From: Escherichia phage vB-Eco-KMB23
Sequence record: OR525702.1
Reading direction: 5' to 3' (one strand)
Length of the DNA stretch: 64,000 nucleotides
Part shown: one piece after another, positions 1-64,000 of the stretch
Layout: each line of letters starts with the position of its first letter
Position numbering within the stretch: the first letter of the stretch is position 1
Translations under genes and position numbers: made by a program
The notes under the pieces: generated by a model
Seen by the model: only the letters and a program-made list of their open reading frames with translations
The model's database searches: none
Told to the model about the DNA's origin: nothing

Positions 1-73
1 ACCTGGTGCAGAAGATATTGTAAGTGTATATGCGAAAGTCGCATCTCGTTTCTAATTTTAAAGGTTAACACAA

Positions 74-1639
74 ATGACTATCAAAACTAAAGCTGAACTT
101 TTGAACAAATGGAAGCCATTACTGGAAGGTGAAGGTTTACCGGAAATTGCTAATAGCAAACAAGCGATTATCGCTAAAATCTTTGAAAACCAGGAAAAAG
201 ATTTCCAGACAGCTCCAGAATACAAAGACGAAAAAATCGCTCAGGCGTTCGGTTCTTTCTTAACAGAAGCTGAAATCGGTGGTGACCACGGTTACAACGC
301 TACTAACATCGCTGCTGGTCAGACTTCTGGCGCAGTAACTCAGATTGGCCCAGCTGTTATGGGTATGGTACGTCGTGCTATTCCTAACCTGATTGCTTTC
401 GATATTTGCGGTGTTCAGCCGATGAACAGCCCGACTGGCCAGGTATTCGCACTGCGTGCAGTATATGGTAAAGACCCAATCGCTGCTGGTGCTAAAGAAG
501 CATTCCACCCAATGTATGGTCCAGATGCAATGTTCTCTGGTCAGGGTGCTGCTAAGAAATTCCCAGCTCTGGCTGCTAGTACACAAACCGTTGTGGGTGA
601 TATCTATACTCACTTCTTCCAGGAAACTGGTACTGTGTATCTGCAAGCTTCCGCTGTAGTAACAATCGATGCTAGTGCTAACGATGCAACTAAACTGGAT
701 GCTGAAATTAAGAAACAAATGGAAGCTGGCGTACTGGTAGAAATCGCTGAAGGTATGGCTACTTCTATCGCTGAACTTCAGGAAGGTTTCAACGGTTCTA
801 CCGATAACCCATGGAATGAAATGGGCTTCCGTATCGATAAACAAGTTATTGAAGCTAAATCTCGTCAGCTGAAAGCTGCTTACTCTATCGAATTAGCACA
901 AGACCTCCGCGCTGTTCACGGTATGGATGCTGATGCTGAACTGTCTGGTATTCTGGCTACCGAAATCATGCTGGAAATCAACCGTGAAGTTGTTGATTGG
1001 ATTAACTACTCAGCTCAGGTTGGTAAATCTGGTATGACCCTGACTCCGGGTTCTAAAGCTGGTGTATTTGACTTCCAGGATCCGATTGATATTCGTGGTG
1101 CTCGCTGGGCGGGTGAATCCTTTAAAGCTCTGTTGTTCCAGATTGACAAAGAAGCAGTTGAAATTGCTCGTCAGACCGGTCGTGGTGAAGGTAACTTCAT
1201 TATCGCTTCCCGTAACGTAGTTAACGTTCTGGCTTCAGTTGATACTGGCATTTCTTATGCTGCACAGGGTCTGGCTACCGGCTTTAACACTGATACTACC
1301 AAGTCAGTATTTGCTGGTGTTCTGGGTGGTAAATACCGTGTATATATCGACCAGTATGCTAAACAGGATTATTTCACTGTAGGTTATAAAGGTCCGAACG
1401 AAATGGATGCTGGTATTTACTATGCTCCATATGTAGCTCTGACTCCGCTGCGTGGTTCCGATCCGAAGAACTTCCAACCGGTAATGGGATTCAAAACTCG
1501 TTACGGTATCGGTATCAACCCATTTGCGGAATCCGCTGCTCAGGCTCCGGCTTCTCGCATCCAGAGCGGTATGCCTTCTATTCTGAATAGCCTTGGTAAA
1601 AACGCTTACTTCCGCCGTGTATATGTTAAAGGTATCTAA
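74..1639 (+). CDS. 23: major capsid protein gp23 precursor (521 aa)
   Basis: Full ORF with ATG start; sequence and length match T4 gp23 (MTIKTKAELLNKWKPLLEGEGLPEIANSK...); strong hairpin terminator follows. Confidence 0.97.
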   Translation: MTIKTKAELLNKWKPLLEGEGLPEIANSKQAIIAKIFENQEKDFQTAPEYKDEKIAQAFGSFLTEAEIGGDHGYNATNIAAGQTSGAVTQIGPAVMGMVRRAIPNLIAFDICGVQPMNSPTGQVFALRAVYGKDPIAAGAKEAFHPMYGPDAMFSGQGAAKKFPALAASTQTVVGDIYTHFFQETGTVYLQASAVVTIDASANDATKLDAEIKKQMEAGVLVEIAEGMATSIAELQEGFNGSTDNPWNEMGFRIDKQVIEAKSRQLKAAYSIELAQDLRAVHGMDADAELSGILATEIMLEINREVVDWINYSAQVGKSGMTLTPGSKAGVFDFQDPIDIRGARWAGESFKALLFQIDKEAVEIARQTGRGEGNFIIASRNVVNVLASVDTGISYAAQGLATGFNTDTTKSVFAGVLGGKYRVYIDQYAKQDYFTVGYKGPNEMDAGIYYAPYVALTPLRGSDPKNFQPVMGFKTRYGIGINPFAESAAQAPASRIQSGMPSILNSLGKNAYFRRVYVKGI

Positions 1640-1654
1640 TCTTTGACGATTTAA

Positions 1655-1684
1655 GGGACCTTCGGGTCCCTTTAGTTGTTTTTA
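1655..1684 (+). terminator. intrinsic terminator after gene 23
   Basis: Hairpin GGGACC-TTCG-GGTCCC followed by T-rich run, directly after the gene 23 stop. Confidence 0.7.
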
Positions 1685-1687
1685 TGG

Positions 1688-1695
1688 TATAAATA
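1688..1695 (+). promoter_or_regulatory. T4-type late promoter (TATAAATA) for gene 24
   Basis: Exact TATAAATA about 28 bp upstream of the gene 24 ATG. Confidence 0.6.
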
Positions 1696-1722
1696 AATCA
1701 TATAAACCAAAAGGAAAGCGCA

Positions 1723-3006
1723 ATGGCTAAAATCAACGAACTTCTGCGCGAATCAACCACAACGAATAGCAACTCAATCGGTCGCCCAAATCTCGTTGCT
1801 TTGACTCGCGCTACCACTAAATTAATATATTCTGACATTGTAGCAACGCAAAGAACTAATCAACCTGTTGCTGCTTTTTATGGTATCAAATACCTTAACC
1901 CGGATAACGAATTTACATTTAAAACTGGTGCTACTTACGCTGGCGAAGCTGGATACGTAGACCGAGAACAAATCACAGAATTAACAGAAGAGTCTAAATT
2001 AACTCTCAATAAAGGCGATTTATTCAAATATAATAATATCGTTTATAAAGTATTAGAAAATACACCATTTGCTGATATTGAAGAAAGTGATTTAGAATTA
2101 GCTCTTCAGATTGCAATTGTTCTTTTAAAGGTTCGTCTATTTTCTGATGCTGCAGTAACAAGCAAATTTGAAAGCTCTGATAGTGAAATTGCGGATGCTA
2201 GATTCCAGATTAATAAATGGCAAACCGCAGTTAAATCTCGTAAACTTAAAACTGGCATCACAGTTGAATTAGCACAAGATTTAGAAGCAAACGGATTCGA
2301 TGCTCCTAATTTCTTGGAAGATTTGCTTGCAACTGAAATGGCGGATGAAATCAATAAAGATATTCTGCAGTCTTTGATTACAGTGTCAAAACGCTATAAA
2401 GTTACAGGAATTACTGATACTGGATTCATTGATTTGAGTTATGCATCTGCCCCTGAAGCTGGTCGTTCATTATACCGAATGGTGTGTGAAATGGTTTCAC
2501 ATATCCAGAAAGAATCAACTTATACAGCAACGTTCTGTGTTGCTTCAGCTCGTGCCGCTGCGATTCTTGCTGCATCAGGTTGGTTAAAACATAAACCGGA
2601 AGATGATAAATATCTTTCACAAAATGCCTACGGGTTCTTAGCTAATGGTTTACCGCTTTATTGCGATACCAACAGCCCATTAGATTATGTAATCGTTGGC
2701 GTAGTAGAAAATATCGGTGAAAAAGAAATTGTTGGATCAATTTTCTATGCTCCGTATACAGAAGGTCTTGACTTAGATGACCCTGAACATGTAGGTGCAT
2801 TTAAAGTTGTAGTTGATCCAGAAAGTTTGCAGCCATCTATCGGTTTATTAGTTAGATATGCTTTATCTGCAAATCCTTACACTGTAGCAAAAGATGAAAA
2901 AGAAGCAAGAATAATTGATGGTGGAGACATGGATAAAATGGCGGGTCGTTCAGATTTGTCTGTTTTATTAGGTGTTAAGCTACCAAAAATTATCATTGAT
3001 GAATAA
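1723..3006 (+). CDS. 24: head vertex protein gp24 (427 aa)
   Basis: Length and position after gene 23 as in T4; capsid-fold paralogue of gp23. Confidence 0.95.
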   Translation: MAKINELLRESTTTNSNSIGRPNLVALTRATTKLIYSDIVATQRTNQPVAAFYGIKYLNPDNEFTFKTGATYAGEAGYVDREQITELTEESKLTLNKGDLFKYNNIVYKVLENTPFADIEESDLELALQIAIVLLKVRLFSDAAVTSKFESSDSEIADARFQINKWQTAVKSRKLKTGITVELAQDLEANGFDAPNFLEDLLATEMADEINKDILQSLITVSKRYKVTGITDTGFIDLSYASAPEAGRSLYRMVCEMVSHIQKESTYTATFCVASARAAAILAASGWLKHKPEDDKYLSQNAYGFLANGLPLYCDTNSPLDYVIVGVVENIGEKEIVGSIFYAPYTEGLDLDDPEHVGAFKVVVDPESLQPSIGLLVRYALSANPYTVAKDEKEARIIDGGDMDKMAGRSDLSVLLGVKLPKIIIDE

Positions 3007-3011
3007 AACAA

Positions 3012-3036
3012 AGGGACCTTTCGGTCCCTTTTTATT
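3012..3036. terminator. bidirectional hairpin terminator between 24 (+) and rnlB (-)
   Basis: AGGGACC-TTTCG-GTCCCT hairpin flanked by an A-run upstream and T-run downstream, between convergent genes. Confidence 0.65.
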
Positions 3037-4040
3037 TAACTTACCAATTCAATCCAAGCCGGACGAAGTACATCTTGTACCATTTTAACTAATTCCTTTT
3101 TAATCAAAGAAGGATTATCCGCTTGAGTTAGAGTAATACCTTCACGAGAAGTTTCTTCCAAAATATCTTGAACAGTTAGTCCCATCACCTTTCCAAAATC
3201 TTTTGGACCAATTTCGCCAATTTTAGAAATAACGTTATTTACTCGGTTCAGTGTAACATAACAAGCTAAAATTCCCAGCAATTTATTATCAGCTTCTGAC
3301 AACTCAACTTTAGCTTTAATAGGCTTATCAGACTTTTTCTTTTCACTAAATTTAGAGTTCTTGCATTTGATGGCTACACGATTGCGATTAGGCAGCCAAG
3401 AAGGATAACAAGGTTTCAATACATATCCTTCAGCAGTAAATACTTCGCCTTTTGCTTCAGCATTCCAAACGCATTTATTTGCATCAACTAATCCAGCATG
3501 GTCTACTGTAAAATTATAATCTTGGACGACAGAATCTAAATCATTTGGCAATTTAATAAGTTCTTCAAATTTACCGCGACCTAAAAGTGGAGCCATTTTA
3601 AATTTAAATGTATTACAAAATGATTCCATCATATAATCATCGACATAAGTTACATCACCACTTTCTGTAGTAACAATAATGTCAAATACATAAAAATCTT
3701 TATCGCCATAATCGACATTCTTCTGAATGCCAGGTCCAGCGAATTCGCCAAAAACTTGATAAGATACAACCGCTGAAGTTTCCATAATATCTTGTACTGC
3801 TTTAATAGAATCAGCGTAATTCTTTAAAATAATTTCATACCCAAAGAAATCTTCAGCAGGAAGAATAGGACCAGTTCGTTTAGCACAAGTTACTTTATCA
3901 CGCTCAATAATCAATGAGAAATTTGTGCCATGAATCTTTTCACGAGCTACCCATTCGCCGCCAGTCAATCCTAAACTGTAAAGTTTTTCAATGAATTTAG
4001 AATTGTAATGATTTTCAAGACTGCTATACTTTTTAAACAT
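3036..4040 (-). CDS. rnlB: RNA ligase 2 (Rnl2, 334 aa)
   Basis: 334 aa; nucleotidyltransferase KxHGxN motif ([10 protein letters not shown]) near the N-terminus; position after gene 24 as in T4. Confidence 0.93.
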
Positions 4041-4049
4041 AATTAATCC

Positions 4050-4328
4050 TCAAAATGTAATTTCTAACCAATCACCATCACGCTGATCACTATTGACTTT
4101 AAAGCTAAATCCTTCTTTTCTCAGCCAATCACCAATTTCTTCAGTAATCAATTTATCGCGAGCAGTACAATAATAACTAAAATATGTTTTACCTTGTTCA
4201 GCTGCTTTATTAGCAAGTTCCGAAAAATCTTTAATAAAACACTCTAGCTTAAACTGTTTACTTTTAAGTGCTTTTTCACGTAATTGATTAGCAAAAGATT
4301 CATTTTCATAAAGATCATACTGTTCCAT
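4050..4328 (-). CDS. hypothetical protein (T4 24.2 position)
   Basis: 92-aa ORF with ATG start in the T4 24.2 slot; tightly packed with neighbours. Confidence 0.6.
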   Translation of the reverse strand: MEQYDLYENESFANQLREKALKSKQFKLECFIKDFSELANKAAEQGKTYFSYYCTARDKLITEEIGDWLRKEGFSFKVNSDQRDGDWLEITF

Positions 4329-4530
4329 TTTTCACCTTTTTATTAATATGCCTTTTTCTATAGACAACTTTTTCTCGAGTTTCAAATTTATTCTTAGCAG
4401 TCATAGCTCGAGCCCATAATACAGCCACTTCCTTTGCCTGTAAGTTCAATTCACGAGCAATTTCAATGAATGACTTTCCAGACTCATGAAGAGTAAACAC
4501 CACAACCTCAGTTCTCATAATCAATCTCAT
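4315..4530 (-). CDS. hypothetical small protein with possible HTH (T4 24.3 position)
   Basis: 71-aa ORF; segment SFIEIARELNLQAKEVAVLWARA resembles a helix-turn-helix; alternative ATG at 4518. Confidence 0.5.
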   Translation of the reverse strand: MRLIMRTEVVVFTLHESGKSFIEIARELNLQAKEVAVLWARAMTAKNKFETREKVVYRKRHINKKVKNGTV

Positions 4531-4589
4531 GTTATCGAGTTGGTGCCATTATATACATCATTTTCTGAGTGTGTTTTGTGTGCTTTCAA

Positions 4590-4615
4590 AATGAAGAAAG
4601 GGGCCGAAGCCCCTT
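4590..4615 (-). terminator. intrinsic terminator downstream of hoc
   Basis: GGGGC-TTCG-GCCCC hairpin followed on the - strand by a T-rich run, just after the hoc stop. Confidence 0.6.
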
Positions 4616-4619
4616 ATGA

Positions 4620-6038
4620 TTATGGATAGGTATAGATGATACCAGTTTCTAAAGCAGTTTTATGAATGATGTATCCATTACGTGATTCTTGAACATCAAC
4701 TTCTGGATAGTCTTTCATCATCTTCTGAAGGGTGTAACGATGCAGGTAGTATTTACTATCTGGATCTTCAGTTTTCCAATCTTTACCTTCTTCGGTCATT
4801 TTTTGGATTTCATCCATAACCCACCAACCGCACCAGATATAAGCCGAAGTACGATGTGGAAGAGGATGAACATAAGGCAATTCACCTTCTGGTTCTGGAG
4901 CAACTTTATCAGTTACCTGAACTTGACCTTCTGCTGTGATAGTTTTGCTATCATAATCAGTAGCAGTAACAGTTGCAGTAACTTCAATAGTTTGACTTCC
5001 AATAGATGATGTATCAACAGTGTATACATTAGTTGACCCTTCTACTGGAGAAGAATCTTTCTTCCATGAATATTCGATTTGTGCTTCTTCTGGAGCATCC
5101 GTAACATTAGCAGTAAATGTAGCCGAAGCATCTTGCTGAACGTTAATAGAAGGAGGAGTCAATGTAACCTGTGGATTCATTGTCTTCTTATTAACTGTTA
5201 ATGATACTTCATTAGAAGTAACTGTTTTTGCGTCATAATCTGTTGCTGTTACTTGCGCTACGCATTTAATTCTTTTTACTCCACTTGTAGTTGGAGTATA
5301 GCTAAATGTAGCAGAAGTCGCTTCACCAATTTGAGAATCATCTACATACCACTGATACGTAGCAGATGCCCCATCAGGTTGAGAAGCTAAGGCAGCGGTA
5401 AATTCAACGGCTGTTCCAATCACTCCAGCTGGAGGACTATCAGGAGTTACTGCCAAGGTAGTCGTCTGCGTCTTTTTATTAACAGTCAATGATACTTCAT
5501 TAGAAGTAACGCTTAGTGCATCATAATCTGCCGCAGTTACTTGAGCTACACACTTGATTTTTTTAACTCCGCTTGTGTCAGGAGTGTAATTGAATGTAGC
5601 GTCAGTTGCTTCGTCTACAGGAGAACCGTCAACGTGCCATTGATACGTAGCGTTTGCACCTGATGGCTGTGAAGCTAAGGCAGCGGTAAATTGAACGGCT
5701 GTTCCGATTACTCCTTCCGGAGGACTAGCAGGAGTTACGGCTAATGTAGTTGTCTGTGTCTTATTTTGAACCGTGATAGTTGTCGTAGTTTCTGCTGTTT
5801 CAGGTTCAGATTCTGCAACTTGATTGGTTGCAACTACTTTAATAGTCTTTTGACCGGCAGGTCCTTTTAGTACATAACTAAAAGTTGCTGACGTTTCTTC
5901 CTGTGGAGCGTCGTCTACAGTCCAAGCATATGTAATAGGTCCATCTCCAGTTTGACCACTGGGTGTAGCAGTAAACTGCTGAGTCTGATCTATAACTCCA
6001 GTAGGTGTTTTAGGAGTTATATCAACTGTAAAAGCCAT
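4620..6038 (-). CDS. hoc: highly immunogenic outer capsid protein Hoc, expanded form (472 aa)
   Basis: Repeated Ig-like modules plus C-terminal capsid-binding region; T4 hoc position; about 96 aa longer than T4 Hoc as I recall it (376 aa). Confidence 0.88.
   Translation of the reverse strand: MAFTVDITPKTPTGVIDQTQQFTATPSGQTGDGPITYAWTVDDAPQEETSATFSYVLKGPAGQKTIKVVATNQVAESEPETAETTTTITVQNKTQTTTLAVTPASPPEGVIGTAVQFTAALASQPSGANATYQWHVDGSPVDEATDATFNYTPDTSGVKKIKCVAQVTAADYDALSVTSNEVSLTVNKKTQTTTLAVTPDSPPAGVIGTAVEFTAALASQPDGASATYQWYVDDSQIGEATSATFSYTPTTSGVKRIKCVAQVTATDYDAKTVTSNEVSLTVNKKTMNPQVTLTPPSINVQQDASATFTANVTDAPEEAQIEYSWKKDSSPVEGSTNVYTVDTSSIGSQTIEVTATVTATDYDSKTITAEGQVQVTDKVAPEPEGELPYVHPLPHRTSAYIWCGWWVMDEIQKMTEEGKDWKTEDPDSKYYLHRYTLQKMMKDYPEVDVQESRNGYIIHKTALETGIIYTYP
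5176..5763. repeat. tandem duplication (2 x 288 bp) inside hoc encoding two near-identical Ig-like domains
   Basis: Direct repeat with period 288 bp (e.g. TTATTAAC(T/A)GT(T/C)AATGATACTTCATTAGAAGTAAC at 5188 and 5476); encoded 96-aa units are roughly 85 percent identical. Confidence 0.85.
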
Positions 6039-6047
6039 AAGTTATCC

Positions 6048-6728
6048 TTATTTTAATGTTACGAAAGAAGAATTACGTGTTTCACGAATTAGAACTGATC
6101 CGTCGCGATTAATGTAATAAATTAAGCTAAATAAAGTTTGGTGTGCTGACGCATGCTCAAAACTAGTTGGGTGAGATTTCCAATCCGGAGTTTCAGCAAT
6201 CCACTGGTAAATCCACCAAGGAACAGTGCAGAATCCTGGATTTTTTCCAATCAGCTGAAGATTCGGACTAAAGTTTTCCGGAAGAGTAAATACAGACGGC
6301 TTCTCAGATTCAATAATCTCAGCTACAGCCTGTTCGAATTTTTCTTCAACAAAAGGAGTATCTTCAATCAAAACATCGGTATTTTCAGGAATTTTATCCG
6401 TTTCTACTACTTCAATTTTAATGTCAGATTTAACCGGAGAATCAATCAGAAGTGCTGCCTCTGGATTGACTTCTTCATCGTCATATTTTAATCCGTCTGC
6501 AGCATCAGCAGCATCAATTAAGTCTTTAATAGATAACCCATCAGTCTCTGGCATAGGTTCACTAGCGAGCTTCTGGAGGGCTTCTTCAATATCATTAACG
6601 ATATTATCAAAAGATTTATTCTTTTTGACTTTTATACCAAACTGTTCAGCATATTCAGCTAATTTAGCTTTAGCTTCTTTATTATCATCAAGAGCCTTCA
6701 GCTCTGCAATATAATCTTTATCTATCAT
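6048..6728 (-). CDS. inh: inhibitor of prohead protease Inh (226 aa)
   Basis: 226 aa, acidic; position between hoc and uvsW as in T4. Confidence 0.8.
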   Translation of the reverse strand: MIDKDYIAELKALDDNKEAKAKLAEYAEQFGIKVKKNKSFDNIVNDIEEALQKLASEPMPETDGLSIKDLIDAADAADGLKYDDEEVNPEAALLIDSPVKSDIKIEVVETDKIPENTDVLIEDTPFVEEKFEQAVAEIIESEKPSVFTLPENFSPNLQLIGKNPGFCTVPWWIYQWIAETPDWKSHPTSFEHASAHQTLFSLIYYINRDGSVLIRETRNSSFVTLK

Positions 6729-6778
6729 AATATTTCCTCAGTATAAATATAGATATATTTATTACATGGTATTTAGAC

Positions 6779-8290
6779 ATGACTGACATTAAAGTACATT
6801 TTTATGATTTTAGTCACGTGAGAATTGATTGTGAAGAAAGTACATTTCATGAACTCCGTGATTTCTTTAGCTTTGAAGCTGATGGGTATCGTTTTAATCC
6901 GAAGTACAAATATGGCCACTGGGATGGACGAATTCGTCTTTTAGATTATAATCGCCTTCTTCCATTCGGCTTAGTCGGGCAAATTAAAAAGTTCTGTGAT
7001 AACTTTGGCTATAAAGCCTGGATTGACCCACAAATTAACGAAAAAGAAGAATTATCAAGAAAAGATTTTGATGAATGGCTTTCTAAATTAGAAATCTATT
7101 CAGGAAATAAAAGAATTGAACCGCACTGGTATCAAAAAGATGCAGTGTTCGAAGGATTAGTTAATCGTCGTAGAATTCTTAATCTTCCAACATCCGCTGG
7201 TAAATCGTTAATTCAAGCTTTGCTTGCGCGATATTATTTGGAAAATTATGAAGGTAAAATTCTTATCATTGTTCCAACAACTGCCTTAACAACTCAGATG
7301 GCTGATGACTTTGTTGACTATCGTTTATTCAGTCATGCAATGATAAAGAAAATTGGTGGCGGAGCATCAAAAGATGATAAATATAAAAATGATGCACCGG
7401 TCGTTGTTGGTACATGGCAAACTGTAGTAAAACAACCAAAAGAATGGTTCTCACAGTTTGGAATGATGATGAATGATGAATGCCATCTTGCTACAGGAAA
7501 AAGTATTTCATCTATCATATCTGGTTTAAATAACTGCATGTTCAAATTCGGTTTGTCCGGTTCATTACGTGATGGCAAAGCTAATATCATGCAGTATGTT
7601 GGAATGTTTGGTGAAATATTTAAGCCAGTAACGACTTCTAAGTTAATGGAAGATGGACAAGTAACTGAGCTAAAAATTAATAGTATTTTTCTTCGCTATC
7701 CCGATGAGTTCACTACTAAATTAAAGGGAAAAACTTATCAAGAAGAAATAAAAATTATTACGGGGCTTAGTAAAAGAAATAAATGGATCGCTAAATTGGC
7801 TATTAAGCTTGCACAAAAAGATGAAAACGCTTTTGTCATGTTTAAACATGTATCACATGGTAAAGCTATTTTCGATTTAATTAAAAATGAATACGATAAA
7901 GTTTATTACGTATCAGGGGAAGTTGATACCGAAACCCGCAATATAATGAAAACCTTAGCTGAAAACGGTAAAGGAATAATTATAGTCGCTAGTTATGGTG
8001 TATTTTCTACTGGTATTTCAGTTAAAAATCTGCATCACGTTGTTTTAGCGCACGGTGTTAAATCAAAAATCATTGTATTACAAACAATCGGTCGTGTATT
8101 ACGTAAGCACGGTTCTAAGACAATAGCAACCGTCTGGGACCTCATCGATGATTGTGGTGTTAAGCCAAAATCTGCTAATACGAAAAAGAAATACGTTCAT
8201 TTGAACTATCTTTTAAAACATGGCATTGATCGTATTCAGCGCTACGCAGATGAAAAATTTAATTACGTAATGAAAACAGTTAATTTATAA
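6779..8290 (+). CDS. uvsW: UvsW DNA/RNA helicase (503 aa)
   Basis: SF2 helicase motifs: Walker A LPTSAGKS and DExH-like MMNDECH; T4 position and length. Confidence 0.95.
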   Translation: MTDIKVHFYDFSHVRIDCEESTFHELRDFFSFEADGYRFNPKYKYGHWDGRIRLLDYNRLLPFGLVGQIKKFCDNFGYKAWIDPQINEKEELSRKDFDEWLSKLEIYSGNKRIEPHWYQKDAVFEGLVNRRRILNLPTSAGKSLIQALLARYYLENYEGKILIIVPTTALTTQMADDFVDYRLFSHAMIKKIGGGASKDDKYKNDAPVVVGTWQTVVKQPKEWFSQFGMMMNDECHLATGKSISSIISGLNNCMFKFGLSGSLRDGKANIMQYVGMFGEIFKPVTTSKLMEDGQVTELKINSIFLRYPDEFTTKLKGKTYQEEIKIITGLSKRNKWIAKLAIKLAQKDENAFVMFKHVSHGKAIFDLIKNEYDKVYYVSGEVDTETRNIMKTLAENGKGIIIVASYGVFSTGISVKNLHHVVLAHGVKSKIIVLQTIGRVLRKHGSKTIATVWDLIDDCGVKPKSANTKKKYVHLNYLLKHGIDRIQRYADEKFNYVMKTVNL

Positions 8291-8315
8291 GGGCTTCGGC
8301 CCTTTGGAGAAAAAG

Positions 8316-8546
8316 ATGTTACTAGAATTTAAACAATTTCTTTATGAAGCTTCTATTGATGAATTTATGGGTAAAATTGCCTCTTGTCAAACAATAGAAG
8401 GTCTAGAAGAACTTGAAGCTTATTATAAGAAAAGAGTTAAAGAAACTGAATTAAAAGATACTGATGACATCTCTGTGAGAGATGCTTTGGCAGGAAAAAG
8501 AGCTGAATTAGAAGATTCAGACGATGAAGTAGAAGAAAGCTTTTAA
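8316..8546 (+). CDS. uvsW.1: UvsW.1 small acidic protein (76 aa)
   Basis: ORF track begins at TTG 8304; first ATG at 8316 gives 76 aa as in T4 UvsW.1. Confidence 0.7.
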   Translation: MLLEFKQFLYEASIDEFMGKIASCQTIEGLEELEAYYKKRVKETELKDTDDISVRDALAGKRAELEDSDDEVEESF

Positions 8547-8601
8547 ATTAAAAAAGGCCCAACCGAAAAGGAAGGGCCAAAACTATAGACTAAAGGTCAC
8601 A

Positions 8602-8769
8602 CTATAGCAAAAGTTGTGTTTCATTTAATTGTTCTTCCGAACTTTCTGAAACTGGTAGTTCTTTAATGTAATTATAACAAGGCCCAGGATGTACAGGACC
8701 TTTGTCTGTTTCAACAACCAATGCAGAATCGATTGGAGTTTTACAGACAACGCAAATCTTATCTGACAT
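8602..8769 (-). CDS. small Cys-containing protein (55 aa), uvsY.-1 position
   Basis: Below the ORF-track cutoff; hand translation MSDKICVVCKTPIDSALVVETDKGPVHPGPCYNYIKELPVSESSEEQLNETQLLL; ATG start, TAG stop; CxxC plus a downstream Cys. Confidence 0.45.
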   Translation of the reverse strand: MSDKICVVCKTPIDSALVVETDKGPVHPGPCYNYIKELPVSESSEEQLNETQLLL

Positions 8770-8797
8770 GATTGTCTCCTCTAAATTATATATCTAT

Positions 8798-9022
8798 TTA
8801 TATAACTCTCATATGCATATCAATGCCCATATCTTTAGAATAAAAATATTCATCAAGATATCCGGCAAATTTTCCTTTAACATAAAGTACATCTTCACCG
8901 CATGGGTGGTCGGCCAGGATACGAATATCCTGACGCTTAAGATTATACTTTTTCATTAAGAATTGAATTTCCGTTTCGAATTCTTCTTCATAATTAAAAG
9001 CATCATCAATGCTATATCTCAT
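8798..9022 (-). CDS. hypothetical protein (uvsY.-2 position, 74 aa)
   Basis: ORF whose stop overlaps the uvsY start region; T4 synteny. Confidence 0.6.
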   Translation of the reverse strand: MRYSIDDAFNYEEEFETEIQFLMKKYNLKRQDIRILADHPCGEDVLYVKGKFAGYLDEYFYSKDMGIDMHMRVI

Positions 9023-9435
9023 TATTTTCCAGCCTCAAATGCCCGCATGTCTTGAATATGCTTAATAGCAAATCCACGTGATTTAATAGCATCAAGAGCT
9101 CCGCTACAGAAATCTAATAAAATCCCCCAATACTGTAACGAGGTATCAACCTTTAAAACATCCTTATCAGCCGATAGAACTGTCTTCATTTCTGATTTCT
9201 CGTAACGATCCATACTAAATTCATCACCATCTCCTCGTCCCGAGTAGTAGTCTAATTTAGCTTTAAGAGCAACTTTTTTCTGTGCGTCAATTCTAAGCAT
9301 TTCCTTTTTAATACTTGAATGCTTATTGAGCCATTTACTATATAACATCACATTATTAGCTGCTTCATACTGTAATTTAGTCGAATCTATAAACACATCT
9401 TTCTTCAATTCTTCTTGAAGATCTTCTAATTTCAT
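9022..9435 (-). CDS. uvsY: UvsY recombination mediator (137 aa)
   Basis: Sequence and length match T4 UvsY (MKLEDLQEELKKDVFIDSTKLQYEAANNVMLYSKWL...). Confidence 0.95.
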   Translation of the reverse strand: MKLEDLQEELKKDVFIDSTKLQYEAANNVMLYSKWLNKHSSIKKEMLRIDAQKKVALKAKLDYYSGRGDGDEFSMDRYEKSEMKTVLSADKDVLKVDTSLQYWGILLDFCSGALDAIKSRGFAIKHIQDMRAFEAGK

Positions 9436-9469
9436 ATTGTTCTCTATTCAATTGTTATTGGATGGACTT

Positions 9470-9505
9470 AGATTCATTATACCACGTTTATACGTGAAGC
9501 ATTAT
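9470..9505 (-). promoter_or_regulatory. candidate MotA-dependent middle promoter for uvsY
   Basis: On the - strand: MotA-box-like AATGCTTCA, 13-nt spacer, then TATAAT; lies in the 3' end of gene 25. Confidence 0.45.
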
Positions 9506-9900
9506 ACTCTGTTACTGGAAGCCAGTTGTAGTTTTATCTGCTCAATATCATCAGGGTTATCGATGACTGAAAAGCGTATTTCTACTATCAGAGTATAATC
9601 ATCATAAACTGGTATTACATTAACTGCTAATTTATCAATACGTGGCTCGTAGTTTCTTACTGCGCTTTCAATGTTACGCTCAACGGTATCAGCAGTAAGA
9701 GGAGTCATATTCTCAAAAAGCTGATCAGATAAATCGCATCCAAATTCTGGGTCAAATGGCCTTGACCCTTTCCTAGTTGTAATAATTCCTAAAAGGCTAT
9801 TTTTAATTGACCTTAATCCAAGAGATCTGGAAACGTCTTTGTCCCAATCCATTTTCATTTCTGGGTCAATGTCAGAATAAAGCTTATTAATATTTGCCAT
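9502..9900 (-). CDS. 25: baseplate wedge protein gp25 (132 aa)
   Basis: 132 aa, T4 gp25 length and position. Confidence 0.93.
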   Translation of the reverse strand: MANINKLYSDIDPEMKMDWDKDVSRSLGLRSIKNSLLGIITTRKGSRPFDPEFGCDLSDQLFENMTPLTADTVERNIESAVRNYEPRIDKLAVNVIPVYDDYTLIVEIRFSVIDNPDDIEQIKLQLASSNRV

Positions 9901-10526
9901 TACAATAGCTCAAAGAATTCTTTGAGTCCTCTTATTACATGAGCGTGAGTTTTTCCACACTCTGGACACTTAATTGGAACAGCCAAATAAACAGTAGGCT
10001 TTAAAAGCATATCTTTTATAGCTACAATATCTGACTCTGTGATGATAGAATATAAATCTTCCAACTCTTTTTCATTTAAGTCTTCAATTGGAATGCTTTC
10101 ACCGTTAGCATGAATCGTTTCTATACATGATACTATCATGTGGGCTATATTTTTATCATCAAAAATTTTAGGATAATGGAACTTAATTTTAATGTCACCC
10201 AGTGTATACCAGAGGTCTTCTGGTGCATCTATTTGTGTATGTAATAGATTTATATGGGTTGGTATTTCAGTTCCACAGATGCACTTCCAGGAGTTTTCGT
10301 GATTAACTTCTCCAAGAGAATGTGCCCATAAATGAATCAGCAGTAGTTCTGATTCTTGACGGTTTAAATCTTTTGCATTTGTACAGTCTTTAATTAGTTT
10401 TTTAACGATCTCTTCTACTGAACCGTTCTTTTTAGCAGTAATAAGTTCTAGATATTCTTTAAGAGTAAATGCGCGACAGTTGATTATTTTAGAACCAACT
10501 CTCACATCAAATTTGTATTCATACAT
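9900..10526 (-). CDS. 26: baseplate hub protein gp26 (208 aa)
   Basis: 208 aa; T4 position, divergent from gene 51. Confidence 0.9.
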
Positions 10527-10547
10527 ATTTAGCTCCTTTATTTATCA

Positions 10548-10559
10548 TATTTATAAATA
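10548..10559. promoter_or_regulatory. divergent overlapping late promoters for gene 26 (-) and gene 51 (+)
   Basis: ATATTTATAAATAG contains TATAAATA on both strands between the divergent starts. Confidence 0.5.
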
Positions 10560-10576
10560 GAATAAAAGGAGCATCT

Positions 10577-11326
10577 ATGGCAAACATTATTCGTTGTAAA
10601 TTACCAGATGGTGTTCATCGTTTTAAACCATTTACGGTAGAAGATTATCGAGATTTTTTGTTAGTTCGAAACGATATAGAACATCGGTCACCACAAGAAC
10701 AAAAAGAAATAATTGCTGATTTAATTGCCGATTATTTTGGAGACTATCCGAAGACTTGGCAACCATTTATATTTTTGCAGGTATTTGTAGGGTCAATAGG
10801 TAAAACTAAAGTACCGGTCACATTTGTATGTCCAAAATGTAAAAAAGAAAAGACAGTTCCATTTGAAATATATCAAAAAGAATTAAAGGAACCTGTTTTT
10901 GATGTAGCTAATGTTAAAATTAAATTAAAGTTTCCTTCTGAGTTTTATGAAAATAAAGCAAAGATGATTACTGAAAATATTCATTCCGTTCAAGTAGATG
11001 AAATGTGGTATGACTGGAAGGAAATTAGCGAATCAAGTCAAATAGAACTTGTTGATGCCATCGAGATAGAAACATTAGAAAAAATTCTCGATGCAATGAA
11101 TCCTATTAATTTAACATTACATATGTCATGTTGTAATAAGTATGTAAAAAAATACACTGATATAGTAGATGTGTTTAAGCTATTAGTTAACCCAGATGAA
11201 ATATTTACTTTTTATCAAATTAATCACACACTCGTAAAAAGTAATTATAGCTTAAATTCAATAATGAAAATGATTCCTGCTGAGCGCGGATTCGTATTAA
11301 AACTGATTGAGAAGGATAAACAATAA
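10577..11326 (+). CDS. 51: baseplate hub assembly protein gp51 (249 aa)
   Basis: 249 aa, T4 gp51 length and position. Confidence 0.9.
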
Positions 11327-12501
11327 TGAGTATGTTGCAACGCCCAGGATATCCAAATCTCAGCGTTAAATTATTTGATAGCTACGACGCTTGGAGTAAT
11401 AATAGATTTGTTGAATTAGCTGCTACTATTACCACATTAACTATGCGGGATTCTCTTTATGGCCGAAATGAAGGAATGCTGCAGTTTTATGATTCTAAAA
11501 ATATCCATACAAAAATGGATGGAAATGAAATAATTCAGATTTCTGTAGCTAATGCAAACGATATTAATAATGTTAAAACACGAATTTATGGATGTAAGCA
11601 TTTTTCAGTGTCAGTAGATTCAAAGGGTGATAACATCATTGCTATTGAATTGGGAACTATTCATTCTATAGAAAATCTTAAATTTGGCAGACCGTTTTTC
11701 TCTGATGCAGGTGAATCTATAAAGGAAATGCTTGGTGTCATTTATCAGGATCGCACGTTATTAACTCCAGCAATAAATGCTATAAATGCTTATGTTCCTG
11801 ATATTCCATGGACTAGCACATTTGAAAACTATTTGTCGTATGTTAGAGAAGTTGCTCTAGCTGTAGGAAGTGACAAATTTGTATTTGTGTGGCAAGACAT
11901 CATGGGAGTTAACATGATGGACTATGATATGATGATAAATCAAGAACCGTATCCAATGATTGTCGGTGAGCCATCTTTAATAGGTCAATTCATCCAAGAA
12001 TTAAAATATCCATTAGCATATGATTTCGTTTGGTTGACTAAATCGAATCCTCATAAACGCGACCCAATGAAAAACGCTACTATCTATGCTCATTCATTTT
12101 TAGATTCTTCATTGCCAATGATTACTACAGGAAAGGGAGAAAACTCTATTGTAGTGTCAAGGTCAGGTGCTTATTCTGAAATGACTTATAGGAATGGATA
12201 TGAAGAAGCTATTCGTCTTCAAACTATGGCACAATACGATGGCTATGCTAAATGTTCTACTGTCGGTAATTTTAACTTGACTCCTGGCGTTAAAATTATT
12301 TTTAATGATAGTAAAAACCAATTTAAAACAGAATTTTACGTTGATGAAGTTATCCACGAATTATCTAATAATAATTCAGTAACTCATCTATATATGTTCA
12401 CTAATGCAACGAAACTGGAAACAATAGACCCAGTTAAGGTTAAAAATGAATTTAAATCTGATACTACCACTGAAGAAAGTAGTTCTTCCAATAAGCAATA
12501 A
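11326..12501 (+). CDS. 27: baseplate hub protein gp27 (391 aa)
   Basis: 391 aa, T4 gp27 length; start overlaps the gene 51 stop. Confidence 0.93.
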
Positions 12502-12979
12502 AGAAGTTTCTATTCCTAAAATGGGTCTTAAACATTATAACATTTTAAAAGATGTTAAAGGTCCTGATGAAAATTTAAAACTTCTTATTGATTCTATTTG
12601 CCCGAATTTATCACCGGCAGAAGTTGATTTCGTTTCCATTCATTTATTAGAATTTAATGGAAAGATTAAATCTCGTAAAGAAATAGATGGTTATACTTAT
12701 GACATTAATGATGTTTATGTATGCCAAAGATTAGAATTTCAATACCAAGGAAATACATTTTATTTTAGACCGCCTGGAAAATTTGAACAATTTTTAACTG
12801 TGAGCGATATGTTATCCAAATGCTTGCTTAAGGTCAATGATGAAGTTAAAGAAATTAATTTTCTTGAGATGCCAGCATTCGTTTTAAAATGGGCAAATGA
12901 TATTTTTACAACTTTAGCAATTCCTGGCCCTAATGGTCCAATAACCGGAATTGGCAATATTATTGGATTATTTGAATGA
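12446..12979 (+). CDS. 28: baseplate hub distal protein gp28 (177 aa)
   Basis: 177 aa; overlaps the gene 27 3' end as in T4. Confidence 0.88.
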
Positions 12980-14748
12980 AAAAGCCACAAGAAATGCAAA
13001 CGATGCGTAGAAAAGTTATTTCAGATAATAAACCAACACAGGAAGCGGCTAAATCCGCTTCTAACACTTTATCTGGACTTAACGATATATCTACGAAATT
13101 GGATGATGCTCAAGCTGCTTCTGAATTAATTGCTCAAACTGTCGAAGAAAAATCGAATGAAATAATTGGAGCAATTGACAATGTAGAAAGCGCAGTGAGT
13201 GATACTACTGCTGGTTCTGAGTTAATTGCTGAAACTGTCGAAATTGGCAATAATATTAATAAAGAAATCGGTGAATCGCTCGGAAGTAAATTAGATAAAT
13301 TAACGAGTTTACTCGAGCAAAAAATTCAGACAGCTGGAATTCAACAAACAGGAACTAGTTTAGCTACGGTTGAAAGCGCTATTCCTGTTAAAGTTGTTGA
13401 GGACGATACAGCTGAATCTGTGGGTCCTTTATTACCGGCTCCTGAAGCAGTTAATAATGATCCTGATGCTGATTTTTTCCCTACCCCTCAGCCAGTTGAA
13501 CCTAAACAAGAATCGCCAGAAGAAAAACAGAAAAAAGACGCATTTAACTTAAAATTATCTCAAGCTTTAGATAAATTAACAAAGACTGTTGATTTCGGAT
13601 TTAAGAAATCTATTTCAATTACTGATAAAATATCAAGCATGCTATTTAAGTATACTGTCAGTGCTGCTATTGAAGCTGCTAAAATGACTGCAATGATATT
13701 GGCTGTTGTTGTTGGAATAGATCTGCTGATGGTTCACTTTAAATATTGGTCAGATAAATTTTCACAGGCATGGGATTTGTTTAGTACAGACTTTACTAAA
13801 TTCTCTAGCGAAACCGGAACATGGGGTCCTTTATTACAGAGCATCTTTGGTTCTATTGATGAAATTAAAAAATTCTGGGAAGAGGGAGATTGGGGCGGTT
13901 TGACGGTAGCTATTGTAGAAGGGCTTGGAAAGGTTCTTTATAATTTAGGAGAACTTATTCAGCTTGGAATGGCTAAATTATCTGCTGCAATTCTTCGAGT
14001 CATTCCTGGCATGAAGGATACCGCTGATGAAGTAGAAGGAAGAGCACTAGAAAATTTCCAAAATTCTACTGGAGCATCTCTCAATAAAGAAGACCAGGAA
14101 AAAGTTGCAAATTATCAAGATAAACGAATGAACGGAGACCTTGGTCCGATAGCAAAAGGATTAGATAAAATTGCTAATTGGAAAACTCGTGCATCTAACT
14201 GGATTCGTGGCGTTGATAATAAAGAAGCACTAACTACCGACGAAGAACGTGCAGAAGAAGAAGAAAAATTAAAGCAACTTTCACCAGAAGAAAGAAAAAA
14301 TGCTTTAATGAAGGCTAATGAAGCCCGTGCCGCGATGATTCGTTTTGAAAAATACGCTGATTCGGCTGATATGAGTAAAGACTCAACGGTTAAATCAGTT
14401 GAAGCTGCCTATGAAGACCTTAAAAAACGGATGGATGACCCGGATTTAAATAATTCACCGGCAGTTAAAAAAGAACTTGCTGCTAGATTTTCTAAAATTG
14501 ATGCTACTTATCAAGAGCTCAAGAAAAATCAGCCTAATGCCAAACCTGAAACTTCTGCTAAATCGCCAGAAGCAAAACAAGTCCAGGTAATAGAAAAGAA
14601 CAAAGCACAGCAAGCTCCTGTTCAACAAGCATCTCCTTCAATCAATAATACTAATAATGTTATTAAGAAAAATACTGTCGTTCATAATATGACACCCGTA
14701 ACGAGCACGACTGCTCCTGGTGTATTTGATGCGACCGGAGTTAATTAA
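12976..14748 (+). CDS. 29: tail length tape-measure / baseplate hub protein gp29 (590 aa)
   Basis: 590 aa, low-complexity coiled regions; T4 gp29 length and position. Confidence 0.93.
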   Translation: MKKPQEMQTMRRKVISDNKPTQEAAKSASNTLSGLNDISTKLDDAQAASELIAQTVEEKSNEIIGAIDNVESAVSDTTAGSELIAETVEIGNNINKEIGESLGSKLDKLTSLLEQKIQTAGIQQTGTSLATVESAIPVKVVEDDTAESVGPLLPAPEAVNNDPDADFFPTPQPVEPKQESPEEKQKKDAFNLKLSQALDKLTKTVDFGFKKSISITDKISSMLFKYTVSAAIEAAKMTAMILAVVVGIDLLMVHFKYWSDKFSQAWDLFSTDFTKFSSETGTWGPLLQSIFGSIDEIKKFWEEGDWGGLTVAIVEGLGKVLYNLGELIQLGMAKLSAAILRVIPGMKDTADEVEGRALENFQNSTGASLNKEDQEKVANYQDKRMNGDLGPIAKGLDKIANWKTRASNWIRGVDNKEALTTDEERAEEEEKLKQLSPEERKNALMKANEARAAMIRFEKYADSADMSKDSTVKSVEAAYEDLKKRMDDPDLNNSPAVKKELAARFSKIDATYQELKKNQPNAKPETSAKSPEAKQVQVIEKNKAQQAPVQQASPSINNTNNVIKKNTVVHNMTPVTSTTAPGVFDATGVN

Positions 14749-14756
14749 GGAATAAT

Positions 14757-15851
14757 ATGGCAATTGTTAAAGAAATAACTGCTGATTTAATTAAAAAGTC
14801 CGGTGAGAAAATTTCAGCCGGACAGAGTACTAAATCAGAAGTAGCAACTAAAACATACACTGCCCAGTTTCCAACTGGGCGTGCTAGTGGTAATGACACT
14901 ACAGGGGACTTCCAGGTAACAGATCTATATAAGAATGGATTATTATTTACTGCATACAATATGTCATCTAGGGATTCTGGAAGTCTTAGATCGATGAGAT
15001 CTAACTACTCTTCTTCATCTTCGAGTATTTTAAGTACAGCTAGAAACACTATTAGTAGTACAGTATCAAAACTATCAAATGGATTAATATCAAACAATAA
15101 TTCAGGAACAATAAGTAAAGCTCCTGTGGCAAATATTCTTTTACCGAGATCTAAATCTGACGTTGATACATCATCACATAGATTTAACGATGTCCAAGAA
15201 AGCCTTATCAGCAGAGGCGGAGGTACTGCTACTGGCGTGTTAAGTAATATTGCTTCAACTGCAGTATTTGGGGCACTGGAAAGTATAACGCAAGGTATAA
15301 TGGCTGATAATAATGAACAGATTTATACGACAGCTAGAAGTATGTATGGCGGTGCTGAGAATAGAACTAAAGTGTTTACATGGGATTTGACGCCACGTTC
15401 AACAGAAGATTTAATGGCTATTATTAATATCTATCAATATTTTAACTATTTTTCTTATGGTGAAACGGGTAAATCTCAATATGCTGCTGAAATAAAGGGG
15501 TATTTAGATGATTGGTATCGTTCTACGTTAATTGAACCTTTATCTCCGGAAGACGCAGCTAAAAATAAAACACTATTTGAGAAAATGACATCGAGTTTAA
15601 CTAACGTTCTAGTAGTTTCAAACCCGACAATTTGGATGGTGAAAAACTTTGGCGCAACATCTAAGTTTGATGGAAAAACGGAAATATTTGGCCCATGCCA
15701 AATACAGAGCATCAGATTTGATAAAACACCTAATGGTAACTTTAACGGATTAGCTATTGCTCCAAACCTCCCTAGTACATTTACTCTTGAGATTACTATG
15801 AGAGAAATTATCACGTTAAACCGTGCTTCTTTATATGCGGGGACTTTTTAA
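14757..15851 (+). CDS. 48: baseplate tail-tube junction protein gp48 (364 aa)
   Basis: 364 aa, T4 gp48 length and position. Confidence 0.93.
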   Translation: MAIVKEITADLIKKSGEKISAGQSTKSEVATKTYTAQFPTGRASGNDTTGDFQVTDLYKNGLLFTAYNMSSRDSGSLRSMRSNYSSSSSSILSTARNTISSTVSKLSNGLISNNNSGTISKAPVANILLPRSKSDVDTSSHRFNDVQESLISRGGGTATGVLSNIASTAVFGALESITQGIMADNNEQIYTTARSMYGGAENRTKVFTWDLTPRSTEDLMAIINIYQYFNYFSYGETGKSQYAAEIKGYLDDWYRSTLIEPLSPEDAAKNKTLFEKMTSSLTNVLVVSNPTIWMVKNFGATSKFDGKTEIFGPCQIQSIRFDKTPNGNFNGLAIAPNLPSTFTLEITMREIITLNRASLYAGTF

Positions 15852-16816
15852 TGTATTCTTTAGAGGAATTTAATAATCAAGCAATAAACGCAGATTTTCA
15901 ACGTAATAATATGTTTAGCTGCGTTTTTGCGACAACTCCATCAACTAAAAGCTCTTCGTTGATAAGTTCAATTAGTAACTTTTCTTATAATAACTTGGGT
16001 CTAAATTCAGATTGGTTAGGATTGACTCAAGGCGATATTAATCAGGGAATTACCACGCTAATTACTGCTGGCACACAAAAACTGATAAGAAAATCAGGGG
16101 TTAGTAAATATCTTATTGGTGCCATGAGTCAACGTACAGTTCAAAGTTTATTGGGCTCATTTACAGTTGGTACATATTTAATTGACTTCTTTAACATGGC
16201 ATATAACTCATCTGGATTGATGATATATTCTGTAAAAATGCCAGAGAATAGATTATCCTATGAAACTGACTGGAACTATAATTCTCCTAATATTCGTATA
16301 ACTGGGAGAGAATTAGACCCTTTGGTTATTTCATTTAGGATGGATTCAGAAGCTTGTAACTATCGTGCGATGCAAGACTGGGTTAACGCTGTTCAAGACC
16401 CAGTAACTGGATTGCGTGCTTTGCCACAAGATGTCGAGGCAGATATTCAGGTTAATCTTCATGCTCGTAATGGATTACCTCATACTGCGGTGATGTTCAC
16501 TGGATGCATTCCAATATCAGTGAGCGCTCCTGAGTTATCATATGATGGAGATAACCAAATAACTACATTTGATGTTACTTTTGCGTATAGAGTGATGCAG
16601 GCTGGAGCAGTTGATAGACAAGCTGCGCTTGAATGGCTTGAATCTGCTGCTATAAATGGTATTCAAAGCGTTCTCGGAAATAGTGGAGGTGTTACTGGAC
16701 TATCTAATTCGCTTTCACGACTCAGTAGATTAGGTGGAACTGCAGGAAGCATTTCAAACATTAATACTATGACAGGAATTGTCAATTCGCAAAGTAAAAT
16801 ATTAGGAGCAATATAA
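15851..16816 (+). CDS. 54: baseplate tail-tube initiator gp54 (321 aa)
   Basis: 321 aa; start overlaps the gene 48 stop; T4 synteny. Confidence 0.93.
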   Translation: MYSLEEFNNQAINADFQRNNMFSCVFATTPSTKSSSLISSISNFSYNNLGLNSDWLGLTQGDINQGITTLITAGTQKLIRKSGVSKYLIGAMSQRTVQSLLGSFTVGTYLIDFFNMAYNSSGLMIYSVKMPENRLSYETDWNYNSPNIRITGRELDPLVISFRMDSEACNYRAMQDWVNAVQDPVTGLRALPQDVEADIQVNLHARNGLPHTAVMFTGCIPISVSAPELSYDGDNQITTFDVTFAYRVMQAGAVDRQAALEWLESAAINGIQSVLGNSGGVTGLSNSLSRLSRLGGTAGSISNINTMTGIVNSQSKILGAI

Positions 16817-16820
16817 CAAC

Positions 16821-16850
16821 GGGGACCTTTCGGTCCCCATATTTTTATTT
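16821..16850 (+). terminator. intrinsic terminator after gene 54
   Basis: GGGGACC-TTTCG-GTCCCC hairpin followed by ATATTTTTATTT. Confidence 0.7.
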
Positions 16851-17135
16851 GCGGAATGAAATGAAAGCAGAAACTGAAGCAACTAAACTATCTTCAATAT
16901 AAACTTCAATTTTTACCGGAGCTTCTGACTCAAATTTACCTGTTACTACACCTTGGAAAATACTTTCAGTTTGTTCTGGCTTTGAAAAATTTTCAGAAGG
17001 AAAAATTCCGAACTTTTTATCTGTTCCAAAAATTTTAATAAATTCATCGTAAACTGCTTCATTAAAAGCATTATCAACAGGAATAACGCCTTCAACTACA
17101 AGTTCTTGACCTAAAAAGCGTAAAGAAGATTTCAT
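16845..17135 (-). CDS. hypothetical protein (alt.-3 position, 96 aa)
   Basis: ORF with ATG and GAGGA RBS, downstream of an early promoter cassette. Confidence 0.6.
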   Translation of the reverse strand: MKSSLRFLGQELVVEGVIPVDNAFNEAVYDEFIKIFGTDKKFGIFPSENFSKPEQTESIFQGVVTGKFESEAPVKIEVYIEDSLVASVSAFISFRK

Positions 17136-17159
17136 TTTGTGTTCCTCATGTTATGTCAG

Positions 17160-17196
17160 TAAGACTACTATAACACAACACGAGGGACTTGTAAAC
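17160..17196 (-). promoter_or_regulatory. T4-type early promoter (GTTTAC -35, TATAGT -10) for the alt.-3-like ORF
   Basis: - strand GTTTAC, 18-nt spacer, TG-n-TATAGT; part of a 54-bp cassette identical to 32464..32520. Confidence 0.55.
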
Positions 17197-19253
17197 TACA
17201 TTTTGAACTTTTTAGACATTCCGTTGATGTTAACCAAAGAAGCTAAGATTTGAGAAACTTCGTTTTCCTCTTCTTTTGATTCTTCTACAAGGAATTGATT
17301 AAATCCAGTCATTGGACGAACTTCACCAGTTTCCATTAAATGGTCGCCATCATATACTGATTCTTCTAATTGTTCAGAAGGAGGAACGATTGTGCCTTCG
17401 ATTAAATACTTGTTATAAGCAGTTTCTTTCATCATGTACGTGCTCACTTTATTAATCTTCAGCAAAATTCCACGCGGTAAAATAACTTCAGCTTCTGATG
17501 GAAATCCTGATAAATGACCTGGAACGATAACTTTGATTCGCTCAGCCCCTTTAATTACCATACCTACGCTAGTTTCAGCATCTTCATTAGCATATGCGGA
17601 ATGACTACCCATATGCATTAAATCTTCAGCATCAACTGAACCTTCTCCTTCACCAGAAAATACTGCACTGGAATCATCTAAAGCCATATAGTTTTTACCA
17701 TACTCACCGAAGATATTTGGTTTAAGCGATGTTGATACGAAGTTCTTGAAATAGAACATTTTATTTTCAATATTATGGCGTAAAGTTTTAAAAGTAACTT
17801 CTTGTCCACGATAAAGCGTAGTTCCTGGAGGAAGAACTGATCCTTTGGCGAATGCAGAATCCAGCGTCTCGATGTGTTTAATAGCTCGTTCCATGTATTC
17901 TTCACGAGTAGAATCTGGTTTACCCAAGAGGAACGAGTTCATTTCAACATATGAATCTGCACAATAATCTTCAATTACATCGGACTCAGCCTGAGTTAAT
18001 CCTTTTGGGGGTACTTCAGTACTTGCATATTCATACGCTTGAGAAGCAGACTCATTAATCAATTTATAAATGCCATTCATGACAAATTGAATAATAGCTA
18101 CCTTTTCATCTGGCGTGGCTTTAGAACCTTTAACTAAATCATTGACAATTTTCTTAATAACATCAAAGCTATTAGAAATATTAATGTCAGCAAGATCGCT
18201 CAAAATTTTATCGGTTTTATAATCAAAGAATTCTTTATTCTTTAAATATTCCTGAGAACCTTGATATGTTATATCGCTCTGTAATTTAATAGATGGATCA
18301 CGTAAACGCGCATGGGCCAATGCAATATGATTTCGGAAGCTTTCTAGTTCATAATCGTTAGATTTAAAACGAGAAGCACTCCTCATACCACCGATAGCTC
18401 CTTTGCTGAAGTTTGAACCAATCTGAATAACGCCAGAGTTCATTGGTCCTTCTGCTTTATATACCGGAACTTTAGATTCAAACTCTTGATATTTCTTAGC
18501 GGCGAAGCTATCACCCTGAAGTGAAGCATCAACAGTAGAATATTGAGCTTGTGCTGCTAATCGACGACTAATTTTAGTTTTCTGAATAACAGCTTGATCC
18601 GTGCGCTTATCATTTTCTAAAGCAATAGAAGCAGCAACAGCAACAGCTTTAGGAACAGCATTACCTGTTTTAACATCTACATAAACATCACCAACCTTTG
18701 ATTCAACTTTTGTGAATAACTCAGTTGAAATAGGAGGTACACCTGGAATGTCTTCTAAATTGGCATTTTTACGGTAAACCATAATATATGCATACTTTTT
18801 ATCATAATCCCAGATTTCCTTTAAAAGAACATATCGACCTGCTCCTTTAGTACGTACTAAACGGTCAGCAATAACTTGCATTTGACGAGCAGCGCCATTT
18901 GTTTTACTTTTTAGTACGCGGAATAGGCATGCGTCAATTTTATACTGTTTCATTGTTTGAAGAGCAGTATCAAAAACCGCATTAATGACACCAATTGGAT
19001 TTCCACCCAAGTTTTTAAGTTTAACTAATGATAGTTTCTCATTAACACCTATCATTACGATATGCATCATTTTATCGCCTGGCTTAACGTTTTTATTTGT
19101 ATCACCGCCAGAGGTGTATGTACAAAATCTAAATCCAGGAAGCACGCTTTCTTCACCAGCTTGAATAGCAAAAATTTGAGGTATTTTATGCTTAGGATTT
19201 AAGTTAACAACCGGCGCCGAAGCGCCGTCAAATAATTCTGTAATAAGTTCCAT
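17196..19253 (-). CDS. Alt-like ADP-ribosyltransferase paralogue (685 aa)
   Basis: N-terminal ~230 aa closely parallel the adjacent alt product (MELITELFD...); ART-like motifs LYRGQ, FVSTSL, SEAEVILPRG. Confidence 0.85.
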   Translation of the reverse strand: MELITELFDGASAPVVNLNPKHKIPQIFAIQAGEESVLPGFRFCTYTSGGDTNKNVKPGDKMMHIVMIGVNEKLSLVKLKNLGGNPIGVINAVFDTALQTMKQYKIDACLFRVLKSKTNGAARQMQVIADRLVRTKGAGRYVLLKEIWDYDKKYAYIMVYRKNANLEDIPGVPPISTELFTKVESKVGDVYVDVKTGNAVPKAVAVAASIALENDKRTDQAVIQKTKISRRLAAQAQYSTVDASLQGDSFAAKKYQEFESKVPVYKAEGPMNSGVIQIGSNFSKGAIGGMRSASRFKSNDYELESFRNHIALAHARLRDPSIKLQSDITYQGSQEYLKNKEFFDYKTDKILSDLADINISNSFDVIKKIVNDLVKGSKATPDEKVAIIQFVMNGIYKLINESASQAYEYASTEVPPKGLTQAESDVIEDYCADSYVEMNSFLLGKPDSTREEYMERAIKHIETLDSAFAKGSVLPPGTTLYRGQEVTFKTLRHNIENKMFYFKNFVSTSLKPNIFGEYGKNYMALDDSSAVFSGEGEGSVDAEDLMHMGSHSAYANEDAETSVGMVIKGAERIKVIVPGHLSGFPSEAEVILPRGILLKINKVSTYMMKETAYNKYLIEGTIVPPSEQLEESVYDGDHLMETGEVRPMTGFNQFLVEESKEEENEVSQILASLVNINGMSKKFKM

Positions 19254-19256
19254 GAT

Positions 19257-21353
19257 TTATCCTTGAACGAACTTGTAAGGCATGTTTGTAATATCTATGC
19301 AAGACGCAATAATTCCAAGAGATGATTCTACTTTTTGTTTAACATTTGATGAAACAAATGATGCAAAATCAACTCTGTCTTCTATTTCAATATCACCTGT
19401 CATTGCAACTACTTCACCAGTTTCCATTAGACGATCACCGTCATAAATTACTGATTCGGTGAGTTCTTCCGTAGTCATAACTTCAGCTTGAATGAGTTTT
19501 GTATTATTAGATGTTGTTCCGTCATTATTAGAAGCATCAGTTATTTTATTAACTTTGACCATCAATCCGCGTGGTAGAATAACTTCAGCTTCTGTTGCTA
19601 TTCCGAGACTTCCTGGATATACAACATTAACTTTATGAGCTCCATCAATTGCCCATCCTATTTGAACTTTAACGTATTCAGGATTTTCTTTATACGCTCT
19701 TATTTCGTTTGGATTAATAGTTATTCCTTCTTCATTTTTATCAACTGTCAATTCATTACGAGCTTCTGGTTCTAAAAGACCAATACCAGCATGTGTAATT
19801 CCAAAACGTCCAAAAATGATAGGAGTTAAAGAAGTAGATACAAAATTTCTGAAATAGAATACTTTATTTTTAACTAGTGCTTCGTATATAGGAGCAGTCA
19901 TACTTTGAGCACGATAAACTGTAATGCCTTCTGGTATACGGTCACCATTTTCAAAAGCTGAATCTAAGTTATTTATAGCAGATTCAATTTCTTTTTCACT
20001 CATTACATCATATCGTTCTGGATTGTAGCGTCCTAAAAGAAGATTATTGATGTCAGTATATCCTGAACCACAATACTCTCTAATACCACGCTTTTGTGAT
20101 GGAGTATATTTAGAACCATCACGAGCAATAGTAATATCAATCATTGGACCTGCACCAATTCCAGAAAAGCTATAAATCATTCGTTTGAGGAATTTAGTTT
20201 TTGCTGCGTTCCAGGAATTTTTAGTTATTTCTTCCCAGACTTCATCTGACTGCCCTTTACGAGTTTTATTATGTTTATCAAGCCAATTATCTTTATATTC
20301 TTCAAAGAATTGATTAACAGCTGCTGCGTATTTCTCTAAACATTTTATTGAAGTAGTTGGTTCATTTTTAATCGCATTAAGAATTACATCTTTAATTTTT
20401 TCAGAAACTTCATTAACCTCACTTTTTGAAAAGAATTTATAGTCATAATGAAGTTCATCTGCAGTTCCTTCAGCAATAATTTTTGCTGCTTTAGTTTTAG
20501 AAGCCAATGAATTAATTCCAAGTTTCATTTCTTCTGCTTCGGGAATTAAAGGAGCGGTAGCAGGTTTATTGAAATTAGCTGCGGTAGATTCATACTTCTG
20601 GAATAATTCACTTTCAAATCTAGAAGATTCTAATGATTGACTTTGTGCAATTGCTCTACGGGAAATTTTAACTTTAACGATTACAGCTTGGTCAGAACGT
20701 TTATCATTTTCTTGCGCAATAGATGCAGCAATTGCCTCATTTTTAGTTACTTGAGCTCCAGTATCTTTATTGATATAAACATCACCGACCTTCGATTCAA
20801 CTTTAGTAAAGAGCTCGGTACTAATTTCCGGAACTCCTGGAATGTCTTCTAGTGATACATTTTTGCGATGTATAAGAATATATGCATACTTTTTATCGTA
20901 ATCCCAGAGTTCCTTAAGAAGGACGTATCTGCCACCTGAACGACTGCGGATAAGTCTATCAGCAATAAGTTGAATTTGACGAGCTTGACCAGCAGTTTTA
21001 GACTTAAGAATACGGAGCATACAGGCATCAATTTTATACTGACGCATCGTCTGCATCGCAACAGTAAAAACTGAATTGATGTAATTAATTGGGCTTGGAC
21101 CGAGACCTTTTAATTTAGCAATTGAACCTTTAGCAGTTAATGTAAAAGGAACAATATGCATCATTTTATCGCCCATCTTTAAATCGCGATTAGTATCACC
21201 TCCAGATGTATAGGTACATAAACGAAAGCCTGGTTGTTCAATTGCGTCATCAACATGAACTGAAAAAATTTGTGGTATTTTCTTCTTTGGATTTAAGTTT
21301 GTAATCGGAAGAGTAGTATCTTCGTCAAATAATTCTGTAATGAGTTCCATCAT
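19257..21353 (-). CDS. alt: Alt ADP-ribosyltransferase, head-packaged (698 aa)
   Basis: Matches T4 Alt as recalled; N-terminal MELITE capsid-targeting region; motifs VYRAQ, FVSTSL, TEAEVILPRG; late promoter upstream. Confidence 0.92.
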   Translation of the reverse strand: MMELITELFDEDTTLPITNLNPKKKIPQIFSVHVDDAIEQPGFRLCTYTSGGDTNRDLKMGDKMMHIVPFTLTAKGSIAKLKGLGPSPINYINSVFTVAMQTMRQYKIDACMLRILKSKTAGQARQIQLIADRLIRSRSGGRYVLLKELWDYDKKYAYILIHRKNVSLEDIPGVPEISTELFTKVESKVGDVYINKDTGAQVTKNEAIAASIAQENDKRSDQAVIVKVKISRRAIAQSQSLESSRFESELFQKYESTAANFNKPATAPLIPEAEEMKLGINSLASKTKAAKIIAEGTADELHYDYKFFSKSEVNEVSEKIKDVILNAIKNEPTTSIKCLEKYAAAVNQFFEEYKDNWLDKHNKTRKGQSDEVWEEITKNSWNAAKTKFLKRMIYSFSGIGAGPMIDITIARDGSKYTPSQKRGIREYCGSGYTDINNLLLGRYNPERYDVMSEKEIESAINNLDSAFENGDRIPEGITVYRAQSMTAPIYEALVKNKVFYFRNFVSTSLTPIIFGRFGITHAGIGLLEPEARNELTVDKNEEGITINPNEIRAYKENPEYVKVQIGWAIDGAHKVNVVYPGSLGIATEAEVILPRGLMVKVNKITDASNNDGTTSNNTKLIQAEVMTTEELTESVIYDGDRLMETGEVVAMTGDIEIEDRVDFASFVSSNVKQKVESSLGIIASCIDITNMPYKFVQG

Positions 21354-21373
21354 ATCCTCTCTAGTGTTTATTC

Positions 21374-21381
21374 TATTTATA
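21374..21381 (-). promoter_or_regulatory. late promoter TATAAATA for alt
   Basis: TATAAATA on the - strand about 20 bp upstream of the alt ATG. Confidence 0.55.
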
Positions 21382-21388
21382 AAATTAA

Positions 21389-21402
21389 AGGCCCGAAGGC
21401 CT
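21389..21402 (-). terminator. hairpin terminator between the gene 30 operon and alt
   Basis: AGGCC-CGAA-GGCCT hairpin followed on the - strand by a T-rich tract. Confidence 0.5.
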
Positions 21403-21591
21403 TTAATAATCTATTGGTAAGAGAGTACGATATATTTCAAACTTTGGACCTTTTTCATAAGCATCAAATGTTTCTGTGAATTTATTATAAGCATATGCAT
21501 CTATAAATTCAATCATAATTTGTGATACAGAAGTAGAAACATCTCCACCTTCTTTTTGAGCAACGACAATTGTTTCTAAGTAAGCTTTCAT
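21403..21591 (-). CDS. hypothetical small protein (62 aa) coupled to the gene 30 stop
   Basis: ATG overlaps the gene 30 stop (ATGA); acidic protein; no recognisable motif. Confidence 0.5.
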   Translation of the reverse strand: MKAYLETIVVAQKEGGDVSTSVSQIMIEFIDAYAYNKFTETFDAYEKGPKFEIYRTLLPIDY

Positions 21592-23051
21592 AGACCAGTT
21601 ACCTCATGAAAATCACCAAATACATCCTCGAATGTATTAGCTTTAGTTTTATCTTCACGTAAACGAATCGCAATTGGAAGAAATAATTTTACATAATCGG
21701 TGCGGCCATCAGATTTTAGCCAACCGTTGCATTCGCACTCTAGAATTTTTCCAATATAATAATTTTGGTTTTCCATAATGCGAGTACGGTCAAGTTCATG
21801 TGATTTTACACCGGCTTTATCTTTTAAGCCTGAACCAGCATTTACTTTAATTTTTCCACACTCTGATTCAAGAATAAATCCACCTGCTTTAGTAGGGTCT
21901 TTACGGTGAGGATAAATTCCTACAATTTTTAAATCAACATCAATTACTTCTTTAAATTTATAGAGATTTTTTGAACGAGCATTTTCCCACAATCCATCGG
22001 TATTTTTGAGAATAATACCTTCAAGACCTTGGTCAATATATTTTTTATAAATTACCTTAGCTTCATCTAGGTTATTTACTACCTGGTTTTCAATTAAAAT
22101 TACTTTATCATAGCCTGATGTCATTTGTTCTAGTTTAGAAAAACGTACATCATATTTTAAACGAAACGCCGGAAGACCATATATTTCTACTAATGGAACA
22201 TAGTCCCAGACCTGAAACTTCATGCATTGTGCTTCTTTTTCAGAAATGGTTCCCTTTAAAGATTTATTAGCGATTCCATTAGAAGTAGTACGTGATTCAG
22301 CTACTTCAGCGAATTCTTTAGCTTTACTAATTTCAGGATAAGCATCAAAAAGAAAATCTAGGCCTTCTGGTTCCTTTTCAACTTGCTCATGGTATACCAA
22401 TTCGCCATCAATTAACACACCTTCTGGATGAATCTGGCGGGCTTCAGCGGTCATTTTGATTAACTCTTCTTTAAGAAGATCTAATCCTAGATATTCATTA
22501 CCAGCTCGTGATAAAAGACGAACATCATCTAATTCATCACCTCTGACTTCAGCAAAGCACCGAGCTCCATCAGCTTTTAATTGGGCAAAGGCTGGAAATT
22601 TGATATTCTTATTAATGCCTTTTTCATCATAAGAACTTGCCAGCATTTGAGGTTGTTCAGGAATTAAACCTGGCCAAACTTTGTTTGCAATAGATACTGA
22701 AGCACCGCATTCAAGGTCTCGCATCATCACTCGACGCAAAACTTCAACATCATCTTTTTTACCATCGGTGATATATCCAATTAATTCCTCAATTGCCGCA
22801 TTTCCAGTCAATTTCCGAGTAGCTAACGTGAATTCAATGAAGTCAAGCATATCGGTAATAGTCAGCATCCCAAAACTCTGGGTAGCAATACCGGGTTTAG
22901 GCCATTTCTTTATATAATACTGTAACCCACGAGAATAAGTCAGACGATATACTCGTTTGAGCAATTCATTATCTTTATTCTTTTCAAGAATTGCTTGCTT
23001 CTGCTTAGTTGAACCAATAGATGCTATTTCGTTCAGAATTTTAAGAATCAT
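21588..23051 (-). CDS. 30: ATP-dependent DNA ligase gp30 (487 aa)
   Basis: 487 aa as in T4; adenylation motif KADGAR (LKADGARCFAEV). Confidence 0.96.
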   Translation of the reverse strand: MILKILNEIASIGSTKQKQAILEKNKDNELLKRVYRLTYSRGLQYYIKKWPKPGIATQSFGMLTITDMLDFIEFTLATRKLTGNAAIEELIGYITDGKKDDVEVLRRVMMRDLECGASVSIANKVWPGLIPEQPQMLASSYDEKGINKNIKFPAFAQLKADGARCFAEVRGDELDDVRLLSRAGNEYLGLDLLKEELIKMTAEARQIHPEGVLIDGELVYHEQVEKEPEGLDFLFDAYPEISKAKEFAEVAESRTTSNGIANKSLKGTISEKEAQCMKFQVWDYVPLVEIYGLPAFRLKYDVRFSKLEQMTSGYDKVILIENQVVNNLDEAKVIYKKYIDQGLEGIILKNTDGLWENARSKNLYKFKEVIDVDLKIVGIYPHRKDPTKAGGFILESECGKIKVNAGSGLKDKAGVKSHELDRTRIMENQNYYIGKILECECNGWLKSDGRTDYVKLFLPIAIRLREDKTKANTFEDVFGDFHEVTGL

Positions 23052-23317
23052 TGTTCATCCTTTAGAGTTTGGTTTACAGCTCTATTATAAATCAATTCAT
23101 CATTAAGCTCAGTCAAAGACCTATGGTACGTGGTTCTAACTTTATTTCCTTGCATCCAATGCTTGACGTAAATGAAACCTTGCTCTACACATTTTTTAAA
23201 AATTCGTTCGTCTTTTTGAGCTCGGAATTCTGGATTGCATCTAAAAAATTGATTTACGTGACCGTAATCACGTGTAGTATTACCTTCATTTTCATAAATA
23301 GTGTGAACAACAAACAT
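23048..23317 (-). CDS. hypothetical protein (30.1 position, 89 aa)
   Basis: ORF overlapping the gene 30 start by 4 nt. Confidence 0.6.
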   Translation of the reverse strand: MFVVHTIYENEGNTTRDYGHVNQFFRCNPEFRAQKDERIFKKCVEQGFIYVKHWMQGNKVRTTYHRSLTELNDELIYNRAVNQTLKDEQ

Positions 23318-24153
23318 TAGAATGCTCCTTGGAAAATATTATCACCACTAGTAGGTCTATTATACAAATACTCTATACCACCGGGTTTAATATAGTTCCA
23401 TGTCTGAAACGGATGCGTCTGATATGGATGATATGGATTATAAGGATTAAATCCAGGAGTTCTCCAGGTAGTGTTCCAACGAAAAGAATCATTTTTAATC
23501 ATCTTTTCAATTACATCTTTTATAGCTTTTTCACTATCAAAACTTTCTTTATTTTCCTTCGGTGAAAAAAGCTTATTCTCTACATCGTTCCATGTATAAA
23601 CTCGCTGAGCGGTTTTTGGAATACTGTCACGTTCCCCTCGAGCCATCCAATACACAGGAACACGTAATATTTCACTCGCATGATCGCAGTGGTGAGCGAG
23701 ATCGTCAATATAACAAATTACGTTATATTTCTCTTTTGCCTTTTTGAACAACTCTTCTTTTGAAGAATCATGACCACACATCATTACTTCTGAGAAGGCA
23801 CCAGGAAAAAGAGCATTCAAATTAAATTGACGATTCAACAGAGCGTCAATAGAATCACCCAATGCTGTAACAGCTACAAAATTATAATCTTCTTTTAATT
23901 TGTTAATTACACACAGAGCATCTTTATATGGAGACAAGTAACGAATAAAATCTGATCGATTGTATTTTTCAATTAGCTTAACGCCAAGTTCTTCATCACA
24001 GTTAAAGAGTTTACCAGGAGAAATAAATTTCTCATCCTGGATCATTTTTAAAATATGTTCTAACGGAAGATTATATTTCTGAGCAAAATAAGGAAGGCCT
24101 GATTGCCAGCTTAAACATACTCCATCAATATCAGTTAAAATAGTAAGCTTCAT
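23317..24153 (-). CDS. HAD-superfamily-like hydrolase (30.2 position, 278 aa)
   Basis: N-terminal ILTDIDGV fits HAD motif I (DxDG); C-terminal Pro/Tyr-rich tail. Confidence 0.6.
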   Translation of the reverse strand: MKLTILTDIDGVCLSWQSGLPYFAQKYNLPLEHILKMIQDEKFISPGKLFNCDEELGVKLIEKYNRSDFIRYLSPYKDALCVINKLKEDYNFVAVTALGDSIDALLNRQFNLNALFPGAFSEVMMCGHDSSKEELFKKAKEKYNVICYIDDLAHHCDHASEILRVPVYWMARGERDSIPKTAQRVYTWNDVENKLFSPKENKESFDSEKAIKDVIEKMIKNDSFRWNTTWRTPGFNPYNPYHPYQTHPFQTWNYIKPGGIEYLYNRPTSGDNIFQGAF

Positions 24154-24614
24154 AGAGAGTCTCTTAATAGGTTTAACACATCAATAAATTCAGCTTCGGT
24201 TAGTATTGTATCATCTTTTGTTAGACCACTAGCCATGCTGTGCTTCAAAACTTTTCCTTTCGAGGCTTGTAATGCATCACGAAAGCCCCTGTTTTGGATC
24301 GCTGCTTCAAAATATGCATTTGTGTATAATTCTTTCCACGCTGGGGAGTATCTTGAAAACGGAACTCCAAGCCAGAAGAGGGTCCCACGGTCCTGAGCTC
24401 TTGCATAAGACCTTCCAGCTTGTTGGGCGGCAAGACCGGATAACCCAAATATACGACGTTGTTGTTCAACATTTTTCACCTTGCACCCTTGGAGGAATCC
24501 TTCAAGACCTCCAAATTGAATACCATCCATAACGAAAGGCCATTGGGCGAAATTACTTAATGCACATGATGGCCACCTAAAATTGCTTCTAATCTCTAAC
24601 TCAGACATTTTCAA
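24150..24614 (-). CDS. NADAR/YbiA-like (DUF1768-like) protein (30.3 position, 154 aa)
   Basis: LSNFAQWPFVMDGIQFGGLEGFLQGCK resembles the YbiA/NADAR N-terminal motif (FSNFAAWP..DG....E.FQ..K); assignment by eye only. Confidence 0.5.
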   Translation of the reverse strand: MKMSELEIRSNFRWPSCALSNFAQWPFVMDGIQFGGLEGFLQGCKVKNVEQQRRIFGLSGLAAQQAGRSYARAQDRGTLFWLGVPFSRYSPAWKELYTNAYFEAAIQNRGFRDALQASKGKVLKHSMASGLTKDDTILTEAEFIDVLNLLRDSL

Positions 24615-24807
24615 TGCTTATAATTTCAACATCAGCCCAATGACCATAGCAAGGAAGACGAAATTCAACTGGCCAGTTAGGGTCCTTTTCTAATATAATA
24701 GACTCAACTTGTGGTTCTTCATGTTCATCAGTATATGGATTTTTATCTGTTACTTTATATGTGACCTTAATGTACTGAATTCCAAAAATCTTATTAATTA
24801 TATTCAT
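24601..24807 (-). CDS. hypothetical protein (30.4 position, 68 aa)
   Basis: ORF in the operon array with overlapping stop/start. Confidence 0.5.
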   Translation of the reverse strand: MNIINKIFGIQYIKVTYKVTDKNPYTDEHEEPQVESIILEKDPNWPVEFRLPCYGHWADVEIISIENV

Positions 24808-25001
24808 ACTAATTCCTTTAATCCGTAGATAGGAGATAATTCATCACCCATACGAAGGTCTTCATTTCCATCTACCCAGGAAACAATATAAGCCTCTTTT
24901 ATTTGAATACCACTCCATTTAAATGGAGGTAGAACCTTAGAAATTAATCCAGGTATACCAACTCCCTTTAATTCAACAGTTTGACCTAAAAAGAATTTCA
25001 T
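24804..25001 (-). CDS. hypothetical protein (30.5 position, 65 aa)
   Basis: ORF in the operon array with overlapping stop/start. Confidence 0.5.
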   Translation of the reverse strand: MKFFLGQTVELKGVGIPGLISKVLPPFKWSGIQIKEAYIVSWVDGNEDLRMGDELSPIYGLKELV

Positions 25002-25288
25002 TAGAACCTCATCTGAAAACCGTGCGATTTAACATTACCGCCGCCAATATCAGAAATGTTAATTTCACGCGCAATTGAAGGGTCAATGTCAATTTCGCGA
25101 TTGAGTTTAGTGATAGCTAAAGTATCACGCCCATTTACAGTACGAAACTCTAAAGGACAAACCACATCAACGTAGTTTTTAATCGATTCGCTAGTAGGTT
25201 GCAAATGTGCAGGAAGGTCTTTAGGCGACTTTGAGAAAACTACTTCGCAGAAGTTTTTACGGGTATCAAAATAAGTAGTCATAAACAT
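25001..25288 (-). CDS. hypothetical protein (30.6 position, 95 aa)
   Basis: ATG with GAGGAAAA RBS. Confidence 0.55.
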   Translation of the reverse strand: MFMTTYFDTRKNFCEVVFSKSPKDLPAHLQPTSESIKNYVDVVCPLEFRTVNGRDTLAITKLNREIDIDPSIAREINISDIGGGNVKSHGFQMRF

Positions 25289-25329
25289 AACATTTTCCTC
25301 AGTAAGGGGCCAAAGCCCCTCATTTTATT

Positions 25330-25695
25330 TTAAATATCAAATTCGTTAAGAACTACATCAAAGATTGCTTCAAGATGCTCAGGTTTAGCTCTGTTACTCA
25401 GAATATGACGAATCCAAGTTTTAACCAAAAGCTTGCGATTAGAACCATTCCAGCAAGGATGAGTCCCTAAATCACGTTGACGAAAATCATCATCCAGAGC
25501 GATTTTGAAGTTTGAACCTTCCATTGTGATTGAAACCGTGATTCCATTTTCAAATCGCATATAAACGTAATTAGGAGTCATATACTGCTCAATTTCGCAT
25601 ACTGATCCATTTTGATGTTTCCAAAGGCAAATAGTATCAATAGAACCTGCAATACAATTAGAAACATATTTACGTTCAAAATTGGTGTAGTTCAT
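25330..25695 (-). CDS. hypothetical protein (30.7 position, 121 aa from ATG)
   Basis: ORF track starts at TTG 25707; ATG at 25695 is preceded by GGAGAATAAA and an early promoter. Confidence 0.55.
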   Translation of the reverse strand: MNYTNFERKYVSNCIAGSIDTICLWKHQNGSVCEIEQYMTPNYVYMRFENGITVSITMEGSNFKIALDDDFRQRDLGTHPCWNGSNRKLLVKTWIRHILSNRAKPEHLEAIFDVVLNEFDI

Positions 25696-25714
25696 TTTAT
25701 TCTCCAAGATGTTT

Positions 25715-25760
25715 AATTGCGGTACAGGTATATAATATCATATCCTGTACCAAAGTAAAC
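25715..25760 (-). promoter_or_regulatory. early promoter with inverted repeat enclosing the -10
   Basis: - strand GTTTAC -35 and TATTATATAC -10; inverted repeat GGTACAGG...CCTGTACC (25721..25751). Confidence 0.5.
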
Positions 25761-25762
25761 AA

Positions 25763-26095
25763 TTATTTTACTACTTTCCAATGCTGCATGTCAAGTTTAC
25801 CAACTTTTTTCATCTTCTCAATTAAGCGTTCGGCACGTTGGCGAGCTGTAACATAATACCATTCACCTAATTCATTTTGTTCAATTTTTCCAACGATTAC
25901 TGTATTCAATTCATAAATCCAACCAGTAAAGAAATTATGAACTTGAATTGTAAAGGTGAAATCTGTTCCCATACCTTCTGTTGTTTCTACTTCAATAATA
26001 TCACCTTCAACTGCCATTAAGAACCACATAGTTTCATCATATTTACCATTGAAGCATTTAGTTTTAACTGTAGCGTTCAGATTAATCGTTTTCAT
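25763..26095 (-). CDS. hypothetical protein (30.8 position, 110 aa)
   Basis: ATG start, RBS AAGGAGA. Confidence 0.6.
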   Translation of the reverse strand: MKTINLNATVKTKCFNGKYDETMWFLMAVEGDIIEVETTEGMGTDFTFTIQVHNFFTGWIYELNTVIVGKIEQNELGEWYYVTARQRAERLIEKMKKVGKLDMQHWKVVK

Positions 26096-26114
26096 TTTAT
26101 TCTCCTTTGTTTGT

Positions 26115-26154
26115 GTAAGATAATACTATCACAAAGGAACCGTACTGTAAACAA
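26115..26154 (-). promoter_or_regulatory. early promoter for the 30.8-like ORF
   Basis: - strand A/T-rich upstream tract, GTTTAC -35, TAGTATTAT -10. Confidence 0.45.
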
Positions 26155-26182
26155 CTTTGTGCAATCTTTGGAAAATAAAAAA

Positions 26183-26200
26183 GGACTCCCGAAGGAGTCC
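26183..26200 (-). terminator. intrinsic terminator after the 30.9-like ORF
   Basis: GGACTCC-CGAAG-GGAGTCC hairpin followed on the - strand by TTTTTTATTTT. Confidence 0.6.
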
Positions 26201-26205
26201 TCAAC

Positions 26206-26382
26206 TTATGCTTTCTGCTTACCAAAACGAGAAGCATCATCTCGAAGAACCGCACGTGCTCGGCGCATGATCTTCTCAACAGTTTGATTGATACGAGAGT
26301 TCGACCCACGCTTGTAACCAGCGCGTTTAGAATCACCAACTTTCTTTTCAACTGCTTTCTTTGCTTTAACTTGTTTTGCCAT
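26206..26382 (-). CDS. small basic protein (30.9 position, 58 aa from ATG)
   Basis: ORF track offers a longer 72-aa form; internal ATG gives MAKQVKAKKAVEKKVGDSKRAGYKRGSNSR..., Lys/Arg-rich. Confidence 0.5.
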   Translation of the reverse strand: MAKQVKAKKAVEKKVGDSKRAGYKRGSNSRINQTVEKIMRRARAVLRDDASRFGKQKA

Positions 26383-26414
26383 TATAAATTCTCTTTTAAA
26401 TGAAAATGCAGGAC

Positions 26415-26603
26415 TTATTGGCATTGCCTGCGCAAGCCCTCAAAGGGGTACTTAGGTTTTGAATATTTACCGACAGGATAACCATAAACCTCGTCATCAT
26501 ACCACCAAGACTTACACAGATAACACTTTTCTGACGCATGATAGTAACATTCAAGAGGTACACCATAAAACTGCCGGGGTCTTAAAACTATAATGATTCG
26601 CAA
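26415..26603 (-). CDS. possible small Cys/aromatic-rich protein (62 aa)
   Basis: ORF between rIII and 30.9 with several Cys and Tyr/Trp residues (CYYHASEKCYLCKSWWYDDEVYGYP); weak start context. Confidence 0.3.
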   Translation of the reverse strand: MRIIIVLRPRQFYGVPLECYYHASEKCYLCKSWWYDDEVYGYPVGKYSKPKYPFEGLRRQCQ

Positions 26604-26671
26604 ATCATTAATCAGACAGTTCGATGGCTCCTCGATTTTAGCTCACACTAAGGCAGTGAATCTCCAATAAA

Positions 26672-26920
26672 TTACTTCAATGTTACCACAAAGTGACGAA
26701 CTGCTTTTCGTGCAGCAGAAGCCAGAGGCTTAGCATACTTAAGTTCATCTTTTTCCTGAAGCTCAGCAGCTAATGCAGTTTGAGCAGGATTCAGATGTTT
26801 GAAATAACGCAGGATTTCAAGAGCTTCGGCTTCAACATCAATAGATGCGCCATAGTTTTCGTGACCATTATTCCATGCGTTTCGTTGCAGTTCAAGAGCG
26901 TGTTGTAATTGTTTAATCAT
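26672..26920 (-). CDS. rIII: rIII lysis-inhibition accessory protein (82 aa)
   Basis: 82 aa as in T4 rIII; position upstream of 30.9 and downstream of 31. Confidence 0.8.
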   Translation of the reverse strand: MIKQLQHALELQRNAWNNGHENYGASIDVEAEALEILRYFKHLNPAQTALAAELQEKDELKYAKPLASAARKAVRHFVVTLK

Positions 26921-27067
26921 TTAAAAATTCTCGTTAGAGATTAAAACTCGGTAGTCACGTTCTTCTGAATTTCATCTTCTTTCGACAGATCTCTCAGTTG
27001 TAGACTACCACATAGAATTGTTCGGTTAACTTATTATTCCGACACCCAATTCATATTATTATTTATA

Positions 27068-27403
27068 TCACTTATAAAGACATGGAATAGCTTTATAGTG
27101 ACAAGTAACGAATTTTTGTTTAATTTCTTTTGGCTGTTTAAGACCCAGAGCTACAAAAGGATGCGGAACATTTCGAATTTGACCAACTGGAAGAGAAGTC
27201 AAATCACCAACTTCGCAGAAACCTTCAGGAACATCAGGACCGACAGAGTGAACTACACACAGTTCAGGAACTTCACCTTGAACACGTTTACCGATAATAA
27301 GTCCTGATTCTGTAACTTCTTCATCACCAGCCTGTGCAGGTTCAGAAACTAAAATAACATATTCACCGACAGCACGAATTGGTAGCTGTTGTACTTCAGA
27401 CAT
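27068..27403 (-). CDS. 31: co-chaperonin gp31 (GroES-like, 111 aa)
   Basis: 111 aa; matches T4 gp31 ([41 protein letters not shown]...). Confidence 0.94.
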
Positions 27404-27459
27404 CGTTTTTCCTTTTTGTTAACAGATGAATTAATAATAACAAATAATTCTTAAAGCAT

Positions 27460-27768
27460 TTATTTACCAATAAATTGGAGCAAATGCTCAACTTTCATAC
27501 CATTAACGGAAATCAATTTGTCAATAGAAAAACCTCGCCATGTACCAAGTTCAACATCAAATACTGGAATCATATCAGTAGATTCTTTCCGGGTAGATTC
27601 AGTCAATTTACCAGTTTGCATGGTTGGCATAAAGTCTGCGTCGCGAGTACCTTTCATAGTACGAATAGTACCATCAGACTTTTCAAAAACTACGTTTGAA
27701 ACACCCATGGACAATTTAGTTTTCAAAATTTCACGAATTGCTACTTTCTGCTCAGTTGTCAGTTTCAT
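27460..27768 (-). CDS. hypothetical protein (31.1 position, 102 aa)
   Basis: ORF with ATG in the T4 31.1 slot. Confidence 0.6.
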   Translation of the reverse strand: MKLTTEQKVAIREILKTKLSMGVSNVVFEKSDGTIRTMKGTRDADFMPTMQTGKLTESTRKESTDMIPVFDVELGTWRGFSIDKLISVNGMKVEHLLQFIGK

Positions 27769-28005
27769 TTATTTACCTATTACAGTTTTAATATGAGTTG
27801 TTCCACGTTCTTTAAGGGTGGAAAGTAATTTTTGGCATTTTTCTAAATCAGATTTCCAACTATATGGTCTATCAATACAAACCCAATTTGTCTTATAATA
27901 CTGTTTCCATTTAGAGAAAAAATACTTCTTATACTCTACAGCAAACGAGATGTTCTCATTAGAATAAGAACTAATTGCTGTAAGCTTTACCAAACGAAAT
28001 TTCAT
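27769..28005 (-). CDS. hypothetical protein (31.2 position, 78 aa)
   Basis: ORF abutting cd start and 31.1 stop. Confidence 0.55.
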   Translation of the reverse strand: MKFRLVKLTAISSYSNENISFAVEYKKYFFSKWKQYYKTNWVCIDRPYSWKSDLEKCQKLLSTLKERGTTHIKTVIGK

Positions 28006-28586
28006 TATTCACCACAGAATTCGTTGATATTTTCCCAGTTTAACTTATTCAAGTTTTTCTTAGGAACATTAAACACTTCAATACCCGCATTTCGCAGAAT
28101 ATCATCCCAACCAGGTTTATTTTTATCGTATGTTTCGCAATAAACCAGCTTTTTAATACCAGATTGAGCTATCGCTTTTGCACAATCTGGGCAAGGAGAA
28201 AGTGTTACATACATAGTAGCACCTTCAATAGAAGAACCATTTCGTGCAGCAAACAAAATTGCGTTTAGTTCAGCATGAATTTCATTTTTAGATGACCATT
28301 CCGAGTGAGCACTACGATGTTCTTTCGCCAAGACAAAACGATCAGTTGAACCAAATGATACACATTCGGGCTTATGACCTTGAATGATAGTGTGTTTAGG
28401 CTTATTCAACAACCAACCTTGCTCAGCAGCATAATCACAACAGTTCACACCCCCTGCGGGTGAACCATTATATCCGGTAGAAATAATACGTCCATTCTTT
28501 TCAATTACTGCTCCTACTTTCCAGGAGCAACATTTTGATTCTTGTGATACTAAATATGCAATTTGAAGTACTGTACTCGCTTTCAT
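28005..28586 (-). CDS. cd: dCMP deaminase (193 aa)
   Basis: Cytidine/dCMP deaminase zinc motifs H-A-E (SAHSEW...HAELNAI) and PCPDC; 193 aa as in T4. Confidence 0.95.
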   Translation of the reverse strand: MKASTVLQIAYLVSQESKCCSWKVGAVIEKNGRIISTGYNGSPAGGVNCCDYAAEQGWLLNKPKHTIIQGHKPECVSFGSTDRFVLAKEHRSAHSEWSSKNEIHAELNAILFAARNGSSIEGATMYVTLSPCPDCAKAIAQSGIKKLVYCETYDKNKPGWDDILRNAGIEVFNVPKKNLNKLNWENINEFCGE

Positions 28587-28921
28587 TTCATAATCACCAG
28601 ATAAGCAGATTTAGCAGTTTCAACACGATAAATTTCGTGACGAAGTTTAGTTATACTTTTAATAACAGAACTAATTATATTCTGCCCATCTTTAAAGCGG
28701 TTTTTCTTATCAATAAAAATTGCGCCAACCATCTTTTTGTGAAGCTCAACTGGATACTTCGTCACAATAATAGCATCATATACAGAAGGATGAATACTAT
28801 TCACTAGAGTGTCATTCATTAAAGTTATTCTAATGAACTGTGCTGTTTCAGAATCAAGCGCTCTATGATCGCCAGTATCATTTTCAAGACAATTATCAAT
28901 TATATCAGTTAAATTCATCAT
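28583..28921 (-). CDS. hypothetical protein (cd.1 position, 112 aa)
   Basis: ORF with overlapping stop/start in the operon. Confidence 0.55.
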   Translation of the reverse strand: MMNLTDIIDNCLENDTGDHRALDSETAQFIRITLMNDTLVNSIHPSVYDAIIVTKYPVELHKKMVGAIFIDKKNRFKDGQNIISSVIKSITKLRHEIYRVETAKSAYLVIMK

Positions 28922-29154
28922 AGTACGCCATACACCCTTTGTGCTTCAACTAATCCATCAAAATCCAATTTGAGATGTGTTATTTGGTCACCATCACCTG
29001 GATTCACAATTACTAATACTGAACGAGGAGTTTCGGTAATAACACGAACCGATGTTTCAGGAAATCGTTCAGAAACCTTATTTACCAATTCCTGCGCAAA
29101 TAGTTTAACTTTTTCTTGGAATTCTTTAACAGTAATTGGTTTTTCACTTAGCAT
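28918..29154 (-). CDS. hypothetical protein (cd.2 position, 78 aa)
   Basis: ATG start downstream of an early promoter and stem-loop. Confidence 0.55.
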   Translation of the reverse strand: MLSEKPITVKEFQEKVKLFAQELVNKVSERFPETSVRVITETPRSVLVIVNPGDGDQITHLKLDFDGLVEAQRVYGVL

Positions 29155-29175
29155 TTTGTTTTCCTCATTTGTTTT

Positions 29176-29214
29176 GGTAGAGCTATAATATCACAACTCT
29201 ACCATAAAGTAAAC
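29176..29214 (-). promoter_or_regulatory. early promoter with stem-loop (GGTAGAG...CTCTACC)
   Basis: - strand GTTTAC -35; the -10 (TATTATAG) lies within a 7-bp inverted repeat. Confidence 0.45.
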
Positions 29215-29216
29215 TG

Positions 29217-29498
29217 TTAAATTGCCTTGAATTCTGATGTCTGTGATTCAAAACGAATATCGCCTTTGATGACTAGCTCAGCATCAAGACCAAATACGAC
29301 AATGATATGCGCGGAACCCGGATACAGCGTAATTGCAATAGAATCCACCTGGTCTGGAAGCAAAGTGTTCAATACATGAGTCACTTGAGCATGAATTCGA
29401 AGCTCGGCTGCGTTATCAAGCTTTTCAAACATATTATTAGCGATAATTTGACTAAACACTACTTCTACGATTTTAGAATAAGTCGGAAACATATTCAC
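29217..29498 (-). CDS. hypothetical protein (cd.3 position, 93 aa)
   Basis: ORF in synteny. Confidence 0.55.
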   Translation of the reverse strand: MNMFPTYSKIVEVVFSQIIANNMFEKLDNAAELRIHAQVTHVLNTLLPDQVDSIAITLYPGSAHIIVVFGLDAELVIKGDIRFESQTSEFKAI

Positions 29499-29687
29499 CT
29501 CACATAATTTTCTTCAAGCCAATTAATAACATCCAACGCATTATCAAAAGTTGAACCATCTACTATGTCTTCTGTTTCATAATCAAGAATATCTAAGTCT
29601 ACTCTTCCATCAACAATAGGCCATAAACAAAATAGATATTTCTTTTCTTTTTCAATTTTATCACAAAGTCGATAAATCTTTTCTATG

Positions 29688-29695
<8 letters not shown>
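29495..29695 (-). CDS. hypothetical protein (cd.4 position, 66 aa)
   Basis: ORF in synteny, overlapping stop/start. Confidence 0.5.
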
Positions 29696-31092
<1,397 letters not shown>

Positions 31093-31320
31093 TTATTTTT
31101 TCTCAACTAATGATTGAATATAATCATGTAGGTCTTTAGATGCTTTACCCCACTTATTTTGATATTCATTTTTGAGATTAGCACGTGATTGAGCTAATAA
31201 AACATCATTAGTTGGAGGTAAAGATTCTAACCGCTGAATCTGGCGTCCATAAATCATTGCAGCCATCTCGGATTCATAAATCAATCCTTTGAGATGTTCA
31301 AATTGATGCCATGAAATCAT
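31093..31320 (-). CDS. hypothetical protein (75 aa)
   Basis: ORF in the operon array. Confidence 0.5.
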   Translation of the reverse strand: MISWHQFEHLKGLIYESEMAAMIYGRQIQRLESLPPTNDVLLAQSRANLKNEYQNKWGKASKDLHDYIQSLVEKK

Positions 31321-31616
31321 TTACATTTATCCTCTTTTAGCTCTTGACGATAATAACATATCATAGTTTTCTGATCATGCACATATCGTTTTACATCATT
31401 AAGCCAAATACGAAATTCCTGGGAATCTTCAAATGGCATACCGACCCAAGCTTTACCATCAATAACTTTAACTTGCCAAGATAGTTTAGCTTCGTCATAT
31501 GACTTTATTTGCACAGGCCAATTAGGATGAACTGTTTCTTTCTTTACTTCTAGAGGCTTTGTCGAACAACCAACTAGAAGACCAATAGATAATATTACTG
31601 CTGATAGTTTAATCAT
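31317..31616 (-). CDS. o-spanin, outer-membrane lipoprotein (Rz1 equivalent, 99 aa)
   Basis: Signal peptide ending in lipobox LVGC then Cys; overlaps the upstream i-spanin stop; matches the T4 pseT.2 role. Confidence 0.75.
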   Translation of the reverse strand: MIKLSAVILSIGLLVGCSTKPLEVKKETVHPNWPVQIKSYDEAKLSWQVKVIDGKAWVGMPFEDSQEFRIWLNDVKRYVHDQKTMICYYRQELKEDKCK

Positions 31617-31966
31617 TTAGAAAGGTCCTGGATGTCTTCTGCGAACTTGTTGAAGGAGTTGTTGATTTGTTTTTCAACCAATCCTGGCTTATGAGCCACC
31701 ACATCCGCCTTCTTTGCATCTTTGCGCAGTTTTTCATTTTCACGCTCAATAGCAGCAATTGCCTCACGATTTTTATTATTCATCGCATCAATATAATTAT
31801 ACTGAATTCGCAAATTATTTAATGCTAAGGCGTTTTCATTGGCCGTTTTTGTAATTTCAGTAACCGATGTTTCTAATCTTTCTACCTTATTTTTTAAAAT
31901 AATAGATGTTCCGCCAAATACTATTACAAGTAATAGCAAACCTGCTGTCGTATTACTTAATTGCAT
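31613..31966 (-). CDS. i-spanin, inner-membrane (Rz equivalent, 117 aa)
   Basis: N-terminal transmembrane segment (GLLLLVIVFGGTSIIL) followed by a charged coiled-coil-like region; matches the T4 pseT.3 role. Confidence 0.75.
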   Translation of the reverse strand: MQLSNTTAGLLLLVIVFGGTSIILKNKVERLETSVTEITKTANENALALNNLRIQYNYIDAMNNKNREAIAAIERENEKLRKDAKKADVVAHKPGLVEKQINNSFNKFAEDIQDLSK

Positions 31967-32463
31967 AAAGTTTTAATAACCTCTATAATATCGTCTTGAG
32001 AAAGACCGTTAATTAAAATATGATGTTCCGCCGGAGATTTAGAAATTTTAAAGCATGCCGCAACATCTTCTGCCATATCCGATGCGCTACGATTTGGATT
32101 ACTAATTCCAAGACGATGTTTTCCCGTTAAAGGATTAACGATGATATAGCATTTACAGCTATTGATATGAACATTAGGTTGAGTCTGATTAATGAATACA
32201 TCACAATCATATTTCGCAAGCTGATTTTCTAAAAAGACTTTCATCTCCTCAACCGCATCAGGAAGCATATCACGGGCTTGCTCAAGACGACGATTTCGAT
32301 ATTCTTTAATGGTCGTTTTCCGCTTGACTTGCTTAGCTAAATCTTTCTTAAGATCGGTGATATATCCAACTCGACGATTTCCTTTAAATACAGAAATCCC
32401 ATCTGTAGTATCACCGTATGCTTCAACGACCATTTCAGTAGTAATAAGCTGCAAATCCATCAT
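31957..32463 (-). CDS. alc: Alc, inhibitor of host transcription
   Basis: 167-168 aa in the T4 alc slot between the spanins and rnlA; early promoter upstream. Confidence 0.8.
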   Translation of the reverse strand: MMDLQLITTEMVVEAYGDTTDGISVFKGNRRVGYITDLKKDLAKQVKRKTTIKEYRNRRLEQARDMLPDAVEEMKVFLENQLAKYDCDVFINQTQPNVHINSCKCYIIVNPLTGKHRLGISNPNRSASDMAEDVAACFKISKSPAEHHILINGLSQDDIIEVIKTLCN

Positions 32464-32484
32464 AAAGTCCTCATGTTATGTCAG

Positions 32485-32521
32485 TAAGACTACTATAACA
32501 CAACACGAGGGACTTGTAAAC
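32485..32521 (-). promoter_or_regulatory. early promoter for alc (second copy of the 54-bp cassette)
   Basis: Cassette CCTCATGTTATGTCAGTAAGACTACTATAACACAACACGAGGGACTTGTAAAC identical to the one at 17141..17195. Confidence 0.55.
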
Positions 32522-32524
32522 AGC

Positions 32525-34112
<1,588 letters not shown>

Positions 34113-34139
34113 AATAAAATGGGCCTTGCGGCCCACTCC

Positions 34140-35309
34140 TTAAAAGTATTTTTTAAAACTCATCATAACTTTATCATCAACATCATTATCAATCTGTGCA
34201 ACAAGGTAAGATGACAGTTCTACTTCTTGTGGCGCGGATTGAACATTATCAGAATTAAGATATTCACGAATCCAAGGATATGGATGTTTAACCGGAGCAT
34301 CGGTAATTGGGCATGGAAGACCACACTGCTTCATACGAGATACAGTTAAGTAATCAATAAAGCTCCACATGCTATTTGTATTTAATCCAGGAACATCGCC
34401 ATCTTTAAATAAATGAACTGCCCAATCTTTTTCTTGGCGGTTAACTTCCATGAAAATATCAACTGCTTCTTGTTCACACTCTTGAGCAATTTTAACCCAT
34501 TCATCGCCATCAGTACCGGATTGAAGCTGACGAATAATATATTGGGTGCCTTTAAGGTGAAGCTGCTCATCACGTGCAATGAACTTCATAATCTTGGCAT
34601 TACCTTCCATGATTTCCATATTCTTATGGAAGTTAAAGGTACATGCGAAAGATACATAAAAACGAATAGCTTCTAAGGCATTAATAACGTGCAAACAGAG
34701 GTAAAGAGATTTCATTAAAGCACGTTTAGTACATGCAACAACTTTGCCTAACTCTTCTTTACGAAATCCTTCTGATAAAATTCCTTCATATTCTTCTTTA
34801 GCATTTTCCCATTCACGGGTTTTAGTCAGAACATCATCATAATAACGTCCAATTGATTCAGCACGTTTCATAATAGCTTCATCTAATACAATCTCATCAA
34901 ATACCTTTGACGGATCAGTATAAAGATTTCGCATAATATGAGTATATGAACGACTATGAATAGTTTCACTAAAAGTCCATGTAGCAACCCATGTATCAAG
35001 ACTTGGGTCTGAAATTAATGACATAAGTACAGCAGATGGCGCACGACCCTGAATGCTATCCAAAAGTGATTGATACTTCAGGTTATTAGTAAAAATATTT
35101 TGCTGATACTGAGGAAGCTTATTAAATTGTGCAGCATCCATCATTAAGTTTACTTCTTCAGGACGCCAGAAAAATGATAATTGCTTTTCGGTTAAATCTT
35201 CAAAAACTTTATGGCGTTGAATATCATAACGCGCAATACCAAGACCTGAACCAAAAAACATAGGTTCTTTTAAAACATCAACTGGATTTGTATTAAAAAC
35301 TGTGCTCAT
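34140..35309 (-). CDS. nrdB: ribonucleotide reductase small subunit NrdB (389 aa), uninterrupted
   Basis: Continuous ORF of class I RNR beta length; N-terminus MSTVFNTNPVDVLKEP as in T4; no intron. Confidence 0.95.
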   Translation of the reverse strand: MSTVFNTNPVDVLKEPMFFGSGLGIARYDIQRHKVFEDLTEKQLSFFWRPEEVNLMMDAAQFNKLPQYQQNIFTNNLKYQSLLDSIQGRAPSAVLMSLISDPSLDTWVATWTFSETIHSRSYTHIMRNLYTDPSKVFDEIVLDEAIMKRAESIGRYYDDVLTKTREWENAKEEYEGILSEGFRKEELGKVVACTKRALMKSLYLCLHVINALEAIRFYVSFACTFNFHKNMEIMEGNAKIMKFIARDEQLHLKGTQYIIRQLQSGTDGDEWVKIAQECEQEAVDIFMEVNRQEKDWAVHLFKDGDVPGLNTNSMWSFIDYLTVSRMKQCGLPCPITDAPVKHPYPWIREYLNSDNVQSAPQEVELSSYLVAQIDNDVDDKVMMSFKKYF

Positions 35310-35360
35310 AAATTTTCCACTTAGTTAATAGATAGTGACTCGTCCATGAGTCAAATTATA

Positions 35361-37625
35361 TCATAATTTACAGGATGAACAATCTTCAGCTTTTGGAGTT
35401 TCTATTTCATAATCATCAGTACCAGAACCATCGCGGGTATTATGATAATAGAAATTTTTTCCGCCAAAATACCAGAAATACAAAAGGTCATCAATCATTA
35501 TTGACATTGGAACCTTTCCTTTTGGAAAAATCTGCGGGTCATAGTATGTATTCGCTGAAGCTGATTGACATACCCATTTCAGCATAATAGCTACTTGCGT
35601 AAGATAAGGTTTATTACCTTTCTTAGCTAATTTCCACGTATAATCATAGAGGTCTATGTTATGCTCAATATTGGGCACGACTTGATTAAAGGAGCCCTCT
35701 TTTGATTCTTTAACAGAGACTGGTCCACGTGGAGGCTCGATACCGTTTGTACTGTTAGAAACTTGGGAAGATGACTCACATGGCATAAGTGCTGATAATG
35801 TGCTATTACGGATGCCAAAGAGCTTAAGGTCTTCCCGCAGCGACGACCAGTCACAAACGTATTTTGGAGCTGCGATTTGGTCAATCTTTTTATTGTACCA
35901 GTCGATAGGTAATTCGCCTCGAGACCAACGAGTGTCTGAATAATATTCGCAAGGTCCTTTTTCTTTGGCGAGCTTAATGGATGCTTTAATGAGTCCATAC
36001 TGTAATCTCTCAAATAGTTCATGTGTTAAATCGTTAGCATCTTCATAAGAAGCAAAGTTACTTGCCAGCCAAGCTGCATAGTTAGTAACACCTACACCAA
36101 GGTTACGACGCTTTTTAGCTTTTTCTGCTTCAGGAACTGGATATCCTTGGTAATCCAAAAGATTATCAAGAGCGCGAACTTGAACTTCTGCCAATTCATT
36201 AATTTTATCTTGGTCTTGCCAGTCAAAATTATCTAGTACGAATGCAGAGAGAGTACACAATCCAATTTCCGCATCAGGACTATTCACATCATTTGTTGGA
36301 ATAGCAATTTCACAGCACAAGTTACTTTGACGAATAGGTGCCTTTTCACGAATAAACGGAGTATAGTTATTCGTATTATCAATGAACTGCACATAAATCC
36401 TTGCTGTTCCTGAACGTTCAGTCATGAGCAATTCAAATAGTTCACGAGCTTTAATACGCTTTTTACGAATATTAGGGTCTTTTTCTGCTGCTTCGTATAA
36501 TTCACGGAAACGGTCTTGGTCTTTAAAATAAGAATAATAAAGCTCGCCACCCATTTCATGCGGACTGAACAAAGTAATGTAATCGTTCTTTCCGAATCGT
36601 TCCATCATCAAATCATTCAGTTGAACACCATAATCCATATGACGAATGCGGTTTTCTTCTACGCCTTTGTTATTTTTCAAAACGAGAAGATTTTCAACTT
36701 CCAAATGCCAAATAGGATAATAAGCAGTAGCAGCGCCGCCACGAATTCCACCCTGTGAACATGATTTAACTGCAGTCTGAAAATGTTTCCAAAAAGGAAT
36801 AACACCAGTATGGCGTACTTCACCCATGCCAATCTTAGAACCTTCAGCACGAATCATACCAACGTTAATACCAATTCCAGCGCGTTTAGAGATATATTCA
36901 ACAATTGAAGCGGAAGCCTTATTGATAGACTTCAATGAATCTCCTGCCTCAATAACAACACATGAACTAAACTGTCGAGTCGGAGTACGGCAACCAGCCA
37001 TAATAGGAGTTGGCAGTGAAATCTGTCGGGTTGATACCGCTTCATAAAAACGGATAACATGTTTTAATCTATCAACAGGTTCATCTTGATGCAATGCCAT
37101 TCCAATAGCCATAAATGCAAACTGCGGAGTTTCATAAATTTGACCAGTGGTTTTATCTTTAACTAGATATTTTTCTTTTAATTGCATCGCCCCGGAATAA
37201 GTAAATTCCATATCCCGTTCGTGCTTAATTTTTGATTCTAAAAATGTAATTTCTTCTGCTGAATATTTTGACAATAATTCAGGGTCATATTTCCCTTCAT
37301 TTACGCAATAAGAAATATGGTCAATAAATGAACGCGGTTCATACTGCCCGTAAACATGCTTACGAAGAGCAAACATTAAACAGCGTGCAGCTACATATTG
37401 ATAATCAGGCTCTTCAACCGAAATAGAATTCGCAGCAGCCTTAATGACAATAGTCTGAATATCATCAGTTGTCATTCCATCACGGAGATAAGATTTAATA
37501 TTTTCATATAATTCATAAGGATCTACTGATGTTCCTTCAGCTGCCCAAGATAAAACTTTAATAATTTTTTGTGGGTCGAAGCTCTGAGAAACACCACTAC
37601 TTTTGATAACATTAATTAATTGCAT
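35361..37625 (-). CDS. nrdA: ribonucleotide reductase large subunit NrdA (754 aa)
   Basis: 754 aa as in T4; active-site region NLCCEI and C-terminal redox cysteines (CSSCKL). Confidence 0.96.
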   Translation of the reverse strand: MQLINVIKSSGVSQSFDPQKIIKVLSWAAEGTSVDPYELYENIKSYLRDGMTTDDIQTIVIKAAANSISVEEPDYQYVAARCLMFALRKHVYGQYEPRSFIDHISYCVNEGKYDPELLSKYSAEEITFLESKIKHERDMEFTYSGAMQLKEKYLVKDKTTGQIYETPQFAFMAIGMALHQDEPVDRLKHVIRFYEAVSTRQISLPTPIMAGCRTPTRQFSSCVVIEAGDSLKSINKASASIVEYISKRAGIGINVGMIRAEGSKIGMGEVRHTGVIPFWKHFQTAVKSCSQGGIRGGAATAYYPIWHLEVENLLVLKNNKGVEENRIRHMDYGVQLNDLMMERFGKNDYITLFSPHEMGGELYYSYFKDQDRFRELYEAAEKDPNIRKKRIKARELFELLMTERSGTARIYVQFIDNTNNYTPFIREKAPIRQSNLCCEIAIPTNDVNSPDAEIGLCTLSAFVLDNFDWQDQDKINELAEVQVRALDNLLDYQGYPVPEAEKAKKRRNLGVGVTNYAAWLASNFASYEDANDLTHELFERLQYGLIKASIKLAKEKGPCEYYSDTRWSRGELPIDWYNKKIDQIAAPKYVCDWSSLREDLKLFGIRNSTLSALMPCESSSQVSNSTNGIEPPRGPVSVKESKEGSFNQVVPNIEHNIDLYDYTWKLAKKGNKPYLTQVAIMLKWVCQSASANTYYDPQIFPKGKVPMSIMIDDLLYFWYFGGKNFYYHNTRDGSGTDDYEIETPKAEDCSSCKL

Positions 37626-37942
37626 AAGTCCTCAACTTGAAAATCGTCTTTAAACAATCGGTTAACTATATGAGCTATTATATCACCATGACACGGCTTT
37701 GGTTTACATGTGCATCCTAGCCTCATTCCACGTAAAGGCTCTAAATGTGCTTTAGTTATTTCTCCGGATTTAATTCGACGTATAAAATCTTTTTTGAATA
37801 ATTCAATGGCAGCCTCCCGGCTGCCAGCATCTTTACCGACGTAATTTCCCCAAAATGTACCGCGGTGAATATTAACATCAAAGTCGGATTTGTATTTATT
37901 CACTACCCGGCATAGACGGCCCACGCTGGAATAATTCGTCAT
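37616..37942 (-). CDS. hypothetical Cys/His-motif protein (nrdA.1 position, 108 aa)
   Basis: ORF with [11 protein letters not shown] motif; T4 synteny. Confidence 0.55.
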
Positions 37943-38159
37943 ATTGTTTTTCCGTTAATACAGTAATATCATAGTAACAATCGGAAGAAGTTTTAACTGT
38001 GGAAATTTTATTATCAAAATACTCACGAGTCATTTTATGAGTATAGTATTTTTTACCATAAATGGTAATAGGCTGTTCTGGTCCTGGAACTTCTAACTCG
38101 CTTGGGTTAGGAAGTGTAAAAAGAACAACGCCAGAAGTATCTTTAAATCGTAAAATCAT
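37896..38159 (-). CDS. hypothetical protein (nrdA.2 position, 87 aa)
   Basis: ORF between td and nrdA.1. Confidence 0.5.
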
Positions 38160-39016
38160 ATTGCCATTTTCCCTTTAATTGCTGGATGCGATTCATAATT
38201 TTCAAGGATAAAATCTTTCGGTTTCATGTATTCAGTTAACCAGTAAAGCTGTGTTTCGGTGTCACAATTTCCAAACTCTATAGGCCAATCAATTTTAAGT
38301 TCACACAGTTCTTTAGGCTCACGACGTAAAATTTCTTTACATTGCGCAGTATGATTCATATAGATGTGAGTATTACCACCAGAAAATATCAAATCTCCTG
38401 GGATAAGATTACACATCTTAGCCACAATATGCGTCAAGGCAGCGTACGAGGCAATGTTGAATGGCAAGCCCAAGAAAACATCTACACTTCTTTGGTACCA
38501 TTGTAAATCAAGATAACCATTACGCACATTAAACTGATAGAACATATGACAGGGCGGTAATGCCATTTGATTGATTTCAGCTGGATTCCATGCTGAAACG
38601 ATTTGACGTCGATCAGTTGGTAATTTTTTAATACGATCAATAGTTTCAACTAATTGATCCACACCACCGAAATCACGCCATTGTTTACCATATATAGGAC
38701 CAAGTTCACCACTATGATATCCTAGGTCTTTAGCTTGGTTTTCATAATTGTCATCCCAGATAGTTTTACCTTGAATAAGACTACCGTGAGTAAGAAGACG
38801 TAAATCATTAACATTGGTAGAACCGGAAATAAACCATAAAAGCTCAGCAATGCATGCATTCCAGGCGAGCTTCTTAGTTGTTACTGCAGGAAAACCTTTA
38901 GTTAAATCCCAGCGTAATTTAGTACCGAACAGAGCAATTGTTCCTATGCCTGTTCGGTCATCGGTTTCATAGCCATTTTCAAAAATGTCTTTAATTAAAT
39001 CTTGGTATTGTTTCAT
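38156..39016 (-). CDS. td: thymidylate synthase (286 aa), uninterrupted
   Basis: 286 aa continuous ORF; TS active-site region ALPPCH; no intron. Confidence 0.96.
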
Positions 39017-39061
39017 TTAGTACCTTATATAAATTATAATACATTTTATGAAGCTGAATAA

Positions 39062-39409
39062 TCAATACGGTTTAGCATCAAATTTTCTTTCAATTTCAGG
39101 CGTGAAATATAATTCTTTACCGCGTTTGGAAAAGCGACCAATAATATGATAATTATTCTCATCAAACGTGATATTACCAATATCCATAGCTTTCAACCAA
39201 ATATCGATATTTCTATCCAGCTTTATGTCAAAATTCCAATACGGAGAACTATTACCGAAAATACTGCAAGCGGATTCAGTAAAACAACTACTATAAATCT
39301 TATCTTTAGGAACTACTAATTGATAGACACCTTTAATAAACTGAGGACCCTGCCACTTTGGCTGTTTCGCGTCTTTTTCTAATAGAATAGGGTAATAATT
39401 AAAATTCAT
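39062..39409 (-). CDS. hypothetical protein (115 aa) at the frd/td junction
   Basis: ATG start 19 nt after the frd stop; ends 45 nt before the td ATG; no recognisable motif. Confidence 0.5.
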   Translation of the reverse strand: MNFNYYPILLEKDAKQPKWQGPQFIKGVYQLVVPKDKIYSSCFTESACSIFGNSSPYWNFDIKLDRNIDIWLKAMDIGNITFDENNYHIIGRFSKRGKELYFTPEIERKFDAKPY

Positions 39410-39428
39410 ATTTTCCGCCAGTGTTATT

Positions 39429-40258
<830 letters not shown>

Positions 40259-40269
40259 ATTATCTCCTA

Positions 40270-40602
40270 TTAAAAAGGATCAGGAACATATCCGCTAGCT
40301 TTAATCATTTTAATTAACGTTAACATTCCTTTGTTAACTGCTCGTGAGATTTCATCAAAAACTTCATCACTAAAAAGTTCTAACACACCCTTCTGAACTT
40401 TTAATTTACAGCCAACAATTTCGTCATCGCCTATAGTAAATTCATTACCACCAATTCCTCCGAAAAACTTAATTACACCAGTTAACTGTCTTCCACGAGA
40501 ATATGGGTCGTGTGATAAAGTAATATGAGTCACCCCGGGTACAGTTTTAAATTGGCAGCGAATATTTACTTGGGAAATTCCAGTTACATGAATATCAGAC
40601 AT
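40270..40602 (-). CDS. hypothetical protein (110 aa)
   Basis: ATG with GAGGAAAA RBS. Confidence 0.5.
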   Translation of the reverse strand: MSDIHVTGISQVNIRCQFKTVPGVTHITLSHDPYSRGRQLTGVIKFFGGIGGNEFTIGDDEIVGCKLKVQKGVLELFSDEVFDEISRAVNKGMLTLIKMIKASGYVPDPF

Positions 40603-40612
40603 AATATTTTCC

Positions 40613-40855
40613 TCAAACAGACTTTTTCACAATTTTCCAATCAGCTTTAAACTGTTCAACGTCAGAATGGTAAATCCAGAATCCTGCGCTTTCTCCATCC
40701 TCATAAAGAGGGCATCCATCACATTCATCTTCCCATCCCATATCACGCAAAAGACGTTCAGCTTTTTCAACAAGTTCAGAATCTTTACCAATAATATTAA
40801 AATACCATTTACCTCTAACTTCTGAATCTTTGATACTCTGACGTTGTAATCTCAT
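40613..40855 (-). CDS. hypothetical protein (80 aa from ATG)
   Basis: ORF track begins at TTG 40912; ATG at 40855 is preceded by AAGGAGA and an early promoter. Confidence 0.45.
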   Translation of the reverse strand: MRLQRQSIKDSEVRGKWYFNIIGKDSELVEKAERLLRDMGWEDECDGCPLYEDGESAGFWIYHSDVEQFKADWKIVKKSV

Positions 40856-40912
40856 TTTATTCTCCTTAGTTGATAAGGCTATAGTATCACTACCATAGCC
40901 TGTTGTAAACAA

Positions 40913-41173
40913 TTATTTTTGAATTTTATCGAGCCACTTACCAAGCTTAATCATTTCTTTAGTAGCCTTTTCCATACTTCTGAACTTAACCAATAGAGGA
41001 TAGGTATCGACACCCATAACTAAACTGGTTACAAGACTGTGTTCACCCACAAGCCATAACGAATACGTTTGAATATCGAGCCCGTAATTTCTGTCTTTGT
41101 GGACCCGTACACCCATCACTTCAAATTTCTCACTAGCTTTTTCTACCGCATTCAGGAAATCATCTTTAGTCAT
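40913..41173 (-). CDS. hypothetical protein (86 aa from ATG)
   Basis: ORF track begins at TTG 41206; first ATG at 41173 lies 1 nt from the upstream ORF stop. Confidence 0.4.
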   Translation of the reverse strand: MTKDDFLNAVEKASEKFEVMGVRVHKDRNYGLDIQTYSLWLVGEHSLVTSLVMGVDTYPLLVKFRSMEKATKEMIKLGKWLDKIQK

Positions 41174-41174
41174 A

Positions 41175-41555
41175 TTAGGCCTTAAAAGTTTTTCGCAAAA
41201 GTTCAATGATTTCGTCTACATTGTTTTCATCTACAATGCAGTGAATTTTTGTTACGCCAGAAACCTTGTCTTTGACTTCATCTTCTTCAGAAGTCGGTTC
41301 TTTATACTCACGAAAACAATGAAATTCGTCTTCGCAAATTTCTAAAAGTCTATCTTTGAGGTAAAAATGCTTTCCATTTGCGCATTCAATGTGTTTTACT
41401 GCTTTATATCCGTTAGCGACGGAAACTTCTTTAACTTCAAACCATCCGCCATTATCTCGAATGGCTTTAACTATTGATGAATTAGAACGTGGGCTATAAT
41501 TAATAAATGTATCAATAAGTCTTGGAACAAGTTCATACTTTTTACCGATATACAT
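41175..41555 (-). CDS. hypothetical protein (126 aa)
   Basis: ATG with GAGGAAAA RBS; several Cys/His residues. Confidence 0.5.
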   Translation of the reverse strand: MYIGKKYELVPRLIDTFINYSPRSNSSIVKAIRDNGGWFEVKEVSVANGYKAVKHIECANGKHFYLKDRLLEICEDEFHCFREYKEPTSEEDEVKDKVSGVTKIHCIVDENNVDEIIELLRKTFKA

Positions 41556-41599
41556 TATGTTTTCCTCATTTTAACGGGGCTGTAATAGCCCCTTGATAA

Positions 41600-41827
41600 T
41601 TATTGTTCAATCAATCCCATGTAAAATTCTGCGTCTTCAGAATCCATACCATCACAATATTCATTAGCCATAAAGCGGGTGAGGTCTTCAAGAGGACCTT
41701 CAATAACGATTTGAATACTCCAAAACTTAGAATCTTGCACGCTTGTGATACTAAGTTCAGGATAACGATTACGAATAATTTCTTCGATATATTCAAAATC
41801 AACGATGTCAATATCAACTTTAGCCAT
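41600..41827 (-). CDS. hypothetical acidic protein (75 aa from ATG)
   Basis: ATG at 41827 with AAGAGGAAAA RBS, immediately downstream of an early promoter. Confidence 0.45.
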
Positions 41828-41867
41828 ATTGTTTTCCTCTTTAATCATCAGCAGTATTGCCGATAGT

Positions 41868-41902
41868 TGTATAGTACCATGGAAGAACAAGGATGTAAAC
41901 AG
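41868..41902 (-). promoter_or_regulatory. early promoter (GTTTAC ... TGGTACTAT)
   Basis: - strand AAAAATTTTTCACAAAACTGTTTAC -35 region and TGGTACTATACAACTATC -10 region. Confidence 0.5.
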
Positions 41903-41910
41903 TTTTGTGA

Positions 41911-41949
41911 AAAATTTTTAAAATAAAAAAGGGGACCTCTAGGGTCCCC
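41911..41949 (-). terminator. intrinsic terminator after gene 32
   Basis: GGGGACC-CTCTAG-GGTCCCC hairpin followed on the - strand by TTTTTTATTTTAAAAATTTTT. Confidence 0.65.
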
Positions 41950-41971
41950 AATTAATTAGTAATATAATCTA

Positions 41972-42880
41972 TTAAAGGTCATTCAAAAGGTCATCCAGGT
42001 CCGTGTCATCAGCACTAGATGAACTGCCAGAGCTTGAGCTCATAAAATCATCTTCAGTTTTTGTATTGAAGTCATCAACATTGAATGCATCCAAATCATC
42101 AGCAACTTTATCAGCTTTCTTAGCAGCAGTTGCAGCGGCACCGCCCATCACAGCAGTTCCCATAACTTGACTGAATTTAGTGCTCAGTTCTTCAAACGAT
42201 TTGAATTTATCTTTAGAAGTCATTTCAGAAAGGTCAACCATTTGTTCGAACAGTTCTTTCTGGAAAGATTCATCATCAATGTTTGGAATCGCAGATTGAT
42301 TCAGGAATTTAGATTCGTCGTAGTTACTAAAACCAGAAACTTGTTTAACTTTCAGTACAAAGTTAGCACCTTCCCACGGACAAGTTACATCAACCGGAGT
42401 TTCACCCATTTCAACATCAACGGCAATCATTGCATTGATTTTATCCCAGATTTTCTTACCGAAACGGTATTTAAATACTTTACCTTCATTTTCTGGAGCA
42501 GCTGGGTCTTTTACTACAAGAATGTTAGCCCAGTAAGAAGTTTTACGTTTAACAAGACCGTACTCTTTATTGTCAGTGTTGTACAGATCATTTTTACTGA
42601 TGTACTGACATACTGGACAAGAATCGTAATCACCGTGGGTAGATGAGCAATTTTCGATATACCATTTACCGTTTTTCTTGAAACCGTGATTTACAAGAAT
42701 TGCGAATGGTGCTTGTTCATCATTTTTAGACGGAAGAAAACGAATTACTGCTTGACCGTTACCCGCATTGTCGAGTTTCAGTTTCCACTCGCCTTTATCT
42801 TCAGAAGAAAAACCACCTTTATTTCCAGCCAGTTTAGCCATTTGTGCAGCGAGTTCAGCAGTAGATTTACGTTTAAACAT
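41972..42880 (-). CDS. 32: single-stranded DNA-binding protein gp32 (302 aa)
   Basis: Matches T4 gp32 ([37 protein letters not shown]...); zinc ligands H..C..C..C; acidic Ser/Asp-rich C-terminus. Confidence 0.97.
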
Positions 42881-42950
42881 TTTTATTTCCTTTTTAATTT
42901 AATTAACAGTTGGTGCTATGACGATGTATGACCTCATAGCTGGTCAGTGA
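42881..42950 (-). promoter_or_regulatory. gene 32 translational operator (autoregulatory leader)
   Basis: Leader ...TGAGGTCATACATCGTCATAGCACCAACTGTTAATTAAATTAAAAAGGAAATAAAAATG: structured element then unstructured A/T-rich tract, as described for T4 gene 32. Confidence 0.6.
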
Positions 42951-42963
42951 GATAATTATAATC

Positions 42964-42971
42964 TATTTATA
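42964..42971 (-). promoter_or_regulatory. late promoter TATAAATA upstream of gene 32
   Basis: TATAAATA on the - strand in the 59/32 intergenic region. Confidence 0.45.
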
Positions 42972-42979
42972 ATAAGCAA

Positions 42980-43633
42980 TTAATACTTGCAAGATTTCAC
43001 AGTTTCAATAAAAACATTTTTAGCTTTCTGTGAATCAATATTTAAAATTTTTCTATAAGCCTTTAACTTTATAGAATAATTATTCCAGACTAAATTATCA
43101 GTCTGTTCATCATGTTTATCAATTATATTTAAAAACGAATCAAGCAAGATAAACGTTTCAAACGAAATTATATTCGACTGAAGCAGTTTAAAAATATAAC
43201 TTGATTGAACCTTTGGATTATATTCAAAGATTTCTTTAAAAGCAGAAACTTCAACTTTTTTACTAAAATAATAAATGTTGCGAATATCTTCTTCAAACTT
43301 AAATTTAATTTGCTTTAAGCGTCCGATATATTCACGATAAAACACAAGTGCATCAGCGTCAGAGATGTCACCAATCCAAGCATCTTGGTTAGCAACCAAA
43401 TTACTTATAAAAATTAAAGCAAGTTCCTTTAATTTATATTTTTCTGATAACTTCTGGAAAAAATACTTATCCCTTCGCTTTTGATAAGCGGCATCAGACA
43501 CCCGCATGCACCAATTATACTTAATTACATCATACTTTCCATTCATATGTTGTTTTATCATTAAGTATAATTTATAAACTGATTTACCATCAATGTATCT
43601 TTCACCACCAGCAGGCATGCGGAGTTTAATCAT
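42980..43633 (-). CDS. 59: helicase loader gp59 (217 aa)
   Basis: 217 aa as in T4; position between 32 and 33. Confidence 0.92.
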   Translation of the reverse strand: MIKLRMPAGGERYIDGKSVYKLYLMIKQHMNGKYDVIKYNWCMRVSDAAYQKRRDKYFFQKLSEKYKLKELALIFISNLVANQDAWIGDISDADALVFYREYIGRLKQIKFKFEEDIRNIYYFSKKVEVSAFKEIFEYNPKVQSSYIFKLLQSNIISFETFILLDSFLNIIDKHDEQTDNLVWNNYSIKLKAYRKILNIDSQKAKNVFIETVKSCKY

Positions 43634-43968
43634 AGTAGAAAATCTAATGTATTAGTTTTTTCACAACGAACAACAGAAGGACGTAAAAGATTTTCGTCGA
43701 TAGCTTCTGACTGAATTTTTTCAATTATACCCGAAGGAATAAATTTAGCAAATTGAGTTTCAGGAATAGAATTTTCTTCTAAGAACGCTGTTGTAGCTTC
43801 AAGATAACTCATTCCAAACTCTTCTACCATTTTTTCAATAATAAATCCATTTTCTTGGCGGTCAAGAAGCTTTGCTATTTCATCCTTTTCTTTCTTAATT
43901 GAAAGTTCTTTTTCTGAAAGACCGGTCTCATCGACCGGACGAATATCATTTAGAGAAAACTGTGTCAT
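43630..43968 (-). CDS. 33: late transcription co-activator gp33 (112 aa from ATG)
   Basis: ORF track begins at TTG 43977; ATG at 43968 gives MTQFSLNDIRPVDETGLSEKELSIKKEKDEIAKLLD... and the T4 length. Confidence 0.85.
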   Translation of the reverse strand: MTQFSLNDIRPVDETGLSEKELSIKKEKDEIAKLLDRQENGFIIEKMVEEFGMSYLEATTAFLEENSIPETQFAKFIPSGIIEKIQSEAIDENLLRPSVVRCEKTNTLDFLL

Positions 43969-44215
43969 AAAGTTCAACTACCTCTTCAGTTTCAGCTTCA
44001 AACACATCACGGTTATCTTTATGATACAAAGCTAATAGACGATTAAACATCTTACCATCAACGCCAAGTTCATCTTTAGCACGAATTCGAATATCTTTAA
44101 TCAGTTCATTATAACCGGAAATTTTCAGTTTATGATCAGATGCTTCTTTAATAAATTTAGCCAAGTCTTCGCCATGGATAGCTTCATCAAATTCAACCAT
44201 TTCTTTTTTAGCCAT
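43946..44215 (-). CDS. dsbA: DsbA double-stranded DNA-binding protein (89 aa)
   Basis: 89 aa as in T4; overlaps the gene 33 start. Confidence 0.85.
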   Translation of the reverse strand: MAKKEMVEFDEAIHGEDLAKFIKEASDHKLKISGYNELIKDIRIRAKDELGVDGKMFNRLLALYHKDNRDVFEAETEEVVELYDTVFSK

Positions 44216-44223
44216 TATTCACC

Positions 44224-45141
44224 TCAAAATTCATTAATGCTATTAGTTAATTTAGAAAGACCCGCTTTTACAAAATATGAATAAATTTTGCCACGCGGTG
44301 GTAATTTATATGAATTATAGTAATTCACAATGTTTGAAGCAATATTATCAGGAATATAATCAAAATCAATTAGAACTAAATTTTCTTTATAACGATTATA
44401 TTCAGATTCTGTGAGAAGCACCTTAGCTTGCTCACGGTCATTAGCAATAGCTTCAACGATTGAAGTTTTCATTGAAGGAGTTCGTTCACCTTCAACTTTG
44501 GTAAACCAAAAGTCAGATCGTACTTTAACTGAAGCAACGTTATCCTTTTTGTCACCTTTAAGGATTTTAGTCATACAGTCAATTTCAGCAGAACCGCTTT
44601 TAATTTTAACCCATTTCTTGTGCATCGGTGACCATTGCTTAACATTTGGGTATTTGTGAAGTTGAGTAAAGTCACCATCCGACGAAATTATTAAAATCTT
44701 GTGTCCTTCTAAAGAGAACTTTTTAACAAGAACAGCAATATGGTCATCTGCTTCATACTTATCAATATCCATAACAATGTATGGCATATAAGCTTTCAAT
44801 TCATCTATAACTTTATGACTGGATTCAAAATAACCTTCCCAGTCCCAAGTAGATTCTTCTCGTGCTTTTCCACGGTTTTTCTTATAATAATAAGCGAAAT
44901 CACGACGCCAATATCCAGATTTCGCGTTATCAATACACAATACAATTTTAGTGTATCCAAGAGCTTTTGCTTTTTTGACATTAAACTTAATTGAGTTCAA
45001 TATCAAATGACGAACCATTGATAAATTAATTTTTTCTTTATCTGGGAAGTTTACTAAAGCAGTTGAAAGCGCAATTTGACTAAAGTCAATAAAGCAAATT
45101 CCTTCTTTGTAATCTTCATCCAACATCATTTCTAAATCCAT
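44224..45141 (-). CDS. rnh: RNase H / 5'-3' exonuclease (305 aa from ATG)
   Basis: ORF track begins at TTG 45156; ATG at 45141 gives MDLEMMLDEDYKEGICFIDFSQIALSTALV..., FEN-family, T4 length. Confidence 0.93.
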   Translation of the reverse strand: MDLEMMLDEDYKEGICFIDFSQIALSTALVNFPDKEKINLSMVRHLILNSIKFNVKKAKALGYTKIVLCIDNAKSGYWRRDFAYYYKKNRGKAREESTWDWEGYFESSHKVIDELKAYMPYIVMDIDKYEADDHIAVLVKKFSLEGHKILIISSDGDFTQLHKYPNVKQWSPMHKKWVKIKSGSAEIDCMTKILKGDKKDNVASVKVRSDFWFTKVEGERTPSMKTSIVEAIANDREQAKVLLTESEYNRYKENLVLIDFDYIPDNIASNIVNYYNSYKLPPRGKIYSYFVKAGLSKLTNSINEF

Positions 45142-45203
45142 ATGAACCTCGTTCAATTAGTGAGATTTCTATTATATACCATCCAAATCTTAAAGTAAAC
45201 AAG

Positions 45204-45211
45204 TATAAATA
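45204..45211 (+). promoter_or_regulatory. late promoter TATAAATA for gene 34
   Basis: TATAAATA about 35 bp upstream of the gene 34 ATG. Confidence 0.6.
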
Positions 45212-45245
45212 CTTATTATTGAAAACACAATAGGAGCCCGGGAGA

Positions 45246-48200
45246 ATGGCCGAGATTAAAAGAAAGTTCAGAGCAGAAGACGGTCTGGACGCAGGTGGCG
45301 ATAAAATAATCAACGTAGCTTTAGCTGATCGTACCGTAGGAACTGACGGTGTTAACGTTGATTACTTAATTCAAGAAAACACAGTTCAACAATATGATCC
45401 AACTCGTGGATATTTAAAAGATTTTGTAATCATTTATGATAACCGCTTTTGGGCTGCTATAAATGATATTCCAAAACCGGCAGGAGCTTTTAATAGCGGG
45501 CGCTGGAGAGCATTACGTACAGACGCAAACTGGATTATGGTTTCATCTGGTTCATATCAATTAAAATCCGGTGAAGCTATTTCGGTTAATACTGCAACTG
45601 GAAATGACATCACGTTTACTTTACCATCTTCTCCAATTGATGGAGATACTATCGTTCTCCAAGATATTGGAGGAAAACCTGGAGTTAACCAAGTTTTAAT
45701 TGTAGCTCCAGTACAAAGTATTGTAAACTTTAGAGGTGAACAAGTACGTTCAGTACTAATGACTCATCCAAAGTCACAGCTAGTTTTAATTTTTAGTAAT
45801 CGTCTGTGGCAAATGTATGTTGCTGATTATAGTAGAGAAGCTATAGTTGTAACACCAGCGAATACTTATCAAGCGCAATCCAACGATTTTATCGTGCGTA
45901 GATTTACTTCTGCCGCACCGATAAATATTAAACTTCCAAGATTTGCTAATCATGGAGATATTATTAATTTCGTCGATTTAGATAAACTAAATCCACTTTA
46001 TCATACAATTGTTACTACATACGATGAAACGACTTCAGTACAAGAAGTTGGAACTCATTCCATTGAAGGCCGTACATCGATTGACGGTTTCTTGATGTTT
46101 GATGATAATGAGAAATTGTGGAGACTGTTTGACGGGGATAGTAAAGCACGTTTACGCATTATAACGACTAATTCTAATATTCGTCCAAACGAAGAAGTTA
46201 TGGTATTTGGTGCGAATAACGGAACAACCCAAACAATTGAGCTTCAGCTTCCTACTGATATTTCTGTTGGTGATACTGTTAAAATTTCCATGAATTACAT
46301 GAGAAAAGGACAAACAGTTAAAATCAAAGCTGCCGGTGAAGATAAAATTGCTTCTTCAGTTCAATTGCTGCAATTCCCAAAACGCTCAGAATATCCGCCT
46401 GAAGCTGAATGGGTTACAGTCCAAGAATTAGTTTTTAATGGTGAAACTAATTATGTTCCAGTTTTACAGCTCGCTTATATTGAAGATTCTGATGGAAAAT
46501 ACTGGGTTGTACAGCAAAATGTTCCAACTGTAGAAAGAGTAGATTCTTTAAATGATTCTACTAGAGCAAGATTAGGCGTAATTGCTTTAGCTACACAAGC
46601 TCAAGCTAATGTCGATTTAGAAAATTCTCCACAAAAAGAATTAGCAATTACTCCAGAAACGTTAGCTAATCGTACTGCTACAGAAACTCGCAGAGGTATT
46701 GCAAGAATAGCAACTACCGCTCAAGTAAATCAGAACACCACATTCTCTTTTGCAGATGACCTTATCATTACTCCTAAAAAGCTGAATGAAAGAACTGCTA
46801 CAGAAACTCGTAGAGGTGTTGCTGAAATTGCTACGCAGCAAGAAACTAATACAGGTACTGATGATACTACAATCATCACTCCTAAAAAGCTTCAAGCTCG
46901 CCAAGGTTCTGAATCATTATCTGGTATTGTAACTTTTGTATCTACTGCAGGTGCTACTCCAGCTTCTAGTCGTGAATTAAATGGTACGAATGTTTATAAT
47001 AAAAACACTAATAATTTAGTTGTTTCACCTAAAGCTTTGGATCAGTATAAAGCTACTCCAACACAGCAAGGTGCAGTAATTTTAGCAGTTGAAAGTGAAG
47101 TAATTGCTGGACAAAGTCAGGAAGGATGGGCAAATGCTGTTGTAACGCCAGAAACGTTACATAAAAAGACATCAACTGATGGAAGAATTGGTTTAATTGA
47201 AATTGCTACACAAAGTGAAGTTAATACAGGAACTGATTATACTCGTGCAGTCACTCCTAAAACTTTAAATGACCGTAGAGCAACTGAAAGTTTAAGTGGT
47301 ATAGCTGAAATTGCTACACAAGTTGAATTCGACGCAGGCGTCGACGATACTCGTATCTCTACACCATTAAAAATTAAAACCAGATTTAATAGTACTGATC
47401 GTACTTCTGTTGTTGCTCTATCTGGATTAGTTGAATCAGGAACTCTCTGGGACCATTATACCCTTAATATTCTTGAAGCAAATGAGACACAGCGTGGTAC
47501 ACTTCGTGTAGCTACACAAGTTGAAGCTGCTGCAGGAACATTAGATAATGTTTTAATAACTCCTAAAAAGCTTTTAGGTACTAAATCTACCGAATCACAA
47601 GAAGGTGTTATTAAAGTTGCAACTCAGTCTGAAACTGTGACTGGAACGTCAGCAAATACTGCTGTATCTCCAAAAAATTTAAAATGGATTGTGCAGAGTG
47701 AACCTACCTGGGCAGCTACTACTGCGATAAGAGGTTTTGTTAAAACTTCATCTGGTTCAATTACATTCGTTGGTAATGATACAGTCGGTTCTACCCAAGA
47801 TTTAGAACTGTATGAGAAAAATAGCTATGCGGTATCACCATATGAATTAAACCGTGTATTAGCAAATTATTTGCCGTTAAAAGCAAAAGCTGCTGATACA
47901 AATTTATTGGATGGTCTAGATTCATCTCAGTTCATTCGTAGGGATATTGCACAGACGGTTAATGGTTCACTAACCTTAACTCAACAAACGAATCTGAGTG
48001 CCCCTCTTGTATCATCTAGTACTGCTACGTTTGGCGGATCAGTTTCGGCAAACAGCACATTAACTATTTCTAATACTGGAACGGCAACTCGTCTGATTTT
48101 TGAGAAAGGACCTCAAACTGGAACTAACCCAGTACAGACGATGACTATCAGAGTTTGGGGAAATCAGTTTGGTGGCGGTTCAGATACAACACGTTCTACT

Positions 48201-49115
48201 GTATTTGAAGTTGGTGATGAAACGTCTAATCACTTTTATTCTCAACGCAATAAAGCTGGGAATATAACGTTTAGTATCAATGGTACTGTAATGCCAATAA
48301 ATGTTAATGCTTCGGGTTCTTTGAATGCGAACGGCGTTGCAACATTTGGTAGTTCAGTTACAGCCAATGGCGAATTCATCAGCAAGTCTGCAAATGCTTT
48401 CAGAGCAATAAATGGCGACTATGGATTCTTTATTCGCAATGATGCTGCTAACACCTATTTTATGCTTACTGCATCGGGTGATCAGACTGGCGGATTTAAT
48501 GGATTACGTCCTTTAGCTATTAATAATGCATCTGGTCAAGTAACTATTGGTGAAAGCTTAATCATTGCCAAAGGTGCTACTATAAATTCAGGTGGTTTAA
48601 CTGTTAACTCGAGAATTCGTTCTCAGGGCACTAAAACCTCTGACTTATATACCCGTGCGCCAACATCTGATACCGTAGGATTCTGGTCAATTGATATTAA
48701 TGATTCAGCTACTTATAACCAGTTCCCAGGTTATTTTAAAATGGTTGAAAAAACTAATGAAGTGACTGGGCTTCCGTACCTAGAACGTGGCGAAGAAGTT
48801 AAATCTCCTGGTACACTGACACAGTTTGGTAACACACTTGATTCGCTTTACCAAGATTGGATTACTTATCCAACGACACCAGAAGCGCGTACCACTCGCT
48901 GGACACGTACATGGCAGAAAACCAAAAACTCTTGGTCAAGTTTTGTTCAGGTATTTGACGGAGGTAACCCTCCTCAACCATCTGATATCGGTGCTTTACC
49001 ATCTGATAATGCTACAATGGGGAATCTTACTATTCGTGATTTCTTACGAATTGGTAATGTTCGCATTATTCCTGACCCAGTGAATAAAACTGTTAAATTT
49101 GAATGGGTTGAATAA
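45246..49115 (+). CDS. 34: long tail fibre proximal subunit gp34 (1289 aa)
   Basis: 1289 aa as in T4; repetitive beta-rich fibre sequence. Confidence 0.96.
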   Translation: MAEIKRKFRAEDGLDAGGDKIINVALADRTVGTDGVNVDYLIQENTVQQYDPTRGYLKDFVIIYDNRFWAAINDIPKPAGAFNSGRWRALRTDANWIMVSSGSYQLKSGEAISVNTATGNDITFTLPSSPIDGDTIVLQDIGGKPGVNQVLIVAPVQSIVNFRGEQVRSVLMTHPKSQLVLIFSNRLWQMYVADYSREAIVVTPANTYQAQSNDFIVRRFTSAAPINIKLPRFANHGDIINFVDLDKLNPLYHTIVTTYDETTSVQEVGTHSIEGRTSIDGFLMFDDNEKLWRLFDGDSKARLRIITTNSNIRPNEEVMVFGANNGTTQTIELQLPTDISVGDTVKISMNYMRKGQTVKIKAAGEDKIASSVQLLQFPKRSEYPPEAEWVTVQELVFNGETNYVPVLQLAYIEDSDGKYWVVQQNVPTVERVDSLNDSTRARLGVIALATQAQANVDLENSPQKELAITPETLANRTATETRRGIARIATTAQVNQNTTFSFADDLIITPKKLNERTATETRRGVAEIATQQETNTGTDDTTIITPKKLQARQGSESLSGIVTFVSTAGATPASSRELNGTNVYNKNTNNLVVSPKALDQYKATPTQQGAVILAVESEVIAGQSQEGWANAVVTPETLHKKTSTDGRIGLIEIATQSEVNTGTDYTRAVTPKTLNDRRATESLSGIAEIATQVEFDAGVDDTRISTPLKIKTRFNSTDRTSVVALSGLVESGTLWDHYTLNILEANETQRGTLRVATQVEAAAGTLDNVLITPKKLLGTKSTESQEGVIKVATQSETVTGTSANTAVSPKNLKWIVQSEPTWAATTAIRGFVKTSSGSITFVGNDTVGSTQDLELYEKNSYAVSPYELNRVLANYLPLKAKAADTNLLDGLDSSQFIRRDIAQTVNGSLTLTQQTNLSAPLVSSSTATFGGSVSANSTLTISNTGTATRLIFEKGPQTGTNPVQTMTIRVWGNQFGGGSDTTRSTVFEVGDETSNHFYSQRNKAGNITFSINGTVMPINVNASGSLNANGVATFGSSVTANGEFISKSANAFRAINGDYGFFIRNDAANTYFMLTASGDQTGGFNGLRPLAINNASGQVTIGESLIIAKGATINSGGLTVNSRIRSQGTKTSDLYTRAPTSDTVGFWSIDINDSATYNQFPGYFKMVEKTNEVTGLPYLERGEEVKSPGTLTQFGNTLDSLYQDWITYPTTPEARTTRWTRTWQKTKNSWSSFVQVFDGGNPPQPSDIGALPSDNATMGNLTIRDFLRIGNVRIIPDPVNKTVKFEWVE

Positions 49116-49123
49116 GAGGTATT

Positions 49124-50239
49124 ATGGAAAAATTTATGGCAGAGTTTGGACAAGGATATGTCCAAACGCCATTTTTATCGGAAAGCAATTCAGTAAGATA
49201 TAAAATAAGCATAGCGGGTTCTTGCCCGCTTTCTACAGCAGGACCATACGTTAAATTTCAGGATAATCCTGTAGGAAGTCAAACATTTAGCGCAGGCCTT
49301 CATTTAAGAGTTTTTGACCCTTCCACCGGAGCATTAGTTGATAGTAAATCATATGCTTTTTCGACTTCAAATGATACTACATCAGCTGCCTTTGTTAGTT
49401 TCATGAATTCTTTGACGAATAATCGAATTGTTGCTATATTAACTAACGGAAAGGTTAATTTTCCTCCTGAAGTAGTATCTTGGTTAAGAACAGCAGGAAC
49501 GTCTGCTTTTCCATCTGACTCTGTATTGTCAAGATTCGACGTATCATATGCTGCTTTTTATACTTCTTCTAAAAGAGCTATTGCATTAGAGCATGTTAAA
49601 CTGAGTAATAGAAAAAGCACAGATGATTATCAAACTATTTTAGATGTTGTATTTGACAGTTTAGAAGACGTCGGAGCTACCGGGTTTCCAAGAAGAACGT
49701 ATGAAAGCGTTGAGCAATTTATGTCAGCGGTTGGTGGAACTAATAACGAAATTGCCCGTCTACCTACAGCATCTGCAATAAGTAAATTATCTGATTATAA
49801 TTTAATTCCTGGCGATGTTCTTTATCTTAAAGCTCAGTTATATGCTGATGCCGATTTACTTGCTCTTGGAACTACAAATATATCTATCCGTTTTTATAAT
49901 GCATCAAATGGATATATTTCCTCGACACAAGCTGAATTTACCGGACAAGCTGGGTCATGGGAATTAAAGGAAGATTATGTAGTTGTTCCAGAAAACGCTG
50001 TAGGATTTACGATATATGCACAAAGAACTGCTAAAGCTGGCCAAGGTGGCATGAGAAATTTAAGCTTTTCTGAAGTATCAAGAAACGGCGGTATTTCAAA
50101 ACCTGCTGAATTTGGCGTCAACGGTATTCGTGTTAATTATATCTGTGAATCCGCTTCACCTCCGGATATAATGGTACTTCCTACGCAAGCATCGTCTAAA
50201 ACTGGTAAAGTGTTTGGGCAAGAATTTAGAGAAGTATAA
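49124..50239 (+). CDS. 35: long tail fibre hinge protein gp35 (371 aa)
   Basis: 371 aa; T4 position. Confidence 0.93.
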   Translation: MEKFMAEFGQGYVQTPFLSESNSVRYKISIAGSCPLSTAGPYVKFQDNPVGSQTFSAGLHLRVFDPSTGALVDSKSYAFSTSNDTTSAAFVSFMNSLTNNRIVAILTNGKVNFPPEVVSWLRTAGTSAFPSDSVLSRFDVSYAAFYTSSKRAIALEHVKLSNRKSTDDYQTILDVVFDSLEDVGATGFPRRTYESVEQFMSAVGGTNNEIARLPTASAISKLSDYNLIPGDVLYLKAQLYADADLLALGTTNISIRFYNASNGYISSTQAEFTGQAGSWELKEDYVVVPENAVGFTIYAQRTAKAGQGGMRNLSFSEVSRNGGISKPAEFGVNGIRVNYICESASPPDIMVLPTQASSKTGKVFGQEFREV

Positions 50240-50244
50240 ATTGA

Positions 50245-50270
50245 GGGAGCCTTCGGGTTCCCTTTTTCTT
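50245..50270 (+). terminator. intrinsic terminator after gene 35
   Basis: GGGAGCC-TTCG-GGTTCCC hairpin followed by TTTTTCTT. Confidence 0.65.
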
Positions 50271-50278
50271 TATAAATA
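50271..50278 (+). promoter_or_regulatory. late promoter TATAAATA for gene 36
   Basis: TATAAATA about 24 bp upstream of the gene 36 ATG, immediately after the terminator. Confidence 0.6.
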
Positions 50279-50301
50279 CTATTAAAATAAAGGGGCATAC
50301 A

Positions 50302-50967
50302 ATGGCTGATTTAAAAGTAGGTTCAACAACTGGAGGCTCTGTCATTTGGCATCAAGGAAATTTTCCATTGAATCCGGCCGGTGACGATGTACTCTATAAA
50401 TCATTTAAAATATATTCAGAATATAACAAACCACAAGCTGCAGATAACGATTTCGTTTCTAAAGCTAATGGTGGTACTTATGCATCAAAGGTAACATTTA
50501 ACGGCGGCGTCCAAGTCCCGTATGCTGTAAACAACACAAACCCATGCGGTATTTATCCAGGTAACGGTGATAATGCTACTTTTGCTGTAGCAAATATTGA
50601 TATTGTTTCGTGGAATGGTATTGGTTTTAAATCATCGCAGGGTTCAGCAGCCCGAACTGTTGTAATTAATGCACGTAATGGTGATATTAGCACAAAAGGT
50701 GTTGTGTCTGCGGCAGGTCAAGTAAGAAGTGATGCAGCTGCTCCTATAGCAGCGAATGACCTTACTAGAAAGGACTATGTTGATGGAGCAATAAATACTG
50801 TTACAGCAAATGCGAACTCTAGAGTGTTGCGTTCTGGCGACACTATGATAGGTAATTTAACCGCGCCAAACTTTTTCTCACAGAATCCTGCGTCTCAACC
50901 TTCTCACGTTCCGCGATTTGATCAAATCGTAATTAAGGATTCTGTTCAAGATTTCGGCTATTATTAA
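50302..50967 (+). CDS. 36: long tail fibre distal connector gp36 (221 aa)
   Basis: 221 aa as in T4. Confidence 0.93.
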
Positions 50968-50975
50968 GAGGACTT

Positions 50976-53900
50976 ATGGCTACTTTAAAACAAATACAAT
51001 TTAAAAGAAGCAAAACTGCAGGTCAACGTCCTGCTGCTTCAGTATTAGCCGAAGGTGAATTGGCTATAAACTTAAAAGATAGAACAATTTTTACTAAAGA
51101 CGATTCAGGAAATATCATTGACTTAAGCATTACCGCTGGCGGTAATATCAGTGGTAATATCACTCAAACTGGTGATTATACACAGACTGGAAAATTTAAT
51201 TTAATTGGCCCGCAGATTATAGCAAGTGGTGGATATATTGAGTTTAATTATCGTACTACTGGAAGTGGGGCTTGGTCCGGTCAACACACTGCAAAGGCTC
51301 CAATTTTTGTAGATTTAAGCTCAGCTACTTCCACATCTGAATATAATCCTATAATTAAACAGCGCTTTAAAGATGGAACTTTTTCATTAGGTACTTTAGT
51401 TTCTGAAGGTTCGTTGAAGATTCATTATATTGATGAAACTGGTCAATCTAAATATTGGACATTTGCGCGCTCAGGTAATTTTCAAGTTGATTCTGGTAAT
51501 TTATTAGTATCTGGTGGGTATTTAGTCGCTCAGAGTAATATTGAAACAAGAACAGGTTCTTTGATTGGTCCATCTGTTGTAACTAAAAATATTTCATTTG
51601 ATACGAAAGCGTTTGGACAATACGATTCGCAGTCATTAGTTCAATATGTTTATCCTGGAACTGGTGAAACAAACGGAATTAATTACCTTCGTAAATTCCG
51701 TGCAAAATCTGGTGGTACGATTTATCATGAATTAGCTTCTGCACAAACCGGAAAAAGTGATGAACTGTCTTGGTGGACCGGTAATACAGCCGTTAATAAA
51801 CAAATGGGCCTTCGCAATGATGGGTCTTTAGTGTTGCGACGCTCACTCGCAATTGGTACAATTACAACAGATGAAAACATTAATAATTACGGCTCCACTG
51901 GAGCAATGGGTGAATGCTATATAGTCATTGGAGATGCCGCAACTGGTGTATCATATAAAAGATCTGGTGTATATGATTTAGTTGCTAATGGTCTTTCTAT
52001 CGCGTCTATTACTCCTGACAGTTTCCGTAGTACTCGTAAAGCATTATTTGGACGTTCAGAAGACCAAGGCGGAACATGGATTATGCCTGGAACGAACGCT
52101 GCTTTTTTATCGGTTCAAACACAGGCTGATGAAAACTCTGCTGGAGATGGTCAAACCCACATTGGATATAACTCTGGCGGTAAAATGAACCACTATTTCC
52201 GTGGTAAAGGAAAAACTAATATTAATACTCAAGAAGGCATGGAAGTTAACCCAGGTATTTTGAAATTGGTAACTGGCTCTAATAATGTAATGTTTTATGC
52301 TGATGGCGGTATTACATCTGTTAAGCAGCTTTCAATATATAACGGCATATATTTAGCAGCTAATAATTCTACTGCTGGGCTAACATTCGCTCCAACTACT
52401 ACAATTGATGGCACTAAGCAAATTTTGTGGGAAGGCGGTACTCGTGCTGGTCAGAATAAAAGCTATGTAACTGTTAAAGCATGGGGTAATTCATTTAACG
52501 CATCTGGCGATCGTAATCGTGAAACGGTTTTTGAAGTAGCTGATGGACAAGGATATTATTTTTATTCACAGCGTGTGGCTCCAAGTGGCTCTGAAACTAC
52601 TGGGCCTGTTGTAACCCAGTTCAATGGACAAGTTAATGCTAGAGGAAGTATTATTACTGACGGAAGTTTTAAAGTTAATGGATTAAGCACTTTAGTCGGT
52701 AATGTTACCATGTCTAATGGTTTGTTTGTCCAAGGTGGTTCTTCTATTACTGGACAAGTAAAAATTGGTGGAACTGCTGATGCATTAAGAATTTGGAATG
52801 CCGAATACGGTGCTATTTTCCGTCGCTCAGAAACAGCATTACATATTATCCCGACTCCTAAAGATGCCGGTGAAAGTGGTGGAATAAGTAATCTCCGCCC
52901 ACTTAGTATTAGTCTTAATAATGGTATGGTACAAATGCGCCATTCTGTTACGTTAGGCGATGATGGCGCTGGCGGTAATATGATTACTGTGGACAACGAT
53001 ACCAAACTTGTTGTTGTTACTAGTAATAGTCGCATTTCTCCTAATTACCGTATGCAGGTAGGACAAGCAGCTTATATTGATGCTGAATGTACTGACACAG
53101 TTCGCCCGGCTGGTGCAGGGTCTTTTGCTTCACAAAATAATGAAAACGTTCGTGCTCCATTCTATATGAATATTAATCGTACAGATACAAGTACTTACGT
53201 TCCTATTTTGAAACAACGATATGTCCAAGGAAACAGTTGTTATTCTCTGGGAACTCTAATTAACGGCGGTAACTTCAGAGTTCATTATCATGAAGGCGGC
53301 GATGGCGGTTCGACTGGCGCTATTATAAAGGATTTAGGTTGGGAATTTAACAAAAATGGTGATTTTATATCTCCTAAGCGTGTTTCTGCTGGGGGTTCAG
53401 TTTATTTAGGTACAGACGGCAATATTACAGGTGGTTCTGGCAATTTTGCTAATTTAAACAGTACAATTGAATCACTTAAAACCGATATTGTATCGAGTTA
53501 CCCAATCGGTGCTCCTATTCCATGGCCAACGGATACTCCTCCTGACGGTTACGCTATTATGGAAGGTCAGACTTTTGATAAGTCTGCATACCCAAAATTG
53601 GCTATGGCTTACCCATCTGGCGTAATTCCAGATATGCGCGGGCAAACTATTAAAGGTAAACCAAGTGGTCGAGCTGTATTAAGCGCAGAAGCCGATGGTG
53701 TTAAGGCTCATAGCCATAGTGCATCGGCTTCAAGTACTGACTTGGGTACTAAAACTACGTCGAGTTTTGATTATGGTACTAAGACGACAAGTAGCTTTGA
53801 CTATGGCACTAAGACTAGCAATACCACAGGTAACCACTCTCATACTGTAAGCGGTACTACGAGTTCTGCTGGTGCACACCAACATGCGCGCTCAGGTCCT

Positions 53901-54254
53901 CAGTTACAAGCCGGCATACCCAATAACATATTCTATGACGGATATAATAGTGTAGGTGCAAACGCCAACGCTAAAATCACCGGATCTGTGAGCGGTGCTA
54001 CTGCAGGGTCGAATATAGCCAAAACTTCTTCAGACGGTGCTCATACTCATACTTGGTCTGGTACTACAAGCACTACAGGTAACCATGCTCACACAGTAGG
54101 TATCGGTGCTCATACCCATACTGTAGGTATCGGTGCTCATACCCACACGGTAGCAATTGGCTCGCATGGTCATACTATCACTGTAAATAGTACAGGTAAT
54201 ACAGAAAACACGGTTAAAAACATTGCTTTTAACTATATCGTTCGTTTAGCATAA
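50976..54254 (+). CDS. 37: long tail fibre distal subunit / receptor-binding protein gp37 (1092 aa)
   Basis: T4 gp37-like with C-terminal His-box array ([32 protein letters not shown] x2, GSHGHTITV) and conserved C-terminus [11 protein letters not shown]; longer than T4 gp37 as I recall it. Confidence 0.95.
53745..53820. repeat. 30-bp tandem repeats inside gene 37 ([10 protein letters not shown] units)
   Basis: GGTACTAAAACTACGTCGAGTTTTGATTAT and GGTACTAAGACGACAAGTAGCTTTGACTAT plus a partial third unit; copies differ at synonymous positions. Confidence 0.8.
54096..54149. repeat. 27-bp tandem repeat inside gene 37 (VGIGAHTHT His-box units)
   Basis: GTAGGTATCGGTGCTCATACCCATACT repeated as GTAGGTATCGGTGCTCATACCCACACG. 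Confidence 0.8.
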
Positions 54255-54258
54255 GGAG

Positions 54259-54274
54259 AGGGGCTTCGGCCCCT
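54259..54274 (+). other. stable hairpin between genes 37 and 38
   Basis: AGGGGC-TTCG-GCCCCT with no downstream T-run; likely an RNA structure or attenuator rather than a full terminator. Confidence 0.4.
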
Positions 54275-54281
54275 TCTGAAT

Positions 54282-54833
54282 ATGAAAATATATCATTATT
54301 ATTTTGACACTAAAGAATTTTACAAAGAAGAAAATTACAAACCGGTTAAAGGACTCGGTCTTCCTGCTCATTCAACAATTAAAAAACCTTTAGAACCTAA
54401 AGAAGGATACGCAGTTGTATTTGATGAACGTACTCAAGATTGGATTTATGAAGAAGACCATCGCGGCAAACGAGCATGGACTTTTAATAAAGAAGAAATT
54501 TTTATAAGTGACATTGGAAGCCCGGTTGGTATAACCTTTGATGAGCCCGGCGAATTTGATATATGGACTGATGACGGTTGGAAAGAAGACGAAACATATA
54601 AACGCGTTTTAATTCGCAATAGAAAAATTGAAGAATTATACAAAGAATTCCAAGTTTTAAATAATATGATTGAAGCTTCTGTCGCGAATAAAAAGGAAAA
54701 ATTCTATTATAAAAACCTTAAGCGGTTCTTTGCTCTTTTAGAAAAGCATGAGCATTTAGGTGGTGAATTCCCTTCATGGCCTGAAAAAGAACGGAAACCT
54801 TGGTATAAGCGTTTATTCAAGCATTACGTATAA
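54282..54833 (+). CDS. 38: gp38 tail-fibre assembly chaperone, T4 type (183 aa)
   Basis: 183 aa; sequence matches the T4-type gp38 chaperone (MKIYHYYFDTKEFYKEENYKPVKG...) rather than the T2-type adhesin. Confidence 0.93.
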   Translation: MKIYHYYFDTKEFYKEENYKPVKGLGLPAHSTIKKPLEPKEGYAVVFDERTQDWIYEEDHRGKRAWTFNKEEIFISDIGSPVGITFDEPGEFDIWTDDGWKEDETYKRVLIRNRKIEELYKEFQVLNNMIEASVANKKEKFYYKNLKRFFALLEKHEHLGGEFPSWPEKERKPWYKRLFKHYV

Positions 54834-54853
54834 ATATCTTAAAAGGAGGGTCT

Positions 54854-55510
54854 ATGGCAGCACCTAGAATATCATTTTCGCCCTCTGATATTCTGTTTGG
54901 TGTTCTAGATCGCTTGTTCAAAGATAACGCTACCGGGAAAGTTCTTGCTTCCCGGGTAGCTGTCGTAATTCTTTTATTTATGATGGCGATTGTTTGGTAT
55001 AGGGGAGATAGTTTCTTTGAGTACTATAAGCAATCAAAGTATGAAACATACAGTGAAATTATTGAAAAGGAAAGAAATGCACGCTTTGAATCTGTCGCCC
55101 TGGAACAACTCCAGATAGTTCATATATCATCTGAGGCAGACTTTAGTGCGGTGTATTCTTTCCGCCCTAAAAACTTAAACTATTTTGTTGATATTATAGC
55201 ATACGAAGGAAGATTACCTTCAACAATAACTGAAAAATCACTTGGAGGATATCCTGTTGATAAAACTATGGATGAATATATAGTTCATTTAAATGGACGT
55301 CATTATTATTCTGACTCAAAATTTGCTTTTTTACCAACTAAAAAGCCTACTCCCGAAATAAACTACATGTACAGTTGTCCATATTTTAATTTGGATAATA
55401 TCTATGCTGGAACGATAACCATGTACTGGTATAGAAATGATCATATAAGTAATGACCGCCTTGAATCAATATGTGCTCAGGCGGCCAGAATATTAGGAAG
55501 GGCTAAATAA
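54854..55510 (+). CDS. t: holin T (218 aa)
   Basis: 218 aa; one N-terminal transmembrane segment (VAVVILLFMMAIVWY) plus a large periplasmic domain. Confidence 0.93.
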   Translation: MAAPRISFSPSDILFGVLDRLFKDNATGKVLASRVAVVILLFMMAIVWYRGDSFFEYYKQSKYETYSEIIEKERNARFESVALEQLQIVHISSEADFSAVYSFRPKNLNYFVDIIAYEGRLPSTITEKSLGGYPVDKTMDEYIVHLNGRHYYSDSKFAFLPTKKPTPEINYMYSCPYFNLDNIYAGTITMYWYRNDHISNDRLESICAQAARILGRAK

Positions 55511-55783
55511 TTATTTGTTCGTATACATCTCTAGATATCGATATACACCCTCAAAACCCTCGTTGAATTCGTCGATGAGGGTTTTCTTATCTTCTTGAGT
55601 TAATTCAGAAACAATTTTACGGAATGAATTCTGATTTAATTTTCTACCTTCATGCGTTACTCCAATCTCATTCAGAAATGCAATAAAATTAGCACGATTT
55701 TCAACAATATCTTCTCTGGAAAATTTAATCAAAATAGACGCAACAGTAATAATTTCACGAACTGTATCAATGTTTTTATTCAT
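55511..55783 (-). CDS. asiA: anti-sigma-70 factor AsiA (90 aa)
   Basis: 90 aa; matches T4 AsiA (MNKNIDTVREIITVASILIKFSREDIVENRANFIAFLNEIG...). Confidence 0.94.
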   Translation of the reverse strand: MNKNIDTVREIITVASILIKFSREDIVENRANFIAFLNEIGVTHEGRKLNQNSFRKIVSELTQEDKKTLIDEFNEGFEGVYRYLEMYTNK

Positions 55784-55795
55784 TAACTATACCAC

Positions 55796-55948
55796 TCAAT
55801 TAGTTGACTTTGTTATAATATCATCAGACGCTTGATTTGTAAACTGGTCTGTGTTATTTTCTTCAAAAATTTTTTCTACGAATTCCTTGAACGACTTACG
55901 TTCCTGAGCTACATTATGCTCGATTACCTTTTCAAGATTATGACTCAT
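55796..55948 (-). CDS. small hypothetical protein (50 aa, asiA.1 position)
   Basis: Hand-translated MSHNLEKVIEHNVAQERKSFKEFVEKIFEENNTDQFTNQASDDIITKSTN; ATG overlaps the arn stop (ATGA); below the ORF-track cutoff. Confidence 0.4.
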   Translation of the reverse strand: MSHNLEKVIEHNVAQERKSFKEFVEKIFEENNTDQFTNQASDDIITKSTN

Positions 55949-56223
55949 TCGAAATAATCTTCAATTTCATAATCATGGACATAAATCATTATAGTTTTTA
56001 ATACATCATCAATACTTTTTCCTGGAGCTGGAATTACGTAAAAATACCCTGCTTTTGAGAGGTCTTTATAAGTTCCAATCAAGAAATCATTATTCTCAAG
56101 ATGTAGTTCTTCAACTAATTCATTAACAATTGAGTGGTATAAATTTGGTAGAAACTTATATAGCTTTTCTAGAATATCAATTTTGATTGTGTATTGAACC
56201 ACAGACTGAGAATCAATAATCAT
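55945..56223 (-). CDS. arn: Arn anti-restriction protein (92 aa)
   Basis: 92 aa, acidic; T4 arn position between asiA and motA. Confidence 0.85.
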   Translation of the reverse strand: MIIDSQSVVQYTIKIDILEKLYKFLPNLYHSIVNELVEELHLENNDFLIGTYKDLSKAGYFYVIPAPGKSIDDVLKTIMIYVHDYEIEDYFE

Positions 56224-56306
56224 AGACCTTCCCCTTATGTTTCTGTTTGCGATTAGATTCTTTAAACGCTTTCTTCTTATCCTTATGAACAGAAGCTTTA
56301 TTGAAA

Positions 56307-56525
56307 TTATGTTTTGCGACTAAATTGTTCATAGTGCTGAATTACCTCTCTCAAACATTTGCATGTGAATGAAAACTTTTTAGCTACACCACATTCAAAT
56401 ATATGTTCTCTTAAATCGCGTGTATCGGTATATCCCATCTCAACAATAAAATGCCGTATTAGATTTTTATCTTTATCATTGAGAGAATTAAAATAATCAG
56501 ATTTTGAATTAATTTCCCTGGCCAA
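56307..56525 (-). CDS. hypothetical protein (72 aa)
   Basis: ORF in the arn-motA interval; several Cys (FSFTCKCLREV). Confidence 0.45.
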   Translation of the reverse strand: MAREINSKSDYFNSLNDKDKNLIRHFIVEMGYTDTRDLREHIFECGVAKKFSFTCKCLREVIQHYEQFSRKT

Positions 56526-56805
56526 ATTGAATCACCTTCAGTTGACGTTTTAATTCTTTTATCATTTCTTCGTTCATCGCAATATAAAGATCGCGTAAAG
56601 CAGGTTTTAGCATTCCATTTACTGGAGAACTAAATGGACATACATAATCTTTTCCTACAAGCTTTTTGGCAAATTCCATATCACAAAATTTAAATGCCGG
56701 CTCATTCGCATAAATTCCCCAATTAGTTGACATCATTTTATTGGCATATTCCAGTGCCTGGATTTGATTCATAATTCCATCGATTTGAAACTTTTTAATA
56801 TTCAT
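56509..56805 (-). CDS. hypothetical protein (98 aa)
   Basis: ORF in the arn-motA interval. Confidence 0.5.
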   Translation of the reverse strand: MNIKKFQIDGIMNQIQALEYANKMMSTNWGIYANEPAFKFCDMEFAKKLVGKDYVCPFSSPVNGMLKPALRDLYIAMNEEMIKELKRQLKVIQFGQGN

Positions 56806-57266
56806 TAGTAAAGGTCCTCAGAGTAAAGTTCTTTTTCACTACCACCACGTTCAATACGTACTTGTCCAGCGTAAGTTGCAATAATCATTGCTTCTTCACG
56901 TGTCCAATAATTACTGTATTGGTCAATAAACCCTTGGTCATCATCACAAACTTGTTGAGTAACTAATTGAGGTTTAACTACATCTAAAACTTCGGCCATA
57001 TCTTTAGAATAATGACGAGCACCTGGAATAATAAGAGTTCGTCCATCTTTTAATTTAAAACGGTTGGCTGCGCAAACAATTCGTCGTTGATACTTTTGGT
57101 TTTCATCCCAGTACGCAGTCTGCCAACAGATTTCAGGAACTTCTTTCAGAATATCTTCTTCTGTGCATTTATAACCATGCGTTTTAAATTTTTCAACAAG
57201 ACTTTCTGGAGTTTCACGAGATAAAGGAACATTCAGCATTTTTAAACGATTGATAAATGGGTTCAT
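56805..57266 (-). CDS. hypothetical protein (153 aa)
   Basis: ORF with stop/start overlap to its neighbours. Confidence 0.55.
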
Positions 57267-57592
57267 TTAAACCATCCTTTAATACGTTGCCACAAAGTTT
57301 TCTGCTGAGCTCTGTTAACACCAATTGAACGAATAACCGGTTGAGATTCCTGGAATTCTTTATAATCAGCAAGGTAAATTTCGTAAGCTGCATCCGTAAA
57401 TGAACTTATCGCTGCCATAAAATTATTACGAATACCTACTGGAGCATCTTTACTTTCACGAATAATCATGTATTTACCAGTCTTAATCTTTACGATAGTT
57501 CCAAGATAAGCTCCATGATACCAGATGTCCCAACCCTCTTGTGTAGGTTCTGCACAACGACGAAGTTCATTAATAATTTCTAACTTGTTCAT
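57263..57592 (-). CDS. hypothetical protein (109 aa, motA.1 position)
   Basis: ORF immediately downstream of motA. Confidence 0.5.
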
Positions 57593-57602
57593 TATTTATT
57601 CC

Positions 57603-58238
57603 TCACAGTTCAGATGCTACAGTGATTACTGCTTCAATGTTTTCTGCTGAGCGTTTAATGTCAAGATACACATTACCGTTTTTAGCGATTTTACATGACA
57701 TTCCGATATCAGTAAATTTCTGAATATGATGTTCCATCATTTTGTATCCAAAAATTCGCATATTTCCATTGTTGTTAATTTCAAAATTACGAATTCCGTG
57801 AGTGCGTTTTTCTAAAATAGCGAGATAGTTACTGCGGTAAGTTTCAACCTTTTTAAGAACAAATCCATTTTCATCTAAAAGTTTTAACATGAGGTCTTTA
57901 TCTTCTTCCATATCAGAAGTAATCTCGCGAGCTTTACGAGTTGCTCGTTTTTTCAGCAGTTCCGGAGCATTTTCCTGTGCGTATAAAGTTGCTGCGTTTG
58001 AAATAATATCCTGAGCTTCACCTGTAATGATTAATCCATCACCAGATTTCTCCACCAGGCCCTTTTTAATCAATACCCCAATATTACTATTAACTACTGC
58101 GTTACCTAAATCTGGATGCACCTCACGAACTTCTGCAGCTGTAATGAAATCTTTCTTAGCAATGGTAATTAAAATCGCAGCAGTTTTTTCATTCAGAACA
58201 TCGTTAGAAGCTTTGATGATGTAAGTTACTTTAGACAT
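57603..58238 (-). CDS. motA: MotA middle-transcription activator (211 aa)
   Basis: 211 aa; matches T4 MotA (MSKVTYIIKASNDVLNEKTAAILITIAKKDFITAAEVREVHPDLG...). Confidence 0.94.
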   Translation of the reverse strand: MSKVTYIIKASNDVLNEKTAAILITIAKKDFITAAEVREVHPDLGNAVVNSNIGVLIKKGLVEKSGDGLIITGEAQDIISNAATLYAQENAPELLKKRATRKAREITSDMEEDKDLMLKLLDENGFVLKKVETYRSNYLAILEKRTHGIRNFEINNNGNMRIFGYKMMEHHIQKFTDIGMSCKIAKNGNVYLDIKRSAENIEAVITVASEL

Positions 58239-58274
58239 TTTCTAATCTCCGTAATTCTGTATCAGTAGTTGATA

Positions 58275-58312
58275 GTTGTATAGTACCACAGTATGCTTTG
58301 GTTGTAAACCGT
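58275..58312 (-). promoter_or_regulatory. early promoter for motA
   Basis: - strand TTTTTTCACAAAACGGTTTAC -35 and TGGTACTATACAACTATCAACTAC -10 region. Confidence 0.55.
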
Positions 58313-58329
58313 TTTGTGAAAAAATTTTA

Positions 58330-58357
58330 AAATAAAAAAGGAGAGCCGAGGCTCTCC
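58330..58357 (-). terminator. intrinsic terminator upstream of the motA promoter
   Basis: GGAGAGC-CGAG-GCTCTCC hairpin followed on the - strand by TTTTTATTTTA. Confidence 0.6.
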
Positions 58358-58363
58358 CTAAAA

Positions 58364-58513
58364 TTACTGCGTGACAGTTATTACAGTCATGATAACACGT
58401 TGAATTCCGAACGCAAGAAGACCTCCTGCTACGGCTGGAACAACGCCTAACCCTGCCAGTAAAACGCTACCAGATACTAATGCAGCGCTTGTAATACCAA
58501 TGAATGGACTCAT
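58364..58513 (-). CDS. small hydrophobic membrane protein (49 aa)
   Basis: Hand-translated MSPFIGITSAALVSGSVLLAGLGVVPAVAGGLLAFGIQRVIMTVITVTQ; ATG overlaps the gene 52 stop (ATGA); below the ORF-track cutoff. Confidence 0.45.
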   Translation of the reverse strand: MSPFIGITSAALVSGSVLLAGLGVVPAVAGGLLAFGIQRVIMTVITVTQ

Positions 58514-59838
58514 TTGATTTCCTCTAAATCTTTGGTGTATTCTGTAACTACATCAGTAGTTTTCCAATATTCGTTTTCTTCTTTTTTAGCTTTAGCTTCT
58601 TCAGCAAGTTTCTTTGCTTCATCGGAAGTCATATGAAAAATATTCATTCCAACTAGTTTATCAACATAAGAAGAATACATATCGATTTTCGAAAGTTCTT
58701 CGGTCAGTTCTTTACGAGTTTTACCCTGTACAACAATTTCACCTGAAATTACTTTCTTAATGAAATGTGCCTTGGCAAAGGCTAAACGAAAAGCTGACTC
58801 AGTTTCTTTAATTTTGTTATCAATTCGTTTTTGGACATAAGTTTTACGAACTTCAACAAAGTCTTTAATTAAATCAACTACGTTATCGTAAACTTGTAGT
58901 TTTCCTTTCTCATTAATAACCGTAATATTCTGAGAACGACGCTCAATCAGTCCGAAGTCTTTCATAATTTTTGCATGGCGTTCTTCTTCATTATCGCTCA
59001 AAGAATATTCTTTGCGGAATTTAACTTTGAATCCAAAACCGTGCTCACCGCAAGCATCATCCCATGTAATGAAGCCTTTATCTTCAAGTGGGTCTAAGAT
59101 TTTACTCACATAAGTTTCACGATCATACTTATATGGAATCTCAGTGATATGCATTTGAGTTCGTGAAGTAAACTTATATGTTCCACGAATTTCATACTGC
59201 CCATCAATTTCAACAACTTCACCACGAAATTCTGGGAATTCTACCTTCGGTTTAGTTACTTTCTTTCCTTGAAGAGCTTGCAGTACAGCTTTCTTGACAG
59301 AAGAAACACTATGAGGAAGAATGTAAGTTGCATAACCAGTTGCAATACCGGAAACACCATTAAGAAGAACGGTAGGAATAATAGGCAAATAGAAAGCAGG
59401 CGGAATGTGTTCTTTATCTTGATGTACCGGAGCATATTCAGTATCTTTATATACGTTATAGAAATTTTTACTTACACGAGCAAAAATATAACGACTTGCC
59501 GCTGCTTTTTGAACGGTACGAGAACCGAAGTTTCCTTGACCATCTAACAGAGGAAAGTTATTATTCCAAGTATTAGCCATCAAAGCACCTGCGTCTTGCG
59601 CAGAGTTTTCACCATGATGATATCCAAGGTCCGCTACACCGCCTGCGATAGAAGCGAGTTTGTGAAACTTATCTTTATTTCCTCGTGCTAAATCAAGAGC
59701 TCGAGCAATAACAAATCGTTGAACTGGCTTAAATCCGTCAATCATATTTGGGATAGCACGATTTTCAACCGTGTACATAGCATAAGCCAATGCTTCATTA
59801 TCAATGATACTTTTTAAATCGCGATTATTCAGTTGCAT
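58510..59838 (-). CDS. 52: DNA topoisomerase II medium subunit gp52 (442 aa)
   Basis: GyrA/ParC-like N-terminal region (AYAMYTVENRAIPNMIDGFKPVQRF); 442 aa as in T4. Confidence 0.94.
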   Translation of the reverse strand: MQLNNRDLKSIIDNEALAYAMYTVENRAIPNMIDGFKPVQRFVIARALDLARGNKDKFHKLASIAGGVADLGYHHGENSAQDAGALMANTWNNNFPLLDGQGNFGSRTVQKAAASRYIFARVSKNFYNVYKDTEYAPVHQDKEHIPPAFYLPIIPTVLLNGVSGIATGYATYILPHSVSSVKKAVLQALQGKKVTKPKVEFPEFRGEVVEIDGQYEIRGTYKFTSRTQMHITEIPYKYDRETYVSKILDPLEDKGFITWDDACGEHGFGFKVKFRKEYSLSDNEEERHAKIMKDFGLIERRSQNITVINEKGKLQVYDNVVDLIKDFVEVRKTYVQKRIDNKIKETESAFRLAFAKAHFIKKVISGEIVVQGKTRKELTEELSKIDMYSSYVDKLVGMNIFHMTSDEAKKLAEEAKAKKEENEYWKTTDVVTEYTKDLEEIK

Positions 59839-59842
59839 AAAT

Positions 59843-59983
59843 TTACCATACTAGTGAATGTAGTGCCATAATAACATCAGAAATGAAAAGCACGACTTGA
59901 ATTAATCCGAACATTATTCCGTAATATAATGCTATCAATAAAATAGCAAGGGCTAATGAATAGCCCAAGATTTTCTTAATCAT
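59843..59983 (-). CDS. small hydrophobic membrane protein (46 aa), ac/52.1 region
   Basis: Hand-translated MIKKILGYSLALAILLIALYYGIMFGLIQVVLFISDVIMALHSLVW; below the ORF-track cutoff. Confidence 0.4.
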   Translation of the reverse strand: MIKKILGYSLALAILLIALYYGIMFGLIQVVLFISDVIMALHSLVW

Positions 59984-60134
59984 TAGTAGATAACAACACA
60001 AATGTTAAATATGCACACATACCCTGAGCTAAAGCTTGCGAAAACACACTGCTGGCATCAATACAGATAGTTAAAACACATGCTACTATCCAACAAATAA
60101 ATGAAATAACTCCTAATAATTTTGCAATATTCAT
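59976..60134 (-). CDS. small hydrophobic membrane protein (52 aa), ac/52.1 region
   Basis: Hand-translated MNIAKLLGVISFICWIVACVLTICIDASSVFSQALAQGMCAYLTFVLLSTND; overlaps the next ORF start by 8 nt. Confidence 0.4.
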   Translation of the reverse strand: MNIAKLLGVISFICWIVACVLTICIDASSVFSQALAQGMCAYLTFVLLSTND

Positions 60135-60141
60135 ATTTTCC

Positions 60142-60222
60142 TCACTGGCGTCCGAAGACGCCTTTGGTTTTAAGATTGTTACGATAGAACTGCATCACAT
60201 GTTCGTTATGGAAATTACTCAT
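60142..60222 (-). CDS. stp: Stp peptide (26 aa), activator of the host PrrC anticodon nuclease
   Basis: Hand-translated [26 protein letters not shown], matching T4 Stp as recalled; ATG overlaps the ndd stop; absent from the ORF track. Confidence 0.75.
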
Positions 60223-60680
60223 TAATATGCCTGCAAAACAAATTTAAAGTTATCAGCCAACATACGGTTCATTTCTTCAAGTGTTTGATACTCAGAATGA
60301 TGATTACGAGTAAACGCTAAAGCTAACTGTCCTTTTCCAAATCCCGTCGTCAGAGGTTTCATCTTAGAAGCAGGCAGATAAAATACTGTGTATGGAACAT
60401 TGTTATTTGCAATAGTACGTGCAAGCTGAGACCGACGTTGACGAATATGACTTAGAACTGCGCTGAATCCTTGCTTAGAACGTTGATTACCTACATAAAA
60501 TCGTGCAGACACACATGGATTACTAAATGGACGACCATCTAATTTACTCACTAAAAAGTAAAATCCAGGTTTAGACAAAATGTCTTTGTGCGGAGTTCCC
60601 AAAAACCATTCACCACCCTTGATTGTACCAATAACAGTTGCGCCTGCGTTGTTCAGATCAGTAACAGTCATGTATTTCAT
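60222..60680 (-). CDS. ndd: Ndd nucleoid disruption protein (152 aa)
   Basis: 151-152 aa basic protein in the T4 ndd position after stp. Confidence 0.85.
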
Positions 60681-60739
60681 TTTAATTTCCTCTAATTATT
60701 TTCTACTCCAAGGCCGCATGAATACACGCGGCCATTAAA

Positions 60740-60955
60740 TTAATCGTCGCAGTCGACGCTCAATTCCCAGAATTCTTCTACGGTGTAAGTTTCAGTATCA
60801 TTTTCAATACAGAAACGTTCATTACTATTATTTGCTAAAGTAGCATTAACTGTCGGTTTCTCGCTAGTGCTCTTAAGAGGTGAAATACGAATTAACTGAT
60901 CACCATTATCTAAACAGAAAATTTCACCAACTTTTACATCTTTAAAACTTTTCAT
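60740..60955 (-). CDS. hypothetical protein (71 aa, ndd.1 position)
   Basis: ORF with ATG start. Confidence 0.5.
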   Translation of the reverse strand: MKSFKDVKVGEIFCLDNGDQLIRISPLKSTSEKPTVNATLANNSNERFCIENDTETYTVEEFWELSVDCDD

Positions 60956-61070
60956 AATTCACCTCAAGGAGTATAAAATCCAAATGCAGTTGTTGACCAT
61001 CCCATCCAATATGGGAAATTTGCGCCAATGTAAAACATAAGAATATAAAACCAAATGTTTAGTAAATTCA

Positions 61071-61289
61071 TCATTTTACACCATTCCAAATTGTTTCAAC
61101 TACGGATTTTAAACCATTTTGATGAATATCCATTCCGACTACCGCCATCAAATAGATTCCAACTACAACTGAACCTAAGGCAAAAATCAGCATGAAAATG
61201 AATAAAGCCGGAAAAATATTATCGAAAAACCATTCAATAAATGTAAAAGCACTGCGTTTACGCTTCATATTTTCCTCACATAAATCCAA
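61071..61289 (-). CDS. hypothetical membrane protein (72 aa)
   Basis: Hydrophobic segment FPALFIFMLIFALGSVVVGIYLMAVVGM. Confidence 0.5.
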   Translation of the reverse strand: MDLCEENMKRKRSAFTFIEWFFDNIFPALFIFMLIFALGSVVVGIYLMAVVGMDIHQNGLKSVVETIWNGVK

Positions 61290-61389
61290 AGTAAGCGTTT
61301 AATACATCAATCATTAAAACGATTGGGAATATACTCAAAACTATTAATATTATAACTACATTCCATATAGCTTTAATAATCTTTTTCAT
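61276..61389 (-). CDS. small membrane peptide (37 aa from ATG)
   Basis: ATG at 61389 downstream of an early promoter; MKKIIKAIWNVVIILIVLSIFPIVLMIDVLNAYFGFM. Confidence 0.4.
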   Translation of the reverse strand: MKKIIKAIWNVVIILIVLSIFPIVLMIDVLNAYFGFM

Positions 61390-61454
61390 TTTCTGTTCCT
61401 CCGTAGTTGATAGAGTAATAATACCACGGAAGAACAGTCTTGTAAACAACTTTT

Positions 61455-61553
61455 TTAAAAATATTCGTAATAAATGTGAATACCAACTACTACCGCTGAA
61501 ACCTGTGCAACCCACCACGCGCAAGCAATAAGTACAGAATTCAAAATTTTCAT
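61455..61553 (-). CDS. small membrane peptide (32 aa)
   Basis: Hand-translated MKILNSVLIACAWWVAQVSAVVVGIHIYYEYF; GAGG RBS; ATG overlaps the upstream peptide stop. Confidence 0.35.
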   Translation of the reverse strand: MKILNSVLIACAWWVAQVSAVVVGIHIYYEYF

Positions 61554-61636
61554 AATAACCTCATTACAAAAGTAAATGTTAAACAAATTACTGGAATACT
61601 AATTAACCAAATAAAACACCACCATAATGAACTCAT
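61550..61636 (-). CDS. small membrane peptide (28 aa)
   Basis: Hand-translated MSSLWWCFIWLISIPVICLTFTFVMRLL; ATG overlaps the stop of the 61633..61896 ORF. Confidence 0.35.
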   Translation of the reverse strand: MSSLWWCFIWLISIPVICLTFTFVMRLL

Positions 61637-61896
61637 AGCTCAATCTCAGCGATTTTCATTTCATTACTATTAATAGCCGCTTTAAGACTATCTGAAAGAA
61701 TTACATTCCAGTGGTCATTCATATGACCATTAATTAAGCGTGTAATTTCTTCGGGAGTTGAAAAATAAGGCTGATCAGACTCCCAATGCGATAATCCTAA
61801 GCGAGTATAAATCATGCCTTCATCATCGCTAGAATATTCAACTGACACAAACTCATCAGTTATTTTATGTTTAGCGTAATAAAATTTAAATTTCAT
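61633..61896 (-). CDS. hypothetical protein (87 aa from ATG)
   Basis: ORF track begins at TTG 61908; ATG at 61896 is preceded by TTGGAGAATAAA, the same leader as the 30.7-like ORF. Confidence 0.5.
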   Translation of the reverse strand: MKFKFYYAKHKITDEFVSVEYSSDDEGMIYTRLGLSHWESDQPYFSTPEEITRLINGHMNDHWNVILSDSLKAAINSNEMKIAEIEL

Positions 61897-61929
61897 TTTA
61901 TTCTCCAAATCCGTATCAGTAGTTGATAG

Positions 61930-61965
61930 TTGTATAGTACCACGGTCCTTGTGGTATGTAAACTG
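61930..61965 (-). promoter_or_regulatory. early promoter (GTTTAC ... TGGTACTAT family)
   Basis: - strand TTTCACAAAACAGTTTAC -35 and GTGGTACTATACAACTATCAACTAC -10 region, shared with the motA and 41868 promoters. Confidence 0.5.
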
Positions 61966-61980
61966 TTTTGTGAAATTTTT

Positions 61981-62538
61981 TTAAATGGAAAGATACCATC
62001 CGTTGTAGTTGCTTTTTCTTACAACCCTACGAAGGTCTTCTCTGTCACCGATGAACTTCGGAGTGTACTGGATGACACCTGGATGAATTTCTTTAGTGTT
62101 GAATATAATTATACAGTCAGCGACTTGATGATTTAGAATGGGCCCTAAATTTATTCCAGAACCATATGGATACTCTCCGCTGCATCCCGTTGTTACCGAA
62201 ATCCAACGCGAGTCAGTTTGATGTGTTTTGACTTCTACACGAAGCCCGCAATATTTTGGATGCGCTAAAACATCCCATGCATACGTGTACGGATCATCGA
62301 CATTTTCTTGGCCTTTATTGACATATCCGCTTAGCCAATCTGCCACAAAAAACTCTGCGTACACAGCGATACGGCATCTTTCGATAACTTCTGCTTTATC
62401 CTGGTTCGGGTTTTGTTTTAAAGAGTATCTTGCTGTATCAGCAATTTTGACCTTCATTTCACTAGTCAAGTCACTGTTCGATAGGGTAAATGTCGGAATC
62501 TGAAATAGTCTCTGTAAACCCGGATTCGTTTTCTGCAT
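61981..62538 (-). CDS. denB: endonuclease IV (185 aa)
   Basis: 185 aa in the T4 denB position between ndd.x and rIIB; assignment by length and synteny. Confidence 0.75.
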   Translation of the reverse strand: MQKTNPGLQRLFQIPTFTLSNSDLTSEMKVKIADTARYSLKQNPNQDKAEVIERCRIAVYAEFFVADWLSGYVNKGQENVDDPYTYAWDVLAHPKYCGLRVEVKTHQTDSRWISVTTGCSGEYPYGSGINLGPILNHQVADCIIIFNTKEIHPGVIQYTPKFIGDREDLRRVVRKSNYNGWYLSI

Positions 62539-62800
62539 TTAGACTTTCCTTTTTACCGCTGAGATAAGCGTTATATACTTTAAGAGTGCCGTAATAAATT
62601 CGGTCATTTTCATCTAAAGACTCACGGTCAAGTTCATCGAGTTCCTTTTTATCCATGACTATAATATCATTGCAGTAAAGAAACCCAAGTTTTTCGTGAC
62701 CAAACTCAAATTTATTGCAGTACACAATATTAGCGTGATGATTTCCGTGCAGTTTAATCTCTTTTATGTCGGAATCACCGATATTCATACAATAAATCAT
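62471..62800 (-). CDS. hypothetical protein (109 aa)
   Basis: ATG start; acidic C-terminus; overlaps the denB 5' end by 68 nt. Confidence 0.5.
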   Translation of the reverse strand: MIYCMNIGDSDIKEIKLHGNHHANIVYCNKFEFGHEKLGFLYCNDIIVMDKKELDELDRESLDENDRIYYGTLKVYNAYLSGKKESLNAENESGFTETISDSDIYPIEQ

Positions 62801-62818
62801 AATTTTTCCTTAAAACAA

Positions 62819-62840
62819 AAGGGCCGAAGCCCTTTATTTT
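62819..62840. terminator. bidirectional hairpin terminator
   Basis: GGGC-CGAA-GCCC hairpin with an A-run upstream and T-run downstream. Confidence 0.55.
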
Positions 62841-63033
62841 ATTTGAATTGTGCAATTCTTTTCTCTAAACAATCTGCGTAAGATTTCATTGAGATGAATT
62901 GTGAAAGCAGTAATTCTTGCTCAACTTCATTAATCGTTATAAACTTTGTGCTTTCTAAAAATTTGCTCAGCGCATTAATTTTGAGCATTAATTGATCGTA
63001 TTCTTCTTTTACTCGTGCTTGATAACCTAACAT
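62839..63033 (-). CDS. hypothetical protein (64 aa)
   Basis: ORF downstream of rIIB with ATG and RBS AAGGAAAATT. Confidence 0.5.
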   Translation of the reverse strand: MLGYQARVKEEYDQLMLKINALSKFLESTKFITINEVEQELLLSQFISMKSYADCLEKRIAQFK

Positions 63034-63061
63034 AATTTTCCTTAGTTAAGGGCCGAAGCCC

Positions 63062-64000
63062 TTATTTGAATTGTTCAGTAACGTCTTCAACTACTTCGTA
63101 TTGGCAGGTACGCATTTTAGCATCGTTGTAATCAATCGGAATTGATACTACATCGCGAGGATGTACTTTAACTTTTACAACTCGGCTGGTTGAACTGCCA
63201 AAGTGACGAATATAAGATTTAGAACACACATGCAGACCACGAGAACAAGTTTGTGTATCATCGTCATTCACACGAGTACGTGGCATTTTAACTACTTTAC
63301 CAGGACTGTTATCAAAAGTATTTGAATGGCAGTCAAAGTAATTACTGCGAACTACTTTCCAAGCATAGAAGTAACCGTCTTCTGTAATTTCAATATCGTT
63401 TGCTACCAAGAAATCAAAGAGTCGAGATACCGCTTTCTGGCTTGGGTTTTCCAGCAGATTTTCCAAGAACGGAAAATAAAATTCAAAGTTTTCACCTTTT
63501 TCCATCGAATCGAGAATACGATCAACTAAACCAGACCGTAATTCGATATTTTGATAGAACAAGCTTCCGCCTTCAATTCGAACATCGCCGGAAATATATT
63601 TTTCAACAGCGCGACGAACGTTAATTTTTTGTGCCGCTTCTTCCAACTTATCTGCTACAAGCAGATTAAGAATTTCCTGGAAGTTTGAATGAGTATTAGG
63701 AGTTGCGTTATAAGTTACGCCGTCAACGGTAATTGAAATGAATTTTTTAGATGCATTCCAAATAATGTCAGATTTAGCAACTGGAGCAATAACTGCATCG
63801 CTATTAACTTTAATTGTAATATCACCGCTAATAGTAACTTTAGAGCGTTTAGCTTCTTCAGCATTTTTCAAAACACGACGAATTGTGTCAACCGATACAC
63901 CTTGCCAATCAGCCAATTCCTGTTGGGTGTAATTACCACTTGAATACAGCTTAACAATTTCAGCTTGTTCGTTTTTGGTCAGGCATTTAATATTGTACAT
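63062..64000 (-). CDS. rIIB: rIIB protein (312 aa), start codon at the window edge
   Basis: 312 aa as in T4; ATG is the last three bases of the window (MYNIKCLTKNEQAEIVKLYSSGNYTQQELADW...), HTH-like N-terminus. Confidence 0.9.
   Translation of the reverse strand: MYNIKCLTKNEQAEIVKLYSSGNYTQQELADWQGVSVDTIRRVLKNAEEAKRSKVTISGDITIKVNSDAVIAPVAKSDIIWNASKKFISITVDGVTYNATPNTHSNFQEILNLLVADKLEEAAQKINVRRAVEKYISGDVRIEGGSLFYQNIELRSGLVDRILDSMEKGENFEFYFPFLENLLENPSQKAVSRLFDFLVANDIEITEDGYFYAWKVVRSNYFDCHSNTFDNSPGKVVKMPRTRVNDDDTQTCSRGLHVCSKSYIRHFGSSTSRVVKVKVHPRDVVSIPIDYNDAKMRTCQYEVVEDVTEQFK

Follow-up and report, generated by a model that had tools for sequence, protein, structure and literature searches.

The window analysed here is a stretch of 64,000 nucleotides from Escherichia phage vB-Eco-KMB23 (sequence record OR525702.1). 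It carries, on the minus strand, the gene of Hoc, the highly immunogenic outer capsid (head decoration) protein, as a reading frame of 472 amino acids (aa). We identify this frame as hoc from homology and gene order. The product is matched by PHROG 1149, 'Hoc-like head decoration', at 6.6e-140 and by the T4 Hoc chain 5vf3_Z of the PDB at 2e-215 (phmmer). The gene is followed downstream by rnlB, 24.2 and 24.3 and preceded upstream by inh and then uvsW, and these neighbours agree in order and length with the annotation of T4 and of annotated relatives, so that the synteny inh-hoc-24.3 is kept. Among Pfam models, PKD matches at 5.8e-09, over its gathering score, and Ig_2, Ig_3 and I-set match more weakly. 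A plus-strand ORF of 106 aa at 4689-5009, antisense to hoc, was taken as spurious, a mechanical ORF within a well-supported gene. The features of the gene, in window coordinates, are:

4598..4615, minus strand: GC-rich stem-loop AAGGGGCTTCGGCCCCTT followed by a T-rich tail, terminator-like (consensus scan and the sequence itself)
4620..6038, minus strand: hoc coding sequence, 472 aa and stop codon (ORF list, PHROG 1149, PDB 5vf3_Z)
4620..4904, minus strand: predicted C-terminal capsid-binding domain, aa 379-472, and stop codon; counterpart of T4 Hoc aa 283-376
4905..5192, minus strand: Ig-like domain, aa 283-378, counterpart of T4 Hoc domain 3; aligns with T4 aa 187-282
5193..5480, minus strand: repeat unit B, aa 187-282, the second 96-aa Ig-like copy; B-type, signature VDDSQIGEATSATFSYTP...VKRIK
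5481..5768, minus strand: repeat unit A, aa 91-186, the first 96-aa Ig-like copy; A-type, signature VDGSPVDEATDATFNYTP...VKKIK
5769..6038, minus strand: Ig-like domain 1, aa 1-90; matches the same residues of T4 Hoc in alignment and shares 35% identity with units A and B
6045..6049, minus strand: AAGGA, resembling a Shine-Dalgarno sequence, 6 nt before the hoc ATG, read from the sequence

The stem-loop begins 4 nt past the hoc stop codon, and phages G2540-3, GiZh and G50 have annotated terminators at the equivalent place. At the other end of the gene, the AAGGA motif overlaps the stop codon of inh.

An AlphaFold2 model of the window Hoc, built on 121 Hoc sequences, shows four successive β-sandwich domains at a pLDDT of ~90, with boundaries near residues 92, 188 and 284. 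Given these boundaries, each 288-bp unit corresponds to exactly one structural domain. The β-strands of domain 1 and the β-sandwich of the T4-domain-3 counterpart both reach a pLDDT of ~90; the latter also contains the Pfam Ig_3 and I-set matches (aa 289-373). Only 2 of 94 residues set the C-terminal domain apart from T4 Hoc aa 283-376, and the domain is matched by PHROG 21694 over aa 408-472 (1.4e-41); modelled in isolation from the capsid, it has low AlphaFold2 confidence. The top Foldseek matches to the model are strings of four Ig domains, generic eukaryotic proteins whose TM-scores are low since the angles between domains differ; RB49 Hoc (3SHS) is matched at E = 2.3e-10. The Foldseek result goes no further than supporting a predicted string of Ig-like domains.

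The middle of the gene is a tandem repeat. With Tandem Repeats Finder, 2.0 copies of a 288-bp period are detected at 5182-5762, with 78% matches and a score of 724, and a second repeat search places the copies at 5182-5469 and 5470-5757, again 78% identical. An offset scan extends the self-similarity over hoc nt ~268-861, which is ~5178-5771 of the window. The score and length exclude a chance origin of the repeat. An earlier sequence-only reading, which had placed two consecutive 288-bp units at 5176-5763, is thus borne out. The period equals exactly 96 codons and is in frame with the minus-strand ORF. Units A and B differ at ~66 of 288 nt (~22%), giving 77-78% DNA identity and 80-82% protein identity, the value varying with the phase chosen. 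The earlier description of two 96-aa Ig-like domains stands, and its figure of roughly 85 percent identity was somewhat too high. It was right that the two copies are far closer to each other than the remaining Ig domains of Hoc, which are 27-37% identical to one another or to units A and B.

Compared with T4 Hoc, the window protein is longer by one unit. A global alignment of the 376-aa T4 protein to the window Hoc contains a single clean 96-aa gap, which agrees with the lengths given in the sequence-only reading. The extra 96 aa make up a whole Ig-like domain homologous to T4 domain 2. T4 therefore does not share the domain count of the window Hoc; it has one unit fewer.

The two-unit gene is common. 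The Hoc deposited for Escherichia phage vB-Eco-KMB23 (P0009, named head outer capsid protein) is 100% identical to the window protein over all 472 aa. A megablast search matched 658 GenBank phage records, and we measured hoc in 60 evenly spaced records of these 658. Eighteen had genes of 1419 or 1425 bp, about 34 had genes of ~1131 bp, two (F2 and PNJ-9) had genes of ~845 bp, and Sfk20 had a gene of 1995 bp. Four-Ig Hocs hence make up about 30% to a third of the sampled Tequatroviruses. In a census of proteins by 90%-identity cluster representatives, the best 120 clusters comprised 78 of 376 aa, 30 of 472 or 468 aa and 8 of 568 or 570 aa; several of the 472-aa clusters hold 58-167 member sequences. 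The hoc allele of the window is ordinary, common, long established and already deposited, and holds nothing new in itself. These observations also bear on whether the assembler expanded the repeat. All that speaks for such an artefact is the general risk that tandem repeats carry. The two copies are ~22% divergent, which lets reads be placed unambiguously, the reading frame is intact, and, besides the identical deposited protein, near-identical genes of 1419 bp are present in dozens of phages that were sequenced independently. We consider an assembly artefact implausible.

The sequence-only reading had proposed another explanation, that domain 2 was recently duplicated in tandem within the lineage of this phage. 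The units are exactly adjacent and in frame, and at 80% aa identity they stand well apart from the other Ig pairs of the protein. Their synonymous divergence argues otherwise. In the window, Nei-Gojobori estimates between A and B are dN 0.135 and dS 0.98 (dN/dS 0.14); synonymous divergence between the two units is near saturation. For eight further phages with two units, dS(A,B) lies at 0.66-1.19. Among nine two-unit (4-Ig) phages, orthologous units have a median dS of 0.33-0.39 and a maximum of 0.53-0.64, which puts dS(A,B) of the window at 2-3 times the median orthologous dS among the sampled Tequatroviruses.

Comparison across phages leads to the same result. DNA identity is 83-99% for A against A, 79-99.7% for B against B and 72-82% for A against B. 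At 29 diagnostic sites, first units can be told from second units in each of the ten two-unit genes compared, and in a neighbour-joining tree the units cluster according to type and position rather than genome. Positional orthologues of both window units are present in phiD1, RB27, Sf21, Sf23, CAM-21, G2540-3 and others. Unit A is A-type at 29 of 29 diagnostic nucleotide sites, and it is most similar to the first unit in phiD1, PYps10T and ime09 (93-94% nt identity). Unit B is 99.7% identical in nucleotides to unit 2 of phiD1, 88.9% to the single unit of T4 and 86.8% to unit 3 of Sfk20; it is thus nearer to the T4 unit than to unit A of its own gene (77%). Across 50 multi-unit Hocs, the 70 pairs of units within one protein all have aa identities of 83% or less, and no truly young duplicate was found in this sample. 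The proposal that the duplication is recent is refuted by these data, and we give it hardly any weight. The repeat units appear instead to be old paralogues, each under purifying selection. Their typing is blurred by mosaicism and gene conversion: PNJ-9 has a mosaic unit, and A-type patches occur in the B units of phiD1 and of the window, where they are short and lie at diagnostic sites 156-158 and 239-256.

A survey of hoc copy number among related phages, suggested by the sequence-only reading, revealed extensive variation, in which T4 is one state among Hocs of two to six Ig domains. Hoc lengths in the genus follow the series 280 + 96n aa, with n running from 0 to 4:

n = 0: F2, 280 aa
n = 1: T4, 376 aa
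n = 2: this window, 472 aa
n = 3: UGKSEcP1 and UGKSEcP2, 568/570 aa
n = 4: Sfk20, 664 aa

Clustering of 200 units, 134 of them distinct, yielded an A-like and a B-like group. Within the B-like group, three subtypes can be told apart: cluster 9, clusters 1/10, and cluster 7, which bears the signature 'GSLVDGETTTT'. Written in these terms, the Sfk20 array is [A, 9, 1, 7] and that of UGKSEcP1 is [A, 1, 7]. The two-unit arrays are [A, 1] in the window and phiD1, [A, 9] or [A, 10] in RB27, Sf23 and CAM-21, and [A, 7] in ime09 and HP3; the T4 array is [10]. The [A, B] pair of the window corresponds to units 1 and 3 of Sfk20 and to units 1 and 2 of UGKSEcP1. Hocs of 472 aa are accordingly no single class: judged by unit type, they fall into at least three two-unit combinations, each a different subset of a longer, ordered array. 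We had considered the second units of ime09 and HP3 to be A/B gene-conversion mosaics, an idea that was dropped because the three- and four-unit arrays contain them as a distinct third type, orthologous to unit 4 of Sfk20.

The order of the units is strongly constrained. An A-type unit comes first in 46 of 49 multi-unit arrays when units are typed by signature and in 48 of 49 when they are typed by clustering. The B subtypes keep the Sfk20 order, 9 before 1/10 before 7, in nine of nine arrays with at least three units. Single-unit genes come in three forms. The architecture met most often overall is one A-type unit, present in 76 of 145 typed proteins. PYps10T, GiZh and CM8 have single units of the A type, and T4, RB51 and ESH35 have single units of the B type. 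The single unit of RB33 is a chimera, A-type in its 5' part and B-type in its 3' part, and those of GiZh and CM8 also switch from A- to B-type along the unit. Among ten single-unit genes, we found no clear chimera of the opposite, B-then-A, polarity, patches that are common to multi-unit B units being set aside.

Pairs of closely similar genes catch hoc in different states. PYps10T, with one unit, and HP3, with two, differ at 7 of 1131 shared and flanking nucleotides, and HP3 is longer by exactly one 288-bp unit. Domain 1 of RB51 and that of Sf23 are identical in DNA, and the two genes differ by the A unit. Such pairs show that turnover of unit number is ongoing. When A and B of the window are compared in register, identical stretches reach no more than 22-23 nt (at unit nt 77-98 and 259-281). 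Because these stretches are so short, unequal exchange within this particular pair may be infrequent and the pair fairly stable.

Taken together, the evidence makes it probable, in our judgement, that the window Hoc is one state of an old Tequatrovirus array of 0-4 paralogous 288-bp units that interconvert by in-register unequal recombination. In the proposed mechanism, the variable units sit between an invariant domain 1 and domain 3, and in-register unequal homologous recombination between units would interconvert the array states, removing or adding whole Ig domains while keeping the frame. The A(5')-B(3') chimeric units would be the residue of such events. Unequal crossing-over in register inside an array yields chimeras of just this polarity, which supports array collapse. 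As the single unit of T4 is B-type, T4 is a phage without the A unit.

The same series of states could have been reached in the other direction, by gain. A and B would then once have been alternative alleles of domain 2, and the arrays would have been built by out-of-register recombination between co-infecting phages, with exchange at the short conserved linker and unit ends; the divergence of A from B would measure the age of the alleles and not that of a duplication. T4-type phages recombine heavily on co-infection. Genes with a single unit of pure A-type or pure B-type both exist, the former being the commonest of all, and hoc is mosaic between phages, with dS varying several-fold between domains within the same pair. 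The order of the units is harder to accommodate, since gain predicts that either order should occur, whereas an A-type unit is nearly always first and every array of three or more units follows Sfk20. Every clear chimera is moreover A(5')-B(3'), as deletion within an array produces, and a first gain from single-unit genes would be limited to about 12-18 nt of linker homology. We therefore regard gain from alleles as unlikely, if clearly less so than a recent duplication, and favour interconversion within an old array.

A scan of IMG/VR returned 21 loci with few close relatives and served mainly as an outgroup. Two of these loci (L006 and L007), from another Tevenvirinae genus at ~49% identity, encode Hocs of 471-472 aa with an independent tandem duplication of a domain-3-like module, and their relatives have Hocs of 373-377 aa or 282 aa. 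Gain and loss of whole domains is thus recurrent in the Hoc family.

Residues 281-376 of T4 Hoc form the capsid-binding domain (Fokine et al. 2023, PMC10385173). Because the C-terminal domain of the window protein is near-identical to that of T4, and in view of this published work, the window Hoc would be expected to sit, as a single copy, at the centre of each capsid (gp23) hexamer as T4 Hoc does, with its string of Ig domains projecting outward. The fibre would be roughly one Ig domain longer than in T4, or ~4-4.5 nm, an estimate obtained by dividing the published 180 Å among the four domains of T4. The extra domain may provide one more surface- or glycan-binding or antigenic module, and the change in adherence that the sequence-only reading considered possible with a longer fibre is a reasonable suggestion.

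Binding of mucin glycans by Hoc has been demonstrated for T4, PNJ-6 and PNJ-9 (PMC9271167, PMC11853027), the contacts being made by domain 1 in PNJ-6 and by domain 2 in PNJ-9 (PMC11853027). The natural Hoc of PNJ-9, which is without domain 3, still binds MUC2 (PMC11853027), and the substitution D246N in domain 3 of T4 has been proposed to change glycan binding (PMC9271167). Our literature search found no demonstration of mucin binding for a 472-aa Hoc. Phage HP3, whose Hoc is 472 aa long, was reported to bind mucin less well than the podophage ES17 (PMC7885116), which suggests that an extra domain is no guarantee of adherence to mucus.

Several known Hocs can be placed in relation to the window protein. 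T4 Hoc (376 aa; PDB 5vf3 chain Z and 8t1x, among others) lies, like that of the window, between inh and 24.3, and its domain 2 is a 96-aa unit of the kind of unit B (88.9% nt identity). T4 has this one B-type unit and three Ig-like domains, whereas the window has A followed by B and four Ig-like domains. The Hocs of Shigella phage Sfk20 (664 aa) and of Escherichia phages UGKSEcP1 and UGKSEcP2 share with the window the 96-aa unit family, the flanking domains and the order of units, but have one or two units more, including the 'GSLVDGETTTT' type that is absent from the window. The Hocs of PNJ-9 (283 aa) and F2 (280 aa) are, like that of the window, natural length variants that differ by whole domains. 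They represent contraction states, PNJ-9 being without domain 3 and F2 without a repeat unit, whereas the window represents an expansion relative to T4. MUC2 binding by PNJ-9 runs through its domain 2, a member of the window's unit family (PMC11853027).

Beyond the genus, Hoc homologues with 1-10 Ig domains have been described (PMC10385173). Among them, the Hoc-like protein of Serratia phage Muldoon (1174 aa, 10 Ig-like domains) combines, as in the window, a string of Ig domains with a conserved C-terminal capsid anchor (PMC10385173). Hoc-like proteins of the Muldoon type are distant homologues in other genera, and a term search of that paper found no mention of a 96-aa unit polymorphism within a genus. 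A parallel outside the family may be offered by the tandem BACON domains of crAss-like phages (de Jonge et al. 2019, PMC6949934), where a domain of carbohydrate-binding type varies in tandem copy number within a phage structural protein; both the domain family and the protein are unrelated to Hoc.

A variable number of Ig domains in Hoc homologues, a natural domain-deletion variant and the two-unit hoc of dozens of GenBank genomes are already known. What our analysis adds is only the recognition of hoc as an old, ordered array of Ig units that varies in copy number. A literature search that reached few subscription-journal papers found no description of an ordered array of 0-4 units in hoc, or of T4 as a phage without the A unit.

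Hoc is the display platform of T4; in T4-like phages, many of them candidates for therapy, it is the main capsid antigen and the proposed mucus-adherence factor. Because relatives of T4 carry two to six Ig domains in mixed combinations of units, results obtained with the three-Ig Hoc of T4 should not be assumed to transfer to them. The array also constitutes a natural set of in-frame variants in length and composition, with which the contributions of fibre length and of individual Ig modules to adherence, immunogenicity and aggregation could be tested.

Near-saturated dS together with a dN/dS of about 0.14-0.28 shows conservation of every unit type in its own right, in keeping with a separate function for each unit. 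We tentatively propose, as a possibility rather than an expectation, that the middle region of hoc is a combinatorial array, variable at the level of domains, in which at least four old Ig units recombine to produce fibres that differ in length and in modules, and that mucus or host adherence or escape from anti-Hoc antibodies selects for this diversity. If this is true, the hoc array would resemble a contingency locus for a surface protein of the virion.

The hoc genes of two other phages, HP3 and PYps10T, differ at 7 of 1,131 shared nucleotides and by exactly one 288-bp repeat unit, which encodes one 96-aa Ig-like domain. This one-unit difference is a very recent copy-number change, distinguishing a phage of a Yersinia host from one of an E. 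coli host. The GenBank record of HP3 (NC_041919.1) carries the taxonomy line ‘Caudoviricetes; Rosemountvirus’, while its hoc region is typical of Tequatrovirus; the record was probably assigned to Rosemountvirus by mistake.

In the Hoc protein of Escherichia phage vB_EcoM_G50 (386 aa; positions 401–1561 of its hoc locus, L039), 10 residues are duplicated within the repeat unit (...ENYNEKEVTSNEDNEKEVTSNE...), which is a slippage event on a smaller scale in this part of hoc. A two-unit Hoc of 472 aa from Logan assemblies (P0083 in the protein collection) has a second unit just 54% identical to the first (...NQPASAVIAYTWKVDGSTISGQTQSTFKYIP...): its second-unit slot is filled by another Ig module, one that has diverged much further.

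The hoc gene in MG010123.1, a 32,172-bp record entitled ‘Staphylococcus phage SAJK-IND’ (H4), is 95.1% identical to the window hoc, and the record is probably a mislabelled or contaminated one that consists of T4-like coliphage sequence. Two Hoc protein clusters bear the source names ‘endonuclease [Shigella sonnei]’ (P0038) and ‘endonuclease [Bacillus cereus]’ (P0062). The ‘endonuclease’ designations look like misannotations, and the organisms given suggest phage sequence inside bacterial assemblies.

The genes flanking hoc in the window are arranged as follows:

4315–4530, minus strand, homologue of gene 24.3 (71 aa)
4620–6038, minus strand, hoc
6048–6728, minus strand, inh
6779–8290, plus strand, uvsW

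Only 50 bp (6729–6778) separate inh from uvsW. In T4, segE, which encodes a homing endonuclease, lies at this position; the window phage therefore lacks segE at this site. On the other side of hoc, the gene 24.3 product is longer than the 56 aa (171 bp) of T4, and the gene measures 204–216 bp in most relatives. Homologues of gene 24.3 appear to vary in their start codon or N-terminus.

Several phages have a hoc gene that GenBank annotation splits into two or three pieces or whose length lies outside the series (for example, 1132, 1117 or 1474 bp). These phages are FriedrichMiescher (H10), ACG-C40 (H56), T2 (PV648364; H87) and those of records H13, H18 and H89. Such annotations suggest frameshifted or interrupted genes, which would fit with the dispensability of Hoc in the laboratory.

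Changes in domain number extend to another genus of the Tevenvirinae. Two IMG/VR loci, L006 (401–1819) and L007 (401–1816), encode Hoc proteins of 472 and 471 aa that are ~49% identical to the window Hoc. In both, a domain-3-like Ig module is tandemly duplicated, with a self-offset of 94–95 aa, in an independent event. Hoc lengths among their relatives are 373–377 aa in L008–L013, with L012 at 282 aa. This module duplication, together with the length spread of the relatives, shows that whole-domain gain and loss recurs in other genera.

Follow-up and report, generated by a model that had tools for sequence, protein, structure and literature searches.

Why should two early promoters of one phage genome, some 15 kb apart and serving different genes, agree letter for letter over spacer and leader? 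The question is raised by a window of 64,000 nucleotides (the whole stretch of DNA that was analysed) from Escherichia phage vB-Eco-KMB23 (OR525702.1), a Tequatrovirus (T4-like phage) with 97-98% identity to many isolates. A preliminary description, made from the letters alone, had reported an identical 54-bp early promoter/leader cassette at two loci, regarded such identity as unusual for independently evolving promoters, and connected it with the promoter-early-stem-loop (PeSL) cassettes proposed to mediate modular gene shuffling in T4-type phages. The repeat itself was borne out: a repeat search of the window recovered the pair as an exact 54-nt repeat with 0 mismatches, at 17143-17196 and 32468-32521 (copies 15,325 bp apart), which moves the earlier positions (17141-17195 and 32464-32520) by 1-4 bases. 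The 53-nt string quoted earlier has exactly two exact matches in the window (17144-17196 and 32469-32521) and none in 100 dinucleotide shuffles of it. The identical stretch is bounded upstream by the -35 and downstream by the Shine-Dalgarno sequence (SD). The arrangement is the following.

17143-17196, minus strand: cassette copy 1 (54 nt, exact repeat), 5' of alt.-3, with the minus-strand sequence GTTTACAAGTCCCTCGTGTTGTGTTATAGTAGTCTTACTGACATAACATGAGGA
32468-32521, minus strand: cassette copy 2 (54 nt, exact repeat), 5' of alc, the ancestral site of this promoter/hairpin type
16845-17135, minus strand: alt.-3 (96 aa), served by copy 1
31957-32463, minus strand: alc (inhibitor of host transcription), served by copy 2
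17196-19253, minus strand: Alt-like paralogue (685 aa), directly 5' of copy 1, truncated to alt.-1/alt.-2 in T4
32525-33649, minus strand: rnlA (RNA ligase 1 / tail-fibre attachment), directly 5' of copy 2

Copy 1 thus lies between the stop codon of the Alt-like paralogue and the alt.-3 ATG, copy 2 between rnlA and alc, and the genes at both loci are all on the minus strand. The product of alt.-3 is uncharacterised and non-essential, and C-terminal extensions of it escape CmdTAC (PMC11618068). Within the window, most early promoters are at most about 65% identical to one another, and in the same interval the alc/alt.-3 pair matches at 54/55 positions, against no more than 37/55 for any other early-promoter pair. 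Among 50,697 phage records searched, the 54-mer occurs at 997 places in 499 records, about two per genome, all of them from Tequatrovirus, with T4, T6, PST and the RB phages among them. Because some 499 Tequatrovirus genomes carry about two 54-mers each, the cassette pair is to be regarded as fixed in the genus, as are its two positions.

On the minus strand, motif scoring of both copies confirmed the -35 GTTTAC, extended -10 and leader running to the ribosome-binding site of the preliminary description: each has the -35 TTTACA, a 17-nt spacer, TGn and the -10 TATAGT, with 10/12 consensus matches. Both therefore display the -35, approximately 17-nt spacer, TGn and TAnnnT -10 by which T4-type early (sigma-70) promoters are recognised.

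17190-17195, minus strand: -35 TTTACA of copy 1 (10/12 consensus, 17-nt spacer, TG present)
17167-17172, minus strand: -10 TATAGT of copy 1, after TGn (consensus scoring)
32515-32520, minus strand: -35 TTTACA of copy 2 (consensus scoring)
32492-32497, minus strand: -10 TATAGT of copy 2, after TGn (consensus scoring), with a predicted +1 at the A at 32485
17143-17147, minus strand: SD GAGGA of alt.-3, within the hairpin 3' arm described below
32468-32472, minus strand: SD GAGGA of alc

The G of GTTTAC at 17196 doubles as the final base of the upstream TAG stop codon, and the standard 7-nt distance places the predicted +1 of copy 1 at the A at 17160 (cassette position 37). The leader of each copy ends in the SD, 4-7 nt 5' of the start codons. 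As a side observation, alc has two adjacent in-frame ATGs (32460-32463), the first 4 nt and the second 7 nt from the SD; the start annotated in T4 is the second, at 32460. Directly 5' of the -35, in the UP-element region, copy 1 has CTAAAAAGTTCAAAATGTA; copy 2 has an A/T-rich stretch, GAAAAATTATAAAAAATTTA, further upstream, but GGATACTAAGCT adjoining its -35. The late-promoter motif TATAAATA was not found within the cassette, whose internal promoter is of the sigma-70 early type, and the literature on T4 transcription-start mapping yielded nothing specific to the alc or alt.-3 promoter. T4 early promoters are known for an unusually long common consensus comprising the UP element, -35, TGn, -10 and beyond (PMC2988021), and both copies share with the canonical members the -35 GTTTAC(A), the 17-nt spacer, TGn and the -10 TAnnnT (PMC2988021). 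Unlike most early-promoter pairs of the window, which are no more than about 65% identical, the alc/alt.-3 pair is 100% identical over spacer and leader, the result of one promoter having been copied from the other, as the comparative evidence below indicates.

What the preliminary description missed is that each cassette is also a long inverted repeat: the transcribed leader, Shine-Dalgarno GAGG included, can base-pair with the beginning of the spacer, CCCTCGTGTTGTGTT, and with the -10 region. Spacer and -10 supply the 5' arm (cassette positions 12-25 and 28-31), leader and SD the 3' arm (36-39 and 40-53), and together these fold into an 18-bp hairpin with a core of -22 kcal/mol.

17144-17185, minus strand: hairpin of copy 1 (18 bp, -22 kcal/mol core, z = -4.4 in context)
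32469-32510, minus strand: hairpin of copy 2, extended in context by AAGTCC/GGACTT pairing (about -28 kcal/mol, z = -3.2)

Thermodynamic prediction in genomic context gives minimum free energies of -23.3 kcal/mol for copy 1 and -28.1 kcal/mol for copy 2 (z = -4.4 and -3.2), and no significant fold is predicted for the leader-only RNAs of the cassettes' own promoters. Opening the SD is predicted to cost 11.3 kcal/mol (alt.-3) and 7.0 kcal/mol (alc) in read-through RNA, and 2.0 and 1.7 kcal/mol, respectively, in own-promoter RNA. Since the whole 5' arm (positions 12-31) precedes the predicted +1 (position 37), own-promoter RNA would be unable to form the hairpin, which on this model is formable only in RNA started upstream of the cassette. 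The pairing of promoter spacer with SD also accounts for the constraint on spacer and leader. The terminator scan flagged neither cassette hairpin, no U-tract lies 3' of either, and an Rfam scan of the whole window returned no family at the gathering threshold; an intrinsic-terminator reading of the hairpin was rejected for want of the U-tract. The upstream stop codon stands 11-15 nt from the stem, so that terminating ribosomes could open the helix base and leave some coupling.

Whether the hairpin would come into play depends on RNA entering from upstream, and the kinetic classes described for T4 bear on this point. There, alt is expressed late, with RNA appearing from 7 min and its protein from 8 min; alt.-1 and alt.-2 give middle-class RNA, alt.-3 and alc are early in both RNA and protein, and rnlA has early RNA and late protein (PMC9697503). 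The features of the window that matter here are the following.

21374-21381, minus strand: late-promoter motif TATAAATA, about 20 nt 5' of the alt ATG (21353)
16819-16840, both strands: bidirectional GC-rich terminator hairpin after alt.-3, ending the transcription unit

The TATAAATA motif before alt is the likely source of late transcripts entering copy 1; no minus-strand terminator-like site was found between this late promoter and copy 1, and no terminator between rnlA and alc. The missing terminators, together with the T4 kinetic classes, place both cassettes at boundaries where later or longer transcripts would enter an immediate-early gene, and read-through into both is plausible from the sequence. 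A middle-promoter-like motif 5' of rnlA (TGCTT...TACTAT; at 33675-33700 on the minus strand, a MotA-box-like aTGCTTcc, 13 nt and TACTAT) is not relied on, being absent from the table of mapped T4 middle promoters.

The interpretation favoured here, which is held with moderate confidence, is that the two self-contained cassettes limit alc and alt.-3 to their own early promoter by means of an SD-masking hairpin. Under this mechanism, mRNA from the internal promoter (predicted +1 at position 37) would lack the 5' arm and keep its SD free, so that alc or alt.-3 could be translated straight after infection, while RNA entering from upstream would contain both arms and bury the SD in the 18-bp hairpin. 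Such read-through would reach copy 1 from the alt late promoter, via alt and its paralogue, and copy 2 in early or middle transcripts via nrdB, denA and rnlA; the downstream gene would go untranslated from it, with transcription perhaps attenuated as well. Alc and Alt.-3 would, as a net effect, be made only during the brief interval in which the early promoters fire. Translational insulation is the best-supported reading of the promoter motifs, the complementarity, the covariation described next and the T4 kinetic classes; where transcription starts, that RNA runs in from upstream and how translation responds enter it as predicted steps.

Comparative evidence for the pairing comes from alc, which is conserved across Straboviridae. 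The region 5' of alc was compared in 15 phages outside Tequatrovirus, representing 13 genera or lineages, and in nine further genera (Gelderlandvirus, Karamvirus, Roskildevirus, Jiaodavirus, Dhakavirus, Marfavirus, Bragavirus, Kanagawavirus (CIP9) and Winklervirus) GTTTACA-N17-TAnnnT is present between rnlA and alc, and the nucleotides that come straight after GTTTACA can pair with the SD region, although the sequences themselves differ (for instance TCTCCGTTTAG/CCAAACGGAGA, ATCCTCATCAG/CTGATGAGGAT and AACCTCTCATTTTT/AAAATGAGAGGTT). Among the 14 nt that follow GTTTACA, 11-14 pair with the SD region in each of 10 genera; pairing at columns 6-9 holds in 10/10 genera, each of these columns showing 2-4 canonical pair types, and the observed complementarity was reached by shuffled leaders in 0-25 of 2000 trials per genus. 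In this count the 5' arm was anchored on the promoter without gaps and the 3' register was picked for maximal pairing, which inflates the percentage paired and leaves the variety of pair types unaffected. It replaced an analysis with MAFFT and RNAalifold of the -35-to-ATG interval in the 10 genera, which gave only a 6-bp consensus because differing loop lengths led these programs to misalign the 3' arms. The SD-masking helix predicted at alc is thus supported by compensatory changes over 10 genera. SD pairing at alc was absent in Mosigvirus, PEi26, Ac42 and avDM2, and the design is therefore dispensable, common but not obligatory.

The same comparison, extended to alt.-3, indicates how the two copies came to be alike. 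The alt.-3 gene is also conserved outside Tequatrovirus. In Dhakavirus, Mosigvirus, Marfavirus and Karamvirus the alt stop codon is immediately followed by a separate early promoter for alt.-3 (TAGTTTACA), whose spacer contains a short hairpin of its own (CCACATGGATGTGG) and whose SD is left unpaired; this promoter is unlike the alc promoter of the same genome (the Mosigvirus pair standing at 40/55). Because the alt.-3 promoter differs in these four genera, the alc-type cassette is best taken as ancestral at alc and derived at alt.-3, and because the ancestral alt.-3 promoter was of another sequence type, the identity of the copies reflects copying and not convergence. The premise of independently evolving promoters consequently falls, the alt.-3 copy deriving from the alc copy. 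The old alt.-3 promoter would have been replaced, in the ancestor of Tequatrovirus, by an alc-type patch of about 40 nt that lies between the common motifs GTTTACA and ACATGAGGA, and ectopic gene conversion is the route suggested by the comparative data; the identity of the copies stops exactly at these two motifs.

Subsequent variation was followed in 13 genomes in which both copies could be read, a sample partly picked for divergence and therefore biased toward divergent genomes, together with pattern scans of IMG/VR and metagenomes (8 loci each). The copies differ at 0-5 positions: they are identical in 4/13 genomes (this window, one IMG/VR contig, PP01 and UFV10), one base apart in three, T4 included, and 2-5 differences apart in the remaining six. 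Each locus has its own common alleles, namely 27C at alc and 29A/32A at alt.-3, the latter turning the -10 into a perfect TATAAT; strict concerted evolution was rejected on account of these alleles and of the genomes with 2-5 differences. Three genomes have the same allele in both places: 29A/32A, the alt.-3 allele, in PP01 and UFV10, and 27C, the alc allele, in GBLB0003. Alleles common to both loci arose to this extent in 370 of 20000 permutations that ignore phylogeny, and the pattern suggests occasional conversion between the copies. Within Tequatrovirus, a C15-G50 pair has changed to T15-A50, with a T.G intermediate in T6, a G16>A change (G.U to A-U) is seen in four copies, and 11/12 variants hold -19 to -23 kcal/mol. 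Near-identity would be kept up mainly by purifying selection on the overlapping promoter, hairpin and SD, with further conversion only occasional; ancestral retention under such multi-layer purifying selection suffices to explain the identical copies of this window, conversion being minor.

Mosigvirus adds a side observation. Its alc promoter (Shigella phage JK42, L009; PhAPEC2, L006) lacks a stem that pairs with the SD and, at 40/55 (rank 1/21 pairs), most closely matches the alt.-3 promoter of that genome, a likeness that may reflect conversion opposite in direction to that of Tequatrovirus. A bolder reading, for which the probability appears low, would make the cassette a portable immediate-early module exchanged between alc and alt.-3 more than once and in both directions (replacement in Tequatrovirus, stem loss in Mosigvirus); if true, exchange repeated in this way would point to selection for matched expression of Alc and Alt.-3 and perhaps to a joint role in one early host-takeover step.

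Several other promoters and repeats of the window provide context. A spacer complementary to the SD of the downstream ORF occurs also at the minus-strand promoters starting at 61447 and 26152 and, more weakly, at 41900, where the -35-to-ATG folds are -22.7, -12.1 and -13.3 kcal/mol and the leaders alone give 0, 0 and -7.6 kcal/mol, respectively; in this genome, the SD-masking design therefore extends beyond alc and alt.-3. Three other early promoters (minus-strand starts 25760, 29214 and 40910) have an inverted repeat with the -10 at its centre and the SD outside it (for example TTTGGTACAGG...CCTGTACCAA), and the stem of this kind of the 30.7 type is conserved in Dhakavirus and Mosigvirus (L008 9146; L009 7640). 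Such -10-centred inverted repeats constitute a second class of promoter-in-hairpin. The family 'GTGGTACTATACAACTATCAACTAC' named in the preliminary description comprises three early promoters (41844-41922, 58253-58331 and 61907-61985), in which the -10 and initial transcribed region are 66-81% identical over 79 nt, compared with 100% for the alc/alt.-3 pair. Beyond promoters, the tandem alt paralogues (698 and 685 aa) share patches of 71-80% DNA identity, offset by about 2094 bp (18542-19214 versus 20636-21308, families D2 and D4; 17305-17507 versus 19396-19604). Two alt genes are also present in Dhakavirus IME08 (alta, altb), and one in Mosigvirus, Marfavirus and Karamvirus. At 5182-5757, in the head-gene region, lies a tandem direct repeat of 288 nt, 78% identical.

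The connection with PeSL cassettes found support in the architecture and none in the gene-shuffling role attached to it. Under the broad definition, a PeSL unit is an early promoter with a stable stem-loop and an SD/ATG, and one of its five subclasses overlaps the -10; a PeSL stem-loop cut downstream lacZ expression as strongly as rrnB T1 (PMC2839356). The cassette has this composition and is intergenic and repeated in the genome, resembling in particular the RB49 subclass overlapping the -10 (PMC2839356). PST/T4-type PeSLs have their stem-loop (AGNA-loop-TCNT) just upstream of the promoter (PMC4122927), and the cassette departs from that placement, its stem spanning spacer, -10, leader and SD. 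The PeSL stem-loop, located 5' of the promoter in T4 and PST, is moreover read as a terminator or attenuator (PMC2839356, PMC4122927), whereas the cassette stem pairs spacer with SD. PeSLs cluster in hyperplastic regions and mark indels (PMC2839356, PMC4122927), whereas the cassette loci are syntenically stable and no rearrangement maps to the cassette: neither indels or replacements between relatives nor hyperplastic ORFan flanks mark it. In the comparison of flanking gene content, loci and neighbours proved constant in about 499 Tequatrovirus genomes, no gene-content difference among these and the genera sampled mapped to the cassette, and rnlA-alc synteny is kept in every Straboviridae genus sampled except Acinetobacter phage Ac42. 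Since equal identity in related phages with gene content unchanged is the very pattern that the preliminary description had named as speaking against it, modular gene shuffling fails as an account of the alc/alt.-3 pair. A crossover between the two direct repeats would, in addition, delete 15.3 kb including genes 30 and 31.

The sole indel beside copy 1 is a 1.69-kb deletion that produced alt.-1/alt.-2 in T4 from the Alt-like paralogue, which is intact in the window (17196-19253). The deletion joins two 9-bp direct repeats, ACTTTTTAG, at a point 19 nt upstream of the -35.

about 17208-17216 and about 18905-18913 in the window, about 123104-123112 in the T4 record: the 9-bp repeats ACTTTTTAG

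A cassette-mediated origin of the T4 truncation was accordingly rejected, the junction being a 9-bp microhomology outside the cassette.

These results also allow the alternatives to insulation to be weighed. The original PeSL concept, in which the stem-loop would act mainly as terminator or attenuator and the cassettes as recombination sites shuffling the genes they flank through mini-circles, deletions and insertions, can draw on the fit to the broad definition with its -10-overlapping subclass and on the lacZ reduction equal to that of rrnB T1 (PMC2839356), on the variable region adjoining copy 1, where the alt paralogue is intact here and truncated in T4, and on the few variants common to both loci, which suggest exchange. 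It is nevertheless judged unlikely: neither hairpin has a U-tract or a terminator-scan match, the 3' arm coincides with the SD in all 10 genera although termination needs no such match, and the stem does not sit just upstream of the promoter as in the PST/T4 type. The recombination part of the concept fares no better against the constant loci and neighbours in some 499 genomes and the rnlA-alc synteny in nearly all genera sampled, the T4 junction at a 9-bp microhomology 19 nt upstream of the -35, and a repeat crossover that would remove 15.3 kb with genes 30 and 31.

A role in RNA processing or stability, with the hairpin shielding the 3' ends of the alt-paralogue and rnlA mRNAs or providing a double-strand RNase site between cistrons and SD masking a by-product, would suit a stable 18-bp stem that comes right behind the upstream stop codons, as well as the similar -10-centred hairpins without SD pairing at other early promoters. 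Those hairpins, clear of the SD, mean that an SD-unrelated function such as attenuation or RNA stability may be the main one of the cassette; because this account leaves the tracking of the SD by the 3' arm in 10 genera unexplained, it seems rather improbable. Lower still is the probability that identity results purely from selection for RNA polymerase binding, with the inverted repeat incidental. The unusually long consensus of T4 early promoters (PMC2988021) and the long stretches common to other early promoters in the window (families D3 and D5) are in keeping with such promoter conservation, but over the same interval other early promoters reach at most 37/55 with freely varying spacers, spacer-SD complementarity is kept through compensatory changes in 10 genera, and the ancestral alt.-3 promoter of four genera is of a different sequence type.

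Insulation by an SD-masking hairpin has, furthermore, well-described relatives in T4. In e (lysozyme), soc, 49 and I-TevI, the SD and/or AUG is buried in transcripts started upstream, and a promoter within or over the 5' arm yields a shorter, translated mRNA without that arm (PMC3014915). This geometry, with the SD in a helix and the internal promoter transcribing the 3' arm only, is the one predicted for the cassette, in which the folds and opening energies point to SD sequestration in upstream-initiated RNA and the predicted +1 gives an internal-promoter mRNA without the 5' arm. In the four T4 genes the internal promoter is late (gp55) and early read-through RNA is silenced, whereas the cassette promoter is of the sigma-70 early type; with an early internal promoter and later or longer RNA silenced, the temporal logic would be reversed. 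The genes alc and alt.-3 are not among the T4 cases listed (PMC3014915), their membership being proposed here from sequence, and the cassette is probably an early-promoter counterpart to the T4 late-promoter-in-RBS-hairpin cases.

Early promoters, PeSLs and promoter-in-hairpin control were already known in T4. In the searchable literature, older primary work aside, no account was found of an SD-pairing hairpin at alc, of its conservation or of alc-to-alt.-3 copying, and these three elements appear to be what is new here. The overall picture of T4 regulation is unchanged by them, the cassette being neat but fairly ordinary, and PeSL-like architecture alone is shown to be no sign of gene shuffling. 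Phage engineers might find in the cassette a compact candidate insulator, one that would tie the expression of a gene to its own promoter alone. For the biology of these phages, compensatory changes in ten genera at the host-shutoff gene alc back an early-promoter counterpart to the late-promoter hairpins, and a sequence that would serve as promoter, hairpin and ribosome-binding site at once offers a reason why 54 bases, including spacer and leader, stay identical at two loci.

Follow-up and report, generated by a model that had tools for sequence, protein, structure and literature searches.

Two intact paralogues of the Alt family of ADP-ribosyltransferases (ARTs) are encoded in tandem by Escherichia phage vB-Eco-KMB23 (OR525702.1). 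In the window, that is, the whole stretch of 64,000 nucleotides that was analysed, they occupy two adjoining minus-strand open reading frames at 17196-19253 (685 aa) and 19257-21353 (698 aa), corresponding to alt2 and alt, respectively. Such a pair had been proposed in an earlier note made from the letters alone, and the reading frames, their alignment, and the domain searches all agree with it. The novelty implied there is not supported, since the downstream gene is for the most part a routinely annotated paralogue in T-even phages. The pair is annotated in hundreds of these genomes and is the normal state of most T4 relatives, so that, as it stands, it adds nothing new. By analogy with T4 Alt, the preferred reading, with a probability of roughly 0.65, is that alt and alt2 form a late operon for two arginine-type (R-S-ExE) mono-ARTs that would both be packaged and injected, Alt2 being a non-redundant second warhead with different targets.

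Architecture of the two paralogues

Alt and Alt2 share 41% identity over their full length (BLASTP, E = 3e-164), and both exceed the curated gathering cut-off of 23.4 bits for PF03496 (ADPrib_exo_Tox), Alt with 129 bits (E = 1.8e-37) and Alt2 with 72.9 bits (E = 3e-20); 55 of 57 family representatives match it as well. PHROG 802 spans residues 1-697 of Alt (E = 1.7e-272) and 1-685 of Alt2 (E = 8.7e-256), and the precomputed Pfam pair PF03496 and PF26846 is present on nearly all full-length homologues. Both proteins have the full-length Alt architecture (N-domain, centre, ART domain, and tail), not an ART domain alone. Their common plan consists of a 6-residue N-terminal propeptide, an alpha/beta N-domain of ~230 aa, a helical centre, a C3/Vis-like ART domain, whose predicted model displays the ART fold, and an acidic C-terminal propeptide (Table 1). 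At the DNA level, the duplication shows up as direct repeats that have diverged and are spaced ~2094-2103 nt apart. The coordinates given earlier for the upstream frame are exact, but its product most likely has 697 rather than 698 aa, because the second ATG (21350, MELITE) is separated from the GAGG ribosome-binding site by 5 nt and the first by only 2 nt; the former start is annotated in T4, T2, and RB32.

The similarity between both proteins is unevenly distributed, as the earlier note had described. The N-terminal ~238 aa are ~66% identical (60-78% at the nucleotide level), whereas the central ~170 aa reach only 17-24%, with a profile-profile (hhalign) probability of 2%, and are unrelated at the sequence level. 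Identity amounts to ~37-38% in the ART domain and ~38% in the tail, and to 8-23% in the stretch from S-T-S to ExE. The Alt of this phage is itself a mosaic when compared to T4 Alt, with 70% identity overall, 99% in the N-domain, 31% in the centre, 59-68% in the ART domain, and 91% in the tail. Two very different Alt alleles are found among the records, in 175 and 333 of them.

The catalytic signature R / S-T-S / E-x-E is kept in that order by both proteins, the downstream copy included. R482, S507, S509, E587, and E589 (Alt2 numbering) are invariant across 21 close homologues, and conservation at these positions stays at or above 90% among 57 representatives whose mean identity is 25%. All the motifs quoted from the letters (LYRGQ or VYRAQ, FVSTS, EAEVILPRG, and the MELITELFD start) are present, and the suspected prohead-protease cleavage region at MELITE coincides with a published gp21 site of T4 Alt, ITE-6, which was identified together with LTE-619 by mass spectrometry (PMC5694885). 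Predicted gp21 motifs are found at both ends of the two proteins, namely ITE6 in both, LTE632 in Alt, and LEE631 in Alt2. The P1 glutamates E6 and E631 of Alt2 align with ITE-6 and LTE-619 of T4 Alt and are at least 90% conserved across the family.

Table 1. Features of the alt-alt2 locus of vB-Eco-KMB23 (positions in the window; ART residues in the numbering of each protein)
Feature	Position	Strand	Remarks
alt.1, 62 aa, upstream neighbour	21403..21591	-	'Phage_blade' PF24647, Pfam E = 7.5e-29; T4 annotation
GC-rich hairpin AAAGGCCTTCGGGCCTTT, then T-rich stretch	21387..21404	-	overlaps alt.1 stop codon; likely terminator
T4-type late promoter box TATAAATA	21374..21381	-	exact consensus match, 24 nt 5' of alt start codon
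alt, T2-type allele, 697 aa	19257..21350	-	ORF and start-codon choice (most likely start)
Alt propeptide MELITE	21333-21350	-	
Alt N-domain			aa 7-248, then central helical region
Alt R480	19911-19913	-	ART domain
Alt S505-T-S507	19830-19838	-	ART domain
Alt E587-A-E589	19584-19592	-	ART domain
Alt predicted C-terminal gp21 site LTE632	19455-19457	-	
Alt acidic C-propeptide	19260-19454	-	65 aa
alt-alt2 junction	19254..19264	-	sequence read
alt2, second Alt paralogue, 685 aa	17196..19253	-	GenBank name already Alt2
Alt2 propeptide MELITE	19236-19253	-	
Alt2 N-domain	18540-19235	-	aa 7-238
9-bp direct repeat CTAAAAAGT, upstream copy	18906..18914	-	left edge of T4 deletion
Alt2 central helical region	18024-18539	-	aa 239-410; unrelated to that of Alt
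Alt2 ART domain	17379-18023	-	aa 411-625
Alt2 R482	17808-17810	-	ART domain
Alt2 S507-T-S509	17727-17735	-	ART domain
Alt2 E587-A-E589	17487-17495	-	ART domain
Alt2 predicted gp21 site LEE631	17361-17363	-	
Alt2 acidic C-propeptide	17199-17360	-	54 aa
9-bp direct repeat CTAAAAAGT, downstream copy	17207..17215	-	right edge of T4 deletion
Early-type sigma-70 promoter (G)TTTACA-17-TATAGT, upstream TG	17167..17195	-	scan 10/12 positions and sequence read
alt.-3, 96 aa, downstream neighbour	16845..17135	-	DUF5498, Pfam PF17602 E = 3e-63; T4 annotation

Transcription and genetic neighborhood

The two genes are located between gene 30/alt.1 and alt.-3/gene 54. The window contains 13 copies of the late-promoter octamer TATAAATA, where 8.8 would be expected, so the argument for a late promoter is its position in front of alt and not the match itself. 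Further upstream, the hairpin AAAGGCCTTCGGGCCTTT is likely a terminator shielding alt against early transcription that arrives from upstream; KAW1E185 and fPS-65 have annotated terminators at the matching place, and a conserved terminator upstream of alt has been noted (PMC1524935). At the junction, the alt stop codon TAA (19257-19259) is followed by a 3-nt spacer and the alt2 ATG at 19253, with the alt2 Shine-Dalgarno AAGGA (19260-19264) lying inside the 3' end of alt, and a scan of this junction for promoters and terminators saw neither. This arrangement points to a late-transcribed operon of alt followed by alt2, in which a single late promoter, proposed from the consensus octamer, would serve both genes and alt2 would use its own ribosome-binding site. 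The sigma-70 promoter directly past the alt2 stop serves alt.-3, not alt2, and an early promoter is annotated at its place in fPS-65.

Both neighbours, alt.-3 and alt.1, are context outside the ART pair. Mutants of Alt.-3 with a C-terminal extension escape CmdTAC (PMC11618068).

Distribution, losses and related enzymes

The alt2 of this phage has orthologues of the same length and position in Bas37 (bas37_0032), T2 (EcT2_00208), RB32 (RB32ORF194c), and SsoM_113 (alt_2), with 96-100% amino acid identity by region and nothing material differing among these Tequatrovirus genes. Its best database match is 99.5-99.6% identical, and its 90%-identity cluster comprises 772 member sequences. The pair appears in relatives under names such as 'Alt-like RNA polymerase ADP-ribosyltransferase (x2)', alt_1/alt_2, or 'ADP-ribosyltransferase Alt2', and the duplication was already mentioned in the T4 annotation and in comparative work from 2006.

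Of 499 Tequatrovirus records, ~401 carry the Alt2 segment that is absent from T4, and T2, RB32, and Bas37 belong to these carriers; ~20% of the records, that of T4 among them, are without it; Alt2 is therefore dispensable, at least in the laboratory. Whether the alt.-2/alt.-1 slot of T4 holds an intact equivalent had been left open, and it does not: alt.-1 (61 aa) and alt.-2 (67 aa) are no more than a deletion remnant of alt2, which matches the alt2 region at 96.6% identity over its first 351 nt and at 98.8% over its last 80 nt. In keeping with this origin, PHROGs 23015 and 15247 fit Alt2 far better than Alt. The GenBank note describing them as an 'old duplication of the first part of gene alt' refers to the remnant and not to its full-length ancestor. 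The remnant arose when 1,699 bp were deleted between two copies of the 9-bp repeat CTAAAAAGT, which lie 1,699 nt apart in the window, and an extra 1-nt deletion in an A-run causes the frameshift that splits it into two ORFs. The deletion junction of slur14 is identical to that of T4. Alt2 has been lost independently at least three times, by the T4/slur14 deletion, by an alt-alt2 crossover in KAW1E185, and by a 14-nt frameshift in Elenatom.

These disrupted or deleted versions, along with the T4 annotation, might hint that this downstream duplicate is degenerating into a pseudogene. The probability of this is close to nil given the retention of the segment in so many records, and for the alt2 of this phage the idea is refuted by the selection signal together with an uninterrupted ORF. 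Here and in 10/10 sampled intact loci, this ORF has its full length and no catalytic residue is missing. Strong purifying selection acts on Alt2, with a dN/dS of 0.037 for the whole gene and regional values of 0.013 (N-domain), 0.074 (centre), and 0.032 (ART domain).

Both lineages are old and have kept their order since before the split of Tequatrovirus and Dhakavirus. Dhakavirus vB_EcoM-E33 carries three tandem copies. Copy b, with 66% identity to Alt, is the positional orthologue of Alt, and copy c, with 49% identity to Alt2, is that of Alt2; copy a is without the exact FVSTS and YDGD strings. Tandem arrays in other Tevenvirinae, such as 44RR2.8t and RB49-like phages, occupy the same slot (PMC1524935), although their sequence and copy number (1-3) vary. 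T4 is atypical at this locus, as most of its relatives encode, and perhaps inject, two different Alt-family enzymes, sometimes three; T4-based views of Alt may thus cover only a part of T-even ADP-ribosylation at infection.

The closest characterized relative is T4 Alt (gpAlt, NP_049811, 682 aa), which shares with the pair the family (PHROG 802, PF03496), the slot, the domain plan, the catalytic signature, and the N-terminal ITE-6 and C-terminal L-x-E gp21 sites. It is, however, only 41-42% identical to Alt2, whose centre is unrelated. ModA and ModB of T4 are small enzymes without the N-domain and the propeptides. They are ARTs of the R-S-E clade acting on host transcription and translation proteins, according to the literature made after infection and not packaged, and their genes lie elsewhere in the genome. 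The bacterial C3-like, Vis, and VIP2-iota ART toxins show only 14-24% sequence identity and are secreted, as opposed to delivered from a phage head. The enzymatic component of a binary toxin (VIP2, iota Ia, or C2-I type) was ruled out because an adaptor domain is lacking: the N-terminal domain of Alt does not adopt a second ART fold. A MuF-fused or polyvalent-protein ART was likewise discarded, as Pfam finds only PF03496 in Alt, Alt2, and 55/57 relatives; nor do Iyer et al. count Alt among the genuine polyvalent proteins (PMC5512222).

Proposed action of Alt2

By analogy with T4 Alt, both proteins would be made late and built into the prohead core via their common N-terminal module and propeptides. 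The protease gp21 would then cleave both behind ITE6 and behind L-x-E631/632, leaving mature proteins of ~69-70 kDa, which would be ejected with the DNA into the next host and use NAD+ to ADP-ribosylate host proteins ahead of any phage gene expression. Processing, injection, and enzymatic activity of Alt2 are thus proposed from its likeness to Alt, and its packaging is suggested by the conserved cleavage-site glutamates and the common N-domain. Alternatively, Alt2 might not be injected at all, but act late in the producing cell or be mainly structural in the prohead core, with a secondary ART activity. Its place in a late operon among baseplate and head-related genes would suit this option, and the depletion of transposon insertions described below could indicate a role in assembly. 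It is nevertheless quite improbable, since the entire N-domain and the glutamates of the two gp21 sites are conserved between Alt2 and Alt, and Alt is known to be packaged in T4 (~40 copies per head) and ejected (PMC9026906). Moreover, a purely structural protein would not need invariant catalytic residues, and T4 and ~20% of its relatives assemble heads without Alt2.

Alt and Alt2 diverge where ARTs read their substrates, in the centre and from S-T-S to ExE, and the sets of host proteins that they modify are therefore most likely different, although sequence divergence is no proof of target divergence. A precedent for functional divergence between Alt variants comes from Mokosh type I, against which plaquing is restored by T4 Alt but not by the Alt of Bas37 (preprint 10.1101/2025.11.20.689424). 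In Bas37, alt2 is depleted of transposon insertions (saturation 0.71 with a mean of 44.5 reads per site; call 'intermediate'), whereas alt (0.92, 203.6) and alt.-3 (0.95, 169.7) tolerate them (same preprint), suggesting, from this one screen, that disruption of alt2 costs fitness. The 'intermediate' call could also stem from toxic truncated core proteins rather than from loss of function, and the screen scored some known non-essential head genes as essential (preprint 10.1101/2025.11.20.689424).

The same data bear on the option that Alt2 is a redundant or dosage copy, packaged and injected to act on the targets of Alt (RNA polymerase alpha and others), as a higher ART dose or a backup. The common family, catalytic signature, and domain plan would fit, T4 grows well without Alt2, and T4 Alt is promiscuous according to the literature. 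Yet a dN/dS of 0.04 along the whole of Alt2, including a centre unrelated to that of Alt, would not be expected of such a copy, the two lineages have long coexisted in a fixed order, and the transposon tolerance of alt2 in Bas37 differs from that of alt, making redundancy unlikely.

Another option differs from the preferred reading in purpose rather than in mechanism: Alt2 could mainly serve counter-defence, ADP-ribosylating a host immunity protein or toxin. Allele-specific action has been reported for T4 Alt, both in the evasion of Mokosh type I and on MazF (preprint 10.1101/2025.11.20.689424). The locus also has features of an arms race: there are two very different Alt alleles as well as chimeras, copies have been gained and lost repeatedly, and their number varies from 1-3 in a genome. 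On the other hand, alt2 has no conditional effect in the Bas37 screens considered (log2FC 0.11 and 0.19, not significant), its insertions are depleted even on K-12, and a dN/dS of 0.04 is unlike the diversifying pattern typical of counter-defence genes. A role chiefly in counter-defence therefore seems rather doubtful.

A literature search on Alt2 found no paper on its function, no virion proteomics, and no biochemistry. Under the preferred reading of a second injected ART, the modest remaining question is what Alt2 modifies, and its targets would be useful to define. A broader version, advanced tentatively and at somewhat less than even odds, holds that Alt2 is a non-redundant injected ART with its own targets, overlooked owing to the 1.7-kb deletion in T4, and that the ~230-aa N-domain is in addition a general carrier module for head packaging and ejection. 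In the predicted structure, the N-domain of Alt has a GNAT-like alpha/beta core, and it recurs in other large myovirus proteins with effector domains of other kinds (Zeta-toxin, deaminase, or ParB/Srx).

Two tandem members of the Alt family

The window is part of a T4-like genome of the genus Tequatrovirus. Its plus strand holds the conserved block gp29-gp48-gp54, and the minus strand, in the direction of transcription, holds gene 30 (DNA ligase), alt.1, an ORF of 698 aa, an ORF of 685 aa, and alt.-3. The two large adjacent ORFs described in an earlier note were both recovered by ORF calling at exactly the positions it reported. By position, the upstream gene is orthologous to T4 alt, though it is a different allele, and the downstream gene encodes its paralogue, Alt2. 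The mechanical ORF call adds one methionine to the upstream gene (MMELITE..., 21351-21353(-)), but translation almost certainly starts at the second ATG (21350, 697 aa), since the spacing from the GAGG ribosome-binding site suits this codon and T4, T2, and RB32 are annotated alike. The longer MMELITE form is retained in some database entries, such as Bas37 and the protein P0083.

Alt and Alt2 share 41% identity over their whole length (E = 3e-164). The near-parallel N-termini and divergent centres seen by the earlier note were borne out, with about 66% identity over the first 238 residues (the N-domain) against 17-24% over the next ~170, after which identity comes back up to about 37-38% in the ADP-ribosyltransferase (ART) domain and tail. 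The tandem duplication is also visible in the DNA, where diverged direct repeats lie at a distance of about 2.1 kb. For the two centres, profile-profile comparison with shallow profiles gave a homology probability of 2%; these regions may have been replaced or may have diverged past recognition. Recent conversion of one gene by the other was rejected for this genome, the longest common exact run being 21 nt and nucleotide identity in the N-domain just 60-78%.

Both products match Pfam PF03496 (ADP-ribosyltransferase exoenzyme) well over its curated threshold, and PHROG 802, "Alt-like RNA polymerase ADP-ribosyltransferase", across their entire length. All sequence motifs quoted in the earlier note were found, and each copy keeps the catalytic residues after alignment: the R-S-E clade signature is intact in Alt (R480, S505-T-S507, E587-A-E589) and in Alt2 (R482, S507-T-S509, E587-A-E589). 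None of these positions varies in 21 close homologues, and all are at least 90% conserved in 57 family representatives, whose mean identity is only 25%. By every criterion testable at the sequence level, both genes belong to the Alt family. A binary-toxin-type duplicated ART architecture and a MuF-fused ART were both ruled out for Alt and Alt2. No NCBIfam model matches either protein, a PDB sequence search with Alt2 gave no match at E <= 0.01, and no solved Alt structure was usable. An Rfam scan of window 16000-23000 returned no match, and the plus-strand ORFs within alt and alt2 are short and lack support.

On the evidence available, alt2 is a working gene. Ten orthologues were sampled, each intact and 685 aa long, with a mean pairwise dN/dS of 0.037 (N-domain 0.013, centre 0.074, ART domain 0.032, tail 0.036).

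Features of the alt region in the window and in related phages
Feature	Position	Strand	Remarks
Late-promoter box TATAAATA	21374-21381	-	T4 type; 24 nt upstream of alt, just past the hairpin ending alt.1
alt	19257-21350	-	T2-type allele, 697 aa
Alt C-terminal propeptide	19260-19454	-	acidic
alt2	17196-19253	-	685 aa
Alt2 C-terminal propeptide	17199-17360	-	acidic
CTAAAAAGT direct repeat	17207-17215, 18906-18914	-	two copies 1,699 nt apart; T4 comparison
alt.-3 promoter	17167-17195	-	early type, directly past alt2
alt.-3	16845-17135	-	
GC-rich hairpin terminator	16819-16840		bidirectional, between convergent gene 54 and alt.-3
T4 alt	L001 (T4 locus) 5455-7503		T4-type allele, 682-684 aa
T4 alt2 remnant	L001 5034-5460		one copy of CTAAAAAGT
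KAW1E185 alt/alt2 chimera	L006 2981-5038		single gene; crossover within nt 1754-1785
Elenatom alt2	L008 2981-5024		14-nt frameshift deletion
E33 Alt paralogues	L014 1012-7124		three in tandem (631, 693, 707 aa), same slot

Loss, exchange, and distribution of alt2

The earlier note had asked whether the corresponding slot of T4 holds an intact equivalent. It does not; the slot is occupied by alt.-1 (61 aa) and alt.-2 (67 aa), which the T4 GenBank annotation describes as an old duplication of the first part of alt. The T4 segment shows 96.6% identity to the first 351 nt of the window's alt2 and 98.8% to its last 80 nt, and the two pieces meet at a single copy of CTAAAAAGT. T4 alt.-1/alt.-2 is the remnant of a full-length alt2, left by a 1,699-bp deletion between the CTAAAAAGT repeats, and 1 nt more is missing from an A-run, which introduces the stop of alt.-1 and divides the remnant into two ORFs. 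Alt2 is a far better match than Alt to the PHROG families derived from T4 alt.-1 and alt.-2. The direction of events, from full-length alt2 to the T4 remnant, is not stated in the T4 GenBank or RB32 notes. Phage slur14 carries a junction identical to that of T4, but beside a T2-type alt. With the identical junction next to a different alt allele, the deletion must have arisen once and then spread by recombination.

The gene alt is itself a mosaic. Identity between T4 Alt and the Alt of the window is 99% for the N-domain and about 91% for the tail, but falls to 31% for the centre and 59-68% for the ART domain. Both effector regions circulate, the T4-type in 175 phage records and the T2-type, that of the window, in 333; in the sample, each Alt allele occurs with Alt2 present in some phages and lost in others. 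Besides the T4/slur14 deletion, alt2 has been lost through the frameshift in Elenatom and through a crossover between alt and alt2 in KAW1E185, which falls in the shared EAEVI codons of the ExE motif. The metagenomic proteins P0003-P0007 are further chimeras, joining an Alt N-terminus to an Alt2 body at varying points of the N-domain.

Between the repeats lie 1,690 bp that T4 is missing; 401 records cover at least 80% of this stretch, among them T2, RB32, RB7, and the BASEL phage Bas37, and the flanking gp54/alt.-3 backbone is found in 499. The entire 4.85-kb two-gene segment occurs in 343 records at 95-99% identity. The usual annotation is "Alt-like RNA polymerase ADP-ribosyltransferase (x2)" or alt_1/alt_2; Bas37 is annotated with "ADP-ribosyltransferase Alt" and "ADP-ribosyltransferase Alt2", and RB32 (2006) with "alt.-2; apparent insertion; similar to alt". 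Paralogues of alt in several T4-like phages were listed by Nolan et al. 2006 (PMC1524935). Across all phage records, Alt homologues were found at 1,785 places in 1,222 records.

The tandem arrangement predates the genus. Dhakavirus vB_EcoM-E33 holds three copies at this place, of which the second shares 66% identity with the Alt of the window and the third, adjoining alt.-3, 49% with Alt2; Dhakavirus copy b is closer to T2-type Alt (66%) than to the T4-type (47%). The strings FVSTS and YDGD are not present in exact form in the first E33 copy, whose activity and processing may differ.

The Alt/Alt2 pair is thus already known and annotated, and ordinary for T-even phages. The biological reading of the earlier note is sensible and in part supported, but since Alt2 is common, annotated, and older than the genus, the second copy is largely a routine paralogue. 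It is T4, the model phage, that is the exception, having lost alt2.

Expression, and proposed head packaging and action

The start of alt2 lies 3 nt past the alt stop and has its own AAGGA ribosome-binding site, with no signals between the genes, and the next promoter is of the early type and serves alt.-3. Given the late box before alt, the 3-nt gap, and a next promoter located only beyond alt2, alt and alt2 are probably transcribed late as a bicistron, the arrangement expected of genes for head proteins. In T4, each head contains about 40 copies of Alt, a core protein that is ejected with the DNA (PMC9026906). The prohead protease gp21 cuts T4 Alt after ITE-6 and, as found by mass spectrometry, after LTE-619 (PMC5694885). 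Both cleavage-site glutamates are conserved in Alt (E6/E632) and Alt2 (E6/E631), as well as family-wide, giving predicted mature sizes of 70.1 kDa and 69.2 kDa, respectively. From the T4 precedent and these conserved glutamates, Alt2 is probably packaged, processed, and injected like Alt: it would be made late, built into the head, trimmed by gp21, and ejected with the DNA. The acidic C-terminal propeptides (pI 4.2-4.6) carry a near-invariant Y-D-G-D-x-L-M-E-T-G-E just past the position of cleavage and, close to the C-terminus, an invariant K-F, and that of Alt2 is predicted to be disordered in the Alt2 model. They may serve in targeting, tethering, or autoinhibition; their role is left open in PMC5694885.

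In both proteins, the N-domain is the best-conserved region. Only 69 relatives came up in a search of 1.84 billion representative proteins; nearly all measure 600-710 aa and carry the domain N-terminally, and 55 of 57 also have an ART domain. Against predicted viral structures, the N-domain matches Alt homologues strongly, and also large uncharacterised proteins of other myoviruses (E = 1e-9 to 1e-4, TM ~0.5), some of them annotated with Zeta-toxin, ParB/sulfiredoxin, or deaminase domains. The Zeta-toxin protein A0A2L0UZ96 of Atu_ph07 is one such BFVD match. These predicted structures fit a putative function of the N-domain as a carrier module for head-delivered effectors.

In C3-like ARTs, the stretch from the S-T-S to the ExE motif holds the substrate-recognition loops. 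Alt and Alt2 are only 8-23% identical in this stretch and, given also their unrelated centres, would be expected to have different substrates. Differences in Alt sequence do matter functionally, since plaquing against Mokosh type I is restored by the Alt of T4 and not by that of Bas37 (10.1101/2025.11.20.689424).

Transposon data and neighbouring elements

The only experimental data found for alt2 come from the supplementary data of the HIDEN-SEQ preprint, where Bas37 alt2 (bas37_0032) was hit at 116 of 164 TA sites (saturation 0.71), with 44.5 mean reads per site, and called "intermediate", a call on which the preprint text does not comment (10.1101/2025.11.20.689424). In the same phage, alt (saturation 0.92, 203.6 reads) and alt.-3 (0.95, 169.7) were non-essential (10.1101/2025.11.20.689424), their counts being about 4-fold above those of alt2. 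This suggests that disruption of alt2 has a fitness cost even on K-12, although the depletion could also reflect harmful truncated products. Literature searches for Alt2, alt.-2, and Tequatrovirus virion proteomics found no functional study of Alt2, and Alt is not discussed in PMC12373910 or the BASEL paper.

Insertions in Bas37 alt.-3 were depleted on the clinical strain CFT073 (log2FC -2.70, adjusted p = 0.02), and T4 mutants with a C-terminal extension of Alt.-3 escape CmdTAC (PMC11618068). The terminator between gene 54 and alt.-3 is also annotated in fPS-65 and KAW1E185.

Follow-up and report, generated by a model that had tools for sequence, protein, structure and literature searches.

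The two adjoining minus-strand genes at positions 23317 to 24614 of the window, i.e. the whole 64,000-nucleotide stretch of Escherichia phage vB-Eco-KMB23 that was analysed (sequence record OR525702.1), very probably encode two separate enzymes and not parts of an ADP-ribose module. Gene 30.3 would be adfN, the gene of a NADAR-fold enzyme that erases ADP-ribose from DNA, while gene 30.2 would encode a HAD phosphomonoesterase linked to the DNA ligase gene. The initial annotation, made by eye from the sequence, had placed ORFs of 278 aa and 154 aa in this region and a ligase gene and two Alt genes close by. The ORFs (23317..24153 and 24150..24614, respectively, both on the minus strand), the motif strings quoted from both of them, and the three neighbouring genes are all present, and both Alt genes are full length.

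By nucleotide comparison the window belongs to a T4-like phage with about 98% DNA identity to T4. The 1.9 kb around the two genes was 98–99% identical to many Tequatrovirus genomes. Identity to T4T was 97.9% over this stretch, and the counterparts there are annotated as 30.1, 30.2, 30.3, 30.3’, 30.4 and DNA ligase. At least 80% of the same stretch was covered by 495 phage records. Because of these records and of strong matches of the gene products to Pfam PF08010 (E 5e-70) and PHROG 420 (E 1e-92), we conclude that both ORFs are genuine genes and not chance ORFs. The order alt–alt.1–30–30.1–30.2–30.3–30.4 and onward was identical in the window and T4. Successive genes overlap by 8 nt (30.4/30.3, ATGTCTGA), 4 nt (30.3/30.2, ATGA), 1 nt (30.2/30.1, TAATG) and 4 nt (30.1/30). 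A consensus scan of 21–28 kb found no excess of promoter- or terminator-like sites over shuffled sequence, and no such site splitting the run from 30.4 to 30. A 75-aa out-of-frame ORF within adfN (24245..24472, minus strand) corresponds to the T4 annotation 30.3’. The two alt paralogues of the window are intact and in tandem (685 and 698 aa), whereas the second copy of T4 has decayed into alt.-1 and alt.-2.

Table 1. Genes and predicted functional residues in the window. A1 and A2 are alignments of 40 relatives each of gp30.2 and gp30.3, respectively.
Feature	Position	Strand	Remarks
Alt paralogue	17196..19253	-	Full length
Alt paralogue	19257..21353	-	Full length
Gene 30, ATP-dependent DNA ligase	21588..23051	-	Conserved downstream neighbour of 30.2
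T4 gene 30.1 (DUF3045)	23048..23317	-	Between 30.2 and the ligase gene; Pfam PF11243, E 2.9e-64
T4 gene 30.2, 278 aa	23317..24153	-	Predicted capped HAD-superfamily phosphatase; core about residues 1-200; C-terminal tail disordered, variable
HAD motif IV, D150-D151	23701..23706	-	Both invariant in A1; end of strand 145-150
HAD motif III, K132	23758..23760	-	Invariant in A1; probable motif III, assigned from position
HAD motif II, T96	23866..23868	-	At least 90% conserved in A1; end of model strand 90-96
HAD motif I, D8-I-D10 (then G-V)	24124..24132	-	Predicted nucleophile and acid/base Asp; both Asp invariant in A1
adfN (T4 gene 30.3), 152 aa	24150..24608	-	Predicted NADAR-fold DNA ADP-ribosylglycohydrolase, anti-DarTG1 factor
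H123 of AdfN	24240..24242	-	Codon CAC; replaces the YbiA-type Glu; invariant in A2; published phage-NADAR signature
K43, phosphate-binding catalytic Lys of AdfN	24480..24482	-	Codon AAG; at least 90% conserved in A2; K43A impaired (published)
E36, catalytic Glu of AdfN	24501..24503	-	Codon GAA; invariant in A2; E36A impaired (published); equivalent to E43 of PnNADAR
T4 gene 30.4, 68 aa	24601..24807	-	PHROG 2042, E 4e-35; candidate AdfN helper

The mechanically called 154-aa ORF begins with a TTG at 24614, while the T4 annotation places the start at an ATG two codons further on (24608), yielding 152 aa. We favour the ATG because only this start gives the published numbering of E36 and K43. The protein, which contains LSNFAQWPFVMDGIQFGGLEGFLQGCK, is identical to T4 gp30.3 at 150 of 152 residues and matched the whole of the Pfam Phage_30_3 profile (PF08010; 234 bits, cut-off 36, profile positions 1–138 of 138). 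Pfam NADAR (PF08719) did not match the window protein at E ≤ 1; however, it matched 17 of 40 members of the gp30.3 family (best E 1.5e-7). A search of the PDB with the family profile found YbiA (E 0.0016), and several metagenomic relatives are labelled YbiA/DUF1768 by their source. Direct sequence searches of the PDB with gp30.3 or gp30.2 gave only noise or marginal matches. An AlphaFold2 model of gp30.3 built on 40 relatives (pLDDT 93.3) has the NADAR alpha+beta fold, and its structural matches were the three NADAR structures only. The C-terminus is complete, ending in LNLLRDSL as in T4, with a helix at residues 138–151 in the model.

These family matches, the model and the published activity of gp30.3 bear out the NADAR assignment that had been made by eye for the shorter ORF. 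The profile search proposed as its check had a divided outcome: neither protein of the window matched a Pfam NADAR or HAD profile, whereas relatives of gp30.3 matched NADAR and relatives of gp30.2 reached HAD profiles below threshold.

The function of gp30.3 is already known and has been proven experimentally in T4. The reversal of guanine ADP-ribosylation that the initial annotation had associated with NADAR proteins is published for this very protein, as T4 gp30.3 takes ADP-ribose off guanine in vitro, although it did not shield uninfected cells from DarT1 (Toxins 2024, PMC11125620). Johannesman et al. [quoted passage not shown] In the same study AdfN was impaired by E36A, by K43A and by an RB69-like truncation of the C-terminus. 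In a T4 transposon screen (HIDEN-SEQ), insertions in 30.3 were lost under DarTG1. The catalytic residues of PnNADAR are E43, K50 and E125, and the third position is a His in phage NADARs (Schuller et al. 2023).

The mechanism demonstrated by experiment for T4 AdfN, a protein 99% identical to that of the window, would apply here by orthology. During infection the host toxin DarT1 would ADP-ribosylate guanines of the phage DNA and so block replication. AdfN, a stand-alone NADAR-fold N-glycohydrolase, would bind the ADP-ribose, contacting the phosphates through K43 and the distal ribose through E36 and H123. Hydrolysis of the guanine–ribose bond would then restore replicable DNA and neutralize the DarTG1 defence. 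Nothing in the evidence contradicts the assignment of the window gene as adfN, and this phage is expected to resist DarTG1. The gene adds nothing new in this respect; it is a phage-borne, orphan, antitoxin-like enzyme predicted to erase a DNA modification inflicted by a defence system, and thus a textbook example in the making.

Full activity of AdfN-T4 was seen only in T-even infection, which implies a further phage factor (Johannesman et al. 2025, PMC11825919), and the mechanism is therefore incomplete. Only two T4 genes were significant under DarTG1 in the HIDEN-SEQ supplement, 30.3 (log2FC −7.25, adjusted p 0) and 30.4 (log2FC −1.79, adjusted p 0.014). The published transposon data thus point weakly towards gp30.4, and away from gp30.2, as a helper of AdfN. 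We found no mention of 30.4 in the published DarTG1 and AdfN work that we examined. In 13 of 77 NADAR loci, all 13 of T-even type, adfN was immediately preceded by a gp30.4 homologue that overlapped it by the same 8 nt; the remaining NADARs had unrelated upstream genes. We nevertheless regard it as unlikely that gp30.4, and not gp30.2, is the T-even-specific factor required for full AdfN-T4 activity. More probably, the 30.4 signal stems from insertions that acted on adfN in a polar manner or through translational coupling. We also considered gp30.4 as a split-off form of the N-terminal extension of DarG1 NADARs and rejected it on sequence grounds, as the gp30.4 profile matched none of the PDB sequences, 8bat included.

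The longer ORF, which begins with MKLTILTDIDGV, encodes a protein identical to T4 gp30.2 at 272 of 278 residues and assigned to PHROG 420, a family of unknown function. Curated HAD profiles (Pfam, NCBIfam) did not match gp30.2 of the window, and no curated NT5C model reached threshold. Among 40 relatives, sub-threshold matches were obtained to PF00702 (HAD; 11 relatives, best E 3.5e-4), NT5C (8) and HAD_2 (6). A few relatives are labelled by their source as HAD hydrolase, FMN phosphatase or 5’(3’)-deoxyribonucleotidase. The AlphaFold2 model was confident for the core, with block-mean pLDDT of at least 90 for residues 1–190 and 83 for residues 191–200, and disordered beyond about residue 225. 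The core has the Rossmann-like HAD fold, and all four HAD motifs (I, DxDx[TV]; II, T/S; III, K/R; IV, DD or DxxxD) were found and are conserved in the 40 relatives (Table 1), so that the HAD assignment in the initial annotation, made from the DxDG motif, stands.

Between motifs I and II the model has a helical insert of 85 residues, i.e. a cap, in which many residues are invariant among the 40 relatives, including W16, F43, F50, Y64, N65 and Y72. HMMER aligned TDIDGVCLSW of gp30.2 with the catalytic N/D-M-D-G-V-L-A-D-F of the deoxyribonucleotidase 2jao, so that D8 and D10 fall on the catalytic N/D-x-D and W16 is placed opposite a Phe. In the mdN and cdN structures this Phe, which follows motif I, stacks on the base.

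Relatives of gp30.2 were collected by an exhaustive profile search (E ≤ 0.001), which gave 1182 representatives. The best 150 of these are mostly stand-alone proteins of about 200 aa. No fusion partner was found by Pfam among the 1182; PHROGs revealed one fusion, P0248 (591 aa), in which a match to PHROG 24943 (‘DNA polymerase’, E 1.7e-34) is joined to a gp30.2-like HAD domain, a single case that could be a gene-calling artefact. The disordered, variable tail, absent from many homologues, contains a short motif, GGIEYLYNRPT, at residues 258–268 of the window protein (23350..23382, minus strand). Of 52 long-tailed homologues, 16 have the motif, G(T)G-[IVL]-E-Y-L..QPT, at a distance of 18–22 residues from the C-terminus; it is reminiscent of T4 clamp-binding peptides and may be a docking peptide.

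Gene neighbourhoods were compared in 78 viral loci with a relative of gp30.2 and in 80 viral loci with a gp30.3-family NADAR, the HAD gene being sought within 6 kb of the latter. The HAD gene was directly followed by the ligase gene in 72 of the 78 loci, even where ligase identity was down to 35–40%, while only 37 had a NADAR upstream of the HAD gene at a distance of about 1.5 kb or less. Starting from the NADAR, a HAD gene was found within 6 kb in just 19 of the 80 loci. In at least nine T4-like genomes the NADAR and the HAD–ligase pair were about 50–60 kb apart (loci L106, L110, L112, L134, L136, L145, L146, L157 and L158 versus L068, L037, L016, L073, L022, L035, L028, L021 and L019; L016 and L112, for example, are both on contig 2974666281), and the genes upstream of these separated NADARs differ. 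The most distant HAD relatives (L075 and L077) have a clamp-loader-like AAA protein and PhoH nearby and were uninformative. From these counts and separations we conclude that, as far as gene order can tell, the HAD gene is stably partnered by the ligase gene, and the NADAR is the mobile element of the neighbourhood. The distance of the NADAR from the 30.2–ligase pair in several genomes suggests that adfN moved, or was separately acquired, within Straboviridae. The linkage of the HAD and ligase genes may be functional or may be mere conserved gene order of T4-like phages.

We have high confidence in HAD chemistry for gp30.2 and moderate confidence in nucleotidase specificity. The protein would be an Mg-dependent HAD phosphomonoesterase with a C1-type helical cap, its closest likeness being the 5’(3’)-deoxyribonucleotidases, and would remove phosphate from a small, nucleotide-like molecule, with (d)NMPs as the probable substrates. 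We favour this substrate class because of the HAD motifs, the cap, the alignment with 2jao, the viral fold neighbours, which beyond orthologues are mostly annotated as 5’ nucleotidase or nucleotidase, and the precedent of a phage enzyme with a defined role, PBS1 Dtm, an NT5C-family dTMP phosphatase. The choice of a nucleotidase is a guess from fold similarity and one conserved aromatic, W16, facing the Phe of 2jao. In the phage the enzyme may have an accessory function in nucleotide or DNA metabolism tied to the ligase gene. A role tied to the T4-specific base replacement is unlikely, to judge from the distribution of homologues alone, because at least 72 related viral loci have one. We found no biochemical data on gp30.2 in the literature, and the name ‘gp30.2’ occurred in none of the papers searched in full text. 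In T4 the gene is non-essential on K-12, with 72 of 72 sites hit, and insertions had little effect in LB versus M9 (log2FC −0.10, p 0.61) or on one clinical isolate (log2FC −0.21, p 0.32; HIDEN-SEQ supplement). No mutant phenotype was thus seen in LB, M9, DarTG1 or the one clinical isolate.

The position of the HAD gene immediately before the ligase gene, distant T4-like phages included, would also be compatible with a role as DNA-end 3’-phosphatase, in which gp30.2 would resemble the HAD phosphatase domain of polynucleotide kinase and heal ends in partnership with the ligase. The weak PHROG match of gp30.2 to polynucleotide kinase (E 0.0019) and the one homologue fused to a region that matches a PHROG family labelled ‘DNA polymerase’ point in the same direction. 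We consider this role quite unlikely, as T4 already has the PseT 3’-phosphatase and the gp30.2 model carries the 85-residue helical cap with its many invariant residues. Capped (C1) HAD enzymes act on small substrates, while HAD phosphatases of DNA or proteins are capless. A small-nucleotide phosphomonoesterase is the reading that we prefer for gp30.2, i.e. a predicted capped HAD phosphatase that travels with the ligase gene and not with adfN.

According to the initial annotation, 30.3 and 30.2 could belong with the two Alt ADP-ribosyltransferases to a single module for ADP-ribose handling or counter-defence. In such a module the HAD enzyme might, for example, process the ADP-ribose freed by AdfN or potentiate AdfN. 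The ATGA overlap of the 30.3 stop and the 30.2 start suggests translational coupling of the two genes, the NADAR does lie close upstream in 37 of the 78 HAD loci, AdfN-T4 does require a further T-even factor, and T4-like NADARs are expressed early alongside ADP-ribosyltransferases (Iyer et al.). However, insertions in T4 30.2 (log2FC −0.12, p 0.61) and alt (log2FC −0.01, p 0.97) had no effect under DarTG1, the condition under which those in 30.3 were lost (HIDEN-SEQ supplement). Moreover, 61 of the 80 NADAR loci have no HAD gene nearby, and several T4-like genomes carry the NADAR far from the HAD–ligase pair. The targets differ as well. Alt ADP-ribosylates proteins of the host. For NADARs, specificity for guanine adducts has been reported (PMC11825919, PMC11125620). 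The module is thus very improbable and largely refuted: the genes are not co-inherited, and a shared genetic requirement was not found. On the synteny and the T4 transposon data we also rejected gp30.2 as a helper of AdfN or as an ADP-ribose-processing partner. We return to two separate enzymes, which in T-even phages would simply be encoded side by side in the packed early run 30.4–30.3–30.2–30.1–30, the Alt ADP-ribosyltransferases having no apparent part in the task of AdfN.

Finally, it is extremely improbable that AdfN here mainly degrades soluble ADP-ribose-derived signals or intermediates of the riboflavin pathway, as YbiA-like enzymes would, and not DNA adducts: Iyer et al. (2022) did propose a preference of phage NADARs for ADP-ribose derivatives of low molecular weight, but such a main role is already contradicted by the direct published evidence of ADP-ribose removal from DNA and by the genetic data on the T4 protein, which is 99% identical and is required specifically under DarTG1, and a soluble substrate is possible as a secondary role.

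AdfN of the window is the orthologue of T4 AdfN: the two proteins are equally long, both are encoded between 30.4 and 30.2, and they share the catalytic residues E36, K43 and H123. Two conservative exchanges separate them, with R107 instead of K and M125 instead of I in the window protein, and M125 is the consensus residue of the family. The RB69 allele is truncated by 15 residues and inactive (published), whereas AdfN of the window is full length. The NADAR fold is common to AdfN, to the DarG1-type antitoxins associated with DarT1 (BC4488 subfamily; PDB 8bat) and to YbiA (PDB 2b3w), as are the Glu/Lys catalytic pair and guanine-ADP-ribose hydrolysis. AdfN has a His in the last strand where DarG1-type and YbiA NADARs have Asp or Glu, and lacks the N-terminal extension of DarG1. 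Unlike DarG1 it is not paired with any DarT toxin, and unlike DarG1-type NADARs it leaves uninfected cells exposed to the toxicity of DarT1 (published). The closest known systems for gp30.2 are the 5’(3’)-deoxyribonucleotidases (NT5C, PF06941; PDB 3bwv, 2jao and 6g2n) and PBS1 Dtm, with which it shares the capped HAD fold, the DxD nucleophile motif, a DD motif IV and an aromatic residue, W16, which falls opposite the Phe after motif I. It differs from them in that identity is only about 20%, with HMM matches below threshold, and in its additional disordered tail of about 80 residues.

Follow-up and report, generated by a model that had tools for sequence, protein, structure and literature searches.

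Which gene, if any, occupies the interval between frd and td in this Tequatrovirus genome, given that nothing lies between these two genes in phage T4? In the window, the 64,000-nt stretch of Escherichia phage vB-Eco-KMB23 analysed here, the ORF listing places a 115-aa, ATG-initiated ORF at 39062..39409 (minus strand, 115 codons plus stop) between frd and td, all three co-oriented on the minus strand in the order frd, ORF, td. The upstream neighbour frd (dihydrofolate reductase; 39429..40013, minus strand) was assigned by its 85% amino acid identity to T4 Frd and by the annotated neighbours in homologous records. It is listed as an ORF of 39429..40040, of which the longer start at 40040 is probably not the real one; the true start is probably at 40013, from where the N-terminus reads MIELVF and is T4-like. 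This probable start (ATG 40013-40011) overlaps the stop of an upstream 81-aa ORF in another ATGA junction (40011-40015, minus strand). The downstream neighbour td (thymidylate synthase; 38156..39016, minus strand) is intronless, an uninterrupted ORF of 286 aa. The frd stop (39429-39431) is followed after 19 nt by the ATG of the intervening ORF, and the stop of the latter is followed after 45 nt by the td ATG. The resulting frd-to-td separation of ~412 nt agrees with the 413 bp given in an earlier, sequence-only reading of this DNA, whose description of a co-oriented, ATG-initiated 115-aa ORF in that gap is confirmed by the ORF listing. A Shine-Dalgarno-like GGCGGA (39414..39419, minus strand), the same in T2, T6, and Lutter, lies 4-9 nt 5' of the ATG; it is weak and its role as ribosome-binding site is putative. 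The overlap of frd and td in T4, stated in that reading, is also correct: with the td end at 145112 and the frd start at 145109 in NC_000866, the two genes share a 4-nt ATGA overlap and no sequence intervenes.

The ORF is not new but a known conserved hypothetical gene. It is named td.1 in the T6 record AY262134.2 (ABI48938.1) and RB32ORF229c in T2, RB14, and RB32. T2, T6, and RB14 encode exactly the same Td.1 protein (100% identity), and the exact sequence is present on 341 contigs in the protein collection, always as 'hypothetical protein'. Homologs were detected by tblastn in 580 phage records, of which 265 reach at least 99% identity; this latter set includes T2, RB14, and many Tequatroviruses of Escherichia, Shigella, Yersinia, and Citrobacter. 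Td.1 furthermore gives a full-length match to PHROG 1928 (E=8.4e-36), with residues 4-111 aligned to profile positions 2-125 of 126. Its same-strand position, with frd on one side and td on the other, holds in the window and in 10/10 related loci inspected. A literature search returned no mention of the gene as td.1, RB32ORF229c/ORF229c, or phrog_1928, or by its protein accessions. It is not discussed in the mobE paper from which the T6 record stems, not mentioned in reviews of T4-related genomes and mobile elements, and not covered by an accessory-gene screen paper. Two functional labels attached to it in individual records were rejected. The label 'putative glucose-1-phosphate adenylyltransferase' (BW-1, SF2-1) is an annotation error, as the protein has no Pfam or NCBIfam match and is, with 115 aa, far too short; the stray label 'putative dihydrofolate reductase' is supported by no profile.

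The substitution pattern of td.1 is that of a protein-coding gene. Among the window, T2, and T6, 3-4% of its nucleotides differ and every one of these differences is synonymous, with dS of 0.18-0.29 and dN of 0.000 (dN = 0.000 and dS = 0.285 for the window versus T2). Comparison with metagenomic relatives of 63-66% protein identity yielded omega values of 0.05-0.13. By this measure td.1 is under strong purifying selection. An AlphaFold (AF2) model of Td.1, built from 14 homologs, has a mean pLDDT of 83.8 and a pTM of 0.77. The ORFs that overlap the td.1 frame on the opposite strand have no such support. Synonymous-only substitutions, low omega, and the confident structure prediction together argue that td.1 is a genuine, constrained, co-oriented operon gene, far beyond a chance ORF.

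Searches with the T4 junction sequence and with the Td.1 protein revealed three alleles of the frd-td interval in Tequatrovirus. The td.1-type allele is present in ~362 records at at least 90% identity, including T2, T6, RB3, RB14, RB33, and AR1. The JK08-type allele (~130 records) has a 68-aa ORF (phrog_9550) coupled to frd via ATGA; in Shigella phage JK08 (locus L008, 3588-3794) this ORF begins in the frd ATGA overlap and ends right at the td start. It thus occupies the same slot as td.1, but its sequence is unrelated to Td.1 (10% identity in alignment) and it belongs to a different PHROG. The T4-type allele with its direct overlap is limited to ~20-30 records, mostly T4 isolates and HY03, and by these counts is a rare allele in Tequatrovirus. 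RB69 (Mosigvirus) has a direct frd/td overlap too. What had been taken for an 'extra', unusual gene is therefore the majority state in Tequatrovirus and was already annotated. The finding is corrective: the reference genome T4 carries a minority frd/td allele, and 'absent from T4' does not equal 'new'. The td gene of T4 is split by the I-TevI intron, which is also carried by td of T6, Lutter, and JK08. An association of this intron with td.1 was rejected because the two occur independently across phages: both are present in T6 and Lutter, td.1 alone in T2 and the window, and the intron alone in T4 and JK08.

The sequence-only reading had further proposed td.1 as the best candidate in the window for a gene absent from T4. 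Its absence stands, as shown by the T4 junction and alignment and by the lack of a td.1 counterpart in the T4 nrdB-32 region (10 kb checked), whereas its uniqueness does not. Three more ORFs of the window, all on the minus strand between gene 32 and frd, are likewise without an equivalent in the nrdB-32 region of T4, so td.1 is not the sole T4-absent ORF here. These are an 81-aa ORF at 40013-40258 (phrog_3183, equivalent to RB32ORF231c), a 110-aa ORF at 40270-40602 (Pfam DUF7247, phrog_3566), and a 97-aa ORF at 40913-41206 (phrog_4423); the stretches of T2 and JK08 that were examined lack the 110-aa and 97-aa ORFs as well. As one of many conserved T-even ORFs, td.1 is distinguished by its persistent coupled slot in the thymidylate-synthesis operon and by its constraint.

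In the alignment of the window with T4, the two alleles differ by a ~413-bp indel that is bounded by an imperfect 15-nt direct repeat. The left copy, TAAATGAAATAACAC (39421..39435, minus strand), holds the frd stop and is also found in T2, T6, and Lutter. The right copy, TAAATGAAACAATAC (39005..39019, minus strand), holds the functional td start (39014-39016); before this codon stands TAAA, the same bases that end frd. The two copies agree at 13/15 positions and share 9 consecutive identical bases. T4 and RB69 have in common the uninterrupted junction GTATAAATGAAACAATACCAA. The simplest reading is that a cassette entered an ancestral overlapping frd-stop/td-start junction and duplicated ~15 nt; T4 would then either have retained the ancestral junction or have lost the cassette via recombination between the repeats. 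A mini-ORF, ATG-AAA-TAA (39424-39432, minus strand), overlaps the frd stop, ends 14 nt before the td.1 ATG, and is kept in T2, T6, and Lutter. Judged by its sequence, this mini-ORF is a decayed duplicate, a relic of the td start, and it might couple td.1 to frd by termination-reinitiation. Read in this way, the duplicated junction would be a small example of cassette entry into overlapping stop and start codons in T-even genomes. Because td.1 in other genera is tightly coupled on both sides and is without such flanking repeats, td.1 of Tequatrovirus looks like a lateral re-acquisition.

Sequence identities along the locus point to exchange at its borders. Nucleotide identity between the window and T2 is 95.7% in td.1, 85.1% in frd, and 84.2% in td exon 1, and the better conservation of td.1 than of its flanks is consistent with movement or recombination at the borders. 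The td exon-1 region of the window is ~97% identical to Lutter and ~84-85% identical to T2, T4, T6, and JK08; for frd, the identity to all five of these phages is ~85%. On these identities, alleles around the well-conserved td.1 have been exchanged in a mosaic fashion. The 45-nt td.1-td spacer (39017..39061, minus strand) is part of the cassette and almost invariant in the window, T2, T6, and Lutter. Pattern matches at the spacer, all on the minus strand, are a td Shine-Dalgarno AAGG (39023-39026), a MotA-box-like GCTTCA-N12-TAATTT (39031-39054), and a sigma-70-like pair TTGATT-N18-TATTAT (39036-39065). The Lutter record annotates a promoter in this spacer, and we regard promoter activity of the spacer as putative. 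The broader pattern GCTTYA-N11-13-TANNNT occurs 16 times in the window (both strands) versus 6.9 times expected from shuffles, with most copies on the minus strand, which bears the early/middle genes; this excess fits the presence of genuine middle promoters here. An Rfam scan of 38000-41000 gave just a sub-threshold chance match.

The td.1 family extends beyond Tequatrovirus. Homologs with 26-47% identity reside in the same frd-td slot in at least six other Tevenvirinae genera, among them Kanagawavirus (PEi26), Jiaodavirus (ValerieMcCarty04), Roskildevirus (Cronus), Gelderlandvirus (STML-198), and Kagamiyamavirus (EcS1), and also in two metagenomic phages. These homologs lie on the same strand as both neighbours, and their start and stop codons mostly overlap them. 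Several of the slots in other genera hold a second ORF, a tandem td.1 paralog (subfamily B) that adjoins the subfamily-A copy. The longer subfamily-B proteins (113-144 aa), which also match PHROG 1928, have an extra insert of ~20 residues after the conserved Trp, 'W-x-L...PTI-x-EY..NP'; they were located in loci L002 (3317-3673), L005 (3309-3656), L006 (3314-3685), L004 (2559-2993), and L012 (4332-4673), and the Cronus paralog was independently found as a structural match in BFVD. No td.1 paralog is present in the window itself, as judged by a search of all six-frame ORFs with the family HMM. When 1.84 billion representative proteins were searched exhaustively with the family profile, no more than 43 clusters came back, essentially all of the Td.1 size class. 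The family is hence a small one, and its members, as far as the matches show, occur only in T4-like phages that infect Enterobacterales. Repeats account for the matches of the long proteins P0037, P0051, and P0052 in this search, which are not relatives. A single apparent domain fusion, P0014 (195 aa), was disregarded because the genes on its contig look rearranged or fragmented. In this protein (L014, 3001-3588; OR941409.1), the C-terminal ~37 residues of a Klebsiella-phage-type Td.1 follow an N-terminal portion unrelated to it, which probably reflects a rearranged or misassembled genome, in which td and nrdA are fragmented.

Four residues, W19, G91, K95, and G97, are invariant in 50 family sequences, and L9, Q16, G27, Y29, F93, and F102 are conserved in at least 90% of them; all ten are present in the window protein. 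Neither the protein alone nor a profile of 50 sequences gave a match in Pfam, NCBIfam, PADLOC, or PDB sequences; for Pfam, no family was hit at E<=10. The AF2 model consists of strands at residues 6-12, 27-34, 62-64, 80-96, and 99-104 and a helix at residues 68-76. The succession of these elements fits the b1-b2-b3-helix-b4-b5 arrangement of an OB fold, a comparison of order alone, and the model has no significant structural similarity to solved OB folds. Td.1, a protein of ~13 kDa, is predicted to form a small beta-barrel with OB-like strand order. Family members are mostly mildly basic (pI 8-9.3), and this property, together with the conserved W19, Y29, R92, F93, and K95, provides the only cues, indirect ones, for a putative binding of ssDNA, RNA, or oligosaccharide on the b2-b3 / L12 / L45 face. 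Nothing in the sequence or the model suggests catalysis, as nuclease motifs, conserved His or Cys, and a nuclease fold are all lacking.

We propose, with a probability of roughly 0.6 for the explanation as a whole, that td.1 is an operon accessory gene for a small, non-enzymatic binding protein that is cassette-borne in Tequatrovirus. The ~413-bp cassette, inserted into the ancestral ATGA overlap with duplication of ~15 nt, would bring along ribosome-binding sites for both td.1 and td as well as the promoter-like sequence before td. The gene would be transcribed and translated along with frd and td in the early/middle nucleotide-metabolism operon, and its product would, without performing catalysis, bind either single-stranded nucleic acid or a protein that takes part in thymidylate/dNTP synthesis, which presumes a functional link of Td.1 to Frd and Td. 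The suggestion of a binding module derives from the deep conservation of the coupled frd-td position and from the OB-like model. Since T4, RB69, and the JK08-type phages do without td.1, the gene is dispensable for basic growth. A more specific proposal, which we hold to be rather doubtful, is that the whole Td.1 family (subfamilies A and B) represents an unrecognised, phage-specific small beta-barrel fold that serves either as a subunit of the thymidylate cycle or as a neutraliser of a host defence that targets nucleotides. As a subunit it could, for example, bridge Frd and Td or tether both to gp32-coated ssDNA in the dNTP-synthetase complex. If true, either option would explain the coupled frd-td retention across enterobacterial T4-like genera and the near-absolute purifying selection. 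Its persistent coupled position and strong constraint make the gene a reasonable and cheap bench target, for which T2 and T6 (with td.1) and T4 (without it) offer natural backgrounds.

The main competing explanation is that Td.1 acts in host takeover or counter-defence, unrelated to nucleotide metabolism, and is found in this early operon simply because the slot is permissive. We consider this possible, at about half the likelihood of the accessory binding protein proposed above. The slot is indeed polymorphic among close relatives, with td.1 in ~362 records, the 68-aa phrog_9550 ORF in ~130, and neither in T4 and RB69, and variable small ORFs also crowd the adjacent interval between gene 32 and frd. 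A small, motif-free protein that laboratory phages can dispense with would also suit such a role. However, the extreme purifying selection on td.1 does not resemble the diversification of an arms race, and even homologs of only 26% identity in other genera keep the position between frd and td, with translational coupling. Td.1 also has no PADLOC match, though PADLOC models describe defence and not anti-defence proteins.

Less probable by far is that td.1 is selfish DNA, a free-standing or degenerate homing endonuclease gene at the frd/td junction, a kind of occupant that the sequence-only reading had considered for this slot. Compatible with this idea are the variable presence of td.1 at an intergenic site that conserved genes flank, the short direct repeats around the cassette, and the higher conservation of td.1 than of its flanks, and the records of WilhelmHis and ValerieMcCarty04 say 'putative homing endonuclease'. 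The protein itself speaks against it. The same reading had judged by eye that Td.1 is neither GIY-YIG nor HNH, and this judgement was borne out: the absence of any Pfam match at E<=10 sets Td.1 apart from GIY-YIG, HNH, LAGLIDADG, and PD-(D/E)xK proteins, and 0/50 family members match a nuclease family at E<=1. Neither His nor Cys is among the conserved positions, the invariant ones being the Trp, Lys, and two Gly named above, 115 aa are too few for a catalytic plus a DNA-binding domain, and no nuclease is found among the structural matches of Td.1, the model of which has no nuclease-like fold. In other genera, moreover, td.1 belongs stably to the operon, is translationally coupled, and has tandem paralogs. 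An endonuclease in this slot hence finds no support. That td.1 is a chance or decaying frame without a product, and the region mere spacer, would accord with the weak Shine-Dalgarno sequence and with T4 managing without the region. This reading is effectively refuted by a dN of 0 against a dS of 0.18-0.29, and both the homologs in 580 phage records across many genera and the confident structure prediction contradict it as well.

Among known systems, the closest counterpart of the window gene is Td.1 of T6, or RB32ORF229c, an identical 115-aa protein in the same position between frd and td. The alleles that flank it differ, as frd and td of T2 and T6 are only ~85% identical to those of the window, and td carries an intron in T6 and none in the window. 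Within PHROG 1928, the window protein represents the shorter subfamily A, which is without the ~20-residue insert of subfamily B. Small OB-fold subunits (RPA14/RPA32 core, Stn1-Ten1, S1/cold-shock domains) are counted with the nearest known systems as well. With the free-standing homing-endonuclease cassettes of T-even phages, such as segG and mobE, td.1 shares that it is optional, flanked by repeats, and better conserved than its surroundings. It differs from them in that it is without a nuclease motif or fold, has about half their size, and is stably syntenic and coupled to its neighbours elsewhere.
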